This document shows positions 1 through 64,000 of a stretch of DNA of 64,000 nucleotides, piece by piece. This stretch comes from a virus, in UHGV virus genome UHGV-0076294, one strand, 5' to 3'. Position numbers and translations under genes: made by a program. The notes beneath the pieces were generated by a model. The model saw nothing but the letters and a program-made list of their open reading frames with translations. It had not been told where the DNA came from and made no database searches. Positions within the stretch are counted from its first letter, which is position 1. Each line of letters starts with the position of its first letter.

Positions 1-168
1 GCAAAATTCCCTGGGTCAAAGAATCCTTATTTGCTGCTGGCTGTTATTGTTGCCCAGCAGAAACGTGCAGGCGAACGTTGGTTACCGAAAGAAGCGAAAG
101 AGTATATTCGTAAACATCCGAAGGCTTTCTATTCCGTAGGTCAATGGCGTAACCTCCCACTCTTTTAA
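1..168 (+). CDS. hypothetical protein, C-terminal fragment (gene truncated by window start)
   Basis: Frame +1 is open from base 1 to TAA at 166-168 (...YSVGQWRNLPLF*); co-oriented with downstream genes. Confidence 0.5.
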   Translation, partial: AKFPGSKNPYLLLAVIVAQQKRAGERWLPKEAKEYIRKHPKAFYSVGQWRNLPLF

Positions 169-221
169 CTTTTTTACAAAACCCTTAGTTGATTTGAATA
201 AACCTAAAGAGGACTATTAAA

Positions 222-1157
222 ATGACTTTTCCATCTGAAGTAATTTACGAACTGGCTAACACACTACGTCGTCACTATAGCGCCAAGATGATGCAAACCC
301 ATGTGGGTGCGACCGCTGACTTTTTGCGCGGCCATTTCCTGGGCAATAACCCGCCATCTATTACACAGGAAACGGTTTTCTCTATCGATCGTGCCTCCTT
401 AATTCTTCCAATCGACCACGCCATTGCGGTTCAAGAAGGGAATACGTTCAACTTCTCTATGGGAATGCGACGTTCGTCTATCGCCGTTAACTCAAACATG
501 GGAAATAACCCGTCTTTCGTACAGAACACGCACTCTGCAGAACACGGTAACTGGTTCGTTGTTGTAGAACAAGGCGTGAATCAGTATGACGTTGTTGCAG
601 CTCGCGATGAATCTTTCTTTGAGCTGGGACAGATTTCTCGCCGTCGTGAAATTGCGCTTGACCTACGTCAAGGTAATATCGGATTAAGTGGGACCAGTGT
701 CTATTTCATCCTGAGCAGTTGGGCACATGTAAGTTATGTGCTGAAAAATGCCAGTCCGACGTTCCACGCAACGACGGTAGAATTTCGTGGCCTTGAGATA
801 GAATATCGTGACGAAGAAGAAACGGTACCTGGCACAGAGGTCGCCATTTGTGAAAACTACGATGATCTGAAATCTGTGCTTGTTAAGCGTGATGTTTTCG
901 AATCGTTAAACTTGGATTTCCCCGGCGATGAAAATGAAATATCCGTAGCTGACCTGGTAGAAACATTGTGTCAGAAAGACCAAGCTAACGAAATTAGCGA
1001 CGAAGAAGCAGAACTCTTCCAAGTTCAACAACTCATCAGCAAGGTTATCGGCGGTCAGGAAATTGTTGACACCCTTATGGCTTTACCACCGAAGAAACGT
1101 ACTCAAAAGTACATTCGTGAACTGGTTCTTGAAAACCTGGGTCAAGCCAAAAAGTAA
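222..1157 (+). CDS. hypothetical protein (tandem paralog A1)
   Basis: 311-aa ORF with SD-like AAAGAGG upstream. N-terminus MTFPSEVIYELANTLRRH and block VYFILSSW align with the next ORF. Followed by a terminator. Confidence 0.85.
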   Translation: MTFPSEVIYELANTLRRHYSAKMMQTHVGATADFLRGHFLGNNPPSITQETVFSIDRASLILPIDHAIAVQEGNTFNFSMGMRRSSIAVNSNMGNNPSFVQNTHSAEHGNWFVVVEQGVNQYDVVAARDESFFELGQISRRREIALDLRQGNIGLSGTSVYFILSSWAHVSYVLKNASPTFHATTVEFRGLEIEYRDEEETVPGTEVAICENYDDLKSVLVKRDVFESLNLDFPGDENEISVADLVETLCQKDQANEISDEEAELFQVQQLISKVIGGQEIVDTLMALPPKKRTQKYIRELVLENLGQAKK

Positions 1158-1165
1158 TTTAAATC

Positions 1166-1199
1166 CCCTACTCCCGGAGGAGTAGGGTTAATTCTTTTT
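1166..1199 (+). terminator. rho-independent terminator, stem CCCTACTCC/GGAGTAGGG
   Basis: 9-bp stem, 4-nt loop, then TTAATTCTTTTT. Confidence 0.75.
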
Positions 1200-1218
1200 C
1201 CATCTTAGGAGTATTAAA

Positions 1219-1767
1219 ATGTTTCCATCATCTGAATATTTAACCCACCTGGCTTACGGTATTCGTCGAGGTTCTGTTTTCCGTACACGTTTAAAGGACG
1301 TAAATTTCCTGGCTAATTTCTTATTTAACCATTTGGGAGATGGAACTAACGTTTACAAAAAGATCACCACAACACAACTTTATTCCCTTATAGCGGCGTC
1401 TGAAATTGTACCTACAGATATTTGGCGATTCAAGCGTTATAACGGAGATATTACGATCAGTTTTCTTGATCATTCTCCTATTACCGTTGAAATCGTCGAA
1501 CGCGTTGATATTAATAGTGAAGTGTCTGGTTGGAAGATTCTGTTTGATTGTGGCAATCGTTATGCGGTACTTGGCTCCTCTGATGAACGTGACTTCCCAT
1601 TCGACAAACCCTACTACTACCTCAGCGAAGATGATTTCCCGGATAAAGAATCCAATATCTTTTTAAACGGGGATACCGTTTACTTCATTTTTCGTACTTG
1701 GAACGATGTTGCTGCTATGATTGCTCAAGGTGTCATCGATTACCGTAAACTAGAAGTCGACATTTAA
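1219..1767 (+). CDS. hypothetical protein (tandem paralog A2)
   Basis: 182-aa ORF, SD TAGGAG. MFPSSEYLTHLAYGIRRG and VYFIFRTW match the upstream paralog. Followed by a bidirectional terminator. Confidence 0.85.
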   Translation: MFPSSEYLTHLAYGIRRGSVFRTRLKDVNFLANFLFNHLGDGTNVYKKITTTQLYSLIAASEIVPTDIWRFKRYNGDITISFLDHSPITVEIVERVDINSEVSGWKILFDCGNRYAVLGSSDERDFPFDKPYYYLSEDDFPDKESNIFLNGDTVYFIFRTWNDVAAMIAQGVIDYRKLEVDI

Positions 1768-1776
1768 AATAAAAGC

Positions 1777-1813
1777 TACCCTACTCCTTTTCGGGAGTAG
1801 GGTAATTTCTTTT
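1777..1813. terminator. bidirectional terminator, stem TACCCTACTCC/GGAGTAGGGTA
   Basis: 11-bp stem between convergent genes; A-run upstream, T-run downstream. Confidence 0.8.
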
Positions 1814-2435
1814 AGTTAACTAACCCGTTAGCTTTAAGAATCTCTAACATCTGGTTGTTTAACTCTTTTAATTTTTTGTTTTCGTTTGTCAACGAAGTAA
1901 CTTGTTCTGACAACGGAATAGCCTCTCGAATTTTCCTTTTCCGAGCCGCTTCCATTTGCAGGTGTTGCTCCTCCGTCACTTTCCCTTCATACTCCATGGT
2001 CGTGATTTCGACTTTCGGGTCGATACCCAACGTACGGGTAAGAATATCCGAAACGTCTTTAGTCATCACCGACACATCTACATAATCCGGTACAAACGAT
2101 AAGTCCACCACCATCACATTACGCTGGTACGCGATTCCCGATAAACCGGGGCACGATTCTACGTAAGTGTCGGGGATATAAACGACTTGACCATCGCGTG
2201 ATTTAAACGTAAGTATTGACGCGTTAACAGTGGCATCAGCAAGATATTCTTCTCGCTCCAACCCAACGGGCTTGTAATACTCGTTGTAAACATCAATATT
2301 CTGACGTACTAAATCTGGGAAGGTACGTGATGCCTCCACCGTGAAGATAACCGTTTCGGCTAACGTAAACGGTGTTTTTACCTTAAATAAACCCGTTGTG
2401 TTAACGGGAACCAAAAGAGGTAAACGCGTAGCCAT
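1812..2435 (-). CDS. hypothetical protein with C-terminal coiled-coil-like tail (possible virion protein)
   Basis: 207-aa ORF starting 4 nt after the upstream minus-strand gene ends. Charged heptad-like C-terminus (EEQHLQMEAARKRKIRE...KKLKELNNQMLEILK). Confidence 0.8.
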   Translation of the reverse strand: MATRLPLLVPVNTTGLFKVKTPFTLAETVIFTVEASRTFPDLVRQNIDVYNEYYKPVGLEREEYLADATVNASILTFKSRDGQVVYIPDTYVESCPGLSGIAYQRNVMVVDLSFVPDYVDVSVMTKDVSDILTRTLGIDPKVEITTMEYEGKVTEEQHLQMEAARKRKIREAIPLSEQVTSLTNENKKLKELNNQMLEILKANGLVN

Positions 2436-2438
2436 TCA

Positions 2439-3812
2439 TTACTCCTCGTCGATTTCAGTGTACCATTTCGCTTTACGAGACAGTATGCGATATTCGACGT
2501 TATCGTATTCAAACACCCAGAAGTAGTTATCGGGATCAGCTTCATCAACGAGTTTCACGACATCCAGACTGGTCTGGTACGGATGGTATTCTTCCGCTGC
2601 TATTAGTGCCTGGAAGAACAATGCTAACCACTCGGTGGTGGATTTTGACATTCGTGCAATGTCTGGGTTCGTTGTTGCAATCAGTGCGTAGTCTGGTAAC
2701 GTCTCGTGTAAGGTATTCTTACGAGTGTCGTTCTCAGGGCCACTGATAACCACCATGTTCAGCGATTTATACACGGTAGGTAAATCGGTAACATCCGTTG
2801 TCGGTTTGCTTACCGTATTACTATTTCTTTCTGCAACAGACTGATCAGACCATTCCCCAAACTTTGTAATGGCTTTGACCCAGAAATCATATGGAAGGAT
2901 GGGGGAATAGAGAGCCGCCACGTCTTCCTCATTCGGTATACCACGGATTTTCCACCCCGGAACCATTGTGAATTTCGTAGTGGTAAAGATCTCAGGGAAT
3001 ACCTTCACCCCAATCGGAACCGTAAAGCTGGAGTTTGCAAGAATATGTTCACGCAACGCTTGCTTTATTTTCGTTGGGTTTTTTCCTGCACGTCCGTAAA
3101 TGATAACCGACATTGGAACAACCAGTGTTGACTCGTAGTTTTCTTGGTCATGCCAGGTGTAGTAGTTAGTTTGGATGGCAGTATACGGGAACCCTGCCAT
3201 TAACTCGTTGATTTTCTTATGGTGTTCGGTAAGGTTAAACCCTTCCATCGCTTTTTCAACGACTGACTTTGTGGCCAAGAATGTGTCGATTGGCTCAATC
3301 GGCATCTGTACTTCGATTTCAAAACCCGTGTAGTCCTGGTCGAAGTCTTCATCCGAGAACCAAACTATGATTTGGTTATCTACATCAGTGTCATCTTGTA
3401 CTTGATCTGCTGTTGCTTCATATTTCCAGCTCACCCAACGTGGGAACCAGTTACTGTTCGTCTGGATCATCGCACCGGACTGAACACCGGAAATGGTTGT
3501 TTGGAATTGACCTAATAATAGGCGCTGGAATTCAAGTTCGTCATTTCTCAGATTCCCCAAGATGGCTTGCTGGTAAATCCATTGAGAAACGGTTAGAATA
3601 TGATCAGAAAACTCGGCTGGAACAACAACCGTCTGTTTTTCTCGTTTAGACGTAAATGTCACCAACTGCACTTGCAGATTGGATTTAGTAAACGTCTGTT
3701 TACTCTTCGCGTACGAGAGGGTCAGATCAGACAGCTCACCTACCGGAGCGGTGACGCCGTCCTGATTGTCAAACAGAGCCGGTATCTGAATAAAACCTTG
3801 TAAGTCTAACAT
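2439..3812 (-). CDS. hypothetical protein
   Basis: The track ORF extends to 3872. The ATG at 3812 (MLDLQGF...) has GGAG 11 nt upstream and avoids overlap with the divergent gene at 3838. 457 aa. Confidence 0.75.
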   Translation of the reverse strand: MLDLQGFIQIPALFDNQDGVTAPVGELSDLTLSYAKSKQTFTKSNLQVQLVTFTSKREKQTVVVPAEFSDHILTVSQWIYQQAILGNLRNDELEFQRLLLGQFQTTISGVQSGAMIQTNSNWFPRWVSWKYEATADQVQDDTDVDNQIIVWFSDEDFDQDYTGFEIEVQMPIEPIDTFLATKSVVEKAMEGFNLTEHHKKINELMAGFPYTAIQTNYYTWHDQENYESTLVVPMSVIIYGRAGKNPTKIKQALREHILANSSFTVPIGVKVFPEIFTTTKFTMVPGWKIRGIPNEEDVAALYSPILPYDFWVKAITKFGEWSDQSVAERNSNTVSKPTTDVTDLPTVYKSLNMVVISGPENDTRKNTLHETLPDYALIATTNPDIARMSKSTTEWLALFFQALIAAEEYHPYQTSLDVVKLVDEADPDNYFWVFEYDNVEYRILSRKAKWYTEIDEE

Positions 3813-3837
3813 AATTAAAAATACTCCGAGGTGAGCA

Positions 3838-4341
3838 ATGGGTTCATTTCTTAAAGTGCTTCCGTTCTTCATTCAGATGTTGATGGAAGCATTTAAACCA
3901 GGAGAAGGAGAGAACGTATCAAGAGCAAACAAGATAATGACTTTAATCATCACGGTCTTGTTATCCTACTCGGCTTTCGTCTCCTATGCGTACGTAGTGC
4001 AGTTTCACAAGCTCGTTACAGTACAATCGCATGATCAATACATGTCGCAATCTTACCAAGAGATGAAGCAAGATCGTGACAAACTGAAAGATGATAATGG
4101 TAGATTATACGACAAGCTCTTTATTTGCCTCGGCCAGAAACCGCCATATGAAAGCGGGTACAGCTCGGTAAAAGAAGACGTCTCTGCCAAAGATTTAACA
4201 CCTAAGAAACCAGAAACTCCTGTTAGCCCAGCTTCAACACCAGAACAACGCAAAGAAGCTTCGGCACGACCTGTTGGTAGTCAAGACGCTAACAGTTTCC
4301 GTCAGGAGATCATAAAGACGTTATCGTCACCTAAGGAGTAA
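3838..4341 (+). CDS. membrane-anchored coiled-coil protein (i-spanin-like topology, function unproven)
   Basis: 167 aa with strong SD GAGGTGA 4 nt upstream. One hydrophobic helix (IMTLIITVLLSYSAFVSYAYVV), then a charged helical segment and a Pro/Ser-rich tail. Confidence 0.75.
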   Translation: MGSFLKVLPFFIQMLMEAFKPGEGENVSRANKIMTLIITVLLSYSAFVSYAYVVQFHKLVTVQSHDQYMSQSYQEMKQDRDKLKDDNGRLYDKLFICLGQKPPYESGYSSVKEDVSAKDLTPKKPETPVSPASTPEQRKEASARPVGSQDANSFRQEIIKTLSSPKE

Positions 4342-4344
4342 CTG

Positions 4345-4800
4345 ATGAAATCGCTGTTATTCATCATGATTTTGTGCGTGGGTTTGGTGAGTAATAGCTA
4401 TGGAGAACCCGGTAAACGGTCATCCTATACTGCGTTACAGCCTCCGCCAGCGCCACCTATCATGTTAAATTGGAAAATTGATAAAGACGCGATGCGGGAA
4501 TATGTTGCGGATGTGAATACATACGCTTATTACGTTTATCTCTACACACGAAACTTAAATCAGCAAGCAGTCAAACGCGGGTGGAATCCACCGATGTTAG
4601 CACCTATCTGCGAACGGTTTGAAATTCCTAAATTACATTCCGTTCCAGAAAAGATGCTATTAGACGAGAAAGCGTTAACGCCACAAGAAATCAGTCGGGA
4701 TTTATCACGTAAACTGAATTCGTTGTTGTGGAATTATCGCTCTGACCGGCAAGCTTTATTAGACGCCTACGATCAGTATCTGACAACGTGTTTGAACTGA
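4345..4800 (+). CDS. secreted/periplasmic protein with N-terminal signal peptide
   Basis: 151 aa, SD AAGGAG. Signal-like MKSLLFIMILCVGLVSNSYG then EPGK...PPPAPP. Followed by a UUCG-loop terminator. Confidence 0.75.
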   Translation: MKSLLFIMILCVGLVSNSYGEPGKRSSYTALQPPPAPPIMLNWKIDKDAMREYVADVNTYAYYVYLYTRNLNQQAVKRGWNPPMLAPICERFEIPKLHSVPEKMLLDEKALTPQEISRDLSRKLNSLLWNYRSDRQALLDAYDQYLTTCLN

Positions 4801-4805
4801 CAACG

Positions 4806-4845
4806 CCTCCTGTATCCTTCGGGGTACAGGAGGTATTTTCTTTTT
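4806..4845 (+). terminator. rho-independent terminator with UUCG loop
   Basis: CCTCCTGTAtCC ttcg GGgTACAGGAGG, then TATTTTCTTTTT. Confidence 0.8.
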
Positions 4846-4887
4846 AACGTTTAACCCCCTTCTAATGTATAGAGAAAGGAGCTTAAC

Positions 4888-5622
4888 ATGACATACCCGA
4901 AAACGATTCAACCCACCTTACCGACGCTGGTAATTGGTGCTGACGCAGAAACCAAATCACTGCGTCCTGATGCGTATTTGTTAACCACAGGCTTAGTTGC
5001 CTTTGACGTACCGACTTTAAAAATGGTAGGGTCGTCGTATATGCGTATTGATCCTAACGACCCTAAAGCAAAAGCTGTGTTCCACGAAGACCCGCAAACC
5101 GTGGGGTGGTGGGAAGGTAAAGGAGAACCTGAATACGCGCCGTCTCGTGAAGCCTACACGGAAGCATGGGGTGGTACAACTCCTATGCCGGAAGCGCTGT
5201 GGGCAATGCGGAAGTGGTTAGACGAAATCACCGGCAAACACAATTTCGTTATTACCATGCGTGGGCCAGATTTCGATTCTCCGATTTTCATGAACGCGTT
5301 CGCACAATGTGACGTCCCTCCAGGTAAGTTCCGTAAGTTTAGTGCGTTAGACAGCGACCGCACCGCAGAGCGTTTAGCGCTGGCGTTTGGTTTTGAGCCT
5401 GACTTGACCGTTGAGCAAGTTTACTGGACGCGGGGTAAACCGGCATTTGAACACCATGCTTTGTGGGATGCCGCGAAAGAAGCGTACACCACCGCACGTA
5501 TTTATCACCTTGCACTGATTACCCGCGAGTATGGGTACGAACGTGCTAAAACCTGTCACGAAGAACTGAAAACCGGTGAGTATATTCCACCACAGATTCG
5601 TGATCAGTTAACCAGGGATTAA
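4888..5622 (+). CDS. DnaQ-like DEDDh 3'-5' exonuclease
   Basis: 244 aa. Exo I VIGADAET, Exo II GPDFDSPIF and Exo III HHALWDAAKEA give the DEDDh signature. Confidence 0.75.
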   Translation: MTYPKTIQPTLPTLVIGADAETKSLRPDAYLLTTGLVAFDVPTLKMVGSSYMRIDPNDPKAKAVFHEDPQTVGWWEGKGEPEYAPSREAYTEAWGGTTPMPEALWAMRKWLDEITGKHNFVITMRGPDFDSPIFMNAFAQCDVPPGKFRKFSALDSDRTAERLALAFGFEPDLTVEQVYWTRGKPAFEHHALWDAAKEAYTTARIYHLALITREYGYERAKTCHEELKTGEYIPPQIRDQLTRD

Positions 5623-5624
5623 GA

Positions 5625-7136
5625 ATGAAGAACGTTGATGTTGCTGTACTTTATACCGACGGTAGCCATTTAACCTCACCGATGGGAACAGGCGGTGGGA
5701 TTCACGGCTACCTGTTTAACAAGGAAGAGATTGTTGACGGTGGCGTTTATCGCCACCCTACCATTCCCGAAGGGATTACGACCTCTGGTTATCGTCAGAT
5801 TAACAAAGAGGAAAAACTTCCTGCGTTACCAGACTCTGTTGAGTTCGTAGACTGTGTTATTCCGGTACCGAAACACCACCACTCTGATGTTGCAGAGATT
5901 GTTGCTTTTTTAACCGTTTTCGAAAAAGCACCGTTCGTTGCAAAAAACTACGTTATCTATATCGACGCGTCTTACGTTGTGAATACGTTTAACGATTGGA
6001 TTGACGGTTGGGCTAAGCGGGACTGGCGACGGGCTGATGGAACCCCTATCGCGAACCTTGAACTGGTTCAACGGATGTGGGAAATTAAGAAACGTCTGAA
6101 GAGAGAAGGGAAAGGGATTCGTGTTCTTAAAATCAAAGGACACTCTGGTCACTACGGTAACGAACGGGCTGACGGGCTGGCACGAAAGGGATCATCCATC
6201 TCTGCGCACGGAGAAGGTTTAGATTATCAGGCGTACTGGTCAGCAGACGAAATCCCGGAAGAACAGCAGGAAGAAATCGTCAGTGAAGGCGTTAACGTTG
6301 CCGCGTTTCCTGATATTTGCGTAACTAAGTTCTGTTACCCGATGGTAAATGAGCAACACCCTACGGTTAAAGTAAACGGTGAAAATCTCTATTACATGTT
6401 CGGGGGTAACCACGCAAAACAGAAGGACGATATTGTCTTCGTCGGAAAATACATCCCTGATGCGCAGTTTTGTGTGATGTTTACACGTGAACCGTGGACG
6501 AACGTTTACGATTTGGTTAACGCCCACGCTGCTAAAGCCTGGGAGGGCGTACCACGTTTGCGTCAGTTTGACCCTATCGCTGTTGTGTTCAACCTGTTCG
6601 TAAAACGTAAGAAGTTTGCGGAAGCAGCGGCTAACGGTATCCCGGTTGACAAAATGCACTTTAGCGAAGACAAAAACCTGTGGATGTACGAAGACTTGTC
6701 TATCAGTCGTATTCTGCGTCCCGCGTTATTGTCATACCGCTGCGTAACCATTCGTGATGAACTGGCAGAGTGGCTGCGTGACTGTTTGGAAGGCAAATCG
6801 AACGTTGTCTTAAATGACATTACCGATTTGCTTTATGACGAAAAAGGTAAACCCACCAAAGACTTTTACCGAAACGTGGATAAAGGGTTTGACGTTTCCA
6901 TTAAAATTCCTAACGGGAAGGTTGACGTTAAAACTATTCTGACGCGTGCTATCGACATACCGACACGTACGGAAATCAACCGTATCAAAGAACCAAACGG
7001 GAGATTCTACATTGCCGTACGACGTCCAGAACGTCAGTATATTGAATATGCGTTAGTGTATATCGGTGAGAAGTATCATGGTCTGTGGTGTGGTTATTAT
7101 TCAAACAAACGAATATTGACCGATAAGGAACTTTGA
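5625..7136 (+). CDS. RNase HI domain protein with ~310-aa C-terminal extension of unknown function
   Basis: 503 aa. The first ~190 aa carry RNase HI blocks YTDGS, AEIVAF, IDASYV and HSGHYGNERADGLARKG. The rest has no motif I recognise. Confidence 0.85.
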   Translation: MKNVDVAVLYTDGSHLTSPMGTGGGIHGYLFNKEEIVDGGVYRHPTIPEGITTSGYRQINKEEKLPALPDSVEFVDCVIPVPKHHHSDVAEIVAFLTVFEKAPFVAKNYVIYIDASYVVNTFNDWIDGWAKRDWRRADGTPIANLELVQRMWEIKKRLKREGKGIRVLKIKGHSGHYGNERADGLARKGSSISAHGEGLDYQAYWSADEIPEEQQEEIVSEGVNVAAFPDICVTKFCYPMVNEQHPTVKVNGENLYYMFGGNHAKQKDDIVFVGKYIPDAQFCVMFTREPWTNVYDLVNAHAAKAWEGVPRLRQFDPIAVVFNLFVKRKKFAEAAANGIPVDKMHFSEDKNLWMYEDLSISRILRPALLSYRCVTIRDELAEWLRDCLEGKSNVVLNDITDLLYDEKGKPTKDFYRNVDKGFDVSIKIPNGKVDVKTILTRAIDIPTRTEINRIKEPNGRFYIAVRRPERQYIEYALVYIGEKYHGLWCGYYSNKRILTDKEL

Positions 7137-7804
7137 TGCTGATTGTTTTTAGTCAAGCGTTATCGATGGCACCGAGTTATATCCAGATACGCTTTTCAGC
7201 AATTGCGCGTCAGCAGTGGGGCTTTAAAGCCCCCTATTCTGACGACCACTATACACTCGGTGAAGTAGCACTTGAACTTGCTTTACGTTCATTGTGGGAA
7301 ATCATTGCATTGTACAATGCAGGTTGTGATATACCGAAAGATTGTTTCCCACAGCGGGTGATTGCACAAGGCACTACGAACACTTACGGTAATCCGGCAT
7401 TGGTGGAAGAGTGCTTAGGCTACGCTAACCAGTCTGGGGAACTGCAACATAACTTTAATCTGGTGATTAACAAAGTCTGGAGTGAGCTGGAAAGCTACCC
7501 TGAAAAGATTATCTGGTTTGATCGTAACCAATTCGTTAAGGAGGTGGCCAGTAAACGACCCGTACGTTTAGTTGCCTTAAAGCCCACCGACCTTGATTTG
7601 AAACAAACCTATCCCTTCCCAGAGGAAATTCGACTTTCTCCAGAAACCGTAGGTCACACTATTTTCAAACAAGGTGACGCCTGGATACTTCCTCACGATC
7701 TAGACCGTTTCCTGCTCAACTCCGATCAGATTCACTCCGGCTATGATTCTCTCGTAAAAGAGTTTCACATCGATCCCTATTTCGCTAAAAACTTTCTTAG
7801 ATAG
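7136..7804 (+). CDS. hypothetical protein
   Basis: 222 aa from an ATG overlapping the upstream stop (TGATG). The track start at 7133 is TTG. Confidence 0.7.
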   Translation: MLIVFSQALSMAPSYIQIRFSAIARQQWGFKAPYSDDHYTLGEVALELALRSLWEIIALYNAGCDIPKDCFPQRVIAQGTTNTYGNPALVEECLGYANQSGELQHNFNLVINKVWSELESYPEKIIWFDRNQFVKEVASKRPVRLVALKPTDLDLKQTYPFPEEIRLSPETVGHTIFKQGDAWILPHDLDRFLLNSDQIHSGYDSLVKEFHIDPYFAKNFLR

Positions 7805-7821
7805 ATATTATTCAGGTGTAG
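7800..7821 (+). promoter_or_regulatory. promoter-like motif, copy 1: GATAGATATTATTCAGGTGTAG
   Basis: Shares GAYAGATATTAT + N4-6 + GTG(A/T)AG with three other sites. Lies 20 nt upstream of ATG 7842. Confidence 0.4.
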
Positions 7822-7841
7822 AACCCTCGGAGTTAATCACC

Positions 7842-8579
7842 ATGTTGAAAGTTTATGTCCCTCAATTACAACGTATTAATCCCTCGTTGTTCGAGGGATT
7901 CTTTTATAAAATTTGGCCACAATACTTCAATGAACACCTGAAAGACTCAAAATGGTCATCTGTCCAAGGAGAATTCTTTTACACCGCACAATCAGCCTGT
8001 ACAAATGTCTTTACCCACCTCATCTCTGAGGTTATTGACGCTGTCAACACCAACCGAAACTTTGACCTTCGTGACGTCATAATAGATCTCTCAGCGATCT
8101 TCGATAACTACGATTGCGATGACGCAGTATTCGAACATTTCTCCTCTGAAGATGTGTGGGAGGCCGTTTATCAATGGCTAGAATACTACGTGAATTTTCT
8201 ACTTTCCTCGAACATGTTAGAAAATTACAATAAAGCACTCTTTCCCATTTATAACGACTTAATGAACGTTAAACTGACAAAGAATCTCGTTGGTTTTTGG
8301 TATTCGACCTACGACGCTGAAAGCAGGTTGTGGGAAAAAGAAATGATCGCTTACGGCATCGAGCGCGGCGATTATGATGAATTATATCGATGTTATTGGC
8401 CATTCAATCATTACGAAAAAGGGTGTCAAGGCGATCCGTATTTGTGGTCTTTTTATTTCTGTAATCAGACTGGTGTTATTTATCTTGAAGACACCGGTGT
8501 ACGAATCCCTAACGGTACTGATGTAACATACTGCCAATTACGTAAAGACCGGGCTGACGCCATTTATCAGGATTATTAA
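7842..8579 (+). CDS. hypothetical protein
   Basis: 245-aa ORF, SD CGGAG upstream, co-oriented operon. Confidence 0.75.
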   Translation: MLKVYVPQLQRINPSLFEGFFYKIWPQYFNEHLKDSKWSSVQGEFFYTAQSACTNVFTHLISEVIDAVNTNRNFDLRDVIIDLSAIFDNYDCDDAVFEHFSSEDVWEAVYQWLEYYVNFLLSSNMLENYNKALFPIYNDLMNVKLTKNLVGFWYSTYDAESRLWEKEMIAYGIERGDYDELYRCYWPFNHYEKGCQGDPYLWSFYFCNQTGVIYLEDTGVRIPNGTDVTYCQLRKDRADAIYQDY

Positions 8580-8580
8580 C

Positions 8581-9123
8581 ATGAAATTACTTATCGATTT
8601 TTCTCTGAGTTCGTCACGCGACAGGCTAAATAAAATACTTACTGAAATGCGAAGTAAAGTGACGTTAGAATTGCACGATGCGATAGCGGTATACGAGAGA
8701 AAGCTAACGAAAGAGAACAACGGGGAGACCGTGGTGATCTTAGACGCTAAAGCGATGGTGGATTTTCTGGTAGACGTTTTAGAAAGACGGATACACGCAG
8801 TGATAGAACGACCCTACCTGGTTCGTGTGACCGACCCAGACACTACGGTAGATTCGATACTGGAAAAAGCATTCGTTGACGCAGCACACTATTTACAAAA
8901 TCATTCCCCAGACGATTTCGAAACGATTTACGTTGGTGTTATACAGCAACAGAATGCTGAAACCAACATAGTCGATACTGTGTGCTGGAGCGATATTCTT
9001 ACTAATGAAACCATGTCTCGCATTCGAGATATCTTTATTGAAAATTTGGCATTAGTAAAAAGGGTGTGTAGTTCCGAGATTATTTATTTATCATCGAAAT
9101 ACGAAAAACCTAAAGGGGTATAA
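8581..9123 (+). CDS. hypothetical protein
   Basis: 180-aa ORF starting 1 nt after the upstream stop. Confidence 0.75.
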   Translation: MKLLIDFSLSSSRDRLNKILTEMRSKVTLELHDAIAVYERKLTKENNGETVVILDAKAMVDFLVDVLERRIHAVIERPYLVRVTDPDTTVDSILEKAFVDAAHYLQNHSPDDFETIYVGVIQQQNAETNIVDTVCWSDILTNETMSRIRDIFIENLALVKRVCSSEIIYLSSKYEKPKGV

Positions 9124-9125
9124 CC

Positions 9126-9650
9126 ATGGATATTTTAATTCAGCTTCGTAAGAAAACAACCATTGCCACGCCGATAGCGTTAGAGGAGAAAATCTCTGGC
9201 GCGGTTGCACGCAAGCTCTGTGGTGCTCACGGCTTTAGCAGTCATCAGGAACAGGTCGTTACTGCCGCCACATTACACAACTTACGGCACACAGTACATT
9301 ACTGTTTAGCTGACAACGTCACCATCACTCTTGATGATGGCGCAGCAGCCGACCAACTGCGTCGTGAAATTGACCACAAGATCGGCGTTTATAAAAGACG
9401 TTTTGATCGTGCCTGTGCACGTTTAACCGATGACAAGGAATTATGGAAACGTTTGAAACTTGAAATTGAGTATGCGGCGCAGCGTTACGGGATTGGCGGT
9501 ACCGAACCGTTGCTGTCCGAACAAGAAATCATGTTAGCAATCGAAGTTTACATCACCGTTTGTATCGCCATCCTGAAAGAAACCGACTACGAAATTACAA
9601 AAGCGTTGTTAAACACCGCAGACAGACTCACCCCAATTTTAGGACAGTAA
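9126..9650 (+). CDS. hypothetical protein
   Basis: 174-aa ORF, SD AAAGGGG upstream, 2-nt spacer. Confidence 0.75.
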   Translation: MDILIQLRKKTTIATPIALEEKISGAVARKLCGAHGFSSHQEQVVTAATLHNLRHTVHYCLADNVTITLDDGAAADQLRREIDHKIGVYKRRFDRACARLTDDKELWKRLKLEIEYAAQRYGIGGTEPLLSEQEIMLAIEVYITVCIAILKETDYEITKALLNTADRLTPILGQ

Positions 9651-9651
9651 A

Positions 9652-10137
9652 ATGAACTTAAATGCAATTATCAATCTCTCTAATAGCGACATTGTCCACG
9701 AGTTTCTGAACCACTGCGATCGCACAGAACAGTCTATCCGTAACATGTTAGCTCCGAAAACAGTGGATGCCATTTGGATAGCTTCACAGGCAGCGGGCGT
9801 TATCGTTGCAAGATATCGCGCGACATTACTAATGAGTCTGGACATTTTCTTCGATCGACCAGGGCCTATTACATGGACTTCTATCGGACGTCGGCTTTAT
9901 GACATACGTATCGAAACCCTACGCTCGATAATTAATGGCTGGCACAACGGGTATATGCCTGACGTAATAGTACCCTACACTGTTCCCGAATGGCGACGCT
10001 TTTATAGTCAGATTTGGAGTAATGAAAGCGTTTATCATGAAATAGTGGCTCTTATCAGTGCTGACCAAAGCCAACTTGCATACCAGCTATGGGAGTGGCT
10101 AAAAGCTAATTATCCTGATTACGTCAAAATCGACTAA
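9652..10137 (+). CDS. hypothetical protein
   Basis: 161-aa ORF with a 1-nt spacer; followed by a terminator at 10143. Confidence 0.75.
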   Translation: MNLNAIINLSNSDIVHEFLNHCDRTEQSIRNMLAPKTVDAIWIASQAAGVIVARYRATLLMSLDIFFDRPGPITWTSIGRRLYDIRIETLRSIINGWHNGYMPDVIVPYTVPEWRRFYSQIWSNESVYHEIVALISADQSQLAYQLWEWLKANYPDYVKID

Positions 10138-10142
10138 TAGAC

Positions 10143-10174
10143 ACCCTAGCTTCGGCTAGGGTTACTTTATTTTT
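10143..10174 (+). terminator. rho-independent terminator with UUCG loop
   Basis: ACCCTAGC ttcg GCTAGGGT, then TACTTTATTTTT. Confidence 0.75.
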
Positions 10175-10196
10175 AACCATTTTAGGAGAATATACC

Positions 10197-11129
10197 ATGT
10201 ATTTGTACAAAAGTAAAAAAGTAAAAGGTATTAAAGACTGCCTTAGACAAATGGGGAGTCAGCATCTAGAAAATGTCATGGAAGAAAATCAAACAAAAGA
10301 AAATCCTGTCTCGAAATGGATAAAAAAGAATCGTAATCATCTAACCAATAGCTTTATACCGTATAATGAAGATTTAGGTCTCAAAGATCCACGTTCCCTT
10401 CACGCTCAAACATTGGCAATTGGATGGCTATACGGCGGGGCTTCCTTAATATCCGATCGAGCACTTAGAGAACTTGTTTTTGAGACTGAGATGCCCAGTA
10501 AATTCCCTGAAGAATGGTTGGACTTTATACCTACTTGGACTGTGGCAATCGATGTAGGTAAAGAGGATGAGACTTTCTTTCTCGGTTATCGAAAAAATGG
10601 GAAGAGAAGGTTTATTATAATTGCTACAAATACTGATTACGGGTTAACAGAAGGCGTTACCACGATTGCCACTTGTTCGTTAGAGCTTCGTAGTGCAGGA
10701 AACGGACTTGTGGAAATCGACTATGCCGACGGTGTGGAGAACGAACAAGAAAAGATGCTATGGTTATCTCTGGCCAAAGCCGCCACATCGATGATATTTC
10801 TGTGTACGCTAATCCCACCTAATCTCAAAACGTCTTACAATGACGTTAAGTTCAAAGAAATCAAAAAGAACGGCAGTATTAGCTACGAAGTCAAACCTCG
10901 TGAACGTGATGTTAAAGTGGATATCACACCAGGACAAGTAAAATATCTAAAAGGATTTAACACCGACTTGAAAGCCATGCAGGGTATCAAACACGCTAAA
11001 GCTGCGCACATTCGTCGTGCCCACTGGCGTAGATACTGGGTTGGTCCAAGAAACGGTGAAAGAAAAAGAAAACTTTGCTGGATTCCACCGACATTTGTTC
11101 GCGGCTACGTACCCCACACGCAAGACTAG
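10197..11129 (+). CDS. hypothetical protein (tandem paralog B1) with basic C-terminal motif AAHIRRAHWRRYWVGP...CWIPPTFVRGY
   Basis: 310 aa, SD TAGGAG. Blocks LGWLYGGASLISDRALRELV and the C-terminal 40 aa align with the next ORF. Confidence 0.85.
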   Translation: MYLYKSKKVKGIKDCLRQMGSQHLENVMEENQTKENPVSKWIKKNRNHLTNSFIPYNEDLGLKDPRSLHAQTLAIGWLYGGASLISDRALRELVFETEMPSKFPEEWLDFIPTWTVAIDVGKEDETFFLGYRKNGKRRFIIIATNTDYGLTEGVTTIATCSLELRSAGNGLVEIDYADGVENEQEKMLWLSLAKAATSMIFLCTLIPPNLKTSYNDVKFKEIKKNGSISYEVKPRERDVKVDITPGQVKYLKGFNTDLKAMQGIKHAKAAHIRRAHWRRYWVGPRNGERKRKLCWIPPTFVRGYVPHTQD

Positions 11130-11139
11130 GAGAATTATA

Positions 11140-12024
11140 ATGTTAAGACGCAGAATTTATGGAGACACGCTTCGACGTATTAGTGAAGCTATAGAGACTG
11201 CACACAAAGACTTGTTTGGTCTGAAGGAAGATCGTTTTCTAACGTTTGTCAGGGAACACAAGAGGCAACTTCCTGTAACCTTTCTGCCCGTTAACGACCC
11301 AACGTACCGTGTGTTCGGCACCACCAAACAGGTGCCGTATTCTATTCGCCAATCGTTAGGTTTGGGCTGGCAATACGCAGGTATTGAAATTATCTCTGAT
11401 AAAGAGTTGATGGGACTACTTGCAGACACAGAACGTTTAACGGATATTCCGTACGCGTGGATTGAAGCAATTCCTTCATTCACCTTTTCCGTGACTGTAA
11501 AGATTAACGAACTACCCGCTACGCTCTTTATCGGTCGTCGTAAATTCGAAGGTGAGGAAGTATTGTTCGTTTTACGATGGGTGGAGATAAATCAGCGGCA
11601 CTGTTGGTCAACCAAGATTTATCGGTTCAACAGAAAGGCAGATGACTTTGTTAGTTTAGAGCCTTACTTTGCTAACGAGTCAAAGGACGAGGAACTTCTG
11701 GATGAGGTACATATCGGTTTATATCTTTCCTCGCGGGTGAAGAAATCGGAACGCGAGAGACGGGAATACCGTGGTAGAACGACACGTTACGTACCTGATA
11801 CAGAAATCCTCCCACGCAGAGAACCTGTCGTCGTTGACGTAAGTCCAGTACAACGCGAAGACTTAGAAAAACAACGCAGGGAAGGCAGGAGAATCTGTTT
11901 AACGCCTCATCGCGCAGCACACATACGCAGGGCTCATTGGAAACGGGTCTGGTGTGGGCCAATGACAGGACCACGCTGGCAGGAGTGGCGATGGATTGCA
12001 CCCACCTTTATATCTGGTTTTTAA
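11140..12024 (+). CDS. hypothetical protein (tandem paralog B2) with C-terminal motif AAHIRRAHWKRVWCGP...RWIAPTFISGF
   Basis: 294 aa from ATG 11140 (SD TAGGAG 7 nt upstream). The track ORF from GTG 11017 overlaps the upstream gene and is probably an artefactual extension. Confidence 0.8.
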   Translation: MLRRRIYGDTLRRISEAIETAHKDLFGLKEDRFLTFVREHKRQLPVTFLPVNDPTYRVFGTTKQVPYSIRQSLGLGWQYAGIEIISDKELMGLLADTERLTDIPYAWIEAIPSFTFSVTVKINELPATLFIGRRKFEGEEVLFVLRWVEINQRHCWSTKIYRFNRKADDFVSLEPYFANESKDEELLDEVHIGLYLSSRVKKSERERREYRGRTTRYVPDTEILPRREPVVVDVSPVQREDLEKQRREGRRICLTPHRAAHIRRAHWKRVWCGPMTGPRWQEWRWIAPTFISGF

Positions 12025-12039
12025 TGTGAAAATAAAGAT

Positions 12040-12087
12040 TACCCCTAGACCACAAGGTCTAGGGGTAGCTTTTACTTTTTATTTTTT
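12040..12087. terminator. bidirectional terminator
   Basis: 12-bp stem TACCCCTAGACC acaa GGTCTAGGGGTA with flanking A- and T-runs, between convergent genes. Confidence 0.8.
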
Positions 12088-12834
12088 GTTTGCCTTCAGC
12101 GCTTTCAGGCGTTCAGCCGTCACGTTCAGACATTCAATCAATTCGTTCACCTGTTTCATGAACAAACCAAACAGTTCAACCCAATCGGATGCAAAGTCTA
12201 ACATCGCTGTCAGTTCTTTTGCCACGTTAGGATGAATGTTTTGTTCAGACAGAATCGTTGCAGAGGCTTTAATAGACTCGATGGATTTGTCGATGTTCGT
12301 ACGAAGTTTCTTCGTGATTTCAACGTTCAGTGCTTTTGCACGGTTAAACGCAATATCGATCTCCGTAGCACTGTGGTACGTTTTCTCAATCGGACGCTGG
12401 TCAATAACGTTGTTGATGTAAGACTTAGCCAACTGGTTAACCAGGTCTTTCGGATTCACGTTACGTAACGGAATGTTAACGTTTTTATAACGGAAACCGA
12501 TAGGTAATGACAGTACGCCCACATCATGTGTAAGGGCGGAAAGTTGCAACTCAACAGGTAAAAGGACACCGTCGTAGATCTTCTGTAATGAACTCCATAC
12601 CGATTCTAAGCGGTTAATGTGATCCATTACGTAGGTATTGAAGCCTGGCGGTACAATAACCAACATGCCTGCAAAGTGTAAGAATTTTTCCTGTTGCATC
12701 CACTTGGAAACGTCTGACATGTCGTCGTAAGTGGTTAATGCAATCTCTTGTTGAGGGCCACTGAACCCTTTGGGTAAGATTGCAGACGCTTTAGCGGCAA
12801 AGCTAGTTAACGCTGCAAGTGGATTTACGTTCAT
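12079..12834 (-). CDS. hypothetical protein
   Basis: 251 aa. Start context GAGGTTTTAAATG is shared with the minus gene at 16868. An isolated minus-strand gene between a bidirectional terminator and a divergent control region. Confidence 0.8.
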   Translation of the reverse strand: MNVNPLAALTSFAAKASAILPKGFSGPQQEIALTTYDDMSDVSKWMQQEKFLHFAGMLVIVPPGFNTYVMDHINRLESVWSSLQKIYDGVLLPVELQLSALTHDVGVLSLPIGFRYKNVNIPLRNVNPKDLVNQLAKSYINNVIDQRPIEKTYHSATEIDIAFNRAKALNVEITKKLRTNIDKSIESIKASATILSEQNIHPNVAKELTAMLDFASDWVELFGLFMKQVNELIECLNVTAERLKALKANKK

Positions 12835-12841
12835 TTAAAAC

Positions 12842-12907
12842 CTCGGATTATAAGTCAGGGTTACATAGTAAAGTCTTTTTACAGTTCATCCTGAACTTAT
12901 GACCGAG
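12842..12907. promoter_or_regulatory. imperfect 18-nt inverted repeat bracketing the divergent control region
   Basis: CTCGGATTATAAGTCAGG (12842-12859) versus CCTGAACTTATGACCGAG (12890-12907). About 16 pairs with one mismatch and two bulges. The left arm overlaps the SD of the minus gene. Confidence 0.45.
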
Positions 12908-12931
12908 ATTATCTCATAAAGGTAAAGCTCG

Positions 12932-13231
12932 ATGAAAATCAAATTACTGACTCGAAACACCACGCCTCGTCTGGAACCGGAAATCTATCTTACCCCGGTG
13001 AAAAAAGACAAAGAAGGTAAGCCTATTCAAGTAGGTAAGATTCTTAGCGTGACCTCTTTACCTAACGGTAAGCGCGTGATGGAATTAGAAATCGACGAGC
13101 GCAACAAACGTCGTTTCGAGTCTATTGAGAACCCCTATCCTGAAAAATCGGAAGAAGTCACCGAGTGGGTAGAGACCTACTTTGAATTCTGGCACAAACG
13201 CCGTCTTCTTCTTCCGACCAAGAATCGTTAA
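12932..13231 (+). CDS. hypothetical protein
   Basis: 99-aa ORF, SD AAAGG upstream, precedes the UvsX-like gene. Confidence 0.7.
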   Translation: MKIKLLTRNTTPRLEPEIYLTPVKKDKEGKPIQVGKILSVTSLPNGKRVMELEIDERNKRRFESIENPYPEKSEEVTEWVETYFEFWHKRRLLLPTKNR

Positions 13232-13246
13232 TTATTGGAGCGCTAA

Positions 13247-14743
13247 ATGGCAGGCCCAACTAAGCAAGTTATCGGTGAAGTAATTCGTCCTCGTTTTAAC
13301 GTTTATACCATCATGGACCACGCCTTAGGCAACTACGAAAGAGGCGAAGATGGTTTATACTACCTTAACGGTGGTTTTGCCCACATCATGGGTTTCGCGG
13401 GTCGTGGTAACACCTTCAAATCCACACTGTTGGATTTCTGTATCTTCCAAATCCTACAACGCTATAAAGCAGAGTGGGGTTCGAAATACGATACCGAAGT
13501 GTCTGCTGCCCTCGATCGCTTAGAGACCGGTTATATTTCTGCCATGCACGCCAACGGTATTGACGATGGAACTTCGGTACTGGAACTTATTCACGAAGGT
13601 CGTTATAACCTCGTTGGTTCTGACGTGATGCCAGGGGAACAATATTACAGTGACTATATTCGTGATGAAGTGGAAAAACGCTTCAAGCAGTATATGTCTG
13701 GTAAAACGCGTGTAACGCCGTTCCTCGACCCGGTTCGTCGTAAGCAAAAAGAAATCCTTGACCCGTGGCTGTATTCTATCGACTCCCTGTCGGAGTGGCA
13801 CTCGTCTTCTCTGGAAGACAAGCACGCTAAAACGGATATCGGTGATTCCGATCAGAACATCCTCAACGCCCACGACGCCTTACAGAAATCGAACATGATG
13901 AGCCGTTGGCCGTCTGCGTTTGCCCGTGGTGGTTTCTACATGGGCTTTGTTGCACAGATGGCCGATGACTCCGGTAAGGCGATGGCAGGCGGTCGTCAAG
14001 GACAGAAAGCAAATGCGAAACTGCTGGACGATGCGAACGACGATCTCAAATTCGCAGGGATTCCTCGTCGTCAGTTAAGCTTCCTGACTAACTCGTTTAT
14101 TGTTGCGACAAAATCAGGCGAGCTGAAAAAAGACCAGAGTTATAACGCCCAGACCGGTGTTAACGAAGAACTTTACCCAACCGCACGTTCAAAAGCCATG
14201 AACGCGTCGGTTAACGACCTGAAAGTTATCACCTTTACGCAGTACCGTGCTAAAGGCGGTCACACAGGCGTGAAGTTCCAGATGATCTTCTCGCAAGAGA
14301 TGGGTCTACTGTATCACCTGAGCCTGTGGCACTACCTGAGTGATACCCTGAAAAAATCCGAATTTGGATTTACATCCAGCGGTAGCGGTGGTTCCATTAA
14401 AGAACTCCAGATTCTGCCTGGTGTTAAATTCCAGCGTACGACGATTCGCGACATGATCGACGATAACCCGAAACTGCGTCGGGCATTAGAAATCACGGCC
14501 GCGATTGCGTACATGCAGAACAACTACCATCGTTTAGAGGTTAAATACCACCTCACGATGGAAGAAATCTACAAACTCATTGATGAAAAATGGGATTGGA
14601 ATGAGATTCTGGAGAACACCGTAGAATACTGGATGTTTAAAGACCAAGAAACGAAAGGTGGTAAACGTACGTTAACTGCCCGTACGATTCTGGGTATGGC
14701 CGTGGACGGCCTGGAACCGAAGTTCCTCACCAAAAAGAAATAA
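13247..14743 (+). CDS. UvsX/RecA-like recombination ATPase
   Basis: 498 aa. Walker A GFAGRGNTFKST resembles T4 UvsX LAGPSKSFKSN. Walker B LYSIDSLSEW resembles UvsX VFIDSLGNL. Confidence 0.65.
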   Translation: MAGPTKQVIGEVIRPRFNVYTIMDHALGNYERGEDGLYYLNGGFAHIMGFAGRGNTFKSTLLDFCIFQILQRYKAEWGSKYDTEVSAALDRLETGYISAMHANGIDDGTSVLELIHEGRYNLVGSDVMPGEQYYSDYIRDEVEKRFKQYMSGKTRVTPFLDPVRRKQKEILDPWLYSIDSLSEWHSSSLEDKHAKTDIGDSDQNILNAHDALQKSNMMSRWPSAFARGGFYMGFVAQMADDSGKAMAGGRQGQKANAKLLDDANDDLKFAGIPRRQLSFLTNSFIVATKSGELKKDQSYNAQTGVNEELYPTARSKAMNASVNDLKVITFTQYRAKGGHTGVKFQMIFSQEMGLLYHLSLWHYLSDTLKKSEFGFTSSGSGGSIKELQILPGVKFQRTTIRDMIDDNPKLRRALEITAAIAYMQNNYHRLEVKYHLTMEEIYKLIDEKWDWNEILENTVEYWMFKDQETKGGKRTLTARTILGMAVDGLEPKFLTKKK

Positions 14744-14749
14744 AGTCGT

Positions 14750-14774
14750 TAGGGTAGGGTAATCCCCTACCCTA
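14750..14774 (+). other. intergenic hairpin without U-tract (TAGGGTAGGG taatc CCCTACCCTA)
   Basis: 10-bp stem between the UvsX-like gene and the next SD. Confidence 0.5.
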
Positions 14775-14788
14775 GCTAAGGAGTCGTT

Positions 14789-15088
14789 ATGCGTTATCAA
14801 ACGGAGATTGTGGAGCGCTTAAGCGAAGGTTTAGCCAGCGTCAGTCTGGAAACAGCAGCGGCATTTCGTGAGACTTTCGCTACTTTCTTTCCCGATCGTG
14901 AATCTTTTTGTTTAAAGGTCGGTGAATATTATTCCAAGTTACTCGAACACTACGGTTACCCGCCGGTGAAATTCGACGTACCTGAAAACACCGACGACAT
15001 CAGTTATTGGATTGAAACCCTCGAAGCAGGGACACTTTCCAACTTGCGTAAGGCGGTAGAAAATGAGACTCGATCCAGCGCGGCGTAA
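14789..15088 (+). CDS. hypothetical protein
   Basis: 99-aa ORF, SD TAAGGAG; its 3' end overlaps the next gene by 26 nt. Confidence 0.7.
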   Translation: MRYQTEIVERLSEGLASVSLETAAAFRETFATFFPDRESFCLKVGEYYSKLLEHYGYPPVKFDVPENTDDISYWIETLEAGTLSNLRKAVENETRSSAA

Positions 15089-15731
15089 AAAAGCAGAAGC
15101 TTACGCCTTACAAATCTTAAACCTGGTTGACCCCTCTGGGATTAATGCAGAGGCAGCAAAGAAAGCTTTTGCTCGAATGACAGACGAACAGTTTAATCGT
15201 CTTCGTGAAGGGCTACCGATTTACAACCCGGTTGGCAGCAAAGTTAAAATAGACCACATGCGAAACGTTGAGCTATGTCGTGTTTTAGGTTTGAACCTGG
15301 AACAGCGGTTGTGGTTAACTGAGCCGAAAACGGGTGTTTTCCATCGTACCCGCTACCCACATCTGGTATTGCGCTTGCCTGCGCGTCGTCAAACGCAGAT
15401 GCAAGAAAAGAAAATGGCAGTAGCGAAGAACGACAAAGTTCGTGATAAACTCTCCGGTCAAGTTGTTGGTCCTTCTAAAGCATCTGGTGTATCTTTCCCA
15501 GAAGCGTACATCATGTACTCCGATGGTCACGACTGGACACTGAAAGAGTTTCTGTGGGCGCGTGGGGGTAACGAAGCTTTACAACGTGCGTTCTATCAAT
15601 CGTTACGTCAAACCGGTAAGGGACGTATTGACCTGCCGGGAGCAGAACGTACCAGTTCGAAAGCAACACGTACCTGGTCTGCGTATCTGAAAGCGATGCA
15701 CATTGGTAACAACATAGGCCATCCGTCATGA
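15063..15731 (+). CDS. RNA polymerase beta-subunit C-terminal module (split rpoB-like fragment)
   Basis: 222 aa. MTDEQFNRLREGLPIYNPV, RLWLTEPKTGVFHRTRYPHLVLRL, NDKVRDKLSG, SFPEAYIMYSDGHDWTLKEFL and SAYLKAMHIGNNI align by eye with E. coli RpoB ~1150-1342 ([91 protein letters not shown]). Confidence 0.65.
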   Translation: MRLDPARRKKAEAYALQILNLVDPSGINAEAAKKAFARMTDEQFNRLREGLPIYNPVGSKVKIDHMRNVELCRVLGLNLEQRLWLTEPKTGVFHRTRYPHLVLRLPARRQTQMQEKKMAVAKNDKVRDKLSGQVVGPSKASGVSFPEAYIMYSDGHDWTLKEFLWARGGNEALQRAFYQSLRQTGKGRIDLPGAERTSSKATRTWSAYLKAMHIGNNIGHPS

Positions 15732-16450
15732 GATTTTCTCGACGTTTTTTGATTGATATCGATGCGTTGTTTGACACCCGAATCGGTTGGGTCAAAGCCA
15801 TCAAACCTGAAAGATTGGAAATTATGGATTACGACGTTTATCGTCGTCGTTTTACGGAGGAATGGGCGACTGTCTTGGGGTTTGAGAATTGGAAAGAGGA
15901 ATATCAGAAACGTGATAAACGCGCGTTAATGAATGCGGAACCCACCGAACTGTTGTTGACGATGAAGAACGAGTTCGAATGTATGTTACTCGAAATCGAG
16001 ATGCATTCGCCTATCGAAAAACCGACGCTGACAATTAACACCTGGCCGTATACTGATCTTACTGACCAAGAAATGCAAACGTTCTTGCAGATGTTCCGTA
16101 TCTATTACGATATGGTGCAGGTTGAGTTAGTGTCGTGGCCGCATTCGGAACTTACGCCGGGTCGTTTAGCGACAGCTTGGGATTGTTGGATAATGTACGA
16201 TTGGTTCGCTTGGATTGAACTCAATGCGAAACATCTGAAAAAGCCTATCCCTAGCTTTACCATTACGCACCCTGCCCTGCTAACGCCGGAACTTACAAAA
16301 GAGACGGTAGAGCAGCTTAAACGCGATGGTGTGAATCCGTTCAAGGAACACATCCGGTTTATGGCAGAGTGGGTCGGTGTCGACCCACGTGATTCTGCGC
16401 TATTTAGTCTGGCTCGTCCGAAGAAGGACGCGCAAACGCCGCAGTCATAA
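15728..16450 (+). CDS. hypothetical protein
   Basis: 240-aa ORF with an ATGA start/stop overlap with the upstream gene. Confidence 0.75.
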   Translation: MRFSRRFLIDIDALFDTRIGWVKAIKPERLEIMDYDVYRRRFTEEWATVLGFENWKEEYQKRDKRALMNAEPTELLLTMKNEFECMLLEIEMHSPIEKPTLTINTWPYTDLTDQEMQTFLQMFRIYYDMVQVELVSWPHSELTPGRLATAWDCWIMYDWFAWIELNAKHLKKPIPSFTITHPALLTPELTKETVEQLKRDGVNPFKEHIRFMAEWVGVDPRDSALFSLARPKKDAQTPQS

Positions 16451-16868
16451 TGGACTTCACGTCAATTTGTTCGCCAACCGGAGCCAACTCCCCTTCCGAG
16501 ATTTCTACGTTAGGAATGTCTGGAAGGGTGGGTTGGTAACCATTATTTTCATCAAGTTCTTCATCGTGACGTTTTATTTTCACGTTACCGCGTTGCATCA
16601 GAATTGTATTCAGTGCGTTAGCCAAGTCTTGGTTCGCTTCACTGTTTTTCTGGGCAGCGGCAACACGACGTTTAGAAATGATCTGCTTATCTAGGTCGTT
16701 TAATAACGTCCCGATACGATCCACAGTCTTTAAGTCTTTGTGAGCATTAGGATCGTCTAAGATTAGATTGACGATTCTGACACGGGCTTGTTGCGTTTGG
16801 CGGAGAAGCGATTCTTCGTCGTCTACTTCACCATCTAACGCCTGGTATTTCACTTCTTCTTCAGCCAT
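16404..16868 (-). CDS. hypothetical acidic protein
   Basis: 154 aa. Start context GAGGTGGTTTTAAATG. Its 3' end overlaps the convergent gene by 47 nt. Confidence 0.7.
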   Translation of the reverse strand: MAEEEVKYQALDGEVDDEESLLRQTQQARVRIVNLILDDPNAHKDLKTVDRIGTLLNDLDKQIISKRRVAAAQKNSEANQDLANALNTILMQRGNVKIKRHDEELDENNGYQPTLPDIPNVEISEGELAPVGEQIDVKSIMTAAFARPSSDEPD

Positions 16869-16899
16869 TTAAAACCACCTCATTTTCAAAAAGAAGTCA

Positions 16900-16922
16900 G
16901 ACAGATATTATTTACGTGAGAC
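16900..16922 (+). promoter_or_regulatory. promoter-like motif, copy 2: GACAGATATTATTTACGTGAGAC
   Basis: In a divergent intergenic region, 20 nt upstream of ATG 16941. Confidence 0.45.
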
Positions 16923-16940
16923 ATTCTTTCGGAGTGAATT

Positions 16941-17489
16941 ATGTTTACAGGATTAATAACACGTTTTAAGAAACGTCTACAGCAAAAGCGTTTACAGGCT
17001 CTCAGAGAGTCTCTAAGGCAGGAGTTTCATAAGAACATCCATAACCCCTGCGCGAGAACGTTTAGCGGCTTACGGTTGCTTACGTTGCCTATAAACGTAG
17101 ATACCGAACCCTACCACCCCAGCTTACGTGGTAATCTCGAGTTACGTATCGCTAATCTCGATATTCTTTACCAACGTCTTGCTTTTTATATCAACGAATA
17201 CCAACGCACGATTAATGGAACCTCTATCGAGTGGTTATCATTGCCAGAGTCGTTAAGTAAACAAAAAGACTCATCGGAAAACCGCTGGTTAGACACTTAT
17301 TTTGGGACGTCCAATCCGGCGGTTGCCTATTATAAGCTAACGCAGTTACTCGAGCTTATCGAACCTTACGAAGATATTTTCTTAAAGCCCAAGACCGATG
17401 AAGATCGGGCATTGGTAAATCACTGTGCACATTTGTTTCGTGAAATGGAGGTACTCATCGAACACTACCTTTTAAACCGACCTGTTTAA
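16941..17489 (+). CDS. hypothetical protein
   Basis: 182-aa ORF, SD CGGAG; preceded by the promoter-like motif at 16900. Confidence 0.75.
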   Translation: MFTGLITRFKKRLQQKRLQALRESLRQEFHKNIHNPCARTFSGLRLLTLPINVDTEPYHPSLRGNLELRIANLDILYQRLAFYINEYQRTINGTSIEWLSLPESLSKQKDSSENRWLDTYFGTSNPAVAYYKLTQLLELIEPYEDIFLKPKTDEDRALVNHCAHLFREMEVLIEHYLLNRPV

Positions 17490-17522
17490 TAATCAGTTAA
17501 CCCCTTGTAACAAGGTGAAGTG

Positions 17523-18335
17523 ATGGATAACGAAGCAAAAGCAAAACTGCAACGAGACGAAGAAGAACGTGCGGGTAAACCGTTGCAAAAACTTTACTGG
17601 GAATATAAAACTCAGATTGGGTGGGAACCTAAAGATTATAAGCTTGCAGTTGCAAGACACATCCTGTCCCCTGATTTCCGCACACGTTCGAAGGCCGTTC
17701 TCGAAGATCGAGTACAACGCATCTCAACGAAACTTACCTCAGGTAACAACCGTGACTTACCAGTTGACCTCACGTGGCGAGGTTTCACGGAAGGGTTAGT
17801 GATTACCGGGGTGGAATCGTTGAGAATCTGTATAACGACTTACCGTGGACGTTTCCAGACAAAAACCATTTCTGAAGTCACCACACGAGTGCGTGACGAT
17901 CTTATCCGCTACGATTTTGAAGACTGTAACGAGAAACCGACGGCCAGTGCTAGTACGGAACTGAATCGTTTCTTCCGAGATTGTGCGGGGACAGCAAAGA
18001 CGATGGAGCACCCCCTTTCGAGACTCCTGTGGACAATCTTTGCGAATATCAAAATGACTTCGGATTGGTGGCATCGACTTTCAACGAACTATGTTAATAA
18101 TCCAGAGAACTGTCTTCCTATCGCTTCTAAACGCAATGACATGCGGCACAATATGCAGCACAACATGCGACTGAAAAAGAAGCTGTCTTGGAAATGGTTT
18201 ATGAGGATACTCAAGGCGATTGATGTGAAGAAATTCGATATTCTGTTGACGTTAAAACGCAAAAACGACAACAAGATTTACGAAGTCGTTCACACGGTTG
18301 ACCTCGAGGCTTATCAATTTCGGAGTACAGAATGA
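17523..18335 (+). CDS. hypothetical protein
   Basis: 270 aa from ATG 17523 (SD AAGGTGA 4-5 nt upstream). The track start at 17520 is GTG. Confidence 0.75.
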   Translation: MDNEAKAKLQRDEEERAGKPLQKLYWEYKTQIGWEPKDYKLAVARHILSPDFRTRSKAVLEDRVQRISTKLTSGNNRDLPVDLTWRGFTEGLVITGVESLRICITTYRGRFQTKTISEVTTRVRDDLIRYDFEDCNEKPTASASTELNRFFRDCAGTAKTMEHPLSRLLWTIFANIKMTSDWWHRLSTNYVNNPENCLPIASKRNDMRHNMQHNMRLKKKLSWKWFMRILKAIDVKKFDILLTLKRKNDNKIYEVVHTVDLEAYQFRSTE

Positions 18336-19606
18336 AACTCGATCAGATAACCGGCCAGATTAACAAAGGTCAATCGGCTATCGACAACTCGGTTAATACC
18401 GCGAAGAATGCGGTTAACCGAGTACAGTCTACGGTAGAGAACGCCGAACGTGGCATTCAGAATACCGTAGATAAAGTCAGCCAGCTTTCCGATCGTGCCG
18501 GTGAAACCTTTAACAAACTCATCAGCGGTGGAAGTGAACTGACCTCAAAAATCGGTAACCTATTCGGCGGTAGTGACATTGCCAGCGTGGGGGGTACCAA
18601 AACAGCAGGCAGCTCCACCTCCGGTGTTTCCCCAGGACAAAAAGTTCCTGGGTTTGCTTCTAACACTAAAGAGACACTACCTGTTCTCGATCCGCAGAAG
18701 CGTGATGTTTCAGAACCTTTCAAAAAGGTTAATGAGGAAGGGCTTAAAGCACTAGGGTATCTGTCACCCGGTGACTCAGGAAGTTTACTGGGCAAAGGTT
18801 GGGACAGCATTTCGTCGCTGAGTGATTCTCTTCTATCAGGAATTGGTACTGACTTCTCCTCCGTGAAGAAGCGTCTCGAAGGAACGCTGAATATCGCAGG
18901 TCAACTGGCTAAGCTTCCTTCAGAAATCAGTCATGAAGTCAACAACTTTATGTCTGAAGTCAACAGTATGCGTTACCAGATAACCTCGGTTATTGATGAC
19001 GTACAACACACGTTTGACAGCTATAAAGACCTTGACGATTTCTTAGCCATCGACAACTTGATTAACAGTTTCAAAGGCAGCGACAGTTTTTCAGCGTTAG
19101 ACATTAACACGTCGTCTGCTTTGATCTACGGTCTGTCTACGAAACTTAACAGTTACGGATTGCCTGCAAAAATCGACCCGATGATTCAGGCTATCAGTGA
19201 CGATCAAGCAAAAGAGGCGCTTTACGGGGAGCTGATGATTCAAGCTGCTGCTACCGGTAACTTGGACTCAACAGAATATTACCTGAACAAACTTCAGGAA
19301 GGTCAGGGCAAACAGATTGCGGAAACCGTGATTCAAAACATCATGGCTAACTTGCGTGTGGAAACCGGTACGAGTTTTAGTACGTACGGTACACGAATGT
19401 TAGCATTATTTAAAGCACTTGATGCCAAATGGGATAAAACGAAAAACGTTACTCCTGAAACTACCGAACTGAAACTTTATACTTACGCAGGCGCTAACGC
19501 GATACAAGCGCTGATGACCACCGAAAAACGTAACTACGTTTTAGCGGCAGGTAGTGTAAGTTATCAGTCTACCGATGAAATCGTGGAAGACTACTTTGCA
19601 ATCTAA
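18332..19606 (+). CDS. hypothetical protein, N-terminal amphipathic-helix repeats and Ser/Gly-rich linker (possible virion/internal protein)
   Basis: 424 aa with an ATGA overlap with the upstream gene. N-terminus NKGQSAIDNSVNTAKNAVNRVQSTVENAERGIQNTVDKV. Confidence 0.75.
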   Translation: MKLDQITGQINKGQSAIDNSVNTAKNAVNRVQSTVENAERGIQNTVDKVSQLSDRAGETFNKLISGGSELTSKIGNLFGGSDIASVGGTKTAGSSTSGVSPGQKVPGFASNTKETLPVLDPQKRDVSEPFKKVNEEGLKALGYLSPGDSGSLLGKGWDSISSLSDSLLSGIGTDFSSVKKRLEGTLNIAGQLAKLPSEISHEVNNFMSEVNSMRYQITSVIDDVQHTFDSYKDLDDFLAIDNLINSFKGSDSFSALDINTSSALIYGLSTKLNSYGLPAKIDPMIQAISDDQAKEALYGELMIQAAATGNLDSTEYYLNKLQEGQGKQIAETVIQNIMANLRVETGTSFSTYGTRMLALFKALDAKWDKTKNVTPETTELKLYTYAGANAIQALMTTEKRNYVLAAGSVSYQSTDEIVEDYFAI

Positions 19607-19616
19607 GAGGCCGGAT

Positions 19617-20438
19617 ATGTCCGAACCACAATTACTGCGCTCCGTATTAAAGAAAATCAAAAGTCAAAGTGAAGACATTCAATCACTGGCTTTAACGCTC
19701 GGTTATGCGCCGGGTGACTTACGTTCTAAATCCTACGTGAACGCGTCAAGCATTGTACTCACGCCTGATGAGCTCCTTGCTTATGTCCTATACCTGAGAC
19801 GGTTAGGCTATGTTTGTGCTTTACCTGAACAACTCCCGTTTACCGATGGGGTGAACCACATCAACTTTTACTCCAACGGTCGTACTACCGTGGGTAAGAT
19901 GATCAGTAACTTCTACGCGAAACCTGACGGGTCAAAATTCGACACGATACACGGTCAGTTCCTGACGTTAGAAGGTTACTATCACTACTTGCGTATCGTT
20001 GACTACATGTTACACATGGGTTACTCGATTAAAACGATGGGACGTCTGGAGACTGAATTTCCTGATATTCTTCGTTTACGTACGTTAACGGGTGCTGAGT
20101 GTATTCAGTTAGGTCGTCGATTAAAAGCGGCAATTTACGGGAAAACGGATTACCGTCCCGGTGAGTTTAGTAGCTACGCGACTGGCGCATTTAAGAATGC
20201 GCTGCTGCGTAAGTTGCACCTGTTGCAATACGACGGGTCTTGTTTAGGTAATACCCTGTCTTACTGCCATTCGATGAATCTTCCGTTCTTGCATTATTAC
20301 GTCATGAACGGTCGGGTGATTACACCACCACATTCTGAATGGCTTCCTAATCTGGTGGTTTCTATTGTTGAAAACATCGACTATAACGACTCGACGTTCG
20401 ATATTACGGACGTCAGTGAACGTATGGGATTAATCTAA
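19617..20438 (+). CDS. NADAR (YbiA/DUF1768-like) domain protein with N-terminal extension
   Basis: 273 aa from ATG 19617 (SD AAGAGG). HINFYSNGRTTVGKMISNFYAKPDG..IHGQFLTLEGYYHYLR aligns with E. coli YbiA INFYS..GDFSNFAAWPIKVDGKTWPTSEHYFQAQK. Downstream, QLGRRLK...AFKNALLRKL resembles ARMGRN..MRKALRAKF. Confidence 0.6.
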   Translation: MSEPQLLRSVLKKIKSQSEDIQSLALTLGYAPGDLRSKSYVNASSIVLTPDELLAYVLYLRRLGYVCALPEQLPFTDGVNHINFYSNGRTTVGKMISNFYAKPDGSKFDTIHGQFLTLEGYYHYLRIVDYMLHMGYSIKTMGRLETEFPDILRLRTLTGAECIQLGRRLKAAIYGKTDYRPGEFSSYATGAFKNALLRKLHLLQYDGSCLGNTLSYCHSMNLPFLHYYVMNGRVITPPHSEWLPNLVVSIVENIDYNDSTFDITDVSERMGLI

Positions 20439-21097
20439 TGGGATTGTTCGATACCCTAGCGCGGCTGGATAAAGCGCAGGAAGAAGAAATCATTCGTGTT
20501 GCTGGTGAGTCCATTAAACACGAAGTCGAAAAGGAATACTGCGTTTGGGTAAAACCTACGCAAGCGGGATGGGATTGGCTCCACGCACAAGAAGCCAAGA
20601 TGTTCATGGACATTCTCATGCCGATAGAAGGTGGGCGTCGTCGTATCCGTATTAAAGAAGACGGTACGGCACAGCTAACGCTTAAGCGTAAGTTCCAGGA
20701 CGGAAAGGTTGAAGAGAATTCGGATATCGGTATTAGTTCCGCACTCTCTTTTTACAAAGACGGTTATTTGGCACACCTGGTGAAACGTATTCACTTAGAG
20801 CCGGGTGAATTAGCCGAGAAAGGGGCTAAGCATTGGGATATTGATATTTTCACTATCACCACCGGACACCCTGCCATTGAAGTTTCAGCTGACTTTAACG
20901 ATCTCATCACCGAGATGCGTAGTAGCACCAGCGTTGGTGACTGGGTGAAAGTTGAACTGGAAGTCGAACGTTACGAGATTGCAGATGTGCTGTCTGTAAT
21001 TCCGTTTGAGTTTGACGGCCATATTCCGGCTACGCCGAAAGATCCTGAAGACCAAGAATATCTTCGTGATTACTGGGATTCAGTTACCCGTATGTAA
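20438..21097 (+). CDS. hypothetical protein; weak CYTH/triphosphate-tunnel-like pattern
   Basis: 219 aa with a TAATG overlap. HEVEKEY, RRRIRIKEDGTAQLTLKRK, VKRIHLEP..HWDIDIF and VKVELEVE follow the order of CYTH strand motifs (ExExK, RxR, T.K, K.R, D.f, ExE). The first motif is off-register. Confidence 0.3.
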   Translation: MGLFDTLARLDKAQEEEIIRVAGESIKHEVEKEYCVWVKPTQAGWDWLHAQEAKMFMDILMPIEGGRRRIRIKEDGTAQLTLKRKFQDGKVEENSDIGISSALSFYKDGYLAHLVKRIHLEPGELAEKGAKHWDIDIFTITTGHPAIEVSADFNDLITEMRSSTSVGDWVKVELEVERYEIADVLSVIPFEFDGHIPATPKDPEDQEYLRDYWDSVTRM

Positions 21098-21101
21098 CAC
21101 C

Positions 21102-21140
21102 TACCCTACTCCCAGACAGGAGTAGGGTATTTTCATTTTT
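21102..21140 (+). terminator. rho-independent terminator; stem identical to the one at 1777
   Basis: TACCCTACTCC cagaca GGAGTAGGGTA, then TTTTCATTTTT. Confidence 0.8.
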
Positions 21141-21160
21141 ACCCTAAAGGAGAATTTACC

Positions 21161-21529
21161 ATGCAAGCTCAGTTTTTTAATACCCCCAACGGGTTCGGTT
21201 TTAGATTCCCTGAATTTGTTTTACCAAAACAAGTTATTGAAGTACCCTTCCCCCGTTATGTGCTATTAGGACTGCGCACTGTACTTGCCAACTTTTCGGG
21301 AAAGACTGTGGAAATTCGTGTGTGGTCAGGTTCGGGAAGTCCTGGTGGTGTTTTGTTTGTCGATTACAATTGGATTAAAAGAACAGGTTTTCCGCTTGTA
21401 CGAAAAGTTGAAGCTGTACACGGATTATCCTTCCACACTCTACTAGGGGATTTATCGTTTCCTGAAACCGGCGATTATTCTTCTCCTGCGGATGACGAAT
21501 ACCAAATTCATCTTGTTTTGTTGAAATGA
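21161..21529 (+). CDS. hypothetical protein
   Basis: 122-aa ORF, SD AAAGGAG, directly after the terminator at 21102. Confidence 0.7.
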   Translation: MQAQFFNTPNGFGFRFPEFVLPKQVIEVPFPRYVLLGLRTVLANFSGKTVEIRVWSGSGSPGGVLFVDYNWIKRTGFPLVRKVEAVHGLSFHTLLGDLSFPETGDYSSPADDEYQIHLVLLK

Positions 21530-21589
21530 TTTTTACAGTTGGGAACAAACTTATGTCTCCCAAGACTGCGTTTAAGCGGAGAAACAATT

Positions 21590-22054
21590 ATGCGTGGATA
21601 TATTCTCGATCTTGCAATTTCTGTAGAAGAACTTGTGGAAAAACTCGGCGGTACCGGTCATGGGCTTCATGGGAAGACCAAAAGCATAGCTCATATTCTC
21701 GAACCAAAATACGAACGGAAACTCCACATGATTGCTTCCGTTCGCAACAAAGCCGCTCACAGGAGAATTCTTCCTGATCGCATAGACGACTATGAACAGG
21801 CTGTGGAAGAAACGAGGCTCTATTTAGAAGAGCTGATTGGGGAAGAAGAACGGAAACGTCGTTGTGAAGAGGAAATAAATCCCAGCTGTCTGGAACGCGA
21901 AGCGATGTGGAGAGAACGGGCAGACGAGGCCAAACGACGTAACGAAGAGAAAAGATGGGACGATATGAGTGTAATAGAAAAGATAGGTTGGGGTGCCGGT
22001 ATTGCAATCATGGGAGCTGCGGTTGCGTACCTTAAAATAAAGTCTCGTGACTAA
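21590..22054 (+). CDS. small HEPN/DUF4145-like protein (RNKAAH motif) with coiled-coil and C-terminal TM anchor
   Basis: 154 aa from ATG 21590 (SD GGAG 8 nt upstream). LHGKTKSIAHILEPKYERKLHMIASVRNKAAH fits the DUF4145/HEPN pattern and contains Rx4H (21743-21760). Charged EEERKRRCEEE region, then the hydrophobic helix IGWGAGIAIMGAAVAYL. Confidence 0.45.
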   Translation: MRGYILDLAISVEELVEKLGGTGHGLHGKTKSIAHILEPKYERKLHMIASVRNKAAHRRILPDRIDDYEQAVEETRLYLEELIGEEERKRRCEEEINPSCLEREAMWRERADEAKRRNEEKRWDDMSVIEKIGWGAGIAIMGAAVAYLKIKSRD

Positions 22055-22068
22055 ATCGGGTATCGGAA

Positions 22069-22614
22069 ATGAAACAAATACAGTTAACTGATCACGTTAA
22101 TGCGTTTAAACACTTTCTGGATAACGCGGGTATAAAACCTGGCGAACAGACAGACGCATGGACTGCACGTGTTTACGGAAGTATTGGCAAAGTCTGTGAG
22201 TCCACGACAACACAGGACGGGTTGTTTGTTGCTAAAGCAGTAGGTATTGCCTTGTGGGATATTGCTGCTTTGGTTTACGTGATGAATAACGGGGATTTAC
22301 GTCCCCTTGAAAAATCTTTACACCGACTACTGGCCATTAAGAAATGGAAAAATGAACATCCTGAGTCAATCGCGATTACGTTGATGCCAGAAGCGGTACT
22401 TGCTATCAAAGCGGTACGCAGTTGTACCGCCCGTGCACAAATGGAGCGTCGGTTACATCTCACGACGCTCTTTTATCAATTGGCCAGAATTGTAAAGATG
22501 AACGGCCTAATCTTCGACCGGGTTCTACAGAACGGACGTATAAGTTGGACAGAAGAACTAAGTAGTTCTCCGTTCTATACAAAACTGAAGCTTAAAGATA
22601 TTTTGAAGGATTAA
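22069..22614 (+). CDS. hypothetical protein
   Basis: 181-aa ORF, co-oriented, short spacers. Confidence 0.75.
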   Translation: MKQIQLTDHVNAFKHFLDNAGIKPGEQTDAWTARVYGSIGKVCESTTTQDGLFVAKAVGIALWDIAALVYVMNNGDLRPLEKSLHRLLAIKKWKNEHPESIAITLMPEAVLAIKAVRSCTARAQMERRLHLTTLFYQLARIVKMNGLIFDRVLQNGRISWTEELSSSPFYTKLKLKDILKD

Positions 22615-22615
22615 C

Positions 22616-22924
22616 ATGGAAAACTATTCGGGTTGGGCGATTTCGCAGTGCATTGGCTATTCTTTACGTTCTTTAGTGCGTACACTTTATAACAAAAACT
22701 CGGGTGAAGCTATTACACCGCAGTTATTGGGCAAACTGGAAGTCGAAGTTAACTATAAACTAAAACAGTTACTCGACAACCACGTAAGAACAATGCGTTG
22801 GGAGTTCTTGCTACGTGGTAAGAAGCCTTCAATTACCGTTGTAGCAGAAGGTAGTGAAATCGTACTGCAATCCAACGCAGACCTGTTTGAAATTTTAACT
22901 GAACTAGAAAAGGACAAAATCTAA
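22616..22924 (+). CDS. hypothetical protein
   Basis: 102-aa ORF; its stop overlaps the thyA start (TAATG). Confidence 0.7.
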
Positions 22925-23964
22925 TGAAACAGTATTTAGCGTTAATGCAAGACATTCTGGATAACGGCGTTGTCAAAAAAGACCGTACGGGCGTAGGGAC
23001 ACTTTCTGTATTTGGTCGCCAACTACGTTTTGACCTGAAAGAAGGTTTCCCATTAGTTACTACGAAAAAGGTTCACCTGAAAAGTATCATTCATGAACTG
23101 TTATGGTTCTTGAACGGTGACACTAACGTGAAGTACCTGCAAGAGAATGGGGTAAGAATCTGGAACGAGTGGGCGAATGAAGAAGGGGAATTAGGCCCTG
23201 TCTACGGACACCAGTGGCGAGAATGGATGGATACCAAACTGGTTTATCTTTGGGACGAGCGTAGCAAGGACGTATTGAGAAAACGAGGATATCGCTACGT
23301 TGGGACTATCGCAAAGGACGATCCTGAAGAAAGTATCGTTATTTATCGCAAATCTCACGACCAGATCAGCAAAGTTATCCAGCAACTTCGTGAAGACCCT
23401 GACTCCCGCCGTATTATCGTTAGTGCCTGGAACGTAGCCGACCTAGACGATATGGCACTTAACCCATGTCACAACTATTTCCAATTCTACACAACGGAAA
23501 TGACGTTGCCTGAACGACTGGATTGGTACGAAGTAAACGAACCGGAAAAATTTGCGAACGCACCACTTATTAATCACGAAGATATCGATAGCGAAGAACG
23601 ACTTCACGAAATTTTAGATCGTGAAGGTATCCCACGTCGTAAACTTTCGTGTTTTTACATGATGCGGAGCAACGATTACCTACTCGGCGCGCCGTTTAAC
23701 GTCGCTTCTTACGCGTTGTTAACCCACATGATTGCTCAACAACTCAATATGGTTCCAGACGAGTTAGTTTACAGTGGCGTGGACGTTCATCTGTACTCTA
23801 ACCATCTGGAGCAGGCAAAACTTCAACTTACTCGCGAACCTTACCCGCTACCTAAACTGGTTATCAAACGTAAACCTGATTCTATCTTCGATTACAAATA
23901 CGAAGACTTCGAATTGGTTGGATATCAATCGCACGACACAATTAAAGCTCCCATAGCTGTCTAA
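22924..23964 (+). CDS. thyA: thymidylate synthase (ThyA) with two insertions
   Basis: 346 aa, near-colinear with E. coli ThyA ([83 protein letters not shown]). Catalytic Cys (PCH) and the dUMP-specifying Asn (PFNVASY) are retained. Confidence 0.95.
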
Positions 23965-23971
23965 GGGGTAC

Positions 23972-24268
23972 ATGATGATTAATGAGAAATCGTACGCGGA
24001 GTTAACTTCTTTCGGTATTAGTCGATTAGCTGAACTAAAAACTATCACCGAGCGTGCCGGAATAGCATTGCAGGCCAAAGGTAAGTTTGATCAAGGCGAT
24101 ATCGAAATCTTAGAAAAGATTTCGGCAACGTTAAAAGACTTACGTGTATTGAATATTCTTGTTGGTAAATTGGGTGGCCTAAGTAACAAGAAATTGGCCG
24201 AAATACACGGAGTGACGCCAAGCCGAATATCTCAAATCATCAGCAAGGCCAAACGAGATTTTCAATAA
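23972..24268 (+). CDS. small HTH protein (sigma-70 region-4-like C-terminus)
   Basis: 98 aa. The C-terminal LSNKKLAEIHGVTPSRISQIISKAKRDF is a typical r4/LuxR-type helix-turn-helix. Confidence 0.55.
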   Translation: MMINEKSYAELTSFGISRLAELKTITERAGIALQAKGKFDQGDIEILEKISATLKDLRVLNILVGKLGGLSNKKLAEIHGVTPSRISQIISKAKRDFQ

Positions 24269-24302
24269 GGTTATTTCGCTTGTAGTTAAAAGGAACATTG
24301 AA

Positions 24303-24749
24303 ATGTCTAAAACTCATGTTAACTATAACATCGTAGTAGAAGAATTATCAAAAGGTTTAACCGACCTGGATTCTAAAGATAACCCATTTACCGATCGTTA
24401 TGGAGCCAAAGCTTTATCTGAGTTCCGTACTATCCGCTACGGTACAGGTAGACAGACAGGGCTTACAGACTTTGCTGTCGAGTTAGCTAAGAACCATAAA
24501 GGGAAGGTATTATTCGTTAATCCAAAAGGGTTCTTAGAGGACGATGTGCTATTCCGTTTGGGTCTCGAAGACTTACCGGAGAATATCACCCAAATCATTG
24601 GTTACCAAATGGGTACAGAAAAAGAAAAATACAGCCTTGTTATTGTAGACAACGCTGGGGTTTTCTTTAGCATTTTCCGTTACATGAAGTTCTTTCGCTT
24701 ACTGGCAAACTCAGTAACTAAAGACGTCGTAATACATTTAATGGGTTAA
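24303..24749 (+). CDS. hypothetical protein with degenerate P-loop (GTGRQTGLT) and Walker-B-like LVIVDNA
   Basis: 148-aa ORF, SD AAAGGA. The Walker A lysine position is Leu. Confidence 0.7.
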   Translation: MSKTHVNYNIVVEELSKGLTDLDSKDNPFTDRYGAKALSEFRTIRYGTGRQTGLTDFAVELAKNHKGKVLFVNPKGFLEDDVLFRLGLEDLPENITQIIGYQMGTEKEKYSLVIVDNAGVFFSIFRYMKFFRLLANSVTKDVVIHLMG

Positions 24750-24767
24750 TCAGTGGGGGTTAGTTCT

Positions 24768-24938
24768 ATGGAAGAATTAGAGGCGGTTCCCTGTTACATT
24801 CCTAGAAGAGGTGTTATAAAAGAATGTTTCATCGATCGTATTTTGATCTCTCGTATCAAGAAAGGTCCAAGAAAACATCAAACCAAGAAGGTATTTATTT
24901 ATAAATACTTCGAAAAGATTCTATTCCAACCTTACTGA
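24768..24938 (+). CDS. small basic protein, KGPxK family member 1
   Basis: 56 aa from ATG 24768 (G-rich SD 8 nt upstream; the track start GTG 24753 is the alternative). Motif RIKKGPRKHQTKKVFI. Confidence 0.6.
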   Translation: MEELEAVPCYIPRRGVIKECFIDRILISRIKKGPRKHQTKKVFIYKYFEKILFQPY

Positions 24939-24966
24939 CTAAATTAACTCAGGGAGTAAATTTGCT

Positions 24967-25164
24967 ATGTTAGACGATGTTCTTAATTTCACGATAATGT
25001 ATTTCGAACCGAAGAAGTTCCGTACTATCGCCACACGTTACTGTAAAGGGCCGAACAAAGGACGTAAACGTTTCCAAGTAATTCAACTTGATTATTCCAA
25101 GTTCCTTGTAGCTAATCCATTCGAGCGGAAACCTAATGAAGAAACTGGATTTGGTCAAAATTGA
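24967..25164 (+). CDS. small basic protein, KGPxK family member 2
   Basis: 65 aa, SD GGGAG. Motif RYCKGPNKGRKRFQVI. Confidence 0.6.
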   Translation: MLDDVLNFTIMYFEPKKFRTIATRYCKGPNKGRKRFQVIQLDYSKFLVANPFERKPNEETGFGQN

Positions 25165-25351
25165 TTATCTCGTTGGAGGGGTAATTTTTATCGGTTACGC
25201 GCATAAACGCAAAGGTCCTGGTAAATCCAGGACTCGCGGGTTCCGTATAGTGAAAAGAAACCATAATATTAATCCTCTAATAATGGTCTTAGGAAAGCTA
25301 ACCTTTTTAATTTCAAAACGTGTGCCATCTTTGGTAAAATTTGGAGAGTAA
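25136..25351 (+). CDS. small basic protein, KGPxK family member 3
   Basis: 71 aa, overlapping the upstream gene by 29 nt. Motif HKRKGPGKSRTRGFRIV. Confidence 0.55.
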   Translation: MKKLDLVKIDYLVGGVIFIGYAHKRKGPGKSRTRGFRIVKRNHNINPLIMVLGKLTFLISKRVPSLVKFGE

Positions 25352-25353
25352 AA

Positions 25354-25497
25354 ATGACTGAAGAAGTTAAAGTAGAAACCGTTAAAGAAACTGACGAATT
25401 TGCAATCCCTGGCTTAGACCCGGAAGCTACTGTAGAGAAGGGTGCTGACCCAACCACGGAAGACGATAACTGCTCAGGCGGGGCTTGCAAAATTTAA
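25354..25497 (+). CDS. 47-aa highly acidic peptide ending in CSGGACKI (below the ORF-track size cut-off)
   Basis: ATG 25354 with SD GGAGAG 5 nt upstream, 2 nt after the upstream stop. Translation: MTEEVKVETVKETDEFAIPGLDPEATVEKGADPTTEDDNCSGGACKI*. Followed by the hairpin at 25506. Confidence 0.55.
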   Translation: MTEEVKVETVKETDEFAIPGLDPEATVEKGADPTTEDDNCSGGACKI

Positions 25498-25505
25498 CAG
25501 TTCAC

Positions 25506-25542
25506 GGGGTGCTTATGTAGCACCCCTAATCCTTATTCTTTT
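25506..25542 (+). terminator. hairpin/terminator closing the small-gene islet
   Basis: GGGGTGCT tatgt AGCACCCC. The T-run (CTTTTTT) begins about 10 nt downstream, so efficiency is uncertain. Confidence 0.5.
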
Positions 25543-25565
25543 TTGTTAATCTAATGGAGTTTAAA

Positions 25566-26396
25566 ATGGGCGAACGTTTTGACATCAACGCTATCTACAA
25601 CATCGTAGTTAATCCTGGTCAACACCTGGAAGAAGTTAATGCACAACTGCGTGCTCTGAACGAGAAAGCGATTCAGTTTGATGCTATCTACACCATCGGC
25701 GTAAATCCTGGTACTAACCGTGTTCGTGTAGAAGGTAAACGCCACACCGGTAATCAGGAACTGGACATTGAAACGATCGAAGCCCCGATTAAACTTACCG
25801 ATGCCGAATATAACGGTACAGTAATGCACACCGTATCGGTTCCGGTCTACTCTATCGAGAACTGTGTAGAACGTGTTAAAGGTTGGTCTAAAGAACGTGG
25901 TATTCTCGACAACGGTAAACTGGAAACACAAATCACGAAGTTCTTTGAAGAGTTTGGTGAAATCGCAACAGGTATCAGCAAAAACAAACCTGAACTGATC
26001 ATGGACGGTATCGGCGATGCGTTAGTGGTTCTGGTGAACATTCTGGAACTGGGTAAAGAATACCATGACGAATACTTAACAACGGCCGATATTATTAGTA
26101 GCGGTTTAACTATGCAACTTCGTGATGTTGCAAATGTTGAAGCTTGTGCAAACGATCATAAATTCCCACATCGAAAATACCTGGAAGCAACTAATTCTTT
26201 TTCCACGTCTTTCTTAAATACTAACAAAGACGATAACCTGTTCGATCATGGTTTGTATTGCCTTGCTTGTCTCGCGCTGTATTACAAACTGGACATTCGC
26301 CATTGCTTCTCTTTAGCCTGGCACGAAATCAAAGACCGTAAAGGTTACCTGAACGCCGACGGCATCTTTGTAAAAGATGCAGACTTGGCGAAATAA
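25566..26396 (+). CDS. MazG-like nucleoside triphosphate pyrophosphohydrolase with repeat-containing N-terminal domain
   Basis: ATG 25566 has GGAG 5 nt upstream; the track start 25554 lacks an SD. MazG blocks FFEEFGEIATG and DGIGDALVVLVNILE. N-terminal duplicated FD..AIY.I.VNPG. Confidence 0.65.
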   Translation: MGERFDINAIYNIVVNPGQHLEEVNAQLRALNEKAIQFDAIYTIGVNPGTNRVRVEGKRHTGNQELDIETIEAPIKLTDAEYNGTVMHTVSVPVYSIENCVERVKGWSKERGILDNGKLETQITKFFEEFGEIATGISKNKPELIMDGIGDALVVLVNILELGKEYHDEYLTTADIISSGLTMQLRDVANVEACANDHKFPHRKYLEATNSFSTSFLNTNKDDNLFDHGLYCLACLALYYKLDIRHCFSLAWHEIKDRKGYLNADGIFVKDADLAK

Positions 26397-26404
26397 ATAA
26401 AAGT

Positions 26405-26450
26405 ACCTACCTCCTTTCGGAGGTAGGTTAACTTTCTTATTTTTTCTTTT
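26405..26450. terminator. bidirectional terminator, stem ACCTACCTCC/GGAGGTAGGT
   Basis: 10-bp stem, UUUC loop, T-rich tail, A-rich 5' flank, between convergent genes. Confidence 0.8.
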
Positions 26451-27014
26451 TTAAGCGCCAGGAACAATTCCAGAAGAGATATACGTCAAACCGTCAAGTT
26501 CGGTGACTTTAATCAACTTCGAAATGTCCTTACCGTCAGACGGCAGCTCTGTTAAGTACACCTCCAGCCGACCTGTCCACGCCAAAGATCTCCCATTCAT
26601 GATAATGATGGTTTTATCTTTGCTGTCTGGTGCAGCTGTTGGGTTCTCAACTTCGTCGTCGGTAATCTGTAAATTGTACTTATTGCGGAAAAGTTGTAGT
26701 ACCTCAGATACCGTAGTCGCATTAACACCCGCAACAGAAACTACAAAGTCACCTAAGAGGTGCTCTAAATCCAATCGACGATAAATAACGTCGATTTTAC
26801 CAAATGTTTTCTGCTCGATGATACCCTGGACGCTAAGTTGAGTATTTAATCGTGTAAATTGAGTTTCTGGTGTTTCTACCGCAGGAATATGTGACGGCGT
26901 GCCAAAATCCAACTTATCGATTGTAATACCTTTATCTACCAAACCTGGATTCTTTTTTACTAATAACTCATAAACCAGTTGTTTTCCTGATTTACCTAAT
27001 AGCGTATTAGCCAT
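26451..27014 (-). CDS. hypothetical protein (last gene of the minus-strand virion operon)
   Basis: 187-aa ORF, SD GAGGGAAGG; followed by a bidirectional terminator. Confidence 0.75.
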   Translation of the reverse strand: MANTLLGKSGKQLVYELLVKKNPGLVDKGITIDKLDFGTPSHIPAVETPETQFTRLNTQLSVQGIIEQKTFGKIDVIYRRLDLEHLLGDFVVSVAGVNATTVSEVLQLFRNKYNLQITDDEVENPTAAPDSKDKTIIIMNGRSLAWTGRLEVYLTELPSDGKDISKLIKVTELDGLTYISSGIVPGA

Positions 27015-27039
27015 TGCCTTCCCTCAGACTTTAATAACG

Positions 27040-29241
27040 TTATCGCGCTTGCGGTAGGAAGATGTTCGCGATTTGTCGTGCCGGGATAACATCCAACGCA
27101 GCGTTGATGAAACTCCCCTGCGACCACGCAGATGCCCAGTTCTGCGCCCAGATAGAAGCGTTAATCTTAGCGCGGGCGATACCGTTAGTACGTTCGTACA
27201 ACGTAGCACCACCTAAACACGCCATAAACTCACTGAACTTGTTATCGTCATCCCAGACCTTAGTGTCGGTCACAATCGGCATGTACATGACGCGAGTCAA
27301 ATCACGAATAGTAACAGAAATATCGCAGGACAGTGGAACACTATCACCAGGACGCCAACCTAGACCACCTACACCGAACTGTAAGGACATCGACGTTACC
27401 ATTGCATTACGGAACGAGAAACGTCCTTGAGAGTAACACTCTAAGTAAAACGGATGGGTAAAGGTTTGTTTACCGGTTGCGATCGGACACACTGCTGCAA
27501 TCCAAAACGAGAGCGGGACTAACAAATCCTGGAAAATGTCCAGGTCGTTACCCGACCAACAACGTAAAGGAATGGTTAAAGTAATGTCATCTCCTGATGC
27601 GTCAGAACTATCCCAGACTTCTGGGAAGTCTATCACTGAGGAGTTGTACAACGACATTATCCCCGTCAAATGTAGGGTGTCTGCAACGCCTCGCATCGCT
27701 GACTTAATACCGGAAACTAAAGCATCGACCGCACTAAAACCGGTTTGACCGCCAGACAGGTTAACTTCCAGCGAACGTGCTTTTGCTGTTGCGGAGTTTA
27801 CCATCCCGGAAATTTCAGGTTCTTTCGTGGAGTTAGAGAACGAACGCGAAACGGTGTCTTTACCGTCAATACGCCAAGTAACCCACTGTGAACCGTTCTT
27901 AATCTCCGACAAGACGTTATCGCCAACGTCTGCAACCATATCGGTAAACTCTTTAAAGAACGTTCCTACTTTGGATTCATCTTTACCTTTGTTCATCCAA
28001 TCTTGAACTTCAGCAATATCTCCTTCGGTAAGATCTTCTGGATTCTTTTCATCCAACGTAGAGTTCAGCTGCTTAGCTGCCGCTGCACGTTTCTCCATAG
28101 CCTGACGGGTTTTCTCCTGCTCTGACTGAATCTCTGCTGCTCGCTGCTGTAATTCAGTAGCAGTCCCCCCGACCACCAAGCTATTACTCATCTGGCCAAT
28201 CAATTGGTCTTCCTGAGTATCAATGTCCTGTATAGAGGAGGCATACCCACCCTTTTCACTTCTGGCAACTTTCTCCAAGTCGTATAACGAAACTTCAAAT
28301 CCTTCTGCTTTCTGTCGTACACGATCGCTATAAGTAGCATTATAGTAAAACGCGCGCAAACGACTGGCAAACAACTCTTCATCGTCGCCGGATTCTACAC
28401 GAATCATATCGATGGTTTTAGCCTGATAGTTCGCCAAGGTCTGGTAACGGTTAATCATTCGGTAAATGTCAAACTCACCATTCGCTTTCCAGACTTCTGG
28501 TAAGGATTTATACCACTCTTCACGATCTTTATGGTAGCTATTTTCTTTGCTTTCGGTATCGTAACCCAACGCAAAAGTCCCTAACACACCCGTTGGCACT
28601 AAACGACGATAAATTAGCTGGGTGTTCAGGATGTTTTGCACAGCGCGTAAATACAGATGCATTGCGGGCTTAACGTAATAGTATCTTGACGTTTCTTTAT
28701 TCAGTGCTGCCGAAAGAATCCTCGGTGTAATCAGAATCACCGCGAATGCTACAGTACCAACCGTCGCCCAAATAGCGGCCGCACCGATATACGAAGCTGC
28801 TGTTCGAATAATTCCTGGATAGTCACCTGTACGTGCGAGGTATGCCAGGTTAGAATCGTACATGTTCGCAAAGAACGAAGCCATACCCAGATACTTCGGC
28901 TTACCGAAACGACAATGAACGTAAAATGAGTTTTGGCTAATGCTTTCGTAGTAATACGTCCCTAAACGATAAGACCCTGCGGCTGAGGAGTTATAAAAGG
29001 ATTCACTACCGCTCTTAGTCGCATCGGGTTGTGCAAACGCGCCTGTTGAGGAAGGGTCTGCAAAAAGTGTAAACTGGGGCGGACTATTAATCGCTTTACT
29101 GCCACCGACTGTGGTGTCTTCAAACGACAACATACCACCGGAATAGCGGCGCAAGGCCAGGAAACGTTCATCTCGACCATCGACTGCGCCATTAAATAGG
29201 TTTTTGACCCAGCTTGAGTCGTTAACTGTTCTAGCGTCCAC
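27040..29241 (-). CDS. virion-associated protein, putative (one internal hydrophobic segment)
   Basis: 733 aa, GTG start with SD AAGAGG. Immediately downstream of the giant lysin gene. Hydrophobic stretch AAIWATVGTVAFAVILITP. The function is inferred from position only. Confidence 0.6.
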   Translation of the reverse strand: MDARTVNDSSWVKNLFNGAVDGRDERFLALRRYSGGMLSFEDTTVGGSKAINSPPQFTLFADPSSTGAFAQPDATKSGSESFYNSSAAGSYRLGTYYYESISQNSFYVHCRFGKPKYLGMASFFANMYDSNLAYLARTGDYPGIIRTAASYIGAAAIWATVGTVAFAVILITPRILSAALNKETSRYYYVKPAMHLYLRAVQNILNTQLIYRRLVPTGVLGTFALGYDTESKENSYHKDREEWYKSLPEVWKANGEFDIYRMINRYQTLANYQAKTIDMIRVESGDDEELFASRLRAFYYNATYSDRVRQKAEGFEVSLYDLEKVARSEKGGYASSIQDIDTQEDQLIGQMSNSLVVGGTATELQQRAAEIQSEQEKTRQAMEKRAAAAKQLNSTLDEKNPEDLTEGDIAEVQDWMNKGKDESKVGTFFKEFTDMVADVGDNVLSEIKNGSQWVTWRIDGKDTVSRSFSNSTKEPEISGMVNSATAKARSLEVNLSGGQTGFSAVDALVSGIKSAMRGVADTLHLTGIMSLYNSSVIDFPEVWDSSDASGDDITLTIPLRCWSGNDLDIFQDLLVPLSFWIAAVCPIATGKQTFTHPFYLECYSQGRFSFRNAMVTSMSLQFGVGGLGWRPGDSVPLSCDISVTIRDLTRVMYMPIVTDTKVWDDDNKFSEFMACLGGATLYERTNGIARAKINASIWAQNWASAWSQGSFINAALDVIPARQIANIFLPQAR

Positions 29242-29259
29242 TTTCTACCTCTTTAAGAT

Positions 29260-29279
29260 GGGGGTGGTTTCCCACCCCC
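29260..29279 (-). other. G-rich hairpin without U-tract between the giant gene and the 733-aa gene (GGGGGTGG gaaa CCACCCCC on the mRNA strand)
   Basis: 8-bp GC stem with a GAAA loop, 8 nt after the stop; the SD of the next gene follows. Confidence 0.5.
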
Positions 29280-29286
29280 GTGTTTA

Positions 29287-32200
29287 TTAACCCGCACGTC
29301 TAACGTTAAGCTGTCGTGCTGGCTGTTCAACGGACATTTGTCGTGATGCTGAGCCTGCTGGTGCCATAGGTTGGGTCGATACGGTGTTTTGTACCGGCTG
29401 CGGACGTTGTTTAAGAATCGTGACAATCTCTCTGAGATACCCCGCCGATTCTTTCGCAACAGCCAACTGCTGGACACTAATCGGATCACCGCTACTGAGT
29501 GTAGGCCCGTTTTGTGCATCAGAAGTAACCGCAGGTGCCGGTTTACTCGTTGCTGCTACGCGCTGCACAGCGCCTTCTTTCACCTTCTCGACATCTTCTT
29601 CAGGCAACCCTTCGTTTCTAGCTCCAGCCGCAACGGTCTCCGCAATCGTAGAGGCGTCGCCGCCAGCACTACTACCGCCAGGTGACGGTACTGCCGGACC
29701 ACCACTGGTTGCAGCTTTGACATTGTCTGCACCCATCGCACCTTTCTCTGCTAACGCATCGTCACGACGCGCAGCATTCGATGCGGGCAAGTTATCCGTC
29801 GCTCCAGAAATTGATGGATCGTTAGCTGCTCCTGCTGCTACCGCTGGAGAGGAGGCAACCGCAGGCGTTAGCCCTTTCACCATGTCTTTCGTTGAAGCTG
29901 GGTTAGCCGCAATTTCGTTTGTCGCCACAGCACCCATACGGCGGTTCAGTTCATTAATAACTTCGCCAACAGTACGAATACGAACAATCTGTTCGCCTCG
30001 CATTTCGTAGAAGACTCCCTTATTACCTCTAAGGATTTGAGGAGTAATACCTTCTGCTTTGTCGGCTGGCATGTTCGGATTCTGCCGCCATGCATTAAGG
30101 AACTTCTTACCACCGCCTGGACCCAAGAAGTGATACAGATACGCAACAGCCGGGGGCGGTTCTACACCACCCAGGTCTTTCTGCGCCTGCATGATATTAT
30201 CACGAATAAACTGTACCCCGAGGATGGTATTTGCCCACGGGTCATACTGGTTTACTTGCGGAATACCGTACCGACGAGAATACCCCTTCATCATTCCAGA
30301 CCACGTACTGTCGATGAACTGGAACAACCCTGCTGCTGACGCACCTGGGTTCTTGACGCCGTATCTGAAACCAGATTCAGCTTTCGCCATCGCAATCGCA
30401 ATCGCAGGCGGAACACCTAAGGTATTTGCGACATCTGCAATCATTGCTTTAACGCCTTCTACGTTAGGTGTCTTACCACTACCCAGTTTACTGATTGGAT
30501 ATTTCTCAGCCAAGGTTTTGTAATCACCTTCTTTGACGTCCCCGAGTTTAATCCCGGATTGGCCCGTAGAGAACTTCGCGTAATTGCTGATCCCCATCTC
30601 ACCCACAACTTGAGATAAGTCACCCGGTGTACCGTAAGACGACCCACCGTTTGGCAAGTACCCATCGTTAGACGCTGTACCCCAATCAACGACACCTTTA
30701 AAGCGTTCTTTGCCATCTTCGTCGGTTTGGTACATTCTCGTCGCACGATCGGCTTTCTGCCACTTCGCACGTTTACCTGCTGCGGGAGTAGAGCGCAGGG
30801 TGTTACGAACAGCCAGGTCAGGTTCTTTTGACAGTTCTTTCAGGTTGGCAAGTTCAGTAGCAACAGAACCTGCATCAGTGTTTGCTTCCTCGCCTAGCGG
30901 GTTGAATGGAATCTCCCACACGGACTGTCGAATACCGCCCTTCATGTTGTAAGCGCCACGAATCATCAACGCCAATTCGTACATGAACCCACCGGATACT
31001 TTCAATTCGGTAGGGTCTGCTTGCGGAATGTAACGTTTCAGACCAACGACGTAGGTCATATACGCCGGTAAGAAACGGTTGTAGAACCAGTTCTTACAAC
31101 GCTCCTCTTTAGGACCACCTATCAAGTCAGGCGAGATAACCGCAATGGCTTCTTTCCAGTTGCCTTTATAGGTACAGTTCTTCACATCAATGTCTTTCAA
31201 CACGTTCTTCTCTAACAACGTGAAAAGATTACGCGTTGTTTGGTTGATAGTAACCGCACCGTAGGTTTTCCACCTGACCGATTCCAGGTCTTCCAAATCG
31301 CTTTTCTTCGGTAATGAATGCCAGTCAACTTGGATTTGAACCTGCTCAGTCCCGTCTTCCCATCCTTCAACCTTCGCAACTTTCTCGTTACGTTCAGCAT
31401 CCGCATTCGCCAATACCTGACTGGTTTCAGCAACGGACGCAATTTTGTGGCCTTCGACAGCGTCACGCATACCTGAACGTTGTTTCCGTTTGTCGTCAGT
31501 ACGCATGTTGATTGACCGCCACACACGTTCCTGTGCTTCGACAACCTCTTCCCCTGACAAGAACTCTGCCGGAGTAAAGGTAACGAAATCCCACGCTTTA
31601 GAGAACCAACCCTGGTTAACTTTACGCGGGTCAGTCAACGAACGGAATTCCGCAGAATCTTTACCCATCTTCATTTTGTTGTAGAGGGTAATCATATCCG
31701 CTTTCGACACTTTCTTCGGATCACCAACATCTGCCAAAGCGATATCGTTATCCATAGACTTCAGTGCTGAAATCCAACGGAGGTAAATCGGTGCGAAACG
31801 TTGTAGCATAAACGCAGTAAATGCTAACATCTCACCACGTTCTTCCAAGTTTACACCAAACCCTTCTGCGAGTTTCTTCACGTCTTCGGAAGACAAGCCA
31901 CGTAATTGTGCTTCACCCCCTTCGGTATACGAGACGTAAGGTTTCAAAGCGTCTTCTAAATAACGGGCTTTCATACCGTCTTCAGAAGACCACTGGTCGT
32001 AGTCACGGAAACCGTATTGTGCCAGACGCATATAGTCGAGGTACTGCGCTTTCACACGGGTAGCGCATTTATACGCCCAATAACCCAGACCAGCGGCAGT
32101 CGCACCGATCACAATTGCAGGCCAACCCACCGCAGCTACCACCGTAGATGCAGCTGAGGCTACCGCAGTCACCGCCGGAACCGCTAAACGCTGTACGGCA

Positions 32201-35200
32201 AACTTACCAACATTCCACGCTGCTTTACCGATGAACCCGGTAGGTTTAAAAATACCCCACTTCGCAACTTTACCCAGTATGGAACCCACCGTACCTAAGA
32301 TACTCACGATTGGTCCTACTAACGGTAGCCCTTTGAGGAAGTCCATCACCCCGCCTTTACGTCCTTTCTGTTCGGCGGATTTCTTGGCTTTCTCTTCTTC
32401 CTTAGAACGTCTACGACGACGGAAGAATTGGAAGTAGTCGCGTTTTTCATCATTGGCTGCCGGTTTGTTACGTTGTCCGAACTTACTGAACATCGTACGA
32501 ATCAAGCCATCAGGCGCACCAGCACGTTCCGCAGAGTCACGCATGGTGTTAAACCAGGACATTTCCTGGAGGTTAACCATCCGGTTCAAACGTTCCAGTA
32601 ATGCTGAACCAACACTCTTCGCTTTCTGCTTACCTTTGTTGATAACGCGCCCTGCGCTATCCGTTGCGGTTTCGAAATCCTCCTTCGCTGCGTTAATCAC
32701 GCGTGTTGGAGAAACCTTACCACGGGCGTATAAGTGTTGGCGGTAAAACTCAGCAACGTCATCGTCACGACCTGCTAAACGAGACTCCGCCCGATAACGT
32801 GTACCGATATCGTAGCGTGGATCACGGAAGCTATCCACCGTTTCGCCAAAGCGTCCACGGAAACGGTCAAACCACCCTTTACCCGCAGCACCCCAACGAG
32901 ACAGTCTATCGCCAACACCCTGACGGAAACGTGAGAATCGGTCACGTTGTCTGCCTCGCCAATCCCGGAAACTCTGGAAATAGTCTTTAAACCCATCGCG
33001 GAAATCCTTAACGCGGTTAAGCATCCCTTTGATAGATTTCGACCCAACGTTTTTCTCCAGTTGCTCCGTCCAGGATTCATCTTCAGGCTCACCATCTAAA
33101 CGACGGTTAAGGAGTTTATAGATACGAATCAGGATATGGTTGGTCTTACGGCCATTCGACCAGGAGAACATGCTGAAACCGCCACCAGAACCCCCGTCCT
33201 TACGATTCTGCCACCACCGGGTAAGCGGGTTGTCGGTCGCTAACTCTTTGAATTTCTCAAAGCCACGTTTTGCATTGTTCCACAAACGAGCAGGCATTCC
33301 GGTTACACGGGAAATCATGCTTTGTAAACGTGTTTTCTCACTGCCTTCAGGAATCTCGTTAAGCCACTCACGTGCTTTCTCAAAGATAGACGCTGCTCTT
33401 GGTGAAATTAGACCAATAAGTTTCTTCGGTAAGTTAACAGCTTTGTTTACCGCTGTACCTGCTTTACCGGAGATATACTGGAACAGGGCCTGGAGTTTAC
33501 CGCCTTTATAGAAGCGCAGTTTACCCGCAGCCGCTAAGTCCGCCGCTGCGAGAATCAAGTTCCCGGCTTCGTCAACAATATCACGACCCAGCTTAATGTC
33601 GTCTAACGAGCGGAGTTGTACCAGTTTGTTGGTTTTAGGGTCAGCCTGATAATACTCACCTGCCTCTAAACGGTTTCCTTGTAAAACAACATTGCCTTTC
33701 TCGTCGTAGATGTCTCGAACACCAAGAACGCCTTTCCCGAACGCTACTGCTGAATTCCAGCCTGTGGACAGCGTACCAGTAACTAAACCTTTCAGTCGTT
33801 CAAAAACACCTGGACCGTCAGAAGACCCACCGGAGAACTTCCCACGGATAAAACTGCCCAGTGACTGTAAACGCCCTTTTCCTCTCAGGAACATGTTCTT
33901 CGCAAAACGACCAGCGCCCGTACCGGTGTCCCAAAGTACGCCCGCCCAACGACGGAACAGCCCGCTTTCACCAAGCACAATGCGCTTACGTTTGCGTTTG
34001 TTGCCGGTACTACCCGCGTCTTCGGATGCGACACCCTCACCGTCACGACCACCACCTAAGCTTGCCAACAGAATACCTTCTTCATCCATGTTCTTGACAT
34101 GTTTCAGAATTTCCTGCACGGTGTTGGATTCGGATTTGTTACGGATAGCATCAACGATTCTATCAAACTGTTGCTCTAAACCCGCATTAGTGTCAGGCCG
34201 TTCGCTTAACAGTTCAACAAAGTTGGTGGATTTTTCACCGTAGAGGACAGCAGCGAGTTGTCGTGCTGACAGCCCACGGCCACCACGTCCACCTTTACCT
34301 CTAACGGTGTCGATAGTCGACTCATCACCGGTTACGGAAGCGTCTACACCTAAACGACGCAAATAGTCACCTAACGCAGAACCGTTTTTCAGTTTGCGCT
34401 GGATTTCTTGTTCACGCGTTAACGAACGACCAGAGCGAGTTTTCCCCATGGCCAGGTCGTTGTATAGCGTATACGGATCGTTAATGTCTTTATCTACATC
34501 AAACCGATCGTTCTTCGCATCGTACTTAAAGATACCTGCGTCACGTAACGCATTCTCACCGTAGATAATTGAAGCTTCGTCTACCGTGTTTTGACGTGCA
34601 CGAATTGTTGACTGAATAGCTGAAATCTTACCAGCAATCTCATTGCTAAGTTCATGATGCCCACCAACCAGTTCCGCAGAACGGGCTTCTAAGACCGCCT
34701 GAATCGCTTCTACCGCGTTTGCATTCATGTAACGATACATGTGCATCGGGTCTTTCAGCAGACTGCCTACGTCGAATGCCTTACCTTCAGACGCACGGGA
34801 TTCGATATAGTCCGCCAGCGCCTGGCGAGTTTTCGAATCCAGAGTTTTGTCTTTGTCGATAAAGTCAACGGTTTCGTTAATGTACTGCTGTAAACGTTTA
34901 CGCTGTTCGTCATTAGCAACTGCCTTACGTACGCGATTGCCAATAACTTTACGATCCACCATACCTCGCGTGGTCAGGTCATAAACCTGATCGTGGTGTT
35001 CGCCATATCCACGACGAATAGATTTGTTAATCTCCGTCAGCAAGGTCGGGATGACTTCCGTGATGCTAAGATATGCTTTACGGTCGAACTTCGCTGCTGC
35101 TGATAACGCCTCTGCTGAACGTTCTTCTAAAGCTAATCCCTCACGACGCAGCGGTGTCACTAACCCCATCTCGTGCATTAAACGGAAGACAGTGGCCAAT

Positions 35201-36420
35201 GGACCATCTATCTCACCAGCTATCGCTGAGTTAGAGATAGAAGATAAGTTACCGAACCCGTAGCGTGCCAACTGAAGCCGTTTCATGACTTCTGGGTTCT
35301 TTTCTAACTCACTGCGTGTCCAGTTCTGTAAACGTTCTACTTGCGGTTGTAAGAATCGTTTTGCTAACCAACCACCGGCAAACCCTGCGACTTTACCTCG
35401 GCTATTCGTACGACGACGTTCTGGCGACAGTGTAGAACTGTCTTCCATGTCGAAGTCGTCTTCCTGACCCATTGACAGAACTTGTTCTAATAACCCACGT
35501 CCGTCACTGAAGATATTCGAAATCTTTTTCTTCGCGTTCTCACGGATTTGTTCAATGAACGAATCTGCGTAACGTAAGGGGTTCATCCATTCAGCGGCTT
35601 TACGTTTTACGTTAGCCCAACGAATTTCAGAGAATTCCTCTTTTGCATAATCCGGCAACGCGGTGTTTTTAACAATCGCTTCAAGTGCCGGAGTGTTACG
35701 GCTAAACTCGTCCTGTTTAAGTTTAGCAATATCTTGCAATGCGAATAACGTACGGTATTGCAGCTCTAGCTGTTTACGCTGAACGTTAAGCATCACCCCG
35801 CGACTTAAACTGGTCGTCAGGTTAACGTCTTTCGCAATACCGATAACCGTCTGGAACAGCGCATCGGACTTCATGTCCTTGATGGTGTCACGAAGACGGT
35901 CTTCTACCATTCCTTCCTGAACTTCACGTTGTTGTTCAGGTGTTTGTGGGGTACCTGCAAAAACAGTGTCTAACTCACGATCCATTAACGCTTGTTTAGG
36001 ATCGTAATTCCCGTAATCGTACTGGTCGCTTTTCGCCCATTTATCGATCTTACGGGTTACGCTGTCAGGCAAATACCGTTTTAGGGTTGGGCCTAATTGA
36101 CGAGCTTGTGCCTTCACCACGCGGGAGGTCTTTTCAATCTCGTCTTTCGTATGGGCCAGAATGTCTTGACCTGCGGCTTTGACGTTCTTATAACCTTCAT
36201 AAGCGTCAGACGCCGGTTTTGGCATTCCTTTTAAAATGACCTGATCACGTTTATTTTCGGGCCAGATAGTCGACAATGCCGACTTACGGGCAGCACGAAA
36301 TGTGTCCATGACCGGGTTACGCGATTGGTCTTGTTGACGAGGGGGCTCATCAAAATCGTCCCAGTCGTCCATGTTATCAAGATCGATTTCATCGAAATCG
36401 TCTTTACCTTTTTTAGCCAT
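29287..36420 (-). CDS. giant virion protein with lytic transglycosylase (SLT) domain; tape-measure/cell-puncturing lysin candidate (phiKZ gp181-like)
   Basis: 2377 aa. Acidic N-terminus, central hydrophobic cluster, Arg/Phe-rich repeats, SLT block AMAKAESGFRYGV..AAGLFQFIDSTW..YDPWANTILGVQFI, and an Ala/Ser/Gly/Pro-rich tail. Confidence 0.85.
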   Translation of the reverse strand: MAKKGKDDFDEIDLDNMDDWDDFDEPPRQQDQSRNPVMDTFRAARKSALSTIWPENKRDQVILKGMPKPASDAYEGYKNVKAAGQDILAHTKDEIEKTSRVVKAQARQLGPTLKRYLPDSVTRKIDKWAKSDQYDYGNYDPKQALMDRELDTVFAGTPQTPEQQREVQEGMVEDRLRDTIKDMKSDALFQTVIGIAKDVNLTTSLSRGVMLNVQRKQLELQYRTLFALQDIAKLKQDEFSRNTPALEAIVKNTALPDYAKEEFSEIRWANVKRKAAEWMNPLRYADSFIEQIRENAKKKISNIFSDGRGLLEQVLSMGQEDDFDMEDSSTLSPERRRTNSRGKVAGFAGGWLAKRFLQPQVERLQNWTRSELEKNPEVMKRLQLARYGFGNLSSISNSAIAGEIDGPLATVFRLMHEMGLVTPLRREGLALEERSAEALSAAAKFDRKAYLSITEVIPTLLTEINKSIRRGYGEHHDQVYDLTTRGMVDRKVIGNRVRKAVANDEQRKRLQQYINETVDFIDKDKTLDSKTRQALADYIESRASEGKAFDVGSLLKDPMHMYRYMNANAVEAIQAVLEARSAELVGGHHELSNEIAGKISAIQSTIRARQNTVDEASIIYGENALRDAGIFKYDAKNDRFDVDKDINDPYTLYNDLAMGKTRSGRSLTREQEIQRKLKNGSALGDYLRRLGVDASVTGDESTIDTVRGKGGRGGRGLSARQLAAVLYGEKSTNFVELLSERPDTNAGLEQQFDRIVDAIRNKSESNTVQEILKHVKNMDEEGILLASLGGGRDGEGVASEDAGSTGNKRKRKRIVLGESGLFRRWAGVLWDTGTGAGRFAKNMFLRGKGRLQSLGSFIRGKFSGGSSDGPGVFERLKGLVTGTLSTGWNSAVAFGKGVLGVRDIYDEKGNVVLQGNRLEAGEYYQADPKTNKLVQLRSLDDIKLGRDIVDEAGNLILAAADLAAAGKLRFYKGGKLQALFQYISGKAGTAVNKAVNLPKKLIGLISPRAASIFEKAREWLNEIPEGSEKTRLQSMISRVTGMPARLWNNAKRGFEKFKELATDNPLTRWWQNRKDGGSGGGFSMFSWSNGRKTNHILIRIYKLLNRRLDGEPEDESWTEQLEKNVGSKSIKGMLNRVKDFRDGFKDYFQSFRDWRGRQRDRFSRFRQGVGDRLSRWGAAGKGWFDRFRGRFGETVDSFRDPRYDIGTRYRAESRLAGRDDDVAEFYRQHLYARGKVSPTRVINAAKEDFETATDSAGRVINKGKQKAKSVGSALLERLNRMVNLQEMSWFNTMRDSAERAGAPDGLIRTMFSKFGQRNKPAANDEKRDYFQFFRRRRRSKEEEKAKKSAEQKGRKGGVMDFLKGLPLVGPIVSILGTVGSILGKVAKWGIFKPTGFIGKAAWNVGKFAVQRLAVPAVTAVASAASTVVAAVGWPAIVIGATAAGLGYWAYKCATRVKAQYLDYMRLAQYGFRDYDQWSSEDGMKARYLEDALKPYVSYTEGGEAQLRGLSSEDVKKLAEGFGVNLEERGEMLAFTAFMLQRFAPIYLRWISALKSMDNDIALADVGDPKKVSKADMITLYNKMKMGKDSAEFRSLTDPRKVNQGWFSKAWDFVTFTPAEFLSGEEVVEAQERVWRSINMRTDDKRKQRSGMRDAVEGHKIASVAETSQVLANADAERNEKVAKVEGWEDGTEQVQIQVDWHSLPKKSDLEDLESVRWKTYGAVTINQTTRNLFTLLEKNVLKDIDVKNCTYKGNWKEAIAVISPDLIGGPKEERCKNWFYNRFLPAYMTYVVGLKRYIPQADPTELKVSGGFMYELALMIRGAYNMKGGIRQSVWEIPFNPLGEEANTDAGSVATELANLKELSKEPDLAVRNTLRSTPAAGKRAKWQKADRATRMYQTDEDGKERFKGVVDWGTASNDGYLPNGGSSYGTPGDLSQVVGEMGISNYAKFSTGQSGIKLGDVKEGDYKTLAEKYPISKLGSGKTPNVEGVKAMIADVANTLGVPPAIAIAMAKAESGFRYGVKNPGASAAGLFQFIDSTWSGMMKGYSRRYGIPQVNQYDPWANTILGVQFIRDNIMQAQKDLGGVEPPPAVAYLYHFLGPGGGKKFLNAWRQNPNMPADKAEGITPQILRGNKGVFYEMRGEQIVRIRTVGEVINELNRRMGAVATNEIAANPASTKDMVKGLTPAVASSPAVAAGAANDPSISGATDNLPASNAARRDDALAEKGAMGADNVKAATSGGPAVPSPGGSSAGGDASTIAETVAAGARNEGLPEEDVEKVKEGAVQRVAATSKPAPAVTSDAQNGPTLSSGDPISVQQLAVAKESAGYLREIVTILKQRPQPVQNTVSTQPMAPAGSASRQMSVEQPARQLNVRRAG
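30061..30423 (-). other. SLT (goose-type/Slt70-like) lytic transglycosylase domain inside the giant protein
   Basis: Catalytic Glu in AKAESGF is encoded at 30376-30378 (residue 2015). Followed by GLFQF and the Y..N motifs typical of the family. Confidence 0.8.
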
Positions 36421-36449
36421 AACGTTTAATCCGTATCAGGAGATTTAGC

Positions 36450-38075
36450 GTGAATAAACTTAATTGGGTTGACTTTTATCTGCTCAATGTAAACAAGTCT
36501 CTTGTGTCGCGATTACGACCCGTCACGACCACAGATACTTTTCAAGGGTTGACAAAAAACTTTCACCCTGAAGGGTTGTACTCCACGGAGATTTTCGGTC
36601 TTACGGGAAGTGAAGCCCGAGACTCAACGTTTTCTTACATTGATATTAAATTAGATATCATTTCGCCGACGGTGTGTTTGGCGTTATTCCAACTAAAACA
36701 ACTCTACGAAGAAATTTGTTCTGGAAAACGCTACGCAACCTGGAACGAAAAAGAAAAAGATTTTGAACCGGCTTTGCCTGGCGACGCTGGCGCAGATACC
36801 GGTTTTAACTTTTTCCTTAGTCACTACAACGACTTAAAACCCGGACGTAACGAATCGTTACAACGTGACGAAACGGTGGATTTCTTCGAGAAGTTCCGTC
36901 CCGTGAGTCTTAGCCGCTATGTTCTCGTATTACCCGCGGGTTTACGTGATTTGGTGGTTAGACAAGACGGTAGGGAACAGGAAGAGGAAATCGGTGGGTT
37001 ATATCGTCGTTTGATTTCTTTGGCCAGGGCGATTCCTGACCGTGCTACACGGGTTGAATTAACGAACCCTGTGCGATGGAAACTCCAACAAACCTTTAAC
37101 GAAATCTGGATGTACTTCTTTAACATCCAGGACGGTAAAGGAGGTTTCCAACGTCGTAAAGTGACGTCGCGTAAACTGATGAACGGGACACGTAACGTAT
37201 TGTCCTCATTCTCCACAGGCTCTAAATGCATGGGGCGTGAGGATGCGATTCGACCGACCGACACCAAAATTGGTTTGTATCAGGGTCTGAAAGCGTTGCT
37301 ACCTGTTGCGCAATACCAGATACGTGAACGTTACCTCGGTAACATTCGTGCTGGCGATGGCAACCTTTATGGCGTAAACACCAAAACGCTTAAACGCGAG
37401 TTCTTGGAGGTTGGGGGTCGTGTTTACGACACCTTTACCACAGACGACGGTATCGAAACATTAATTAACCGGATGGAAGCTCGCGAGCTTCGTCATCAAC
37501 CGTTAATGATTAACGATACCCATTACGTCGCACTGGTCTACCAAGACAACAAACATTTTAAGGTGTTCTACGATATCGATGAACTGCCTAAAACGTTTGA
37601 CCGTAAAAACGTCCACGGAATGACCCTGGTAGAATTACTCTACTTATCGGGTTACGAACTGTGGAACAACTATTTCGGTTTCGTTACGCGTTATCCCGTC
37701 ACCGGTCGAGGCTCGACGTACTCATCGACCATAAGATTGGAGACCACCACGTCATCTTTATACCTAAAAGAACTGGAAGATGACTGGGAGACTGAAAAGC
37801 CACACGGAGCTATCAGTTATCCTGACAGGTCGGTTCCAACCTTTGTTGAGTCGATGGCACCGCACCCGTCACGATTGGGTGGCTTAGGGGGTGACTACGA
37901 TGGTGACACCGGTTCACTTAACGCGCCTATGTCGCAAGAAGCACTCGAGGAAAACCGTAACTGGATACACTCGAAGAACTACTGGTTCGATTCTGACGGG
38001 AATTTCAAAATCAATCCTGTCAACAACGTGATTAAACGTGCGACGCAAGCGTTATTAAAGAATCCAAAAGGCTAA
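36450..38075 (+). CDS. multisubunit RNA polymerase beta' subunit, N-terminal fragment (phiKZ gp180-like)
   Basis: 541 aa, GTG start with SD AGGAG 7 nt upstream. VLVLPAGLRDLV, VTRYPVTGRGS and GGDYDGDTGSLNAPMSQEALEE align with RpoC VLPPDLRP, NRAPTLHRLG and [22 protein letters not shown]. Confidence 0.85.
   Translation: MNKLNWVDFYLLNVNKSLVSRLRPVTTTDTFQGLTKNFHPEGLYSTEIFGLTGSEARDSTFSYIDIKLDIISPTVCLALFQLKQLYEEICSGKRYATWNEKEKDFEPALPGDAGADTGFNFFLSHYNDLKPGRNESLQRDETVDFFEKFRPVSLSRYVLVLPAGLRDLVVRQDGREQEEEIGGLYRRLISLARAIPDRATRVELTNPVRWKLQQTFNEIWMYFFNIQDGKGGFQRRKVTSRKLMNGTRNVLSSFSTGSKCMGREDAIRPTDTKIGLYQGLKALLPVAQYQIRERYLGNIRAGDGNLYGVNTKTLKREFLEVGGRVYDTFTTDDGIETLINRMEARELRHQPLMINDTHYVALVYQDNKHFKVFYDIDELPKTFDRKNVHGMTLVELLYLSGYELWNNYFGFVTRYPVTGRGSTYSSTIRLETTTSSLYLKELEDDWETEKPHGAISYPDRSVPTFVESMAPHPSRLGGLGGDYDGDTGSLNAPMSQEALEENRNWIHSKNYWFDSDGNFKINPVNNVIKRATQALLKNPKG
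37893..37907 (+). other. catalytic metal-binding loop DYDGD of the beta'-like subunit
   Basis: Codons GAC TAC GAT GGT GAC, residues 482-486. Confidence 0.8.
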
Positions 38076-38078
38076 TCA

Positions 38079-41000
38079 ATGCTGCTCATTAAACAGTTTA
38101 ACCAACGCTTCTCTGTGCGTAAAACAGACGAGTTTGGTAATCCGAGGATTATCCCGCTCGAGAAGCTCCAGATACCACGAGGCTCTATACTGCACGTCGT
38201 GGATCTCGATCAGGTGGTCTTAGCGCCACCTGCTACGCTGGAAATCATCCAGCCGTTGGAAAAACCTGCACAAATTCGCCACCACTTTAAACTTCCCGAA
38301 GAAGGGATCAGTGGGCATCCACGTAACAAACCTGTGCAGGGGCAAGAACGTGCTATCTTTGCGTACCATCGCGCTAACCGTCCAATTCGTCGCCTGACTT
38401 CAGACGACCTGATTCGTAAAGACTTAAAAGTTCTCCTTATCGAGAACTACACACCGATGTTATCGCATTACTACTATCCAGACACTCAGTTAGCCTGGTA
38501 CGATAGACTGCGTAACATCCAGCTGTTAATGACTAACCAGTTCAAATACGACACGCAAGAATACATGCGTCAAAACTACTTCGTGATTGAGCTGGGGTCA
38601 ACGTTACCGTCTTTCCAGAAGTTCCAAACGACGTATAACGATCGTGTTAAAAGCAAGATTGAAAAGTTCCAGGACTTTAACCTGTTGTGGTTATTGGAAC
38701 TGTTCGCTTGGGCATACGGTAAACAGTCCGATTCTCTGTTTGCAGGAATGGACTTAACGCAACTGTCTCGAATGAACTTCATCTTCACCCACAACAGCGG
38801 CTTTACGTCGATGAACATGGGTGTCGTGGAGAAGATGCGTAAATCGTCCGGTGGTCGTTTAAGTGACGATCAAATGGCCAGGATGTTCTATCGTACGTTA
38901 GTGCGTGTAATGACACAAGCACCGTCTAATGCGTACGAAGCTGAATTCCTGACACCGGAAGGTGATGAACGTATCTTTGTTAAGGACATCGAAGAGGATA
39001 CCGTTGACGTCGTTGACGATACAGACGTTGTTAACGACGCTGTGGTTGAATCGGATAACGCTTTCGATGAAAAAGAAGACCTCGTTATTGAGGAGCCGAA
39101 AGAAGACGTTAAGCCGACGACTATCGTTATCGAAAAAACGATTGCTCACGATGACATTATCAAACAGGAAGCGCAGAAACTGGCTGAGGCGGGCCGCTTA
39201 AGCTCCAAAGCGTATCAGTTCCTGTCTGATTCGACCAAACGTTTCGTTCAGTTACCAAACCCGTACAACCCGAAAGAGACTTACGGCGAAGCATTAACCA
39301 TTCACGAAAAAGACATTGCCGTGAAAGCGGAACCGAAGAAAGTCCAGCGACTGGTTACGGATGAAGGTTGGGCAGAAAACGTCACCGACCAAATGGTGAA
39401 ACAATACAACCAGACCATGATGAGTAAAGACGTGCTGGCAGCAGTCGCCAGCTCGCAGCGTCTTGGTTTGGCTATTCACAACCACACGATCGAGAAAGAG
39501 ATTTCCGTTACGGGAACTATCGAACACCACACCCTGCGAGTTCAACCGATTGGTGGTGAACCGACGACAGTGCGTTTCTCTATCCCTGGTTTAACCGAAG
39601 ACGGTACCTGGGTAGCAAACGGTGTTGAATACACCATGCGTCGTCAGCGTGTAGACGTGCCGATTCGTAAGGTCGCCCCAGACACCGTAGCGTTAACTAC
39701 CGCTTACGGTAAAAACTTCGTACGTCGTAGTGACAAAGTCGCAAACGACTACGGCCGTTGGTTAACGAACGCGATTATCACGCGTGCCGTAGACCCGACC
39801 AACACGGAGATCACAGACGCACGACTCGCGAACGTTTTCGATCCTACTGAGAAACTTCCTCGTCAGTACACGGAGATTGCACGTCGTATCGCCAGCTTCA
39901 ATGCAGGCGGGTATATGTGGAACTTCGATTATAAAGAAGCGGTTAACTTCTTTAATGACGAACAACTTACTGACGCAAATAACGTTGAGATGTTGCCGGT
40001 TGCGAAACGTCCGCGCAGTGAAGTTATTGTGGTGATGGATACCAAGTCCATGCTCTATACCGTTAAAGGTAAAGAGTGTACACCACTGGGTACCATCTTG
40101 GAAGTGCTTGGTTTCAGTAGCCAGAAAGCGCCAAGAGAAATGACTGAGCTTTCACTGATGGGCAAATCGCTCTCACTGGGCTTCATCTTCTCGTTCTATT
40201 TAGGTCTGCAAGGGATGCTTAAACATTTCGGCATTCAGTACGAAATCGTCCCTGTTGGCCAACGTGTAGATAAGAGCACGTACGATTCTATTATTCGTCT
40301 CCAGGACAGTAAGTTCCTGGTAACGTGTGATAACGATCAGCAACGAATGATTCTACACGGTCTGGATAAGTACCTGAAACACCTGGTGGCTTATACCGAG
40401 TCCGAAGTCGACCGCGAAGACATTTACCTGAACTTAATACGTGATGCAGATGGGCTAACCCCACGCTACATCAACGAGCTGAAACAAATGCGGGCCGCGT
40501 TTGTTGATGACATGCACGCACGTATCCTCAGGAAAATGGGTGAACCGGAAACCTTTATCGGGCTATTGGAACGTTCTAACGAACTGTTACAAACCGACCA
40601 CTCTTTACCGGAGATTAACGGTGATGAGATGATGTTCTTAGGGAACCAACGTATTTCCTACCACATCTACACTGCGATGGTCAGGGCGATGCGTAACTAC
40701 AACAACGCACCGAACAGTAACCGTAAGTTCGAGCTTACTCAGGACATGATTTGGGGCGCAATTAACTCCGACCCGTCTGTTCTGTTAGCGCCGGGTGCTA
40801 ACCCTATCCAGTCGATTAAAGAGAAAGACGTTATCACCATGGGGGGTACGGGCGGCCGTAACCGTAAAACAATGGTTTATCACACGCGTGAGTTCCAACC
40901 GAGTGACCTGGGTATTGTTTCCGGTAACACGGTGGATAACGGTGATGTAGGTATTACTGCTTTCGCCACTAACAACCCACGTTTCGATACCGTTGACGGC

Positions 41001-42245
41001 ACAACCTATAAACGGGATGAAAAGAAACTGAAACCGAGCGACACTCTGTCATTTATTGACGGTCTCGTGCCGGATACCCTGATGGATGACGCTAAACGTC
41101 AAAACTTCGTTGGGATTCAGTTAGGTTCTGCCACCAGTTGCAACGGCGCTACCACTACCCCTTATCGTACCGAACAGGAGAAATTTGTCGCTCACCGTAC
41201 GTCGGTGAAACACGCACGCGTTATTGATAAAGCAGGTAAAATCACCGGTCTGTCTAAAGACCATATCGAAATTACGTACGAAGATGGAAGTAAAGAAGCC
41301 TTTCCTCTAGGGCGCTGGTTCGGCCCCCACGAAGGTACCTTCTATCCGCACACCCTGGTGACTCGCTGGAAAGCCGGTGACAAACTCCCGGCCGGGGCAG
41401 TCATCACTTATAACGAGCAACACTTTGAACCCGATATCTACGACCCTACTCAGGTTTCCTGGAAAAACGGGGTGCTGGCTACCGTCGCTTTAATCGAGGC
41501 TGAAGAAGTAATCGAAGACTCCAATGCTATTTCTGAACGGTTCGCGAAGAAAATGGTTGGGCAGGTTACTAAGCTGAAAGAAGTGGTGATTAACAGCAAC
41601 CAGATGCTCCTGGAAATCGTTAACGAAGGGGAACACGTTGACGTCGACACAATCCTATGCACATTTACTGACGACCTTACGGGGGATATGAGTACCTTTA
41701 GTAAGGAAGCAGCACAAACGTTGCAAAGTTTAAGTTCGTACGCACCTCGTGCTGGGGTTCGTGGTATCGTGGATAAAATCGAAGTCGTGTATCACGGTGA
41801 AACCGAAGACATGACGCCTTCACTGGCAGAACTGGTACGCAAATACGATCGTATTCGTCGTAAAGCAGCGTTGGCTGTTAATCGTGGCGATCCGGTATCA
41901 GGGAGTGTTAATGGGGATTACCGTGTAGAGGGTGTACCGTTAGCCTTTAACTCGCTTTGTGTTCGATTCTTTATTACGCACGAAGTTGAAATGGCCGCAG
42001 CGGATAAGATGGTTATTGCTAACCAGCTGAAAACCACTGTACAAGAAGTGATGTACGGGGAAAACAAAACAGAAGATGGCGACGACATTGACATTTTGTT
42101 CGGTCGTGATTCTGTCGACGCACGTATTGTAGGTTCTATCCAACGAATCGGTACCGCAAATGCTGTGGGTGAACAAGCAGGGATTCTTATCGGTCGTATT
42201 CTCGACGGCGAGTCCGTGCCTGAGTTACCAGCGACACTTAAATAA
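38079..42245 (+). CDS. multisubunit RNA polymerase beta subunit, large N-terminal fragment (phiKZ gp178-like)
   Basis: 1388 aa. HTREFQPSDLGIVSGNTVDNGDVGITAFA (cf. HYGR.CPIETPEGPNIGLI), AADKMVIANQLKTTV (cf. GDKMAGRHGNKGVIS) and DIDILFGRDSVDARIVGSI (cf. VDIVLNPLGVPSRMNIGQI). Ends where the 15063 module begins in the RpoB alignment. Confidence 0.75.
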   Translation: MLLIKQFNQRFSVRKTDEFGNPRIIPLEKLQIPRGSILHVVDLDQVVLAPPATLEIIQPLEKPAQIRHHFKLPEEGISGHPRNKPVQGQERAIFAYHRANRPIRRLTSDDLIRKDLKVLLIENYTPMLSHYYYPDTQLAWYDRLRNIQLLMTNQFKYDTQEYMRQNYFVIELGSTLPSFQKFQTTYNDRVKSKIEKFQDFNLLWLLELFAWAYGKQSDSLFAGMDLTQLSRMNFIFTHNSGFTSMNMGVVEKMRKSSGGRLSDDQMARMFYRTLVRVMTQAPSNAYEAEFLTPEGDERIFVKDIEEDTVDVVDDTDVVNDAVVESDNAFDEKEDLVIEEPKEDVKPTTIVIEKTIAHDDIIKQEAQKLAEAGRLSSKAYQFLSDSTKRFVQLPNPYNPKETYGEALTIHEKDIAVKAEPKKVQRLVTDEGWAENVTDQMVKQYNQTMMSKDVLAAVASSQRLGLAIHNHTIEKEISVTGTIEHHTLRVQPIGGEPTTVRFSIPGLTEDGTWVANGVEYTMRRQRVDVPIRKVAPDTVALTTAYGKNFVRRSDKVANDYGRWLTNAIITRAVDPTNTEITDARLANVFDPTEKLPRQYTEIARRIASFNAGGYMWNFDYKEAVNFFNDEQLTDANNVEMLPVAKRPRSEVIVVMDTKSMLYTVKGKECTPLGTILEVLGFSSQKAPREMTELSLMGKSLSLGFIFSFYLGLQGMLKHFGIQYEIVPVGQRVDKSTYDSIIRLQDSKFLVTCDNDQQRMILHGLDKYLKHLVAYTESEVDREDIYLNLIRDADGLTPRYINELKQMRAAFVDDMHARILRKMGEPETFIGLLERSNELLQTDHSLPEINGDEMMFLGNQRISYHIYTAMVRAMRNYNNAPNSNRKFELTQDMIWGAINSDPSVLLAPGANPIQSIKEKDVITMGGTGGRNRKTMVYHTREFQPSDLGIVSGNTVDNGDVGITAFATNNPRFDTVDGTTYKRDEKKLKPSDTLSFIDGLVPDTLMDDAKRQNFVGIQLGSATSCNGATTTPYRTEQEKFVAHRTSVKHARVIDKAGKITGLSKDHIEITYEDGSKEAFPLGRWFGPHEGTFYPHTLVTRWKAGDKLPAGAVITYNEQHFEPDIYDPTQVSWKNGVLATVALIEAEEVIEDSNAISERFAKKMVGQVTKLKEVVINSNQMLLEIVNEGEHVDVDTILCTFTDDLTGDMSTFSKEAAQTLQSLSSYAPRAGVRGIVDKIEVVYHGETEDMTPSLAELVRKYDRIRRKAALAVNRGDPVSGSVNGDYRVEGVPLAFNSLCVRFFITHEVEMAAADKMVIANQLKTTVQEVMYGENKTEDGDDIDILFGRDSVDARIVGSIQRIGTANAVGEQAGILIGRILDGESVPELPATLK

Positions 42246-42251
42246 TCTCAA

Positions 42252-42272
42252 GGGGTGGGTCGCTCCCACCCT
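42252..42272 (+). other. G-rich hairpin without U-tract after the RNAP beta gene (GGGTGGG tcgct CCCACCC)
   Basis: 7-8 bp stem, 7 nt after the stop. Confidence 0.5.
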
Positions 42273-42292
42273 GATAAACTCCGGAGTAGAGA

Positions 42293-42586
42293 ATGTCTAT
42301 TTTAGATAAAATCAAACAGCGACACGGTATTCCGACTGGGAAAAATATTACCCAGCAAAGCGTGGAAGGCTATAGCCCTATCCAACGTACTAACTACGTG
42401 TCTTTGGGTAACACGGTTGAACTGACGACCGAAATCGTGCACGGATTGATTCGTGGCAATTCTGGAATGTCTGACCGTATCGGCGATCAGAAACTGCTGA
42501 AACGCGATATCGCTGACCTGGTGGGAGCTCGTTTGTACACGAAGCTTCAGGACGCCATCACCACCAACAAAGAGGCTAAACAATGA
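42293..42586 (+). CDS. hypothetical protein
   Basis: 97-aa ORF, SD CCGGAG; ATGA overlap with the next gene. Confidence 0.65.
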   Translation: MSILDKIKQRHGIPTGKNITQQSVEGYSPIQRTNYVSLGNTVELTTEIVHGLIRGNSGMSDRIGDQKLLKRDIADLVGARLYTKLQDAITTNKEAKQ

Positions 42587-44043
42587 TCAGTTTATACTCG
42601 CTGAACGCGGTTACCAACGCCATGAAGCTGTGCAAACAGCACAACATTCAACTCGGCACCGACGTTGACTCTCCGGTTGACCTGTTAAACCGTGCGGTAG
42701 ACCCATCGCGTGTTTTCGATACCACCATTACTGACGAACAGTTCTTCCAAGAATTGCCAGCAATCACTCAGCTGAAACGTCCGACGGAGGCAACGTCAGA
42801 AGCATCCGTTATCCGTGACGGTGCCATTGAGCCAGAAGCGCTGCGTGTTGACGATCATGAAACTACGCTGTTCGAACTGAAGAACATGGCAATTCAACGC
42901 TGCAACGGGATGCTTGATTTCGCCCGTAACGTGGTACAGCCGTTCGTTCAGTTGGTTATTCAGAACAACGTTATCGACGAAGTTAAACCGTTGGTAGAAG
43001 ACTGGAACCTGATTCCGGTGGGTATCGACAGCTGTGTTGATTCTCCAGTTGTCCAGGCGCTGGTTCAGGAAATCGCTAACCCGATGGGTAACGGGACGAC
43101 TTACGACCCGATTAATTTCGACGTTCCAACCAACATCGAAATCCCAGAAACCGGTGTTAAGGCGTACGACGAATTAGTACGTAGCCTGCTTAACGATTTG
43201 GATATTAGTATTTACGATGCGGCTAAACTGATCCTGGCCGGTAACAACACCGTACCAGTTGCAAGCAACGCACCGATGATTCTGAAAGAGCGTGTGCTGG
43301 TTCTGCTGCTGTCTTCCTACTACATCGAACGTCCTTGGCCTGACTCAGGCGTTGACGCTCTGAAGTGGAAAGCAGAGATGGGTCGTGCTTACTACACCTC
43401 TATCGGTTGGGTTTACGGTTTCGAAAAAGAAATCCTGAACCGTGTCGCGACAGGTAACATCATCTACAGCTACGACACCGATAAGAAAGACGTGTACATC
43501 TGTCAGGAAACGATGGATGACTATCTGTCTAAAGGTGGTATCGTTGAAGGTCTGCTGGGTGCTATCTATCTGATGGACGAAGGCGACTATAACGTTTCTG
43601 CGCGCGTTCCTTCGCTGCTGGAAAACCAGAATACGTACGTCGACGCTTATAACCGTCGTGCGATTATTACGCAGAAGAAAAACGAGCAGGACTGGGTAAC
43701 ACGTAACCGTCAGTCACTGAAAACAGCATTCTCTCTGGCTATCGACCAGCTTGACCAGGGATACTTCGATAACGGAGAAGACCAGCGTACGCGTGAAGAT
43801 GTGAAGCGTTGGGTCATGGCAAGTTGCGACACCTTCTTTAGCAATGCTGATGACGACATCACGCTCTTTATTATCCAAACCGCGTGTAACGACGTGTTCC
43901 GCGTATGGGAAATTGGCCCACTGATGCGGACGATTCACCAGGCGATGGTGGATAATCAAGACCCGTCACAAGCAGCAACCAGTTGGATGATTGACTACGT
44001 TCTGGACTGGATTTCAGGTTCTGTGTTTGTTGACAAACTCTAA
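42583..44043 (+). CDS. hypothetical protein, possible head/virion protein (position-based)
   Basis: 486-aa ORF with biased codon usage, upstream of the prohead protease. Confidence 0.7.
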   Translation: MISLYSLNAVTNAMKLCKQHNIQLGTDVDSPVDLLNRAVDPSRVFDTTITDEQFFQELPAITQLKRPTEATSEASVIRDGAIEPEALRVDDHETTLFELKNMAIQRCNGMLDFARNVVQPFVQLVIQNNVIDEVKPLVEDWNLIPVGIDSCVDSPVVQALVQEIANPMGNGTTYDPINFDVPTNIEIPETGVKAYDELVRSLLNDLDISIYDAAKLILAGNNTVPVASNAPMILKERVLVLLLSSYYIERPWPDSGVDALKWKAEMGRAYYTSIGWVYGFEKEILNRVATGNIIYSYDTDKKDVYICQETMDDYLSKGGIVEGLLGAIYLMDEGDYNVSARVPSLLENQNTYVDAYNRRAIITQKKNEQDWVTRNRQSLKTAFSLAIDQLDQGYFDNGEDQRTREDVKRWVMASCDTFFSNADDDITLFIIQTACNDVFRVWEIGPLMRTIHQAMVDNQDPSQAATSWMIDYVLDWISGSVFVDKL

Positions 44044-44060
44044 TGCAATAGGAGGTGATC

Positions 44061-44789
44061 GTGAGTGCGATTGAAACAGCCCGTCGTGATCCCACTAAGA
44101 TTCATGCGGACTTGGTAAATAACGGCACGGTCACCACTACCAAAGGGGGATGTTACATTTACATCCCCGTTGGGTTTGTGGCGAAAGAGTTGGCGGTTAT
44201 TTCTTCTACGGTAACGATTGTAGGTATTTTTGCTATCTCAACGGACCGTAAAACTTACGGGGTTTCCAGTGTCACTACACTGATTGAGATTACCCCAACG
44301 GCGTTTGAAGAGATTGACGTCTTTGGCGTCCCTTATTACGAATTTCGTTTTGACCCCGGCACAGTGGTTTTCCCCAACTGCAATTTACAGGTGTTATCCG
44401 CACCGATATACAACATTGCGTCGTATATTTACGACTTTGGTAACCGTCCTTTCTGGTTTACCGCTTACGACGATGCTGAACTATTAGCACCGGATAAGGT
44501 AAAGCGATGGAACGGTTTTACTGTATTTGCCGATCAGATTACCGCTGACGTTTATGCTGCACACACGCAGCGTAAAGTGGGTGATCCAAAAACGTTTTTC
44601 CGTTACACCTTGAAAAAAGACAGTGACTTAAACAACCCTGTCCAATTCATCCCACTACGTAGTGGGTCTCTTAACAAAACGTCGAGACTGGCGAAGCTTG
44701 CAGACGTAGAACTGAAACGTGGTATTCGTTCTGCACTACAAGTTGACCCAGTACGTGCCGAACCGCTCGAAGATTTGTTTATGAGGTAA
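44061..44789 (+). CDS. hypothetical protein, possible head/virion protein (position-based)
   Basis: GTG 44061 lies 5 nt after SD GGAGG; the track start GTG 44055 overlaps the SD itself. 242 aa. Confidence 0.7.
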   Translation: MSAIETARRDPTKIHADLVNNGTVTTTKGGCYIYIPVGFVAKELAVISSTVTIVGIFAISTDRKTYGVSSVTTLIEITPTAFEEIDVFGVPYYEFRFDPGTVVFPNCNLQVLSAPIYNIASYIYDFGNRPFWFTAYDDAELLAPDKVKRWNGFTVFADQITADVYAAHTQRKVGDPKTFFRYTLKKDSDLNNPVQFIPLRSGSLNKTSRLAKLADVELKRGIRSALQVDPVRAEPLEDLFMR

Positions 44790-44820
44790 TTTACCTTTTT
44801 ACTTTCACTCGGGGAAAACA

Positions 44821-45624
44821 ATGGACAACTTGACCCTACGTTACAATTGCGTAGCGTTAGCCGGTGTTAATGCTCCAGCCACTCTGGAGAAAGACGCGGA
44901 TGGTTATTACCGCGTATTATTGGGTGCTCTGAATATTTTTAACTCGGAAGGGATTTTCTACGCCTATAACGAGTCTAAGCACGTATTCGAGCGCTCTAAC
45001 ATTTTCATGCGTAAAGTAAAAGCCGGTAACCTGTTCGGGGAAGAAGACCACCCTGCACCAGAACCGGGAATGACCGAAGCGCAGTGGATTGACCGTAACG
45101 AATGGATTGAGACGAAAAACGTCTGTATGCACATTCGTGAAGTCGAAGTTATTCCAACCGATCAGACCTGTAACGGTTTGCCAGTAATGGAAATCTGGGG
45201 CTGGATTAAACCGAACCGTGAACGTGGTCCGTATCTGGCAGAAGCGTTAGAGAATCCACATCAAAACGTTTGCTTCTCTCTGCGTGCTATCGTACGTGAA
45301 GGGTATGTTGGTGGGGTGAAAACGCGTCGTCTGGATCGTCTGGTCACCTTCGACTGGGTTATCGAAGATGGGCTTCAGATTTGCAACAAATACTCCGCGA
45401 TTCAGCGTGGTAGCAAAGTGGCTCAGGAATCTACCCGTGTCCTGCTGGACCGTCGTGTATCGCTTCAGGCGCTGGAAGACATCCTGCGTAATCCAAACAC
45501 CACTTCAACTATCGCAACGGAATCTCGTCGCGGTGAAGTCCGTGCTTTGGCTCAGGAGTATCTGGCAATTGCCAACAAACGCACTAACCTGCGTGTTATG
45601 GGCTTAGGGAACGGGAAGTGGTAA
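44821..45624 (+). CDS. prohead core protease (T4 gp21 / phiKZ gp175 type)
   Basis: 267 aa. NSEGIFY, LFGEEDHP (cf. T4 gp21 LGELNHP) and VCFSLRA (cf. GVSSRG) appear in the same order as in gp21. Confidence 0.65.
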   Translation: MDNLTLRYNCVALAGVNAPATLEKDADGYYRVLLGALNIFNSEGIFYAYNESKHVFERSNIFMRKVKAGNLFGEEDHPAPEPGMTEAQWIDRNEWIETKNVCMHIREVEVIPTDQTCNGLPVMEIWGWIKPNRERGPYLAEALENPHQNVCFSLRAIVREGYVGGVKTRRLDRLVTFDWVIEDGLQICNKYSAIQRGSKVAQESTRVLLDRRVSLQALEDILRNPNTTSTIATESRRGEVRALAQEYLAIANKRTNLRVMGLGNGKW

Positions 45625-46263
45625 ATGGCTGATAATGTCGAACCTTCGCTGGTAAAGTGGTTGGAGCAACAGTTGCCACGTACCGCGAAAAAAGTTTCGT
45701 TGAAAAAACTGGATACTGCTCCACTCCATATCAGCGATAAAAAAATCCCGGTCTTTACGCCCAGGATTCCTCATAGCGTTTACAGCGACGAAGACAAAAC
45801 GGTTCCCCGTATTTGTTGTTCTGTCGATTTAGAAAAATGTTTGCGCGGCGTTCGACGTTACTTCGTACCGAGTCCTTATGAGGACCTGAGACACCGTTAC
45901 TATCTTCATGCATTTGATGAGCGCGACGTTGTTCAACCATCGGTAGAACTCTCAAGTGAACCTTTCCGTGCGAACGAGGTTTGGATTGTTCCACATCGTT
46001 TATCGAACTGGGAAATTAAACCCACCGTTATCGGTGAGTTGCGTTTAGTTCGATTAGCAGATAACGGATATAAACACACACTCGCTGTTGCATTACACGA
46101 AGACGTTCGTTTAAACAGTAACCAGCTGTTAAAGGCAGGTAAGTTTTACGAAATCACGGTGACTATCTCTGAACGGGAACCGTTGATTGTTGTTAGTGAT
46201 GCGACAGAAATCTCGCGTGGTATTTTTGACGCTGCGTTAAACGAATACACTGTAACTCCATAA
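45625..46263 (+). CDS. hypothetical protein
   Basis: 212-aa ORF starting immediately after the protease stop. Confidence 0.75.
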   Translation: MADNVEPSLVKWLEQQLPRTAKKVSLKKLDTAPLHISDKKIPVFTPRIPHSVYSDEDKTVPRICCSVDLEKCLRGVRRYFVPSPYEDLRHRYYLHAFDERDVVQPSVELSSEPFRANEVWIVPHRLSNWEIKPTVIGELRLVRLADNGYKHTLAVALHEDVRLNSNQLLKAGKFYEITVTISEREPLIVVSDATEISRGIFDAALNEYTVTP

Positions 46264-46312
46264 TCGCCCAGTTCATGGTCTGCAACCCGAATTTGTCGAT
46301 TGTGAGGGAAGC

Positions 46313-46612
46313 ATGAAAGTGGTTAACATTGCCATACCTCCGACTTTGCAAACTTTAACGCCTGAGGAATTGAAAGCACTAACAATCTTTGCCGTCCAAG
46401 GACGTGCAGGAAAGGAGGTGCTTTCCGAAATACTCGCTGAACGTTTCGACACCAAACGTAAAGTAAACAACATTGTCGCAGGTATTTCACAACAAGATAT
46501 CGCAAAGTTTTATTGCGACGTCCGTAAAGCTGGAACCGAAATCGACTTTACGCGTACGTATCTCTTGTTAACTGAACCTTGTCGGTTCATTCTTTCGATT
46601 AAGCAGTCTTAA
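46313..46612 (+). CDS. hypothetical protein
   Basis: 99-aa ORF, SD GAGGGAAG. Confidence 0.65.
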   Translation: MKVVNIAIPPTLQTLTPEELKALTIFAVQGRAGKEVLSEILAERFDTKRKVNNIVAGISQQDIAKFYCDVRKAGTEIDFTRTYLLLTEPCRFILSIKQS

Positions 46613-46670
46613 TTTTTTACAATTTCTACCGTTTACTGTGTCGGAGGAAAATTACAAAGGATAACCAAAT

Positions 46671-47222
46671 ATGTTTAATTTAGACAGCGACGGCGTTTTC
46701 GCAAACTGGCGTGGTTACGTTTTGGAACACCACCTTAAAGGAATGAGTATAGAAGAATTTCACGGAATGCCAGAGTTGCATCGTCGTGCTTTGATGCGGG
46801 AAATCTATTTAAACGACCCGGATCTTTTTTATAAACTAGACCCGATACCCGAGGCCGTTAAAATCCTCGAAACAGTAGAAAGTCTGGGAGAATGTTGGGC
46901 GATTTTAACGTCAGGTTCAGAAGATCATTTCGACCACGACCGTGTTGTAGAAAGCAAAAAATTATTCTTCGAAAAACACTTCGGTGTCCCTGGCCATAAA
47001 GTCATCGTGACAACTTCCTCTGCGGAGAAAGCGACCTACGCGGAGAAGGGAAGATTGTTGGTTGACGATTATGGTCGTAATTGCCGTGAGTGGGTGTTAA
47101 AGGGCGGGACCGCAATTTATACGCGGACGAACGAACCTGAAGTCGATGCGATTTGCCGACAAATCAGGACGTTTGCAGAAAGTCCCTTAGAATACTCAGG
47201 TCAAATTTTGTGCGTGCAGTAA
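46671..47222 (+). CDS. HAD-family 5'(3')-deoxyribonucleotidase
   Basis: 183 aa. Motif I FNLDSDGVFANW, motif II AILTSG, motif III/IV K..(GRLLVDDYGRN), as in the NT5C-type phage/bacterial nucleotidases. Confidence 0.6.
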   Translation: MFNLDSDGVFANWRGYVLEHHLKGMSIEEFHGMPELHRRALMREIYLNDPDLFYKLDPIPEAVKILETVESLGECWAILTSGSEDHFDHDRVVESKKLFFEKHFGVPGHKVIVTTSSAEKATYAEKGRLLVDDYGRNCREWVLKGGTAIYTRTNEPEVDAICRQIRTFAESPLEYSGQILCVQ

Positions 47223-47229
47223 AACCTTT

Positions 47230-47270
47230 CGGGTAGTCTATCCAGTGGATAGACTACCCTACCTATTTTT
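47230..47270 (+). terminator. rho-independent terminator
   Basis: 13-bp stem GGGTAGTCTATCC agt GGATAGACTACCC, then TACCTATTTTT. Confidence 0.75.
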
Positions 47271-47290
47271 AACCCTATTGAAAAATATCT

Positions 47291-47315
47291 TAGATATATA
47301 TTACTTAGGTGAGCG
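47291..47315 (+). promoter_or_regulatory. promoter-like motif, copy 3 (variant): TAGATATATATTACTTAGGTGAGCG
   Basis: Just after the terminator at 47230, 50 nt upstream of ATG 47365. Confidence 0.4.
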
Positions 47316-47364
47316 TTGTAGAATTACACGCTATTCGACTTGTTAACCTAAAGGAGTATTAAAG

Positions 47365-47754
47365 ATGAAAAACGAATTATTCAAAGACCCGTTTGTTGTA
47401 TTACTGATTTCTACTCGTGCTATCATGCGTCCAGATGACCTGGAACGATTAATTACAGACGAAGCTTATCTGTGCGAGCAGCGTGACAAACTACTGAACA
47501 AAGAATGTCCAGATGAGTTAATCGAACCTTTTGTACGTATCATTCGCGATGAAGAATGGCGTAAAAAAAATCAACTGTCTGAAAACATCGCCGTATCAGT
47601 TGGATGTCTGTTTATGGTTTTTAAGTTCGACAAAGACATCTGGTACCTCTTTACTGACGAAGAACGCAAAGTCTTAATGGACGATCTTCAACTTGCCACA
47701 AAACGTGTTAACAAATTCGTCGCTAACCGTACGCAGGTAAATCTGGAAAGATAA
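47365..47754 (+). CDS. hypothetical protein (tandem paralog C1)
   Basis: 129 aa. FKDPFVVLLIS and FVRIIRDEEWRKKNQL align with the next ORF. Confidence 0.75.
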   Translation: MKNELFKDPFVVLLISTRAIMRPDDLERLITDEAYLCEQRDKLLNKECPDELIEPFVRIIRDEEWRKKNQLSENIAVSVGCLFMVFKFDKDIWYLFTDEERKVLMDDLQLATKRVNKFVANRTQVNLER

Positions 47755-47755
47755 A

Positions 47756-48145
47756 ATGGAATGGTCAAAAGAACTTATCGAGGTCTGTCGTGACCCGTTC
47801 ACACTGTGGTTACTGTGCAGCTTACGACGTGACGACAGATTCTATACTTTCGTCAAAGACCCACAAGCGTTAGCCAATCACGTAAAACGTGAGGAGACGC
47901 GTTTAGAGACGCTTAAAGAGGAAAGTAATACCCTAGAACCAGCTGATGCGTTTTATGTCCGTATGATGTCTCCTACGTGGCGTAGAACGCATCGGTTAAA
48001 GGCACCGACGTTAGCAGATATGGTACAAGAACTTGCCCGAGCGGTGAGTTCTGACCATCTGCTCTATCGGAATATCATTCAACAACCTGACAGTTGGCAC
48101 GACTTACGTCTGATGTTAATCCGCTGTCAGTTCACTTTCTCCTAA
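47756..48145 (+). CDS. hypothetical protein (tandem paralog C2)
   Basis: 129 aa. CRDPFTLWLLCS and FYVRMMSPTWRRTHRL. Same length as C1, 1-nt spacer. Confidence 0.75.
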   Translation: MEWSKELIEVCRDPFTLWLLCSLRRDDRFYTFVKDPQALANHVKREETRLETLKEESNTLEPADAFYVRMMSPTWRRTHRLKAPTLADMVQELARAVSSDHLLYRNIIQQPDSWHDLRLMLIRCQFTFS

Positions 48146-48166
48146 TCGACATGTAAGGTTTTATAA

Positions 48167-48838
48167 ATGGAAGCTATCGAAATTAACAAATTCTGGGAAC
48201 AAGTCATTGCTCAATTCCGCGATTTCTATCGCTACACAGACAGCGCCCACCGTATTGACCACATCCAGTCAGTGAAGTCTAATGCCATCCGCATTGCTTA
48301 TCTGCTGGGTGAGTCTAAGCACCTTAAAAATATCCTGGTCGCTGTTGCGGCACATGACATATTCTCAACTAAAGCCGATCGTGCTTCCCATCACATCAAA
48401 GCCTTCAACTACGTTCTGGATTCTGCGCCGATTCTAAAACGTCGCTTTAAGCTTACCTGTGATGACGTTACCGAGATAGCTTACGCGGTACTAGAACATC
48501 GCAGTTCACACAAAGGCGGGTACAACTCTATCGTATCCGAAATTGTCGCGGCTGCGGATCGTGGTATCCCTTCTATCGATGAAGTGAAAAATTACATGTA
48601 CCGCTCTTACTTATACGCACGTGACCATGGAAAATCCATTACCGATTCGAAGTTCCATGCGATTCGTCACGTACAAGAAAAGTTCGGTCGCAATGGCAAA
48701 TCTCGCGTTCCAGAATGGTACGAGAAACTCTTCGCGAAAGAGATTCTGGAACGTCAAGAGTACGTAGAGATGCTCGGCCTCGAGCACTTTACTTTTGAAA
48801 TCACCAACGACTTAGAAAGTCGTATCCAAAACCAGTAA
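48167..48838 (+). CDS. HD-domain phosphohydrolase
   Basis: 223 aa. H..H...(x27)..AAHDI metal-binding pattern (AHRIDHIQSV...VAVAAHDIFS), later LEHRSS and AAADRG. Confidence 0.55.
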   Translation: MEAIEINKFWEQVIAQFRDFYRYTDSAHRIDHIQSVKSNAIRIAYLLGESKHLKNILVAVAAHDIFSTKADRASHHIKAFNYVLDSAPILKRRFKLTCDDVTEIAYAVLEHRSSHKGGYNSIVSEIVAAADRGIPSIDEVKNYMYRSYLYARDHGKSITDSKFHAIRHVQEKFGRNGKSRVPEWYEKLFAKEILERQEYVEMLGLEHFTFEITNDLESRIQNQ

Positions 48839-48859
48839 TAACCTGAAGGAATAAAACTA

Positions 48860-49342
48860 ATGGCTAAAGTAACTTCTATCAAAGACCTGGCTGCAATGAT
48901 CGATGCACTGGAAACTCCGGCAATGACCATGAACGACGACCTGGTGGTCAACGCTGACCCGATGGTAAAAATTTATGAAGAAACGCTGCCGGTTATCAAA
49001 GTTAACGATACTGACTATCGCTTAACGCTGAAAGACGCCGACGCGGTTCGTCAACACGATGCTAACTTCCTGGAAGTGTACGGGAAAGTCGCTTCTGGTC
49101 TGATTGTGGAAAAAGCGAAAGCCGATGCTGAGATGGCCGCGATGAACATCACCACCGAAATCGGCAACGCATCGTTCTCCACGGTGTTCTCTCGCCCGAC
49201 CGGGGACACCATCAGCCAGAAAGAATGGGCTGCATCCATCGGTTTCGGTTACGGTGTGCCGAAGTCTAAAGCACTGGAAGGCAAACTTCGTAAGCAATTC
49301 GCTGCGGACATGATGGCTTCCGATGACGAAGACGACGAATAA
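48860..49342 (+). CDS. hypothetical abundant-looking protein with acidic C-terminal tail (SDDEDDE)
   Basis: 160 aa, SD GAAGGA, strongly biased codon choice. Followed by a 155-nt structured region and a strong terminator. Confidence 0.8.
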   Translation: MAKVTSIKDLAAMIDALETPAMTMNDDLVVNADPMVKIYEETLPVIKVNDTDYRLTLKDADAVRQHDANFLEVYGKVASGLIVEKAKADAEMAAMNITTEIGNASFSTVFSRPTGDTISQKEWAASIGFGYGVPKSKALEGKLRKQFAADMMASDDEDDE

Positions 49343-49528
49343 GGTTGCGATACTCGGAGGGAAGGTAAAACATACCTATATCCCTCCTACACCGATTAAC
49401 CCTACGGCCTGGCAGAATCCACTCTCCAGAACGCTAGGGTTACCTAAACCGATTGACGGTTTGGTGTATCTGTCGCATCGACGGAGAAAATAAAAGTTAA
49501 GGCGGTTTTATGACCGCCTTATTTTTTT
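49343..49528 (+). other. structured 3' region / candidate small RNA ending in an intrinsic terminator
   Basis: Hairpins at 49356-49387 (GGAGGGA AGGTA aaaca TACCT ata TCCCTCC), 49398-49441 (AACCCTA...TAGGGTT with inner CTGG/CCAG) and 49446-49462 (AAACCG attga CGGTTT). Direct repeat ACCGATTRAC at 49391 and 49448. Terminator at 49498-49528. Confidence 0.35.
49498..49528 (+). terminator. rho-independent terminator
   Basis: 9-bp stem TAAGGCGGT tttatg ACCGCCTTA followed by T7. Confidence 0.85.
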
Positions 49529-49546
49529 GATCTCAGGAGATATAAA

Positions 49547-50107
49547 ATGTCAAACCCTAACCTTTTTGGTGGGCCTGTTACGCCAGGACATCAGATTGTC
49601 GACGATGTAAAACCGTTACCTAACGTCATGACGCGTACTGAGGTTATTAATCGCCTAAACCAAATCGGTGAAGTTTTTACACTGTCAATGAAATCTGTGT
49701 TGGAAGATGCGTTCCCACACATTGCAGGCTGGCCTGCTGAAACCATCCCCCACACCATCAACGGGTACCAACGTTTCCTGACTGAAATCAGATCAACGGC
49801 TTCGGGTAACATTATCGCCGGTTTTGTTATTCGTTTCAAACAGTTACTGTTAATCGAATTCGGTAAAGACGTTATCGATTCCCTTGAACGTGAACTGGTT
49901 TCGTTACACGACAACGAAATCGTACGTAACGAAAAAGGTGAGGGTTCCAACGGATTAACACTGTGGAAACTCGCTTATCCTGACGATATCACCAACACCC
50001 CACCGACCACTTACGATTTAATTTCAACCTTCCTGTTGTTGATGCAGATGAAAAACTTAATCATCCGTGCATCCGCATCGAAAGTCCTAGGAACGGAAGA
50101 AAAATAA
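49547..50107 (+). CDS. hypothetical protein
   Basis: 186-aa ORF, SD CAGGAG; followed by a bidirectional terminator. Confidence 0.75.
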   Translation: MSNPNLFGGPVTPGHQIVDDVKPLPNVMTRTEVINRLNQIGEVFTLSMKSVLEDAFPHIAGWPAETIPHTINGYQRFLTEIRSTASGNIIAGFVIRFKQLLLIEFGKDVIDSLERELVSLHDNEIVRNEKGEGSNGLTLWKLAYPDDITNTPPTTYDLISTFLLLMQMKNLIIRASASKVLGTEEK

Positions 50108-50112
50108 AAAAG

Positions 50113-50153
50113 TACCTACCTCCATTACGGAGGTAGGTAAACTTATTTTTTTC
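50113..50153. terminator. bidirectional terminator; same stem family and same 5' flank (AAAAGTACCTACCTCC) as 26405
   Basis: TACCTACCTCC attac GGAGGTAGGTA, then AACTTATTTTTTT; between convergent genes. Confidence 0.8.
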
Positions 50154-51029
50154 TTAACGAAGCTGATTGGCCATCTGCTCGTCGGACACAGAACGATAAC
50201 CGCCAGCCGTAGCATCGACGTCTGGGTTGATACCGTCGGTCTGTTGAGACGGAGTGAGCCACAGTTTGCGCTCGTAAGGACGCAGACCGTACAGTTTCAT
50301 ACGTTCCAGTTCCTTCTGCGCTGCCTGCATCGGACCCCAACCTGTCCATTGCTGGGAGGTAAAGGTGATGGACAGTTCGTTAGTTTGCGGACCGGTGTTC
50401 GGGTCACGTTCACCGATATCCTGACCGTTAGACTCAGGAGCCATGTTGGTCAGCCACCATGCGTTCTGCGGTTTACGCTGATACGCATCCGGTTCGAAGT
50501 ACAGCACAGTCATGCTGTACATATCCGGCAGGTGGTCAGGAACGTTCGGGTTGATTGCCGCCAGACCAGGGTGGCCTGTGTGCGGGTCACAAACACCGTA
50601 TACCAGCCACGCCCAGAGCATGTTCTGATACACTTTACCCAGTTTATCCGGGGTAGTGTGCGTAACAGAAGACAGAGCTTCCGTTACCAGACCAGCTTCA
50701 TACTGGACGCGGTTGTTACGACCCTGTTGGGTCTGCACGTACTCAGCACTCAGGGATTTATCCAAACCGGTAATCGTGGTGTGAACCTCGATAAACGATT
50801 TGATTGCCTGACGCCACAATTGTGGGTTCGGCATGTAATCAACCCAGCGAGGGAATTCCATCACACGGGCGATTACGTTACGACGCAGACGGTGGGCGTT
50901 GGTAACAAACTTACCAACCTGTCCGACCGGACCGTTTTGACCCGAGCTGAACGGGTTGACCATGTCGTACTGACCACCGTCAACATGCAAGCCCTGGTCA
51001 GGTAAAATCATGCGTTCTTTGATGGACAT
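50154..51029 (-). CDS. putative tail tube protein (position and size as phiKZ gp30)
   Basis: 291 aa with very strong codon bias, 3 nt downstream of the 685-aa gene. The assignment rests on gene order and size only. Confidence 0.4.
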   Translation of the reverse strand: MSIKERMILPDQGLHVDGGQYDMVNPFSSGQNGPVGQVGKFVTNAHRLRRNVIARVMEFPRWVDYMPNPQLWRQAIKSFIEVHTTITGLDKSLSAEYVQTQQGRNNRVQYEAGLVTEALSSVTHTTPDKLGKVYQNMLWAWLVYGVCDPHTGHPGLAAINPNVPDHLPDMYSMTVLYFEPDAYQRKPQNAWWLTNMAPESNGQDIGERDPNTGPQTNELSITFTSQQWTGWGPMQAAQKELERMKLYGLRPYERKLWLTPSQQTDGINPDVDATAGGYRSVSDEQMANQLR

Positions 51030-51032
51030 CTA

Positions 51033-53090
51033 TTAGCTCTCCGTACTGTCGCGACGATAAACTTTGATCGTCGTGTTGAACTGCGTCAACAGTACACCGC
51101 CTTCAGCTTTAATGTCCAGCGTGATGGAATAGCCGTTAGCTTTGTCATCCGCTGTCATGTACGCACTCGGAGTAATGTTGGCAATACTATCCAGGCGACC
51201 TTCCAAACGCTCGGTGATTTTGTTCTCAATCATTTTCGCGCGTTCGTCGTCCGTCATACGGCTCTCACCGGACATATCTGCCCAAACTTGATCACTGACA
51301 CGATAAACGTAGGTCATGATGAAGTTAAACAGTGCGTTATTCAGCACTGAACGTTCTTCGCTATAGATGGACTGAAGTGCTGGGATGAACAAACGATAGT
51401 AGTCGCGGGAACGTGCAGTAACCAGTGACACATCCCAGTCGGATGCGTAAATCTCGTTACCTTTCCACGGCATACTCAGATCGTACAGATCTTCGATAAT
51501 CGTCTCTTCACCACGGCTGAAGCGATAAGCAGGTTTAGCGCGACCTTCACCGGAACCCAAATACTTCGAGAAGAAGTTCGCGATGCTGTAACACATCGGA
51601 ACCGGTTTCTTGTAAGAGGAGTTACGGATGTAAGCGTCCTGACCACAAATCATCCCACGGCACGCTGGGGTACCGTAATAAGACGATTCAGGTACAGACG
51701 TGATCATTTCGATCAGCGCTGTCTTCACGTTCTCTTCCGTTTGCAGATCGTTACGACCTTGATTGTAAACGTGGGTGCAAAGAGTCAGGAACGTGTTACG
51801 AGAACGACCGATGAAGTTCGTCAGGGCTTTCTTGGTATCCATGCTGAAGCCGGAGTCCCAGAAGCAACCCAGAGAGTATTTCAGTTCGTTATCGTAGCGG
51901 ACTTTACCGCCGTCCGGGAACAGAGACATTTCACGGCGAACCAGTTCGTCGTAAACATCGTTGTTCATGGTCCCGTTACTACCGCCTTGCAGGTAGTGGA
52001 TATTCGAAGCAGAGAAAACAATTTTACCTACTTCTTCAGACGGGTTAACTTGTAAACCGTCGTAGAGCTGACCGGTTAAGTCAACGCCACCGAAAATATC
52101 GACCATATACGGATCGGTAATTGCCGGTTTTGCGTTTTGAATCTTAGATTGGGCCAGTTTCAGCACCGTTTCCAGGTTTTCACGGTAGATGTAAAACTCT
52201 TCGAACGGGCCGTAATCCGGCAGACCACCGATATCCGGCATCGTCTGACGATACGCATCTGGAACGACGACTTCGAAGTCCAGCTGGGTGCTCATCGGCT
52301 GATAGTATGCATCGGGCTTGAAGCTAACATTGATGCTGCTAAGACCTTTGAGGGTCTTCCAAATCACCGGTGATGTTACCCCTGCTAAGGTCTCGAACCA
52401 TTGCAGTGCGTACATACGTCCGCCTACATTCGTCTGATAAGCAGACGCAATAGACGGGCTGGATTTTTCGTTCAGCGGAACCAGTTTGAAACCAAATCCG
52501 TTGACATCAGAACCCGCGTACGGACCTTTGATATCAAAAATCGGATAGAGTTTTGATTTCGCCTGAGTCTCGGTATCAGTCATCGTACCTTCGGTGACGG
52601 TGCCCGCTTTTACGTTGCTGACATCATCGATGACGGACAGTCGGAAGACGATTTTCAGACCGTCTACCTGTTCTTTGACTTTCGGCTTACCGCTTACGTC
52701 GTACTGAATCGCGCCGTTCTCACGCTCATAAGCGGGAACTTTCGTTTCCAGTACGTCAGCAACCAGACGGATAGCTGCGGTTTTCGCATCATCCGGTACC
52801 AGGCGCTGATACATGCAATCGTTACCGTTAGCGTTGAACATCGCCTGGAAAGGTGTGTTAAACGTCGCGTAATCGCCACGCAGGTCGAACAAATCGCGAC
52901 CAAGCAGAGACAATGCATTATCCCCGGATAACGGGAACGCCTCGTCGTCTACCCCGCGTGAAGCAAAGGTGAAGATCAGCGGCTTATGAATCGGATCACC
53001 CGTGGGGGTCCGAACAAGCTCAGGGACAGAATTGTCCTGCCACCCCTGCTTGTTATTCAACGGCGCGCCGTTTCGTGGAATAAAACTCAT
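51033..53090 (-). CDS. putative tail sheath protein (position and size as phiKZ gp29)
   Basis: 685 aa with very strong codon bias, SD GGAG 8 nt upstream. A major structural gene by expression signature. Sheath versus another major virion protein cannot be resolved by eye. Confidence 0.45.
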   Translation of the reverse strand: MSFIPRNGAPLNNKQGWQDNSVPELVRTPTGDPIHKPLIFTFASRGVDDEAFPLSGDNALSLLGRDLFDLRGDYATFNTPFQAMFNANGNDCMYQRLVPDDAKTAAIRLVADVLETKVPAYERENGAIQYDVSGKPKVKEQVDGLKIVFRLSVIDDVSNVKAGTVTEGTMTDTETQAKSKLYPIFDIKGPYAGSDVNGFGFKLVPLNEKSSPSIASAYQTNVGGRMYALQWFETLAGVTSPVIWKTLKGLSSINVSFKPDAYYQPMSTQLDFEVVVPDAYRQTMPDIGGLPDYGPFEEFYIYRENLETVLKLAQSKIQNAKPAITDPYMVDIFGGVDLTGQLYDGLQVNPSEEVGKIVFSASNIHYLQGGSNGTMNNDVYDELVRREMSLFPDGGKVRYDNELKYSLGCFWDSGFSMDTKKALTNFIGRSRNTFLTLCTHVYNQGRNDLQTEENVKTALIEMITSVPESSYYGTPACRGMICGQDAYIRNSSYKKPVPMCYSIANFFSKYLGSGEGRAKPAYRFSRGEETIIEDLYDLSMPWKGNEIYASDWDVSLVTARSRDYYRLFIPALQSIYSEERSVLNNALFNFIMTYVYRVSDQVWADMSGESRMTDDERAKMIENKITERLEGRLDSIANITPSAYMTADDKANGYSITLDIKAEGGVLLTQFNTTIKVYRRDSTES

Positions 53091-53152
53091 GGAACGTCTC
53101 CATATTCAGTCTTTAAGACCTTGAAAAAGGGTCATACTAAGGTATCATACTC

Positions 53153-54058
53153 ATGGCACTCAAAAACGCTTACAACGGCACTCCCTTTAATACCATAGAC
53201 CTTACCCGCTTACACGCGGACTTGGAATTGGCTCGTAAGGTTAACCAAACTGTTGCTCAGTCTGAAGAAGTCCATTACGTTATCGAAACAGCCGATGTAA
53301 AACCGTTCCCGTTACCTATCGTCATTGGTGATGACGTGTACGTTGACGCACGAACTTTTACGACGCTCGATAAAAACGGCGAGTTAAAAATTCGTAACCC
53401 CATTGAGCACCAATTACGTCTAGACGAAGCACGTTGGGAATTAGTGTGGAAACGGAACAATGATAAGCTCGGTGCGTTGATGGCCCGAATGTCTTATCAC
53501 CATGAGATCTTCAGCAGGTGGATTAGCGATGCGATTGAACACACCTATGCACTTGCTCCATATCAAAGCGGTCAAGTCAAGGCACTCGCAGCGCTGTTTT
53601 CCGTAGGACAGTTCTATAACAACTTCGAAGATGAAGTAAAAATGCTGCGTATGCAGCAGCAGTTGGAACGTGAACTGCGACTCTCGCCGCAGTTTTTCGA
53701 AACCGTCACCGGTAATACCGAGTTTCTGTTCCCGCGTAATATCGGTGAATTCGTTGAGATGGTTAAAGCAGCGGGTATCCCGCGTCTTAATGAACTGAGC
53801 GTGGTTAGCTTGCAGTCAATGCTGGCGACCAGCTTAGGCAGCTACATCAGCTACGACCGCCAGTTGGTAACGAGCGCCATCGAATATCCGCCATCACTGT
53901 TTGTGATTGTCCGCACCTGTTTAGAAAACTCGGTGTTCAACCGTTCACGTTTGGGTGGGCTGATTAAGAAATGTGACGTGGCAAAACGTAAAGATGCGTT
54001 TACTATCGCTTACGATACATTACTGAACCAGAATACCAAACCCTTAAATATCCAGTAA
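53153..54058 (+). CDS. hypothetical protein, possible virion/tail protein (position-based)
   Basis: 301-aa ORF divergent from the sheath-like gene. Confidence 0.7.
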   Translation: MALKNAYNGTPFNTIDLTRLHADLELARKVNQTVAQSEEVHYVIETADVKPFPLPIVIGDDVYVDARTFTTLDKNGELKIRNPIEHQLRLDEARWELVWKRNNDKLGALMARMSYHHEIFSRWISDAIEHTYALAPYQSGQVKALAALFSVGQFYNNFEDEVKMLRMQQQLERELRLSPQFFETVTGNTEFLFPRNIGEFVEMVKAAGIPRLNELSVVSLQSMLATSLGSYISYDRQLVTSAIEYPPSLFVIVRTCLENSVFNRSRLGGLIKKCDVAKRKDAFTIAYDTLLNQNTKPLNIQ

Positions 54059-54068
54059 GAGGTCCACT

Positions 54069-56585
54069 ATGGAGAACTGGCTGGTCGCCCACGCCATCCA
54101 AAAAGCGTGGCAGCGTCCATATCTCGACGGGGTGTTGAACATTGCACCCTTCCGTCTTTCACCCAAGACCGGGGCGATCGGCTTTTTCAAACACGGTCGG
54201 ACACCGGTAGCGCTACCGAAAGAAAATACCTGGTGGCACGCATTCGTTATTGATAAACTTCACGTAAACTGGGGGAACTTAGCCATTCCCCTAAACCGCT
54301 GGAAGAAACTTTCAACGTGTGTGAACGGCTTCAGTACCTGGATGCTGGTCTACAACGAGAACGGAGTTTCGATCCCCTCTGAGTATGTCTACTTTTACCG
54401 CACCAGCACTGGGATGGTTTACATGGCTATCCCACAATCCGATCGCTATAGCTGGTTAGAAGAAGACATCTGCTACCTGCGAATTTATCCGGGTTACAGT
54501 GGGGGTGAAAACGCGCCGTACATTAACCCAACCACCGTTGAGTATTTCTCACCGCCCAACCGCGAACAGGTTCAGAGAGTCGTCGATCGGTATAACCTAC
54601 TTAAGCAACAGAATAAAGGTTACGTTGAGTTCTGGTTAAACGGTGAATTAATCGACTCACCGAAAACGCAAGACATTAAAGTCTGGGACGATATCGACAT
54701 TCGTGTTGATGGACGTGTACGCCGCATCGTTGAATTCCGTTGTGGTGACTTACCGACGTTTATGTCTACGCTCGACAGCAAGCGTAAGTATTTGCTCCAC
54801 ATTCCGAAAAAAGACGGGATTTGGATTTTCAACAACGACGCCGAAATTCAGCTGTTCTGGAAAGGTCGCGGTCGTTATTACCACCGTCATCGTCACCAGG
54901 CGATGCGTCAGCTAACGTGGAACGATTTGGCTATCCCAACTGAACGCATTGCGAAATACCGTAACGTCTTTAACGAGTCTATCACCGATTTAGATGAACT
55001 GGTCATTCGTCTTATTATCCGTGACGACTATCTGGACATTACGCCGCTGTATAACTCGTCCCACGTCCACGATTTGTATCGTCTCACCGACGAACTGATT
55101 ATCGACGCGATGATTGGCGCTAACGCCAACGTAACGGAGTGGCAAGCGGCTAACTTAGAACAAGCTGCGTTTAACCGTTTGGCTGCGGCTAAGCTGGAAA
55201 ACATTAACCGTGACTTGTGTACTGACGCTTACGGTTATAACGCCGTTACGCGTTACGCAGCTGACACACCGCAGCGCCTGACCTTAACCGAAGGTGGTTA
55301 TCGTGCAACGCTCCCTGCGTTACTGGCGGTTAACTCCACCGTATACGAATACGACGGTGATGGTTTACTGTTAGAGGCGCATCAAAACACGGGCTACGAT
55401 GTTTACCAAGCTCGCAATACCAACGCTCGCATTATCGAAGCGATTGCGGGGACAAAAGACGACGCGGTGACCATTGTCGATAACGCTGACGACTTCGTGA
55501 TTAACGAAGGTGAAAACGTTAACCTCTGGTTACGTAAAGTCATTGACGATATTCCTCGTGACGAGTATATCGAAGCGGTAGAAGGGACGGACTACGAACG
55601 GGACGGGAACAAGATTACCTGGTCGGTAGACAGAACGCGTCGTCATCCAACGGTGATTTACGACGATCGTCATTTGTTCTTCGAAACCACCGTTGCGGTG
55701 CGGGAAGGGGAAATCCGTATTCCGATTATGGCACGTAACCAGGAAGGGAATCAGCGTACGCTGTGGATTCCGATGGAAACCGTTGAAGTGTGGTTAAATG
55801 GCCACCCGCTGGTACACGGCATTGACTACCACGTTATTTGGCCTGAAATCGTGGTGGTGTGTAAGTCCTGGGTAAGTGACGATGAAGACAACCACATCGC
55901 CGTAAGGTGTCGTGGGGTAACGGGGACACTGCGTATACCGAAACACGGGTTTGTCTCCAGCGGCTTACTGTCTAACAACAGTCAGTTCGATTGTCGTGAT
56001 GACAAAGTCATTCGTGTTGTGGCTGGCGGCTCTTTACTGCTGCGCGATGAAGTGGTGTTCCGTGAGGACAACACCGTTGGGGTCAATATCGTTGACGATG
56101 GTTATCCGTATTCAGTTGATGACCCGACCATTCCGTTACGGACGATGGTTACCGGTGACACCTACGAGCTGCGTGACGTTGCCCGGGACCTGGACACGCG
56201 TGTTGAGAATTACATGACACACTGGTTCCCAACACCACCGCCTGAAAACCCGGTACCGCTACCGCACTTATACCACCTGTATTCGCCGACACTGAACAAA
56301 ATCATGTGGGATTACCTAAACGGTATTTTAATCCTGCGAGAAGACGATCCTGACTACCGTATCTCAACGACTCAGTTGGATGAGATCATGGAACGTTACA
56401 AAGATCTGCTTCCCTTCGACCCGGCGTATATCGGCTACGATAAAGCGTTCGTCAAACTCCACCCACACGTCAAATACGAGACGGTGGAAATCAACGAACT
56501 CGGTTTTGCGTTCTTAGACCGCGTAAACGAACGGTACCTGAACGGTGAAGTTCAGCTGAACCAGTATCTGAAAATCAAGGGTTAA
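54069..56585 (+). CDS. hypothetical protein, possible virion/tail protein (position-based)
   Basis: 838-aa ORF, SD AAGAGG. Confidence 0.75.
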   Translation: MENWLVAHAIQKAWQRPYLDGVLNIAPFRLSPKTGAIGFFKHGRTPVALPKENTWWHAFVIDKLHVNWGNLAIPLNRWKKLSTCVNGFSTWMLVYNENGVSIPSEYVYFYRTSTGMVYMAIPQSDRYSWLEEDICYLRIYPGYSGGENAPYINPTTVEYFSPPNREQVQRVVDRYNLLKQQNKGYVEFWLNGELIDSPKTQDIKVWDDIDIRVDGRVRRIVEFRCGDLPTFMSTLDSKRKYLLHIPKKDGIWIFNNDAEIQLFWKGRGRYYHRHRHQAMRQLTWNDLAIPTERIAKYRNVFNESITDLDELVIRLIIRDDYLDITPLYNSSHVHDLYRLTDELIIDAMIGANANVTEWQAANLEQAAFNRLAAAKLENINRDLCTDAYGYNAVTRYAADTPQRLTLTEGGYRATLPALLAVNSTVYEYDGDGLLLEAHQNTGYDVYQARNTNARIIEAIAGTKDDAVTIVDNADDFVINEGENVNLWLRKVIDDIPRDEYIEAVEGTDYERDGNKITWSVDRTRRHPTVIYDDRHLFFETTVAVREGEIRIPIMARNQEGNQRTLWIPMETVEVWLNGHPLVHGIDYHVIWPEIVVVCKSWVSDDEDNHIAVRCRGVTGTLRIPKHGFVSSGLLSNNSQFDCRDDKVIRVVAGGSLLLRDEVVFREDNTVGVNIVDDGYPYSVDDPTIPLRTMVTGDTYELRDVARDLDTRVENYMTHWFPTPPPENPVPLPHLYHLYSPTLNKIMWDYLNGILILREDDPDYRISTTQLDEIMERYKDLLPFDPAYIGYDKAFVKLHPHVKYETVEINELGFAFLDRVNERYLNGEVQLNQYLKIKG

Positions 56586-56587
56586 TC

Positions 56588-58228
56588 ATGGCCTTAACAA
56601 CTGACATTATCAACAAGGATCGCGGTTTCCGTGTATGGCGTCCTGAGGAGCTTTACGCGGCGGAACGACCTACCGGTTACGTACCGAACCCGAAAGATCT
56701 GATCGTTAACGATATCACCTCTGGTTTTGATATCGTCGTAAGCGTTAACTACGCGAAACCCTCGTGGGAAACTGAACCGTGGGGTGGGGTGGGTGTTGCC
56801 AACCAGGACGGACGTCTGAACGGTCACTACCCGTTACGAAGTGACAAATACCGTGTCTACGTGGACAGTTCAAAACTGCCTGCAACGATGGTCTTGGATA
56901 ACGCGTTGACGTTTGAAGGGCCTGACGTAGACGGTGTACGTGTCTTCCGTGGGAGCACCGTAGATGACCACGCAGAAATCCTGTCGGGGTATTACAAAGA
57001 CGGTAAACTCAAATACACGTACCTGCCCGTACAGACCATCTCGGTGGAAGGCGCTGAACGTGTTGTTAAACAAACGCTACCTGGTGCGTGTTTAGCCGAC
57101 GTTGAGAACGGTGAAGCGTGTATGTTTGCCGTGTACTCGGACGTAGGTAACGTGGTACAAATCGGCCATGCCCACATCATCAAAACCAACCTGGTGATGG
57201 CACAGGAAACACCGGTTCGTACGGTATTGGGTATTAAGCTGGTTTCTCCGTTCTTGGTGGACAACGACGGTACCACTCTGACACTGCCTATCAACATGCC
57301 TATCGACTCTATTCCGTTGTGGTGTGATGTGATTTACAGTGACGGTACCAAACGTTTACCGATAGACCAGGCTCGTGTGAAATTCAACGGTTTACGCAAC
57401 GCCGGTTCTCACGACACCTTCTACATCGCGTCTAACGCCGGTAACAGTCTCCCTTGCGTACTAAGTTACAAGCTCTCGAAAGGGGAAACCTACGGTGGTA
57501 CGGATATCGTTGGTGACACCATCGTGAAGAACTACACCGCTGTCACCGAACAGGTCGATGGGGCTTACTCCATGAAGCTGTTTGTGGTACCGAGATGGTT
57601 GGATGCTACCCGTGGTTATCGTCTGGACTTCCTGTTGTATAACCTGACGCGTGGTAAGGTTTACGATGCGACAGCACACGTGAACTACACGACGGGCACC
57701 ACGTTTGACCCGCTATTGATGGGTGTGAAGCAGCGTCTAAACGTCCAGGTTGACATCAGCAAGGTAGACAGTAAGTTCCGTGCGTTTATCCAGTCGCAGT
57801 CCTTTGCGATTACACTGGTAAATCCGGGTAACGAACTGAACACCAACTTCATTCTGGAGTATCTGCCTGACGGTGAGAAATACGGTGAAAACGTATGGGC
57901 GGAGTTCAAATACTCCAACGTTAACTACTCGGAAATCGACGTCAGTAACAAAGTCAGCTCGAAAACAGAGTGGCTTAAACTGCTGTACGAACCGATTTAT
58001 CCGTTGTACGATCGCCGTAACGAATCGGAACCGCCTGAACCTACCCATTTCGAAATTCACGTTGGGGGTAAAGTTTACACCTACAGCGTGGACGAGTGGT
58101 TAGATAAGAAAGTTATCGATTACCGCGTCCCGTTAGACGCAGCGCTGGTGATTCGTTGGATTCGTCGTACTCCAACCGATACGCTTAACCTTGCAGCGTC
58201 ACCGATGCTTGCGCATCACATCGAATAA
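56588..58228 (+). CDS. hypothetical protein, possible virion/tail protein (position-based)
   Basis: 546-aa ORF, 2-nt spacer from the upstream gene. Confidence 0.75.
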   Translation: MALTTDIINKDRGFRVWRPEELYAAERPTGYVPNPKDLIVNDITSGFDIVVSVNYAKPSWETEPWGGVGVANQDGRLNGHYPLRSDKYRVYVDSSKLPATMVLDNALTFEGPDVDGVRVFRGSTVDDHAEILSGYYKDGKLKYTYLPVQTISVEGAERVVKQTLPGACLADVENGEACMFAVYSDVGNVVQIGHAHIIKTNLVMAQETPVRTVLGIKLVSPFLVDNDGTTLTLPINMPIDSIPLWCDVIYSDGTKRLPIDQARVKFNGLRNAGSHDTFYIASNAGNSLPCVLSYKLSKGETYGGTDIVGDTIVKNYTAVTEQVDGAYSMKLFVVPRWLDATRGYRLDFLLYNLTRGKVYDATAHVNYTTGTTFDPLLMGVKQRLNVQVDISKVDSKFRAFIQSQSFAITLVNPGNELNTNFILEYLPDGEKYGENVWAEFKYSNVNYSEIDVSNKVSSKTEWLKLLYEPIYPLYDRRNESEPPEPTHFEIHVGGKVYTYSVDEWLDKKVIDYRVPLDAALVIRWIRRTPTDTLNLAASPMLAHHIE

Positions 58229-58238
58229 AAAATAAAAG

Positions 58239-58264
58239 ACCTCCTACCCGCAAGGGTAGGAGGT
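58239..58264 (+). other. hairpin without U-tract just upstream of the terminase SD (ACCTCCTACCC gcaa GGGTAGGAGGT)
   Basis: 11-bp stem. Its 3' arm contains AGGAGG and abuts the TAGGAG SD of terL. Confidence 0.5.
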
Positions 58265-58275
58265 TAGGAGTCTGT

Positions 58276-60384
58276 ATGATACTACGTGAATCGGACTGGC
58301 GTTATTATCCAGGCGCTATTGTTGACGATAAAACAACAAACAAATCCTTTATCAAGTTTGCTAACTTACTGAAAAAATTGGGTGTAAAACACTGGTACAT
58401 TCACCTGGCGTTACATAACCCACTGTTGCAGGGCGTAGACCCGTTCGATGAAAACCTTTCAGAACAGATGAAGGCATACATCGCCATCGAATGTGCTGAG
58501 AACCCGTGGTACTGGTTCAGGGAATGTGTCAGGGTGCCTGCGGACGGTATGAAGTACGGTTCCCCGTTCCGTATCGACCGTGGTAACTTCTCGATGTACT
58601 GGATTTTCTTTAACAACATCGACGTTGCTGTAGAGTTCTTACGTCAGCACGGTAAAACCGTCGGGATGAGTGGCTTACTGCTGTGGTTGATTCGTTTCTT
58701 AGAAAACTCCCGAACAATTCTTATCACAAAAGGCCCGGCACTGCGTGAAGAAACTATCAACAAACTGAAACAACTTCGTAACGGTTTACCGAGTTACCTC
58801 TGGCCAGCGCATCCTGATGACCCAGATAACCGAGAAACCTTTGCGTGTTTAGCCCAGGGTAACAAACTGATTACAGGTATCGGCCAAAACGACCCAGAGT
58901 CCGCTAACGGTATCGGTCGTGGACTTACCGCTGGTCGTCTGTTCTCGGACGAAGGCCCCTTTACCAAAAACGTACACCACATTCTACCGGCAGCCCTGGC
59001 ATCCGGTACAGCGGCACGTCGTATTAACGAAGCGGAAGGTGTTCCTTACGGTAACGTATTCGCAACAACCCCTGGTGACTTAGCGACGGAAGAGGGCAAG
59101 TACATGTACGAGCTGATGACGTCAGGGATTATGTGGGATGAGCGCTATATCGACATTCCAACCCGTAAACAGCTCATTGACATCATCCGTTCTAACTCCA
59201 CGGCAGAAGTACCACGTATCATGTTCTACGTGAAGTACAACCACCGTCAGCTCGGTACCACCGATGAACAGTTAGCGGCAATGATTGCGAACGCCAAAGG
59301 TACCCCTGACCAGATCCGTCGTGACTTCGGTGGGGAATGGACAACCGGTGGTCTGAACAAGCCGTTCTCAGCGGAAGATGCAGATCGTATGAATGCTTCA
59401 CGAATGCGTGCAGTGTTCAAAGATATCTCACCACAAAACTACGTTACCGACTGGTACTACACCGAAGAAGAAATGATGATGAAACTCAAAGATCGTCATG
59501 TCATCGGTTTGGATACCTCCGAAGCCGTAGGTCGTGATGCGATCGCTATGTCCATCGTCAACGCGGTCACGGCCGAGTACGCCGGTAAGCTTACCGTTAA
59601 CGAATCCAACGTTATTTCGTTCGCGATCCATTTAGCGGATTTTATGGTGCGATATCCGAACACGGTACTGATTCTGGAACGACGCTCAACAGGCTCATCC
59701 GTTGCAGATGCGGTTATCCTGCAATTGCAATCACGGGTGTCCGATTTACACCGTCGTTTGTTTGTGCGAATCACCCAGGACTACTCGCGTACGGACGATC
59801 TCTACAAAGAGTATCACCGTGGCCCAGTGGGTAGCGCAGAGAAATTCTGGAATAAATTCCGCAAATACATCGGGTTCTCAACCGACCAGGAGAAACGTCG
59901 TAAACTGTACGGTGAGGTATTCACCACTGCGTTGCGCTTGTCTGCCGATAAACTCCGTTGTGGAGAGCTCATCGACCAAATTCTTAACCTCGTGGAGAAA
60001 AATGGTCGTATCGACCACAAAGCATCTGGTCACGATGACCTTGTGATTTCTTGGTTACTTGCAATGTGGTTATTGCTACTTGGGAATAACTTAGGGCATT
60101 ACGAGATCAACAACAGCCGTTTGATGATGCGTAATCGTAACTTGGCAGAAAACCGGGAAGGGGTGGACGAAGAGTTACAGCTTGAAGAGGAAGCGCGACA
60201 GCAAAAACTGATGGGGGAAATTGAGCAGTTAGTGAGAACGACCCACGGGTTACTCGACCCGGTCCAAGCAATGGCCGCTCGTAACCGACTTCAGGCCCTC
60301 ATCTCTCAACTTAACACTGATACACAAAACGTGGCGTCAATGGAAAGCTTGAGAGAGCTTCTCCAACGCCAGAGGATGAAGTGA
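58276..60384 (+). CDS. terL: terminase large subunit (T4 gp17-like)
   Basis: 702 aa. Walker A LRQHGKTV (cf. gp17 SRQLGKT), Walker B GRLFSDEGPF, nuclease Asp blocks VIGLDTSEAVGRD and SGHDDLVISWLLAMW. Confidence 0.85.
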   Translation: MILRESDWRYYPGAIVDDKTTNKSFIKFANLLKKLGVKHWYIHLALHNPLLQGVDPFDENLSEQMKAYIAIECAENPWYWFRECVRVPADGMKYGSPFRIDRGNFSMYWIFFNNIDVAVEFLRQHGKTVGMSGLLLWLIRFLENSRTILITKGPALREETINKLKQLRNGLPSYLWPAHPDDPDNRETFACLAQGNKLITGIGQNDPESANGIGRGLTAGRLFSDEGPFTKNVHHILPAALASGTAARRINEAEGVPYGNVFATTPGDLATEEGKYMYELMTSGIMWDERYIDIPTRKQLIDIIRSNSTAEVPRIMFYVKYNHRQLGTTDEQLAAMIANAKGTPDQIRRDFGGEWTTGGLNKPFSAEDADRMNASRMRAVFKDISPQNYVTDWYYTEEEMMMKLKDRHVIGLDTSEAVGRDAIAMSIVNAVTAEYAGKLTVNESNVISFAIHLADFMVRYPNTVLILERRSTGSSVADAVILQLQSRVSDLHRRLFVRITQDYSRTDDLYKEYHRGPVGSAEKFWNKFRKYIGFSTDQEKRRKLYGEVFTTALRLSADKLRCGELIDQILNLVEKNGRIDHKASGHDDLVISWLLAMWLLLLGNNLGHYEINNSRLMMRNRNLAENREGVDEELQLEEEARQQKLMGEIEQLVRTTHGLLDPVQAMAARNRLQALISQLNTDTQNVASMESLRELLQRQRMK

Positions 60385-60620
60385 TGGCTCCAATATACTA
60401 TTTGCTCGTGTTCTTTTCGTGGATCGCGACGTACAAAATGATTAGACACAGTTACCAATCGATAGAACGATACGGTGCATCGCACGGTGTGTGTCATCGT
60501 ACGACGCGGTATGCGCAGGCGGTAGCAGTATTCGGATTAATGGTGGCAGGGACATCAGCGACTTACGCTCTAAACTTGGTGTACACTATCCACTTATTAG
60601 CGGTATCCGGGGCCCATTGA
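60384..60620 (+). CDS. small membrane protein (two hydrophobic helices)
   Basis: 78 aa from an ATG overlapping the terminase stop (GTGATGG). Helices YYLLVFFSWIATY and AVAVFGLMVAGTSATYALNLV. Followed by a bidirectional terminator. Confidence 0.5.
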   Translation: MAPIYYLLVFFSWIATYKMIRHSYQSIERYGASHGVCHRTTRYAQAVAVFGLMVAGTSATYALNLVYTIHLLAVSGAH

Positions 60621-60637
60621 AGCCTTTTAAAATAAAC

Positions 60638-60679
60638 TAGCCTGAGACCCACCGGGGTCTCAGGCTAACTCTTTTTTTA
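60638..60679. terminator. bidirectional terminator
   Basis: 13-bp stem TAGCCTGAGACCC accg GGGTCTCAGGCTA, then ACTCTTTTTTT; A-run upstream. Confidence 0.85.
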
Positions 60680-62053
60680 TTTCTGTAACGAACGAATCAG
60701 AAAGTAAAGCAGTAACGCATTACGCAGTGCAGCTAACGCAGACTCGTGACGAATGTGGGTCTCTTTCGCTGCCAGTTTCTCAATGCGAGAACGCAACGAC
60801 AACACATACGGGTTAGGCGATTTCGACGCCTGGTACAACGCACGCATACGCTGTAATACCGTGACCGCATCGTTGAAGTTAATTCGGTTGGTAACGATTT
60901 CGTCAAAAGCGTGAGACAGCGTGTCTTCCATGATGCTGTTAACCTCATCGCGTTTCTTCCCGATAGGGAGTCCTGCGATATACGTCAGCAACGTTTTCAG
61001 TGCCGCAGGTGACGCTTTCGGCACCATCTCCAACACCACACGCGCCAACTCTTCTTTGTACAAATTGTTGATATCGTAAGACGCATCAAACAGGTTCTGT
61101 TTTGCGATTTCCAACGCACCAACTTTGTCACGAATCACCGACTGACCGTCTAACTCCACACGCGCAGACTGGCTGACCACACGAGCGTTCTCACGACGTA
61201 CGCGGTCAAGCACCGCGTAGTAGTCTTTCACGGTTTGTTTCGTACGGGTGTTCAGGTCAGTGATATAACGCAACACCATATCCGGTGCATCAAACCGTTT
61301 TACCGCATCGTAGTTAGGGTATTCCGGGGAGCAGAAATACGTTGCACGTTCTGCCATGTGCAGCCCCCAATTCCCTAAACGACGAATATCGAATTTCATC
61401 GACAGCATCGAGTACGCGGCTTCGGCAGCAGGTAAGTCTACCGGCTTCGGGAAGAAGTGGTAGTAAATACTCGAGTAAAATTTGAACTGAAGAATCGTCA
61501 CCAGGTCGATACCCGCAGCGAGAATCTCTTTGTCACCGAACTTCGGAATCATCAGGTGCAGTAAATACACGATGGTCAGGTTATACGTGTCACCCGCCAC
61601 CTGCCAATCGGTATTGATGGAATGCGACTCTTTAATCAGCTCTGACAGATAGTCTTCGTCGATGTTAATCACCTCATCGAACAGACGGTTACGGTCAGAA
61701 TCGAAAAAACGAATGCTGTGGACACCGAGGAGGTTCGACCCTAACCACTCCACGTTGCCTTCACGAGAGAGTATCCCGCTTACGTAGTGACGCAGCTTAG
61801 ACGCCAACTTGCGGTCAATCACGAGTTTGTTAAACACGCTGTCAAACGCTTTACGTAAACGGTCATCGTGACGGGCTTCGTGGGCGACGGAGAATCCCAT
61901 CGGCACGTAGCCGCCAAAACCGTAGTCGTAGTACAACCCCGGTGAGGTTTCCGCGTTGTCGAAGTACGGGTCGTGACCGAACGATTCCTGAGCAACGCGG
62001 GTTCCGGTGGTTTGATAACAACCGGAGGTAAAATCATAAACCAGTTCAGCCAT
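60677..62053 (-). CDS. hypothetical protein
   Basis: 458-aa ORF, SD GAGG 8 nt upstream. Confidence 0.8.
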   Translation of the reverse strand: MAELVYDFTSGCYQTTGTRVAQESFGHDPYFDNAETSPGLYYDYGFGGYVPMGFSVAHEARHDDRLRKAFDSVFNKLVIDRKLASKLRHYVSGILSREGNVEWLGSNLLGVHSIRFFDSDRNRLFDEVINIDEDYLSELIKESHSINTDWQVAGDTYNLTIVYLLHLMIPKFGDKEILAAGIDLVTILQFKFYSSIYYHFFPKPVDLPAAEAAYSMLSMKFDIRRLGNWGLHMAERATYFCSPEYPNYDAVKRFDAPDMVLRYITDLNTRTKQTVKDYYAVLDRVRRENARVVSQSARVELDGQSVIRDKVGALEIAKQNLFDASYDINNLYKEELARVVLEMVPKASPAALKTLLTYIAGLPIGKKRDEVNSIMEDTLSHAFDEIVTNRINFNDAVTVLQRMRALYQASKSPNPYVLSLRSRIEKLAAKETHIRHESALAALRNALLLYFLIRSLQK

Positions 62054-62075
62054 CAGTGAACCTCGAAATTATTAC

Positions 62076-62099
62076 GGATAGATATTATCCTAGTGAGAG
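62076..62099 (+). promoter_or_regulatory. promoter-like motif, copy 4: GGATAGATATTATCCTAGTGAGAG
   Basis: In a divergent intergenic region, 27 nt upstream of ATG 62126. Confidence 0.45.
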
Positions 62100-62125
62100 T
62101 CTTATTACCTAAAGGAGTTTTTACC

Positions 62126-63250
62126 ATGAGAAATTATCTGCGCAAACCCGCTTGGCACAAGATGTTGCGTGAAGGTACCATCGACCGCGAACAGCAAGTC
62201 AAGATGTGGGTGCTTCCTCACGGCGTAATTTGTGACCTGGTCAGAGTCGGTGGGATGGACATCCTGCGTAACGGTACCTACGACGCCGTCAACTCGTTCT
62301 TAGCACGAGAACTGGCGGAAGCAGGGTTACAAGGTGAGGTGTTATTTTACACCACCCGTGTTATCCCGCAAACATTGTCTAAGTGGTTAACGTACTGGCT
62401 GTCTAGTGACCCTGACGCATCAGACCCCGAACTCAGTTCGGTAACGATTACCACACTAGGCCAGTATCCCACGAAACCCTTACCATTTCAGGTGAACGTT
62501 GTTGAGCCGTTAATCGTAAAAGCCGGTGACGTGTTTGACATGATTAAAGTCAAATCCCGTAACCAAGCCGTTTCCCAGTTTATCATCGAAACGGGTGAAC
62601 ACACATTCCGATTAGAACCTGTCCGTAAAACCGATGCGACGCTGCTGGCCGTAACGGATTACGGAATCGTTTGTCGTTCTTCCGAAGGGCACACCTTCCT
62701 GTGCACGATACTCTCACGACGTATTCAGGCACAGTTAGAACACTACAAACTTTCCCTGGAAGACATCGTCGGTACGACGTTACGTATCGAATACACGATG
62801 TACACGGAAGGGAATCGGTTGTGTAATTACAAGTCCCCTATCGCATACCGAGCGTTAGCGCTGGACAACATGGGAGACTGGGTCTCAACGACATACGAAG
62901 GGCCTTCCCCGTTCAAAACCATCCCAACCCAACGACCGGCGTTGTTGACCGTCACCCGCTGTAACCGTGCCGAGATTTTCGAGGAAGAGGGTGTGATTTC
63001 CGGTTACGAACGTGAAACAGGATTAACGCTTTTCCGCTTCCGACGGGGTGCGGAGTACGGTCGCTATGCTGCCGTGTTCGAACGAGACGGTAAGCAAGAA
63101 ACCTGGCTTTTCGATTCGGATTTCTCCGTTGAGGTGATTGACCCTGAAGGCTTTGTGGCTTCAGTGGGGAGTCAGATTTTCTACGCCACGGGCTACAGCC
63201 TGCTGGACGTAAAACTGCACTACCCTCAGAAAGAACAGGTCTGTCCGTAA
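62126..63250 (+). CDS. hypothetical protein
   Basis: 374 aa from ATG 62126 (SD AAAGGAG 8 nt upstream). The track start GTG 62093 lies inside the promoter-like motif. Confidence 0.8.
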   Translation: MRNYLRKPAWHKMLREGTIDREQQVKMWVLPHGVICDLVRVGGMDILRNGTYDAVNSFLARELAEAGLQGEVLFYTTRVIPQTLSKWLTYWLSSDPDASDPELSSVTITTLGQYPTKPLPFQVNVVEPLIVKAGDVFDMIKVKSRNQAVSQFIIETGEHTFRLEPVRKTDATLLAVTDYGIVCRSSEGHTFLCTILSRRIQAQLEHYKLSLEDIVGTTLRIEYTMYTEGNRLCNYKSPIAYRALALDNMGDWVSTTYEGPSPFKTIPTQRPALLTVTRCNRAEIFEEEGVISGYERETGLTLFRFRRGAEYGRYAAVFERDGKQETWLFDSDFSVEVIDPEGFVASVGSQIFYATGYSLLDVKLHYPQKEQVCP

Positions 63251-63258
63251 AAAATTAT

Positions 63259-63298
63259 CGGGTGGCTTCGGCCACCTGTTTTTTTTTATTTTTTTTTG
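63259..63298. terminator. bidirectional terminator
   Basis: CGGGTGGC ttcg GCCACCTG followed by T9AT9; AAAAAA on the 5' side serves the opposite direction. Confidence 0.8.
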
Positions 63299-63752
63299 CC
63301 AAAAAACTTCGACCTCCTCAGAGCGATTCTAACGTATTTTTAGGTCGAGGTGGTACGTTCGTATACCCTGGGTGAGTTTTTCTCGTTAGAGAGCTTCTCA
63401 GGAAGAATTTGACGGGGTTTTATTCCCTGTCGAAGAATTTATTTTAACCCAAACCGCAACAAACCCCAAAACCGGGTGCTGGGATGTCTCTGGAAACCCT
63501 ATCCGGTTGGTGATTTTTTAACCGGATTTCGTAAAACGCTCTAGAAACGATTTTAACGCGGTTTTTACCCCTACCCAGTACACTTGGGTTACCTGATCCT
63601 GTTTAGCGCGATGTGGAGCGATTGAGAAAGCGTACGACCCATTGCCGAGGGTGGGTGAGACCCGACCCTGCCACCCGACGGCCAGCCGCCGCGCCGATCA
63701 AAAAAACATTCACGCTTCGCGTACTAACGGATCAAGTGATTGGATCAACGTT

Positions 63753-63779
63753 TTGAATCTTCACACACTGAAGATTCAA
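63753..63779. repeat. perfect 11-bp hairpin TTGAATCTTCA cacac TGAAGATTCAA
   Basis: Read directly from the sequence. Confidence 0.8.
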
Positions 63780-63816
63780 GTTGAGTAGTTATCTTGCTTG
63801 GTTTTTTAAATACTCA

Positions 63817-63837
63817 CGAGAGACCTCAAGTCTCTCG
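63817..63837. repeat. perfect 8-bp hairpin CGAGAGAC ctcaa GTCTCTCG
   Basis: Read directly from the sequence. Confidence 0.8.
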
Positions 63838-63892
63838 GATCGATCTTAAAAATTTAACTCTCTCAAAAAACCTGATCTCAAAATCTCTTCCT

Positions 63893-63920
63893 TATACGCG
63901 TGTGCGTGCGCACACGTATA
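63893..63920. repeat. 28-nt perfect alternating pyrimidine-purine tract (YR)14, also an imperfect palindrome
   Basis: TATACGCGTGTGCGTGCGCACACGTATA. TATACG/CGTATA and TGTGCG/CGCACA arms. Confidence 0.85.
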
Positions 63921-63922
63921 GT

Positions 63923-63950
63923 ATAATATATTTATTTATAAATATATTAT
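63923..63950. promoter_or_regulatory. perfect 12-bp AT-only inverted repeat (ATAATATATTTA ttta TAAATATATTAT) carrying outward-facing copies of the ATATTAT promoter-like core
   Basis: Plus strand reads AAATATATTATTCC (cf. copy 1 GATATTATTCA). Minus strand reads AAATATATTATACTATACGTGTG (cf. copy 2 GATATTATTTACGTGAG). Confidence 0.4.
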
Positions 63951-64000
63951 TCCTTTAGGATCAAAATAATAATACCTTTAGGTATTATTTAATTATATAT

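What the first reader, a model, noticed from the sequence alone, without database searches (positions are those of the whole stretch)
63595..63962. Eight GATC (Dam) sites packed into 368 bp of non-coding DNA
GATC occurs at 63595, 63696, 63730, 63743, 63838, 63842, 63874 and 63959, about six-fold above random expectation. Three occur in the same heptamer GGATCAA and two are back-to-back (GGATCGATC). Clustered Dam sites are a known hallmark of methylation-controlled elements in enterobacteria and their phages, such as oriC and the P1 pac site with its TGATCA/G hexamers. That makes an origin- or pac-like role plausible.
Basis: partly seen in the sequence, partly recalled or inferred. Interest (0 to 1): 0.55.

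Follow-up and report, generated by a model that had tools for sequence, protein, structure and literature searches.

The report
Dam-site cluster flanking jumbo-phage AT-rich element
The eight GATC sites are real and form the left arm of a conserved non-coding control element, most likely a replication origin, in a giant nucleus-forming phage that carries its own Dam methylase and otherwise avoids GATC.

Summary
There are eight GATC sites at the stated coordinates. This is the densest cluster in the window (P about 0.005), in a genome where GATC is the second most depleted tetramer (observed/expected 0.50).

The window belongs to a jumbo phage related to Erwinia phiEaH2 and Salmonella SPN3US. 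The cluster is the left arm of a conserved non-coding element that the window cuts at base 64000. A relative that is 97.8% identical shows the whole element:
- a GATC-dense left flank with covarying hairpins;
- a G+C-rich palindromic box;
- a core of about 185 bp that is 95% A+T and holds promoter-like palindromes;
- a second G+C-rich box with more GATC sites.

Eleven lineages share this layout. In the complete phiEaH2 genome (GATC observed/expected 0.30) the element is both the GATC maximum and the A+T maximum. Every lineage examined encodes a Dam orthologue.

The best reading is a Dam-marked DNA-unwinding element, most likely the replication origin (confidence about 0.4). A packaging-start site and a methylation-sensitive transcription hub remain open. 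It is not a member of the oriC or P1 pac families: it has no DnaA boxes, no oriC 13-mers and no TGATCA/G repeats. I found no published description.

The parts
63259..63288 (+). Intrinsic-terminator-like hairpin plus T-run that ends the upstream gene (ORF 62093/62126-63250). It marks the left border of the non-coding region.
   Evidence: 8-pair stem, 6 G-C pairs, T9 tail. An equivalent hairpin plus T-run is present in all relatives.
63442..63557 (+). Three TTTTAAC(C/G) repeats (63442, 63516, 63551), iteron-like. phiEaH2 has three TGTACAnnTTTTAACCA copies at the same place.
   Evidence: In phiEaH2, 3 of the 9 genome-wide TTTTAACC sites lie within 80 bp here.
63573..63589 (+). Conserved 17-mer ACCCAGTACACTTGGGT. 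Its sequence is conserved and does not covary.
   Evidence: Alignments. The motif recovered further lineages (Caitlin, ChrisDB, L064).
63595..63962 (.). The GATC cluster: 8 sites forming the left arm of the element.
63692..63700 (.). GCCGATCAA, the one left-arm GATC kept in all 11 lineages.
   Evidence: Alignment invariant columns; also present in Caitlin, ChrisDB and L064.
63753..63779 (.). Perfect 11-bp hairpin or palindrome, TTGAATCTTCA-cacac-TGAAGATTCAA. Other lineages keep it through compensatory changes.
   Evidence: I5; -8.8 kcal/mol, z -6.3; pairs 255-259/274-278 with changes on both sides.
63817..63837 (.). Second hairpin, CGAGAGAC-ctcaa-GTCTCTCG, immediately followed by GATCGATC. Relatives have a hairpin of different sequence at the same place.
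   Evidence: -8.4 kcal/mol, z -4.0; alignment.
63892..63920 (.). G+C-rich imperfect palindromic box, TTATACGCGTGTGCGTGCGCACACGTATA, at the left edge of the A+T core. A related G+C-rich box lies at the right edge in relatives.
   Evidence: Conserved in all lineages. The two boxes are direct repeats in SPLA1a (D1).
63916..64000 (.). Start of the A+T core (87% A+T here). It runs off the window; in the 97.8%-identical relative L004 it is 185 bp at 95% A+T.
   Evidence: In phiEaH2 it is the A+T maximum of the whole genome (92% against 75% for the next).
63923..63950 (.). Perfect 13+13 palindrome, ATAATATATTTAT-tt-ATAAATATATTAT, inside the core.
   Evidence: I2; z -3.4.
63968..63989 (.). Palindrome AATAATACCT-tt-AGGTATTATT. 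It reads as two back-to-back near-copies of the core of the phage's predicted early-promoter motif (AGATATTAT). The palindrome is kept through compensatory changes in other lineages (AATATCTTTAGATATT; ATCCCGTAGGGAT).

Best explanation
The eight GATC sites are the left arm of a conserved non-coding element of about 0.6-0.7 kb. It is found in SPN3US/phiEaH2-like nucleus-forming jumbo phages.

Anatomy:
- The centre is a tract of 90-185 bp of almost pure A+T, the easiest place in the genome to unwind.
- That tract holds short palindromes resembling two divergent copies of the phage's early (virion RNA polymerase) promoter core.
- It is clamped by G+C-rich boxes.
- Both sides carry GATC-dense DNA, hairpins and short direct repeats.

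Proposed mechanism:
- I read the element as the phage's origin of replication. The A+T core would be opened with the help of a phage polymerase or initiator that binds the palindromes or repeats, on the T7/T4 principle of a promoter next to an unwinding element.
- The phage's own Dam methylase would mark the flanking GATC sites. Their full, hemi- or un-methylated state would then either tune melting or protein binding, or distinguish replicated from unreplicated copies.

Shown: the anatomy, its conservation, its genome-wide uniqueness, and the co-occurring Dam gene.

Inferred: that the sites are methylated, that the core unwinds, and that replication starts here.
For: 1. Conservation. The same ordered blocks occur in 11 lineages spanning Seoulvirus, Erskinevirus, the Caitlin, ChrisDB and Huxley Erwinia phages, and uncultured relatives.
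2. GATC excess is seen in each of eight lineages (8-11 sites against 1.4-2.6 expected, 0 of 2000 shuffles). Individual sites turn over; for example 63595 is absent in L003 and L004. This argues for selection on density as well as on a few fixed sites.
3. Genome-wide uniqueness in phiEaH2. The element is the top GATC cluster and the top A+T window, in a genome with GATC observed/expected 0.30. Other non-coding DNA has 1 GATC per about 2100 bp, against 1 per 76 bp here.
4. Dam. There is a syntenic Dam orthologue in every lineage checked. It matches PF02086 (6e-59), TIGR00571 and E. coli Dam 2G1P (1e-61), and K9, N120, R124, P134 and DPPY are conserved. It is also present on the contig 97.8% identical to the window.
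5. Origin-type features:
- an extreme A+T core between G+C clamps;
- locus-specific direct repeats;
- palindromes kept by compensatory change;
- similarity of the palindromes to the GATAGATATTAT-(6N)-G motif found upstream of 13 phiEaH2 genes and 3 window genes. That motif matches the virion-RNAP promoter type AAATATATATTAT-(6N)-G (PMC5312081).
6. The field assumes T4-like headful packaging without a defined signal for these phages (PMC5694885; PMC6256631; PMC12390700). That lowers the prior for pac.
Against: - There is no experimental datum on replication, methylation or DNA ends for any of these phages.
- Cumulative GC skew shows no inflection at the element; it follows gene orientation.
- No replication genes are adjacent. 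The DnaB-like helicase and the polymerases lie far away in phiEaH2.
- The core palindromes deviate from the promoter consensus. They lack the 5' GAT and the +1 G, and such polymerases are reported to tolerate little deviation.
- Caitlin and ChrisDB keep the element with only about 4 GATC sites although they have Dam. High density is therefore not obligatory.
- The element lies 3.2 kb downstream of the large terminase gene, which equally suits a packaging site.
Confidence: 0.4

Rival explanations
1. Packaging-initiation (pac-like) site. The terminase, or an unidentified recognition subunit, would bind the two GATC-rich arms and make the first cut in or near the A+T core. Methylation by the phage Dam would time or license the cut, as at the P1 pac site.
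For: - The element lies 3.2 kb downstream of the large terminase gene (58276-60384).
- Two GATC-rich arms around a central region mirror the layout of P1 pac. P1 also encodes its own Dam, which pac needs (PMC10028697; PMC12707154).
- Base 1 of the SPN3US record falls inside the element.
Against: - There are no repeated TGATCA/G hexamers, at most 1-2 per strand per element, and GATC contexts are heterogeneous.
- Described pac sites do not contain a pure A+T tract of about 100-185 bp (my own knowledge).
- Headful packaging of the T4 kind, without a signal, is what the literature assumes.
- GenBank assemblies of SPN3US-like phages start at scattered positions (terminase coordinates). This fits circular permutation.
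- No small terminase is known in this phage group (my own knowledge).
Confidence: 0.2
2. Methylation-sensitive transcription hub. The A+T core would hold divergent promoters for a phage RNA polymerase. These would drive the downstream structured non-coding RNA or long leader and the tRNA/HslV-like gene block. The hairpins would be terminators or RNA elements. GATC methylation would switch these promoters, as in the Mu mom, IS10 or pap control regions.
For: - The palindromes resemble the early-promoter core.
- Hairpins with compensatory changes followed by T-rich runs look like terminators.
- A conserved structured RNA candidate lies 0.5-1.1 kb to the right in relatives (50 pairs, 17 with compensatory changes).
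- GATC sites sit directly at both edges of the core in most lineages (CAGGATCTTTTAA and CGCGTGATCCTTATTA).
Against: - The copies in the core miss key consensus positions, including the +1 G.
- The left flank shows no global RNA structure, only local hairpins.
- A simple promoter region would not need 185 bp of A+T or to be the single genome-wide GATC maximum.
- This reading is not exclusive of an origin that is primed by transcription.
Confidence: 0.2
3. No dedicated function. The cluster would be chance, or simply relaxed GATC avoidance in non-coding DNA.
For: A single 368-bp cluster in one 64-kb window is only moderately significant on its own (P about 0.005).
Against: - The excess recurs independently in eight lineages.
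- It is the genome-wide maximum in phiEaH2.
- Other non-coding DNA is more depleted in GATC than coding DNA.
- Several GATC sites are invariant across genera.
Confidence: 0.03

Closest known systems
E. coli oriC and the P1 plasmid origin oriR (Dam-site-rich origins)
   Same: A GATC density far above the genome background is concentrated in and beside an A+T-rich unwinding region. Short repeats lie nearby. Methylation state is a plausible regulator.
   Different: - There are no DnaA boxes and no GATCTnTTnTTTT 13-mers.
- The element would work inside a phage nucleus with a phage-encoded Dam, not host Dam, SeqA or DnaA.
- The A+T tract is far longer and purer.
- The surrounding genome is GATC-depleted, unlike E. 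coli.
Bacteriophage P1 pac site
   Same: It is a phage cis site with two groups of Dam sites around a central region. The phage carries its own Dam. The site is near packaging genes (PMC10028697; PMC12707154).
   Different: - P1 pac is 161 bp inside pacA, with seven TGATCA/G hexamers.
- Here the element is non-coding and about 4 times longer.
- GATC contexts are heterogeneous and there is almost no TGATCR.
- The centre is pure A+T with palindromes.
T7 primary origin and T4 oriF/oriG (a promoter next to an A+T-rich unwinding element, primed by a transcript)
   Same: Sequences resembling a phage-polymerase promoter are embedded in or next to an A+T-rich tract, in a phage that transcribes with its own polymerases.
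   Different: - The promoter-like copies are palindromic and off-consensus.
- No transcript or R-loop has been shown.
- Those origins have no Dam-site clusters (my own knowledge).
Dam-regulated promoters (Mu mom, IS10 transposase, pap)
   Same: Several GATC sites lie in a regulatory non-coding region, where methylation changes protein binding.
   Different: Those systems use 2-3 sites and host regulators (OxyR, Lrp). Here there are 8-14 sites, an unwinding core, and no access for host factors.

Membership tests
oriC-type (DnaA/Dam/SeqA) origin | DnaA boxes (TTWTNCACA) | tested here: not met
   Zero matches on either strand in the window region and in seven complete elements.
oriC-type (DnaA/Dam/SeqA) origin | A+T-rich 13-mers GATCTnTTnTTTT | tested here: not met
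   Zero matches. Only looser GATC-plus-A/T-run contexts occur, such as GGATCTTTTAA in relatives.
oriC-type (DnaA/Dam/SeqA) origin | GATC density far above genome background, next to an unwinding element | tested here: met
P1-type pac site | Repeated TGATCA/G hexamers in two groups | tested here: not met
   At most 1-2 TGATCR per strand per element. None of the window's eight GATC sites lies in a TGATCR hexamer when read on the + strand.
P1-type pac site | Site lies inside the pacase/terminase gene | tested here: not met
   The element is non-coding and 3.2 kb downstream of the large terminase gene.
P1-type pac site | Phage-encoded Dam available to methylate the site | tested here: met
   A Dam orthologue is present in all related lineages and on the 97.8%-identical contig. 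It is not within this window itself.
P1-type pac site | Sequence-specific cleavage that generates packaged DNA ends | not testable with these tools
   This needs mapping of virion DNA ends.
Transcription-primed phage origin (T7/T4 type) | Functional phage-polymerase promoter adjoining an A+T-rich unwinding element | tested here: inconclusive
   The A+T element is present. Only near-consensus palindromic copies of the predicted early-promoter core are present, with no full GATAGATATTAT-(6N)-G.
Dam (D12-class GATC N6-adenine methyltransferase) - for the co-occurring phage gene | Full-length match to the Dam family, with the DPPY catalytic motif and GATC-contact residues | tested here: met
   PF02086 at 5.7e-59; TIGR00571 at 256 bits against a cutoff of 115; E. 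coli Dam 2G1P at 1e-61 over residues 4-270. LKW-GGK, GYNGMCRYN, FNVPFG and DPPY all align. Which residues contact GATC is from my own knowledge of the EcoDam structures.

The most novel reading that the evidence does not exclude
A self-contained epigenetic replication (or packaging) switch inside a phage nucleus. The phage would purge GATC from its 240-kb genome, keep one dense GATC island around its only strong unwinding element, and use its own conserved Dam, plus an as yet unknown reader, to license or time initiation there. All of this would be independent of host Dam, SeqA and DnaA. If so, this would be the first defined origin-type cis element for Chimalliviridae, and it would give the conserved phage Dam a function.
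Probability: 0.3. Interest if true: 0.75.

Novelty: new variant of a known kind. Interest (0 to 1): 0.6.

Why it matters
My searches found no replication origin or packaging signal defined for nucleus-forming jumbo phages. I also found no stated role for the Dam methylase that this enterobacterial clade conserves.

This element gives one short, precisely bounded, conserved candidate that can be tested directly by:
- marker-frequency sequencing;
- end mapping;
- m6A calling;
- Cas13-selected mutants.

It is also useful for engineering, for example to make plasmids that replicate in, or are packaged from, the phage nucleus.

A practical point for annotation: base 1 of the SPN3US-family records cuts through this element, which hides it in linear records.

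Tried and rejected
- Near-identity DNA search of the region against GenBank phages found nothing. A distant search matched only 109 bp. The element was traced through synteny and motif scans instead.
- Rfam, at both gathering and E-value thresholds, gave no RNA family in the non-coding region, only tRNAs further on.
- RNAalifold of the left flank gave only local hairpins and no global RNA. I rejected the reading 'the cluster lies in an ncRNA gene'.
- Cumulative GC skew of phiEaH2 follows gene orientation and says nothing about an origin.
- I first took the truncated loci L003, L012 and L004 for contig ends, that is, possible physical termini. I rejected this because the loci are cut by storage blocks: L013, from inside phiEaH2, is cut the same way.
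- TTTTAACC as a genome-wide promoter motif was rejected, with 5 found against 4.4 expected. It is locally repeated only.
- Pfam and PHROGs gave no function for the flanking ORFs.
- Testing whether lineages without Dam lack the cluster was not possible, because every lineage with the element has Dam.
- Literature searches for an origin, a pac site or GATC in SPN3US- or phiKZ-type phages found no prior description.

Full report
**Observation**

So are the three GGATCAA heptamers and the back-to-back GGATCGATC. The window has 163 GATC sites, one per 393 bp, so eight in 368 bp is 8.5-fold over the local norm.

- In a 368-bp sliding scan this is the only place that reaches 8. The next best has 6, and 0.55% of uniform placements reach 8.
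- GATC is the most enriched of all 256 tetramers in the interval.
- Dinucleotide-preserving shuffles of the local sequence give 1.3 sites against 7 observed.
- The DNA is non-coding. It has only short unconserved ORFs, and the matching stretch is unannotated in relatives.

**What the window is**

The 702-aa ORF at 58276-60384 is a large terminase. It is 84% identical to those of Erwinia phages Asesino and phiEaH2, and 81% identical to that of Salmonella phage SPN3US. These are phiKZ-like jumbo phages with genomes of about 240 kb. They belong to the nucleus-forming group, which shields its DNA from host enzymes (PMC12707154).

The cluster lies in a large intergenic region 3.2 kb downstream of the terminase gene. 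It follows an early-promoter-driven gene of unknown function (62093/62126-63250) and that gene's terminator.

**The whole element**

The window ends at 64000, inside the element. A viral contig that is 97.8% identical over 62093-64000 (L004) shows the rest. Reading left to right:

1. Three TTTTAAC(C/G) repeats (63442-63557).
2. A conserved 17-mer, ACCCAGTACACTTGGGT (63573-63589).
3. A G+C-rich stretch ending in the invariant GCCGATCAA (63696).
4. Two perfect hairpins (63753-63779 and 63817-63837).
5. A G+C-rich palindromic box, TTATACGCGTGTGCGTGCGCACACGTATA (63892-63920).
6. A core of 185 bp at 95% A+T. It contains a perfect 13+13 palindrome (63923-63950) and the palindrome AATAATACCTTTAGGTATTATT (63968-63989).
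7. Beyond the window, a second G+C box fused to GATCCTTATTATGAGATCTGATC, followed by further GGGGATCGG repeats.

L004 carries 14 GATC sites in the 1018-bp stretch examined around the element.

**Conservation**

The same ordered blocks occur in the following genomes and contigs:

- phiEaH2 (L001);
- the SPN3US-like phage SPLA1a (L002) and SPN3US itself (L015/L056);
- Huxley (L018), assigned by its matching contig length of 240,761 bp, Caitlin (L053) and ChrisDB (L058), all Erwinia phages;
- several uncultured relatives (L005, L007, L009, L064).

Three kinds of evidence point to function.

- Some GATC sites are invariant across genera. These are GCCGATCA on the left, CAGGATCTTTTAA at the left edge of the core in most lineages, and CGCGTGATCCTTATTA on the right.
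- Other sites turn over even between near-identical genomes. For example, 63595 is GACC in L003 and L004. Yet the count stays at 8-11 against 1.4-2.6 expected in each of eight lineages, and no shuffle in 2000 reached the observed count.
- The hairpins and the core palindromes change sequence but keep their symmetry: AATACCTTTAGGTATT, AATATCTTTAGATATT and ATCCCGTAGGGAT.

Caitlin and ChrisDB keep the layout with only about four GATC sites. The dense cluster is therefore typical but not obligatory.

**Genome-wide context**

I assembled the complete phiEaH2 genome from five fetches.

- GATC occurs 351 times against 1170 expected from trinucleotide frequencies (observed/expected 0.30). Only CTAG is more depleted.
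- In the window the ratio is 0.50, again second only to CTAG.
- The element is the top GATC cluster of the whole phiEaH2 genome (9 in 384 bp, P about 0.002).
- It is also, by a wide margin, the most A+T-rich 100 bp (92% against 75% for the runner-up).
- The excess is not relaxed avoidance in non-coding DNA. With a crude ORF mask, other non-coding DNA has one GATC per about 2100 bp in phiEaH2 and one per about 750 bp in the window. Coding DNA has one per 671 and one per 399. The element has one per 76-94 bp.

**The Dam link**

phiEaH2 gp028 is a full-length Dam orthologue.

- It matches Pfam PF02086 at 6e-59 and TIGR00571 above its cutoff.
- It aligns end to end with E. coli Dam (2G1P, 1e-61). 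The LKWxGGK, GYNGxCRYN, FNVPFG and DPPY segments are conserved.
- Orthologues at 48-100% identity sit at a syntenic position in SPN3US, SPLA1a, Asesino, Stratton, Caitlin, ChrisDB, Huxley, Machina and others.
- One is also on the contig that is 97.8% identical to the window.

The gene is outside this window, about 100 kb away in phiEaH2. Its presence in the window's own genome is therefore inferred.

In a phage whose DNA is enclosed away from host proteins, the phage's own Dam is the plausible methylase. If Dam and GATC depletion both served only to escape restriction or mismatch-repair nicking, a conserved GATC island would be a liability. Its retention implies that the sites are used.

**Promoter-like palindromes**

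The motif GATAGATATTAT-(6N)-G occurs 13 times in phiEaH2 on the coding strand, mostly just upstream of genes. It occurs three times in the window (7803, 16903, 62080). It matches the form of virion-RNA-polymerase early promoters in this phage group: AR9 has AAATATATATTAT-(6N)-G, and the start site lies 6 nt after the motif in phiKZ and phiR1-37 (PMC5312081).

The core palindromes are two back-to-back near-copies of its AGATATTAT core. They lack the 5' GAT and the +1 G. They may bind a polymerase or another dimeric protein without being ordinary promoters.

**Interpretation**

The part I regard as established is that this is a conserved cis-acting element. It couples the genome's single strong unwinding tract to a Dam-site island.

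I favour a replication origin (about 0.4) for four reasons:

- the extreme A+T core between G+C clamps;
- the locus-specific repeats;
- the palindromes with promoter similarity, in a phage that supplies its own polymerases (the T7/T4 principle);
- the precedent of Dam-rich origins.

A packaging start of the P1 kind (about 0.2) fits the terminase neighbourhood and the two-armed layout. Against it, the P1 hexamers are absent. The long A+T tract is unlike known pac sites. The literature also assumes signal-free T4-like headful packaging for these phages.

A methylation-sensitive transcription hub (about 0.2) fits the terminator-like hairpins and the conserved structured RNA candidate downstream. 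It overlaps with a transcription-primed origin.

Chance is excluded by the comparative data.

Membership in the oriC and P1 pac families fails on their defining sequence motifs. The resemblance is one of principle only.

**Limits**

- There is no experimental information on methylation, replication start or DNA ends for any member. My literature searches found no description of this element.
- GC skew is uninformative.
- The right half of the element is inferred for this genome from a 97.8%-identical relative.

Noticed in passing
Outside the window, about 0.5-1.1 kb beyond base 64000. L001 ~7700-8130; L002 ~6920-7370; also L005, L007, L009, L012, L015 and L018.: A conserved non-coding block of about 350-450 nt ends just before the next gene's ATG. 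Its landmarks are CAGCCTAACACT, ACCGTGGCAGC, GAACTTACC, GAATTCGGCGTTGCGTCGA, GGCTCGGAAAGACGAGAGGGG and AATTTACAG. RNAalifold gives 50 pairs, 17 of them with compensatory changes, at -58 kcal/mol. There is no Rfam match. It is a candidate new structured RNA or long leader, preceded by a conserved terminator-like hairpin plus GCTTTTTCGAG.
   Followed up: partly
Window 7803, 16903 and 62080 (+ strand); 13 sites in phiEaH2.: The motif GATAGATATTAT-(6N)-G lies on the coding strand, mostly just upstream of genes. It matches the virion-RNA-polymerase early-promoter type of phiKZ-like phages (PMC5312081). The copy at 62080 implies that the ORF starts at the ATG at 62126, not the GTG at 62093.
   Followed up: partly
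[not shown]
   Followed up: partly
Whole window and the phiEaH2 genome.: TATG and CATA are among the most depleted tetramers (observed/expected 0.48-0.63). TATG is the reported late-promoter motif of the phiKZ non-virion polymerase, so this may be promoter-motif avoidance. CTAG is the most depleted tetramer of all.
   Followed up: no
Window 60426-63594.: This is the longest GATC-free stretch in the window (3173 bp between sites). It lies directly upstream of the densest cluster and covers the two genes between the terminase gene and the element.
   Followed up: no
Window 56339-56706.: This is the second-densest GATC spot (6 sites in 368 bp). It lies about 1.6 kb upstream of the terminase ORF. 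I did not examine it further.
   Followed up: no
L004 330-480 (right flank of the element in the 97.8%-identical relative).: Lineage-specific direct repeats lie just right of the A+T core. In window orientation they read GGGGATCGG(G/T) twice and GGGGTAAWWYCCCCA three times (families D1 and D2). They look like iterons.
   Followed up: no
P0002.: One of the two closest database homologues (both 89% identity) of the ORF at 62126-63250 is labelled 'hypothetical protein, partial [Shigella flexneri]'. This hints that the window's phage lineage infects Shigella or Escherichia rather than Erwinia or Salmonella.
   Followed up: no
SPN3US record coordinates 1-250 (L015).: Base 1 of the SPN3US reference falls inside this element. 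[quoted passage not shown] Linear records that start at this position therefore split the element and hide it.
   Followed up: partly

What the first reader, a model, noticed from the sequence alone, without database searches (positions are those of the whole stretch)
63893..63950. (YR)14 Z-DNA-prone imperfect palindrome abutting a perfect 12-bp AT-only inverted repeat
TATACGCGTGTGCGTGCGCACACGTATA is a perfect 28-nt pyrimidine-purine alternation and also a two-arm imperfect palindrome. Two nucleotides later comes ATAATATATTTA-ttta-TAAATATATTAT (63923-63950), a perfect inverted repeat made only of A/T. Together they form a GC-alternating block next to an easily melted symmetric block. That is the kind of architecture seen at origins, cruciform or protein-binding sites, or divergent promoters. 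Both palindrome arms carry the ATATTAT core facing outward.
Basis: seen in the sequence. Interest (0 to 1): 0.5.

Follow-up and report, generated by a model that had tools for sequence, protein, structure and literature searches.

The report
Unique AT-only origin-like site, jumbo phage
The two small motifs are real and form the left edge of a one-per-genome, conserved noncoding module in SPN3US-like giant phages (a pure A/T stretch between two alternating-GC blocks, surrounded by Dam methylation sites), which is most likely where the DNA is opened to start replication, though a DNA-packaging start site is not excluded.

Summary
A 28-nt pyrimidine-purine run (63893-63920) is followed by a perfect A/T-only inverted repeat, best described as 13-nt arms with a 2-nt spacer (63923-63950). 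The window is part of an SPN3US-like (phiKZ-related) jumbo phage and ends inside the feature.

Relatives show the whole element: GATC cluster, alternating-GC block, CCTnnAGGATC dyad, a 90-210 bp A/T block with a small GC-centred dyad, a second alternating-GC block, then GATCCTTATTAnGAGATC and more GATC.

In the complete SPN3US genome this locus is the only A/T-only block, the longest YR run and the densest GATC cluster. No record annotates it, and I found no paper describing it.

In the window's clade the YR block is the one variable patch. All 8 variable sites are transitions and the 28-nt length is kept. The A/T repeat is invariant there but absent from other genera.

The arms share ATATTAT with the dispersed promoter-like motifs but match neither one. 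There are no DnaA boxes or IHF sites.

Best reading (about 0.4): a unique DNA-unwinding, origin-like site. Main rival: a P1-like, Dam-controlled pac site. Function is inferred, not shown.

The parts
63259..63290 (+). Intrinsic terminator (GC stem plus T run) ending the upstream ORF 62093-63250. It marks the start of the long noncoding gap that holds the module.
   Evidence: stem 63259-63278 plus T tail; sequence.
63595..63962 (.). GATC (Dam-site) cluster on the left side of the module. Sites start at 63595, 63696, 63730, 63743, 63838, 63842, 63874 and 63959: 8 in 368 bp, against 2.55 per kb in the window overall.
   Evidence: positions; these are the densest 400-bp windows in the window; Poisson P = 6e-6, about 1e-3 after correction. 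Relatives have a matching right-hand cluster beyond the window end.
63753..63779 (.). Hairpin or dyad TTGAATCTTCA-cacac-TGAAGATTCAA. It sits at the same position in other genera with different stem sequences (GTAACCGACA..TGTCGGTTAC in SPN3US; GTAATTCGCA..TGCGAATTAC in phiEaH2).
   Evidence: -11.7 kcal/mol, z = -5.4. Relatives' sequences read.
63817..63837 (.). Second upstream hairpin, CGAGAGAC-ctcaa-GTCTCTCG. It is also kept in relatives with different stem sequences.
   Evidence: -8.4 kcal/mol, z = -4.5.
63893..63920 (.). Left alternating pyrimidine-purine block, (YR)14, with a 20-bp CG/TG/CA core that is prone to Z-DNA. The alternation and length are conserved; the sequence is not.
   Evidence: 4 haplotypes, 8 variable sites, all transitions, length 28 kept. 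P = 0.001-0.01. Homologous blocks in SPN3US, phiEaH2, Asesino, L021 and L032.
63923..63950 (.). Perfect A/T-only inverted repeat (13-nt arms, 2-nt spacer), a cruciform or hairpin candidate. It is invariant within the window's clade and absent from other genera.
   Evidence: 100% identical in 7 sequences; absent elsewhere.
63951..63962 (.). Dyad TCCTTTAGGATC, the family-wide CCTnnAGGATC element. It carries a GATC that is conserved in every member.
   Evidence: CCTCCAGGATC, CCTACAGGATC and CCTTTAGGATC in all members.
63968..63989 (.). GC-centred small dyad AATAATACCT-tt-AGGTATTATT inside the A/T block. Every member has one, with paired changes on both arms (ATATCT..AGATAT; TATCCC..GGGATA).
   Evidence: (z = -2.5).
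63921..64000 (.). Left part of the A/T-rich unwinding-type block, cut by the window end. In near-identical contigs it runs on for 115-210 bp in total, to a second alternating block (AAAACGCGCGCGATCC) followed by GATCCTTATTATGAGATCTGATC.
   Evidence: L013, L079, L014, L057, L075, L089.

Best explanation
The finding is the left boundary of a single-copy cis-acting DNA module of SPN3US-like nucleus-forming jumbo phages. I think the module is most likely the site where the duplex is opened to start replication: an origin-type DNA-unwinding element.

Proposed working.
- The core is 90-210 bp of almost pure A/T, the least stable duplex in the genome, and melts or extrudes its A/T hairpins under negative superhelical stress.
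- Two alternating CG/TG/CA blocks bracket it. They act as stiff GC clamps that fix the edges of the bubble. Because they are Z-DNA-prone, they may also take up or release superhelical stress next to it.
- The conserved dyads (CCTnnAGGATC and ATAYCY-nn-RGRTAT) are candidate sites for a phage-encoded dimeric protein.
- The dense flanking GATC sites couple the site to Dam methylation, as at oriC.
- These phages have no recognisable primase. The promoter-like A/T sequences in the block may therefore let a phage multisubunit RNA polymerase make the first primer.

Shown: the anatomy, the uniqueness in SPN3US, the conservation pattern and the GATC enrichment.
Inferred: unwinding, Z-DNA formation, protein binding, priming and the replication role itself.
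For: (1) Uniqueness. In the complete SPN3US genome the homologous locus is the only A/T-only block (5 G/C in its lowest 100-bp window; the next lowest window has 26). It also holds the longest YR run and the densest GATC cluster: 10 in about 350 bp against 2.03 per kb, P = 5e-9.

(2) Conservation. The same order of parts occurs in Seoulvirus, Erskinevirus, SPAsTU, Huxley-like phages and the window's clade. The surrounding noncoding DNA is much less conserved.

(3) Composition and structure are kept while sequence drifts. The A/T block varies from 115 to 210 bp even between close relatives. The YR block is the only variable patch in 63876-64000, yet all 8 variable sites are transitions and the length stays 28. 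The dyads keep their symmetry through paired changes.

(4) The conserved right-hand box GATCCTTATTAAGAGATC resembles the reverse complement of the E. coli oriC R 13-mer region, GATCCTAATAAGAGATC. The alignment score is 25, against 15.4 +/- 2.2 for shuffles.

(5) The related phage CR5 lacks the module at the syntenic place. It has one analogous locus instead: the lowest-GC window plus 8 GATC in about 170 bp, in a genome with 0.71 GATC per kb. That locus lies 0.5 kb downstream of a gene annotated 'DNA polymerase' (CR5_020, record label, not checked here) and about 20 kb from the terminase gene across the record ends.

(6) phiKZ-like phages lack DnaG and AEP primases but have RNase H, and priming by their RNA polymerases has been proposed (PMC7824862).

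(7) Rough threshold estimates put B-Z transition, A/T melting and cruciform extrusion all near sigma -0.04 to -0.05 (the parameters were recalled from the literature, not verified).
Against: - There is no functional data of any kind.
- There are no iteron arrays, DnaA boxes or IHF sites.
- The flanking ORFs have no replication annotation that survives testing.
- The cumulative GC skew of SPN3US rises almost monotonically and follows gene orientation, so it gives no origin signal.
- The oriC resemblance rests largely on two GATC sites and an A/T spacer. It was scored only against mononucleotide shuffles.
- A more distant enterobacterial relative, RAY, has no such signature, so this is not a general chimallivirus feature.
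- Transition-only change in a CG/TG/CA tract could come from slippage or deamination rather than selection.
- Large lytic phages may rely mostly on recombination-dependent replication.
Confidence: 0.4

Rival explanations
1. Packaging initiation (pac) site of the P1 type. Terminase recognises the two flanking Dam-site clusters when they are methylated, and makes the first cut of a headful series in the A/T core.
For: - Two GATC clusters flank a 100-200 bp centre, as in P1 pac (P1 geometry recalled from the literature; GATC positions).
- SPN3US encodes its own Dam-family methylase, as P1 does (PF02086, E = 2.5e-52).
- The module lies about 3.5 kb downstream of the large terminase gene, at the end of the structural gene block.
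- Seven metagenomic contigs start or end in or at the edge of the A/T block.
Against: - There is no uniform TGATCA/G-type hexamer; only GATC itself is shared.
- There is no IHF site.
- At least seven independent assemblies from the window's clade (220-229 kb contigs) read straight through the block. The contig ends therefore look like an assembly weak point in extreme A/T low-complexity DNA.
- Base 1 of the Erwinia relatives' records was chosen by alignment to the family, not by mapping termini (PMC6256631).
- Two giant Aeromonas phages discussed alongside phiKZ showed no obvious termini with PhageTerm (PMC12390700).
- The analogous CR5 locus sits beside a gene annotated 'DNA polymerase', not beside the terminase gene.
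- CR5 has the GATC cluster but no Dam homologue.
Confidence: 0.2
2. Transcription control region. The A/T block holds one or more weak or divergent promoters for a phage RNA polymerase, or acts as a terminator or insulator between the late structural block and the next gene block. The small hairpins would be RNA or promoter elements.
For: - Promoters of the virion RNA polymerases of phiKZ-like phages are roughly 10-nt, highly conserved A/T-rich motifs. In AR9 the motif is AAATATATATTAT-(6N)-G (PMC5312081; PMC7598289).
- The repeat arm ATAAATATATTAT matches 11 of 13 of the AR9 motif (read from the sequence).
- ATATTAT is the core of the dispersed motif AGATAGATATTATCTnnGTGAG of this phage family.
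- The module lies between a terminator and a downstream noncoding region with TATG-type elements and a structured RNA.
Against: - There is no ungapped match with 7 or fewer mismatches of 22 to the class A consensus anywhere in the module, in the window, L013 or MET_P1. That threshold recovered both dispersed motif classes elsewhere.
- TATATTAT occurs only in the two arms within 64 kb.
- AR9's polymerase does not tolerate a single-base deviation from its consensus.
- No promoter-like sequence is conserved across genera at the right end of the block.
- A promoter does not explain a 100-200 bp pure A/T tract, the two alternating-GC blocks, the GATC clusters or the one-per-genome status.
- The A/T hairpins have no G-C pairs and do not fit intrinsic terminators.
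Confidence: 0.15
3. A non-B-DNA hotspot with no dedicated function, or with a different cis role. Low-complexity A/T and CG/TG microsatellite-like DNA could persist and mutate by slippage in a large noncoding gap. Alternatively it could be a binding or anchoring site for genome handling, such as compaction, tethering or transfer into the phage nucleus.
For: - The length of the A/T block varies among close relatives.
- Changes in the YR tract preserve alternation, as slippage or deamination would produce.
- A/T-only sequence gives palindromes easily: about 1.2 stems of 10 bp or more are expected by chance in 210 nt (my estimate).
Against: - The order of parts is conserved across genera whose flanking noncoding DNA has diverged.
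- 63926-64000 is 98-100% identical in sequences whose upstream noncoding DNA is only 67-89% identical.
- GATC is enriched 14-fold here in a genome where GATC is about half as frequent as its base composition predicts.
- The YR block keeps exactly 28 nt in four haplotypes.
Confidence: 0.2

Closest known systems
E. coli oriC DNA-unwinding element (A/T-rich 13-mers with GATC; Dam/SeqA-controlled)
   Same: An A/T-rich unwinding region with a very high density of GATC. The conserved box GATCCTTATTAAGAGATC is close to the reverse complement of the R 13-mer region, GATCCTAATAAGAGATC. The hosts are Dam-positive enterobacteria.
   Different: There are no DnaA boxes or IHF site nearby. The A/T block is much longer and nearly pure A/T. 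It is bracketed by alternating-GC blocks that oriC lacks. The phage brings its own replication proteins.
Phage P1 pac site (Dam-methylation-dependent terminase cleavage site)
   Same: Two clusters of Dam sites flank a central region of about 100-200 bp. The element is single-copy in a headful-packaging phage. SPN3US encodes its own Dam-family methylase.
   Different: There are no repeated TGATCA/G hexamers and no IHF site, and the element is not inside a terminase gene. There is no evidence of physical ends here, and assemblies read through it.
Transcription-primed phage origins (T7 primary origin; T4 oriF/oriG: a promoter plus an A/T-rich unwinding element)
   Same: Promoter-like A/T motifs sit next to or inside an easily melted tract. 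The phage group has RNase H but no recognisable primase.
   Different: No canonical copy of the phage's dispersed promoter-like motifs lies in the module. No transcript has been mapped.
Herpes simplex virus oriS/oriL and the SV40core origin (an A/T centre flanked by GC-containing recognition repeats or palindromes)
   Same: The architecture: a central A/T stretch that melts, flanked by GC-containing symmetric elements, with overall dyad symmetry and hairpin potential. This comparison is from general knowledge and was not tested here.
   Different: The organisms, proteins and sequences are unrelated. The flanks here are alternating Pu-Py tracts whose sequence drifts, not fixed protein-binding boxes.
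Z-DNA-forming (CG)n/(CA-TG)n tracts
   Same: A perfect 28-nt Y-R alternation with a 20-bp CG/TG/CA core, and a second such tract on the other side of the A/T block in relatives (up to 23 nt in L026). The alternation is maintained through evolution.
   Different: The B-to-Z transition has not been shown. The adjacent A/T block has a similar estimated threshold and would compete for the same superhelical energy.

Membership tests
Z-DNA-prone alternating purine-pyrimidine tract | Uninterrupted Y-R alternation of about 12 bp or more, rich in CG and CA/TG steps | tested here: met
   28 nt at 63893-63920 with a 20-bp CG/TG/CA core. It is unique in the window.
Z-DNA-prone alternating purine-pyrimidine tract | An actual B-to-Z transition under physiological superhelical stress | not testable with these tools
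   Only a rough threshold estimate (sigma about -0.04), made with recalled parameters.
Cruciform-forming inverted repeat | Perfect arms of about 10 bp or more with a short spacer | tested here: met
   13-nt arms, 2-nt spacer, 100% complementary. DNA hairpin -5.6 kcal/mol, z = -3.4.
Cruciform-forming inverted repeat | Extrusion in supercoiled DNA | not testable with these tools
   Needs S1, T7 endonuclease I or permanganate probing.
Replication origin (DUE type) | A distinct A/T-rich unwinding element that is the least stable duplex in the replicon | tested here: met
   It is the only A/T-only block in SPN3US: 5 G/C in the lowest 100-bp window, against 26 in the next lowest. The window shows the left 80 bp.
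Replication origin (DUE type) | Repeated initiator-binding sites (iterons or boxes) next to the DUE | tested here: inconclusive
   Two CCTnnAGG-type dyads, and ACGCG(T/C)G at the start of both GC blocks. There is no iteron array. TTTTTAACC turned out to be a dispersed intergenic motif.
Replication origin (DUE type) | Autonomous or infection-dependent replication activity; a copy-number peak | not testable with these tools
   No experimental data are available here.
Replication origin (DUE type) | A strand-composition (GC skew) switch at the site | tested here: inconclusive
   The cumulative skew of SPN3US rises almost monotonically and follows gene orientation.
oriC-type (DnaA-dependent) origin | Cluster of DnaA boxes (TTATNCACA) beside the DUE | tested here: not met
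   No box with 1 mismatch or fewer in the window, L013, L014 or phiEaH2 noncoding regions. There are single background-level hits in SPN3US and SPAsTU.
oriC-type (DnaA-dependent) origin | GATC-rich 13-mer repeats in the DUE | tested here: inconclusive
   One conserved 13-mer-like box plus strong GATC clustering, but not three tandem 13-mers.
P1-type pac site | Two groups of repeated Dam-site hexamers (TGATCA/G) flanking the cleavage region | tested here: inconclusive
   GATC clusters lie on both sides, but their contexts differ and only some are TGATC.
P1-type pac site | IHF site in the centre | tested here: not met
   No WATCAANNNNTTR in the module of any member.
P1-type pac site | Physical genome ends generated at the site | not testable with these tools
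   Base 1 of the Erwinia relatives' records was set by alignment. Contig ends cluster at the A/T block, but other assemblies read through it.
phiKZ-type virion-RNA-polymerase early promoter | A copy of the phage's own highly conserved A/T-rich motif with its downstream conserved bases (here AGATATATATTACYTAGGTGAG, or the related AGATAGATATTATCTnnGTGAG) | tested here: not met
   Scanning with the class A consensus found no site in 63880-64000 with 7 or fewer mismatches of 22. That threshold recovers both motif classes elsewhere, including window 47292 (0 mismatches) and 62076.
Intrinsic (rho-independent) terminator | G+C-rich stem followed by a T run | tested here: not met
   The terminator scan finds sites at 63259 and 63408 but none in 63890-64000. 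The A/T repeat has no G-C pairs.
Known RNA family (Rfam) | A covariance-model match | tested here: not met
   No credible hit in the whole noncoding region of L013 or in L002, apart from tRNAs.

The most novel reading that the evidence does not exclude
The module is the replication origin of SPN3US-like nucleus-forming jumbo phages, which has not yet been identified, and it senses superhelical stress. A pure A/T unwinding element would be gated by two Z-DNA-prone clamps and by Dam methylation, and primed by a phage multisubunit RNA polymerase in place of a primase. It would be the first origin defined for this virus group and a natural case of selection for purine-pyrimidine alternation as such.
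Probability: 0.25. Interest if true: 0.75.

Novelty: new variant of a known kind. Interest (0 to 1): 0.55.

Why it matters
How phiKZ-like (Chimalliviridae) jumbo phages start DNA replication and packaging is not known. A 2026 review of jumbo phage biology contains none of the search terms 'pac site', 'headful' or 'replication initiat', and none of its uses of 'origin' refers to a replication origin. The group also lacks a recognisable primase.

A single, sharply defined and conserved noncoding module gives a concrete target for three kinds of experiment:
- deletion or scrambling by phage engineering;
- plasmid amplification and transduction assays;
- marker-frequency sequencing.

The module is also a practical point for genome assembly, because metagenomic contigs of these phages repeatedly break in this A/T block. 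Finally, the alternating-GC blocks change sequence but keep strict purine-pyrimidine alternation. That would be an unusually clean natural example of selection on DNA conformation rather than on sequence.

Tried and rejected
- Dispersed promoter. TATATTAT and TAAATATATTAT are not repeated elsewhere in the window. The real dispersed motifs are different.
- Known RNA. There are no Rfam hits.
- Host-type origin. There are no DnaA boxes or IHF sites.
- Iterons. TTTTTAACC looked repeated upstream but is a general intergenic, post-terminator motif.
- GC skew of SPN3US is uninformative.
- Replication genes next door. The 'putative DNA ligase' label on the neighbouring ORF in one record has no support from Pfam, PHROGs or PDB sequence search.
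- Record start positions as evidence of genome ends. SPN3US starts 68 bp before the block, and EC001, Lh1B and JN03 end about 30 bp after the match. For the Erwinia relatives, base 1 was chosen by alignment to the family.
- Generality. CR5 lacks the module at the syntenic site but has an analogous locus elsewhere. RAY has none.
- Literature. Seven full-text searches found no description of this element, nor of an origin or pac site in SPN3US-like phages. One of the seven was badly framed and wasted.
- The YR block as a true palindrome is rejected (z = -1.0).

Full report
**1. What is in the sequence**

The window reads TATACGCGTGTGCGTGCGCACACGTATA at 63893-63920, then GT, then ATAATATATTTAT-TT-ATAAATATATTAT at 63923-63950.
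- The first element is a perfect 28-nt pyrimidine-purine alternation.
- The second is a perfect A/T-only inverted repeat. It is best described as 13-nt arms with a 2-nt spacer.

Both are more than chance.
- No other YR run of 20 nt or more exists in the 64 kb.
- A run of 28 or more is expected 5e-4 times.
- The A/T hairpin folds better than 198 of 200 shuffles.
- 63885-64000 contains three consecutive hairpins, z = -5.7.

The supposed palindrome within the YR block is weak (7-bp stem, z = -1.0).

Directly after the repeat come a dyad, TCCTTTAGGATC (63951-63962), and a GC-centred dyad, AATAATACCT-tt-AGGTATTATT (63968-63989). The window then stops at 64000, inside an A/T-rich tract.

**2. Where it is**

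The window is part of an SPN3US-like, phiKZ-related jumbo phage.
- Nucleotide identity to Salmonella phage SPN3US and Erwinia phages phiEaH2 and Asesino is about 75% over the terminase region.
- Large-terminase protein identity to that group is 68-84%, against about 35% to phiKZ or RAY.

The feature lies in a long noncoding gap. The gap begins after ORF 62093-63250 and its terminator (63259-63290), about 3.5 kb downstream of the large terminase gene (58276-60384).

A sensitive blastn of the gap found 18 records, all Seoulvirus-type phages. In 16 of them only window positions 63888-63996, the finding itself, aligned. No record annotates anything there.

**3. The whole element, from relatives**

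Near-identical metagenomic contigs continue past the window end. More distant genomes show the same order of parts:
1. a cluster of GATC sites;
2. an alternating-GC block, TATACGCG...GCGCAC...;
3. the dyad CCTnnAGGATC;
4. 90-210 bp of almost pure A/T, containing one or two small GC-centred dyads;
5. a second alternating-GC block, AAAACGCG(YG)nCGCG;
6. the box GATCCTTATTAnGAGATC;
7. more GATC sites.

Members are the window's clade (L013, L014, L015, L016, L026, L055, L057, L075, L079, L089), SPN3US and MET_P1, phiEaH2 and Asesino, SPAsTU, L021, and L032 (its contig length of 240,761 bp equals that of the Erwinia phage Huxley record).

The A/T inverted repeat of the finding is present only in the window's clade. 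It sits there as a 31-bp insertion between the YR block and the CCTnnAGGATC dyad.

**4. It is a one-per-genome site**

I loaded the whole SPN3US genome. The homologous locus is all of the following:
- the only A/T-only block (5 G/C in its lowest 100-bp window; the next lowest window has 26);
- the longest YR run (23 nt; next longest 16);
- the densest GATC cluster, with 10 sites in about 350 bp against 2.03 per kb genome-wide. That background is about half of what the base composition predicts. P = 5e-9.

In the window, the densest GATC windows are also here: 8 sites in 368 bp.

**5. How it evolves**

Seven sequences of the window's clade have upstream noncoding DNA that is only 67-89% identical. 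In them:
- 63926-64000 is 98-100% identical.
- The YR block is the single variable patch in 63876-64000. It has 8 variable sites of 28, against 9 of 122 in the flanks (Fisher P = 0.004).
- All 8 variable sites are transitions, and the length stays 28. The transition fraction in the flanks is 0.41-0.56, so P = 0.001-0.01.
- Between genera, length differences in the YR block are multiples of two.

So the alternation, not the sequence, is what persists. Slippage or deamination in a CG/TG/CA tract could produce the same pattern without selection. This is therefore suggestive, not proof.

The A/T block changes length (115-210 bp) even among close relatives. The small GC-centred dyad keeps its symmetry through paired changes: ATACCT..AGGTAT, ATATCT..AGATAT, TATCCC..GGGATA.

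**6. Promoters?**

Virion-RNA-polymerase promoters of phiKZ-like phages are short, highly conserved A/T-rich motifs. In AR9 the motif is AAATATATATTAT-(6N)-G.

This phage family has two dispersed promoter-like motifs:
- AGATATATATTACYTAGGTGAG, with six exact or near-exact copies in SPN3US and one in the window at 47292;
- AGATAGATATTATCTnnGTGAG, with many copies, for example window 62076 just upstream of ORF 62093.

The arms of the A/T repeat share only ATATTAT with these. No site in the module comes within 7 mismatches of 22 to the class A consensus, a threshold that recovered both motif classes elsewhere. TATATTAT occurs nowhere else in the window. The divergent-promoter reading is therefore not supported, although weak polymerase binding cannot be excluded.

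**7. Origin or pac?**

Features that fit an origin-type unwinding element:
- a unique, extreme A/T tract with GC clamps;
- dense Dam sites, as at oriC;
- a box resembling the reverse complement of the oriC R 13-mer;
- a phage group with RNase H but no primase.

The related phage CR5 lacks the module at the syntenic place. It has exactly one analogous locus elsewhere: the lowest-GC window plus 8 GATC in about 170 bp, in a genome with 0.71 GATC per kb. That locus is 0.5 kb downstream of a gene annotated 'DNA polymerase'.

Features that fit a P1-like pac site:
- two Dam-site clusters flanking a centre;
- a Dam-family methylase in SPN3US (PF02086);
- proximity to the terminase gene.

Seven metagenomic contigs start or end in or at the edge of the A/T block (L003/L016, L015, L026, L055, L063, L085, L094). 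However, at least seven other assemblies from the window's clade read through the block. The breaks are therefore more simply explained as assembly failure in extreme A/T low-complexity DNA.

Against both host-style models, there are no DnaA boxes and no IHF site. GC skew is uninformative. The more distant enterobacterial relative RAY has no such signature: GATC is over-represented genome-wide and there is no unique A/T block. The element is therefore lineage-specific.

**8. Verdict**

The two motifs are the left edge of a larger element that I could not find described anywhere. The element is conserved and is single-copy in SPN3US. I rank the explanations as follows:
- origin-type unwinding site, 0.4;
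- P1-like pac site, 0.2;
- transcription control, 0.15;
- another role or no dedicated role, 0.2.

The remaining 0.05 is left unassigned.

Rough estimates put the B-Z transition, A/T melting and cruciform extrusion at similar superhelical densities, about -0.04 to -0.05 (with recalled parameters). The parts would therefore compete or cooperate for the same stress.

The anatomy, the uniqueness in SPN3US, the conservation pattern and the GATC enrichment are shown. Everything about mechanism is inferred.

No paper in the searchable library describes this element, or an origin or pac site for these phages.

Noticed in passing
Relatives only, about 0.6-0.9 kb past the window's 3' end: L013 8600-8870; SPN3US record about 900-1170; also L014, phiEaH2, Asesino, SPAsTU, L021, L032: A strongly conserved noncoding block of about 250 nt lies just upstream of the first ORF after the gap. 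RNAalifold predicts 55 pairs, 22 of them with compensatory double changes. No Rfam family matches. It is a candidate new structured RNA or leader in SPN3US-like jumbo phages.
   Followed up: partly
window 47292-47313 (+); also 62076-62097, 16899-16920 and 7799-7820 (+): There are two dispersed promoter-like motifs. AGATATATATTACYTAGGTGAG has one exact copy in the window and six in SPN3US, all on the + strand. The related AGATAGATATTATCTnnGTGAG sits directly upstream of genes. They are probably promoters of the phage RNA polymerases.
   Followed up: partly
Cronobacter phage CR5 (NC_021531.1) 13,220-13,440 (locus L123 about 9,220-9,440): CR5 has one locus that is both the lowest-GC 100-bp window and the densest GATC cluster: 8 sites in about 170 bp, against 0.71 per kb genome-wide. 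It lies 0.5 kb downstream of a gene annotated 'DNA polymerase' (not checked here) and is flanked on the left by a G-run sequence (GGGGGAGGGGCCTACGGGGGAGGGGG). It is not sequence-homologous to the window's module but has the same kind of signature.
   Followed up: partly
A/T block: window 63921-64000 and its continuation in L003/L016, L015, L026, L055, L063, L085, L094: Seven independent metagenomic contigs start or end in or at the edge of this A/T block, and the window itself stops inside it. Other assemblies read through the block. It is a practical assembly weak point for these phages.
   Followed up: partly
Whole genomes: SPN3US (L008-L012), CR5 (L017, L018, L123-L127), RAY (L128-L133): GATC frequency differs sharply between related jumbo phages of Dam-positive hosts. 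SPN3US has 2.03 per kb (about half of expectation), CR5 has 0.71 per kb (about a fifth), and RAY has 6.83 per kb (1.75 times expectation). Only SPN3US has a Dam-family methylase gene, gp105 (PF02086).
   Followed up: partly
window 63514-63600 and 63700-63840: Further conserved noncoding blocks lie upstream of the module: cgtaaaacgctctagaaacg...cccagtacacttgggt. This block also aligned to two Seoulvirus records. Two hairpins (63753-63779 and 63817-63837) have stems that differ between genera while the hairpin is kept. Their function is unknown.
   Followed up: no
window 62093-63250 (+): The homologue of this ORF is labelled 'putative DNA ligase' in one GenBank record (MET_P1_082_240). It has no Pfam match, belongs to a PHROG of unknown function, and has no PDB sequence relative. 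The label is unsupported.
   Followed up: yes
window 5907, 10170, 47266, 63515 (+); SPN3US 101211, 163304, 239947, 240148: TTTTTAACC recurs on the + strand in intergenic regions, usually right after terminator hairpins. It is a dispersed punctuation motif, not specific to the module.
   Followed up: partly
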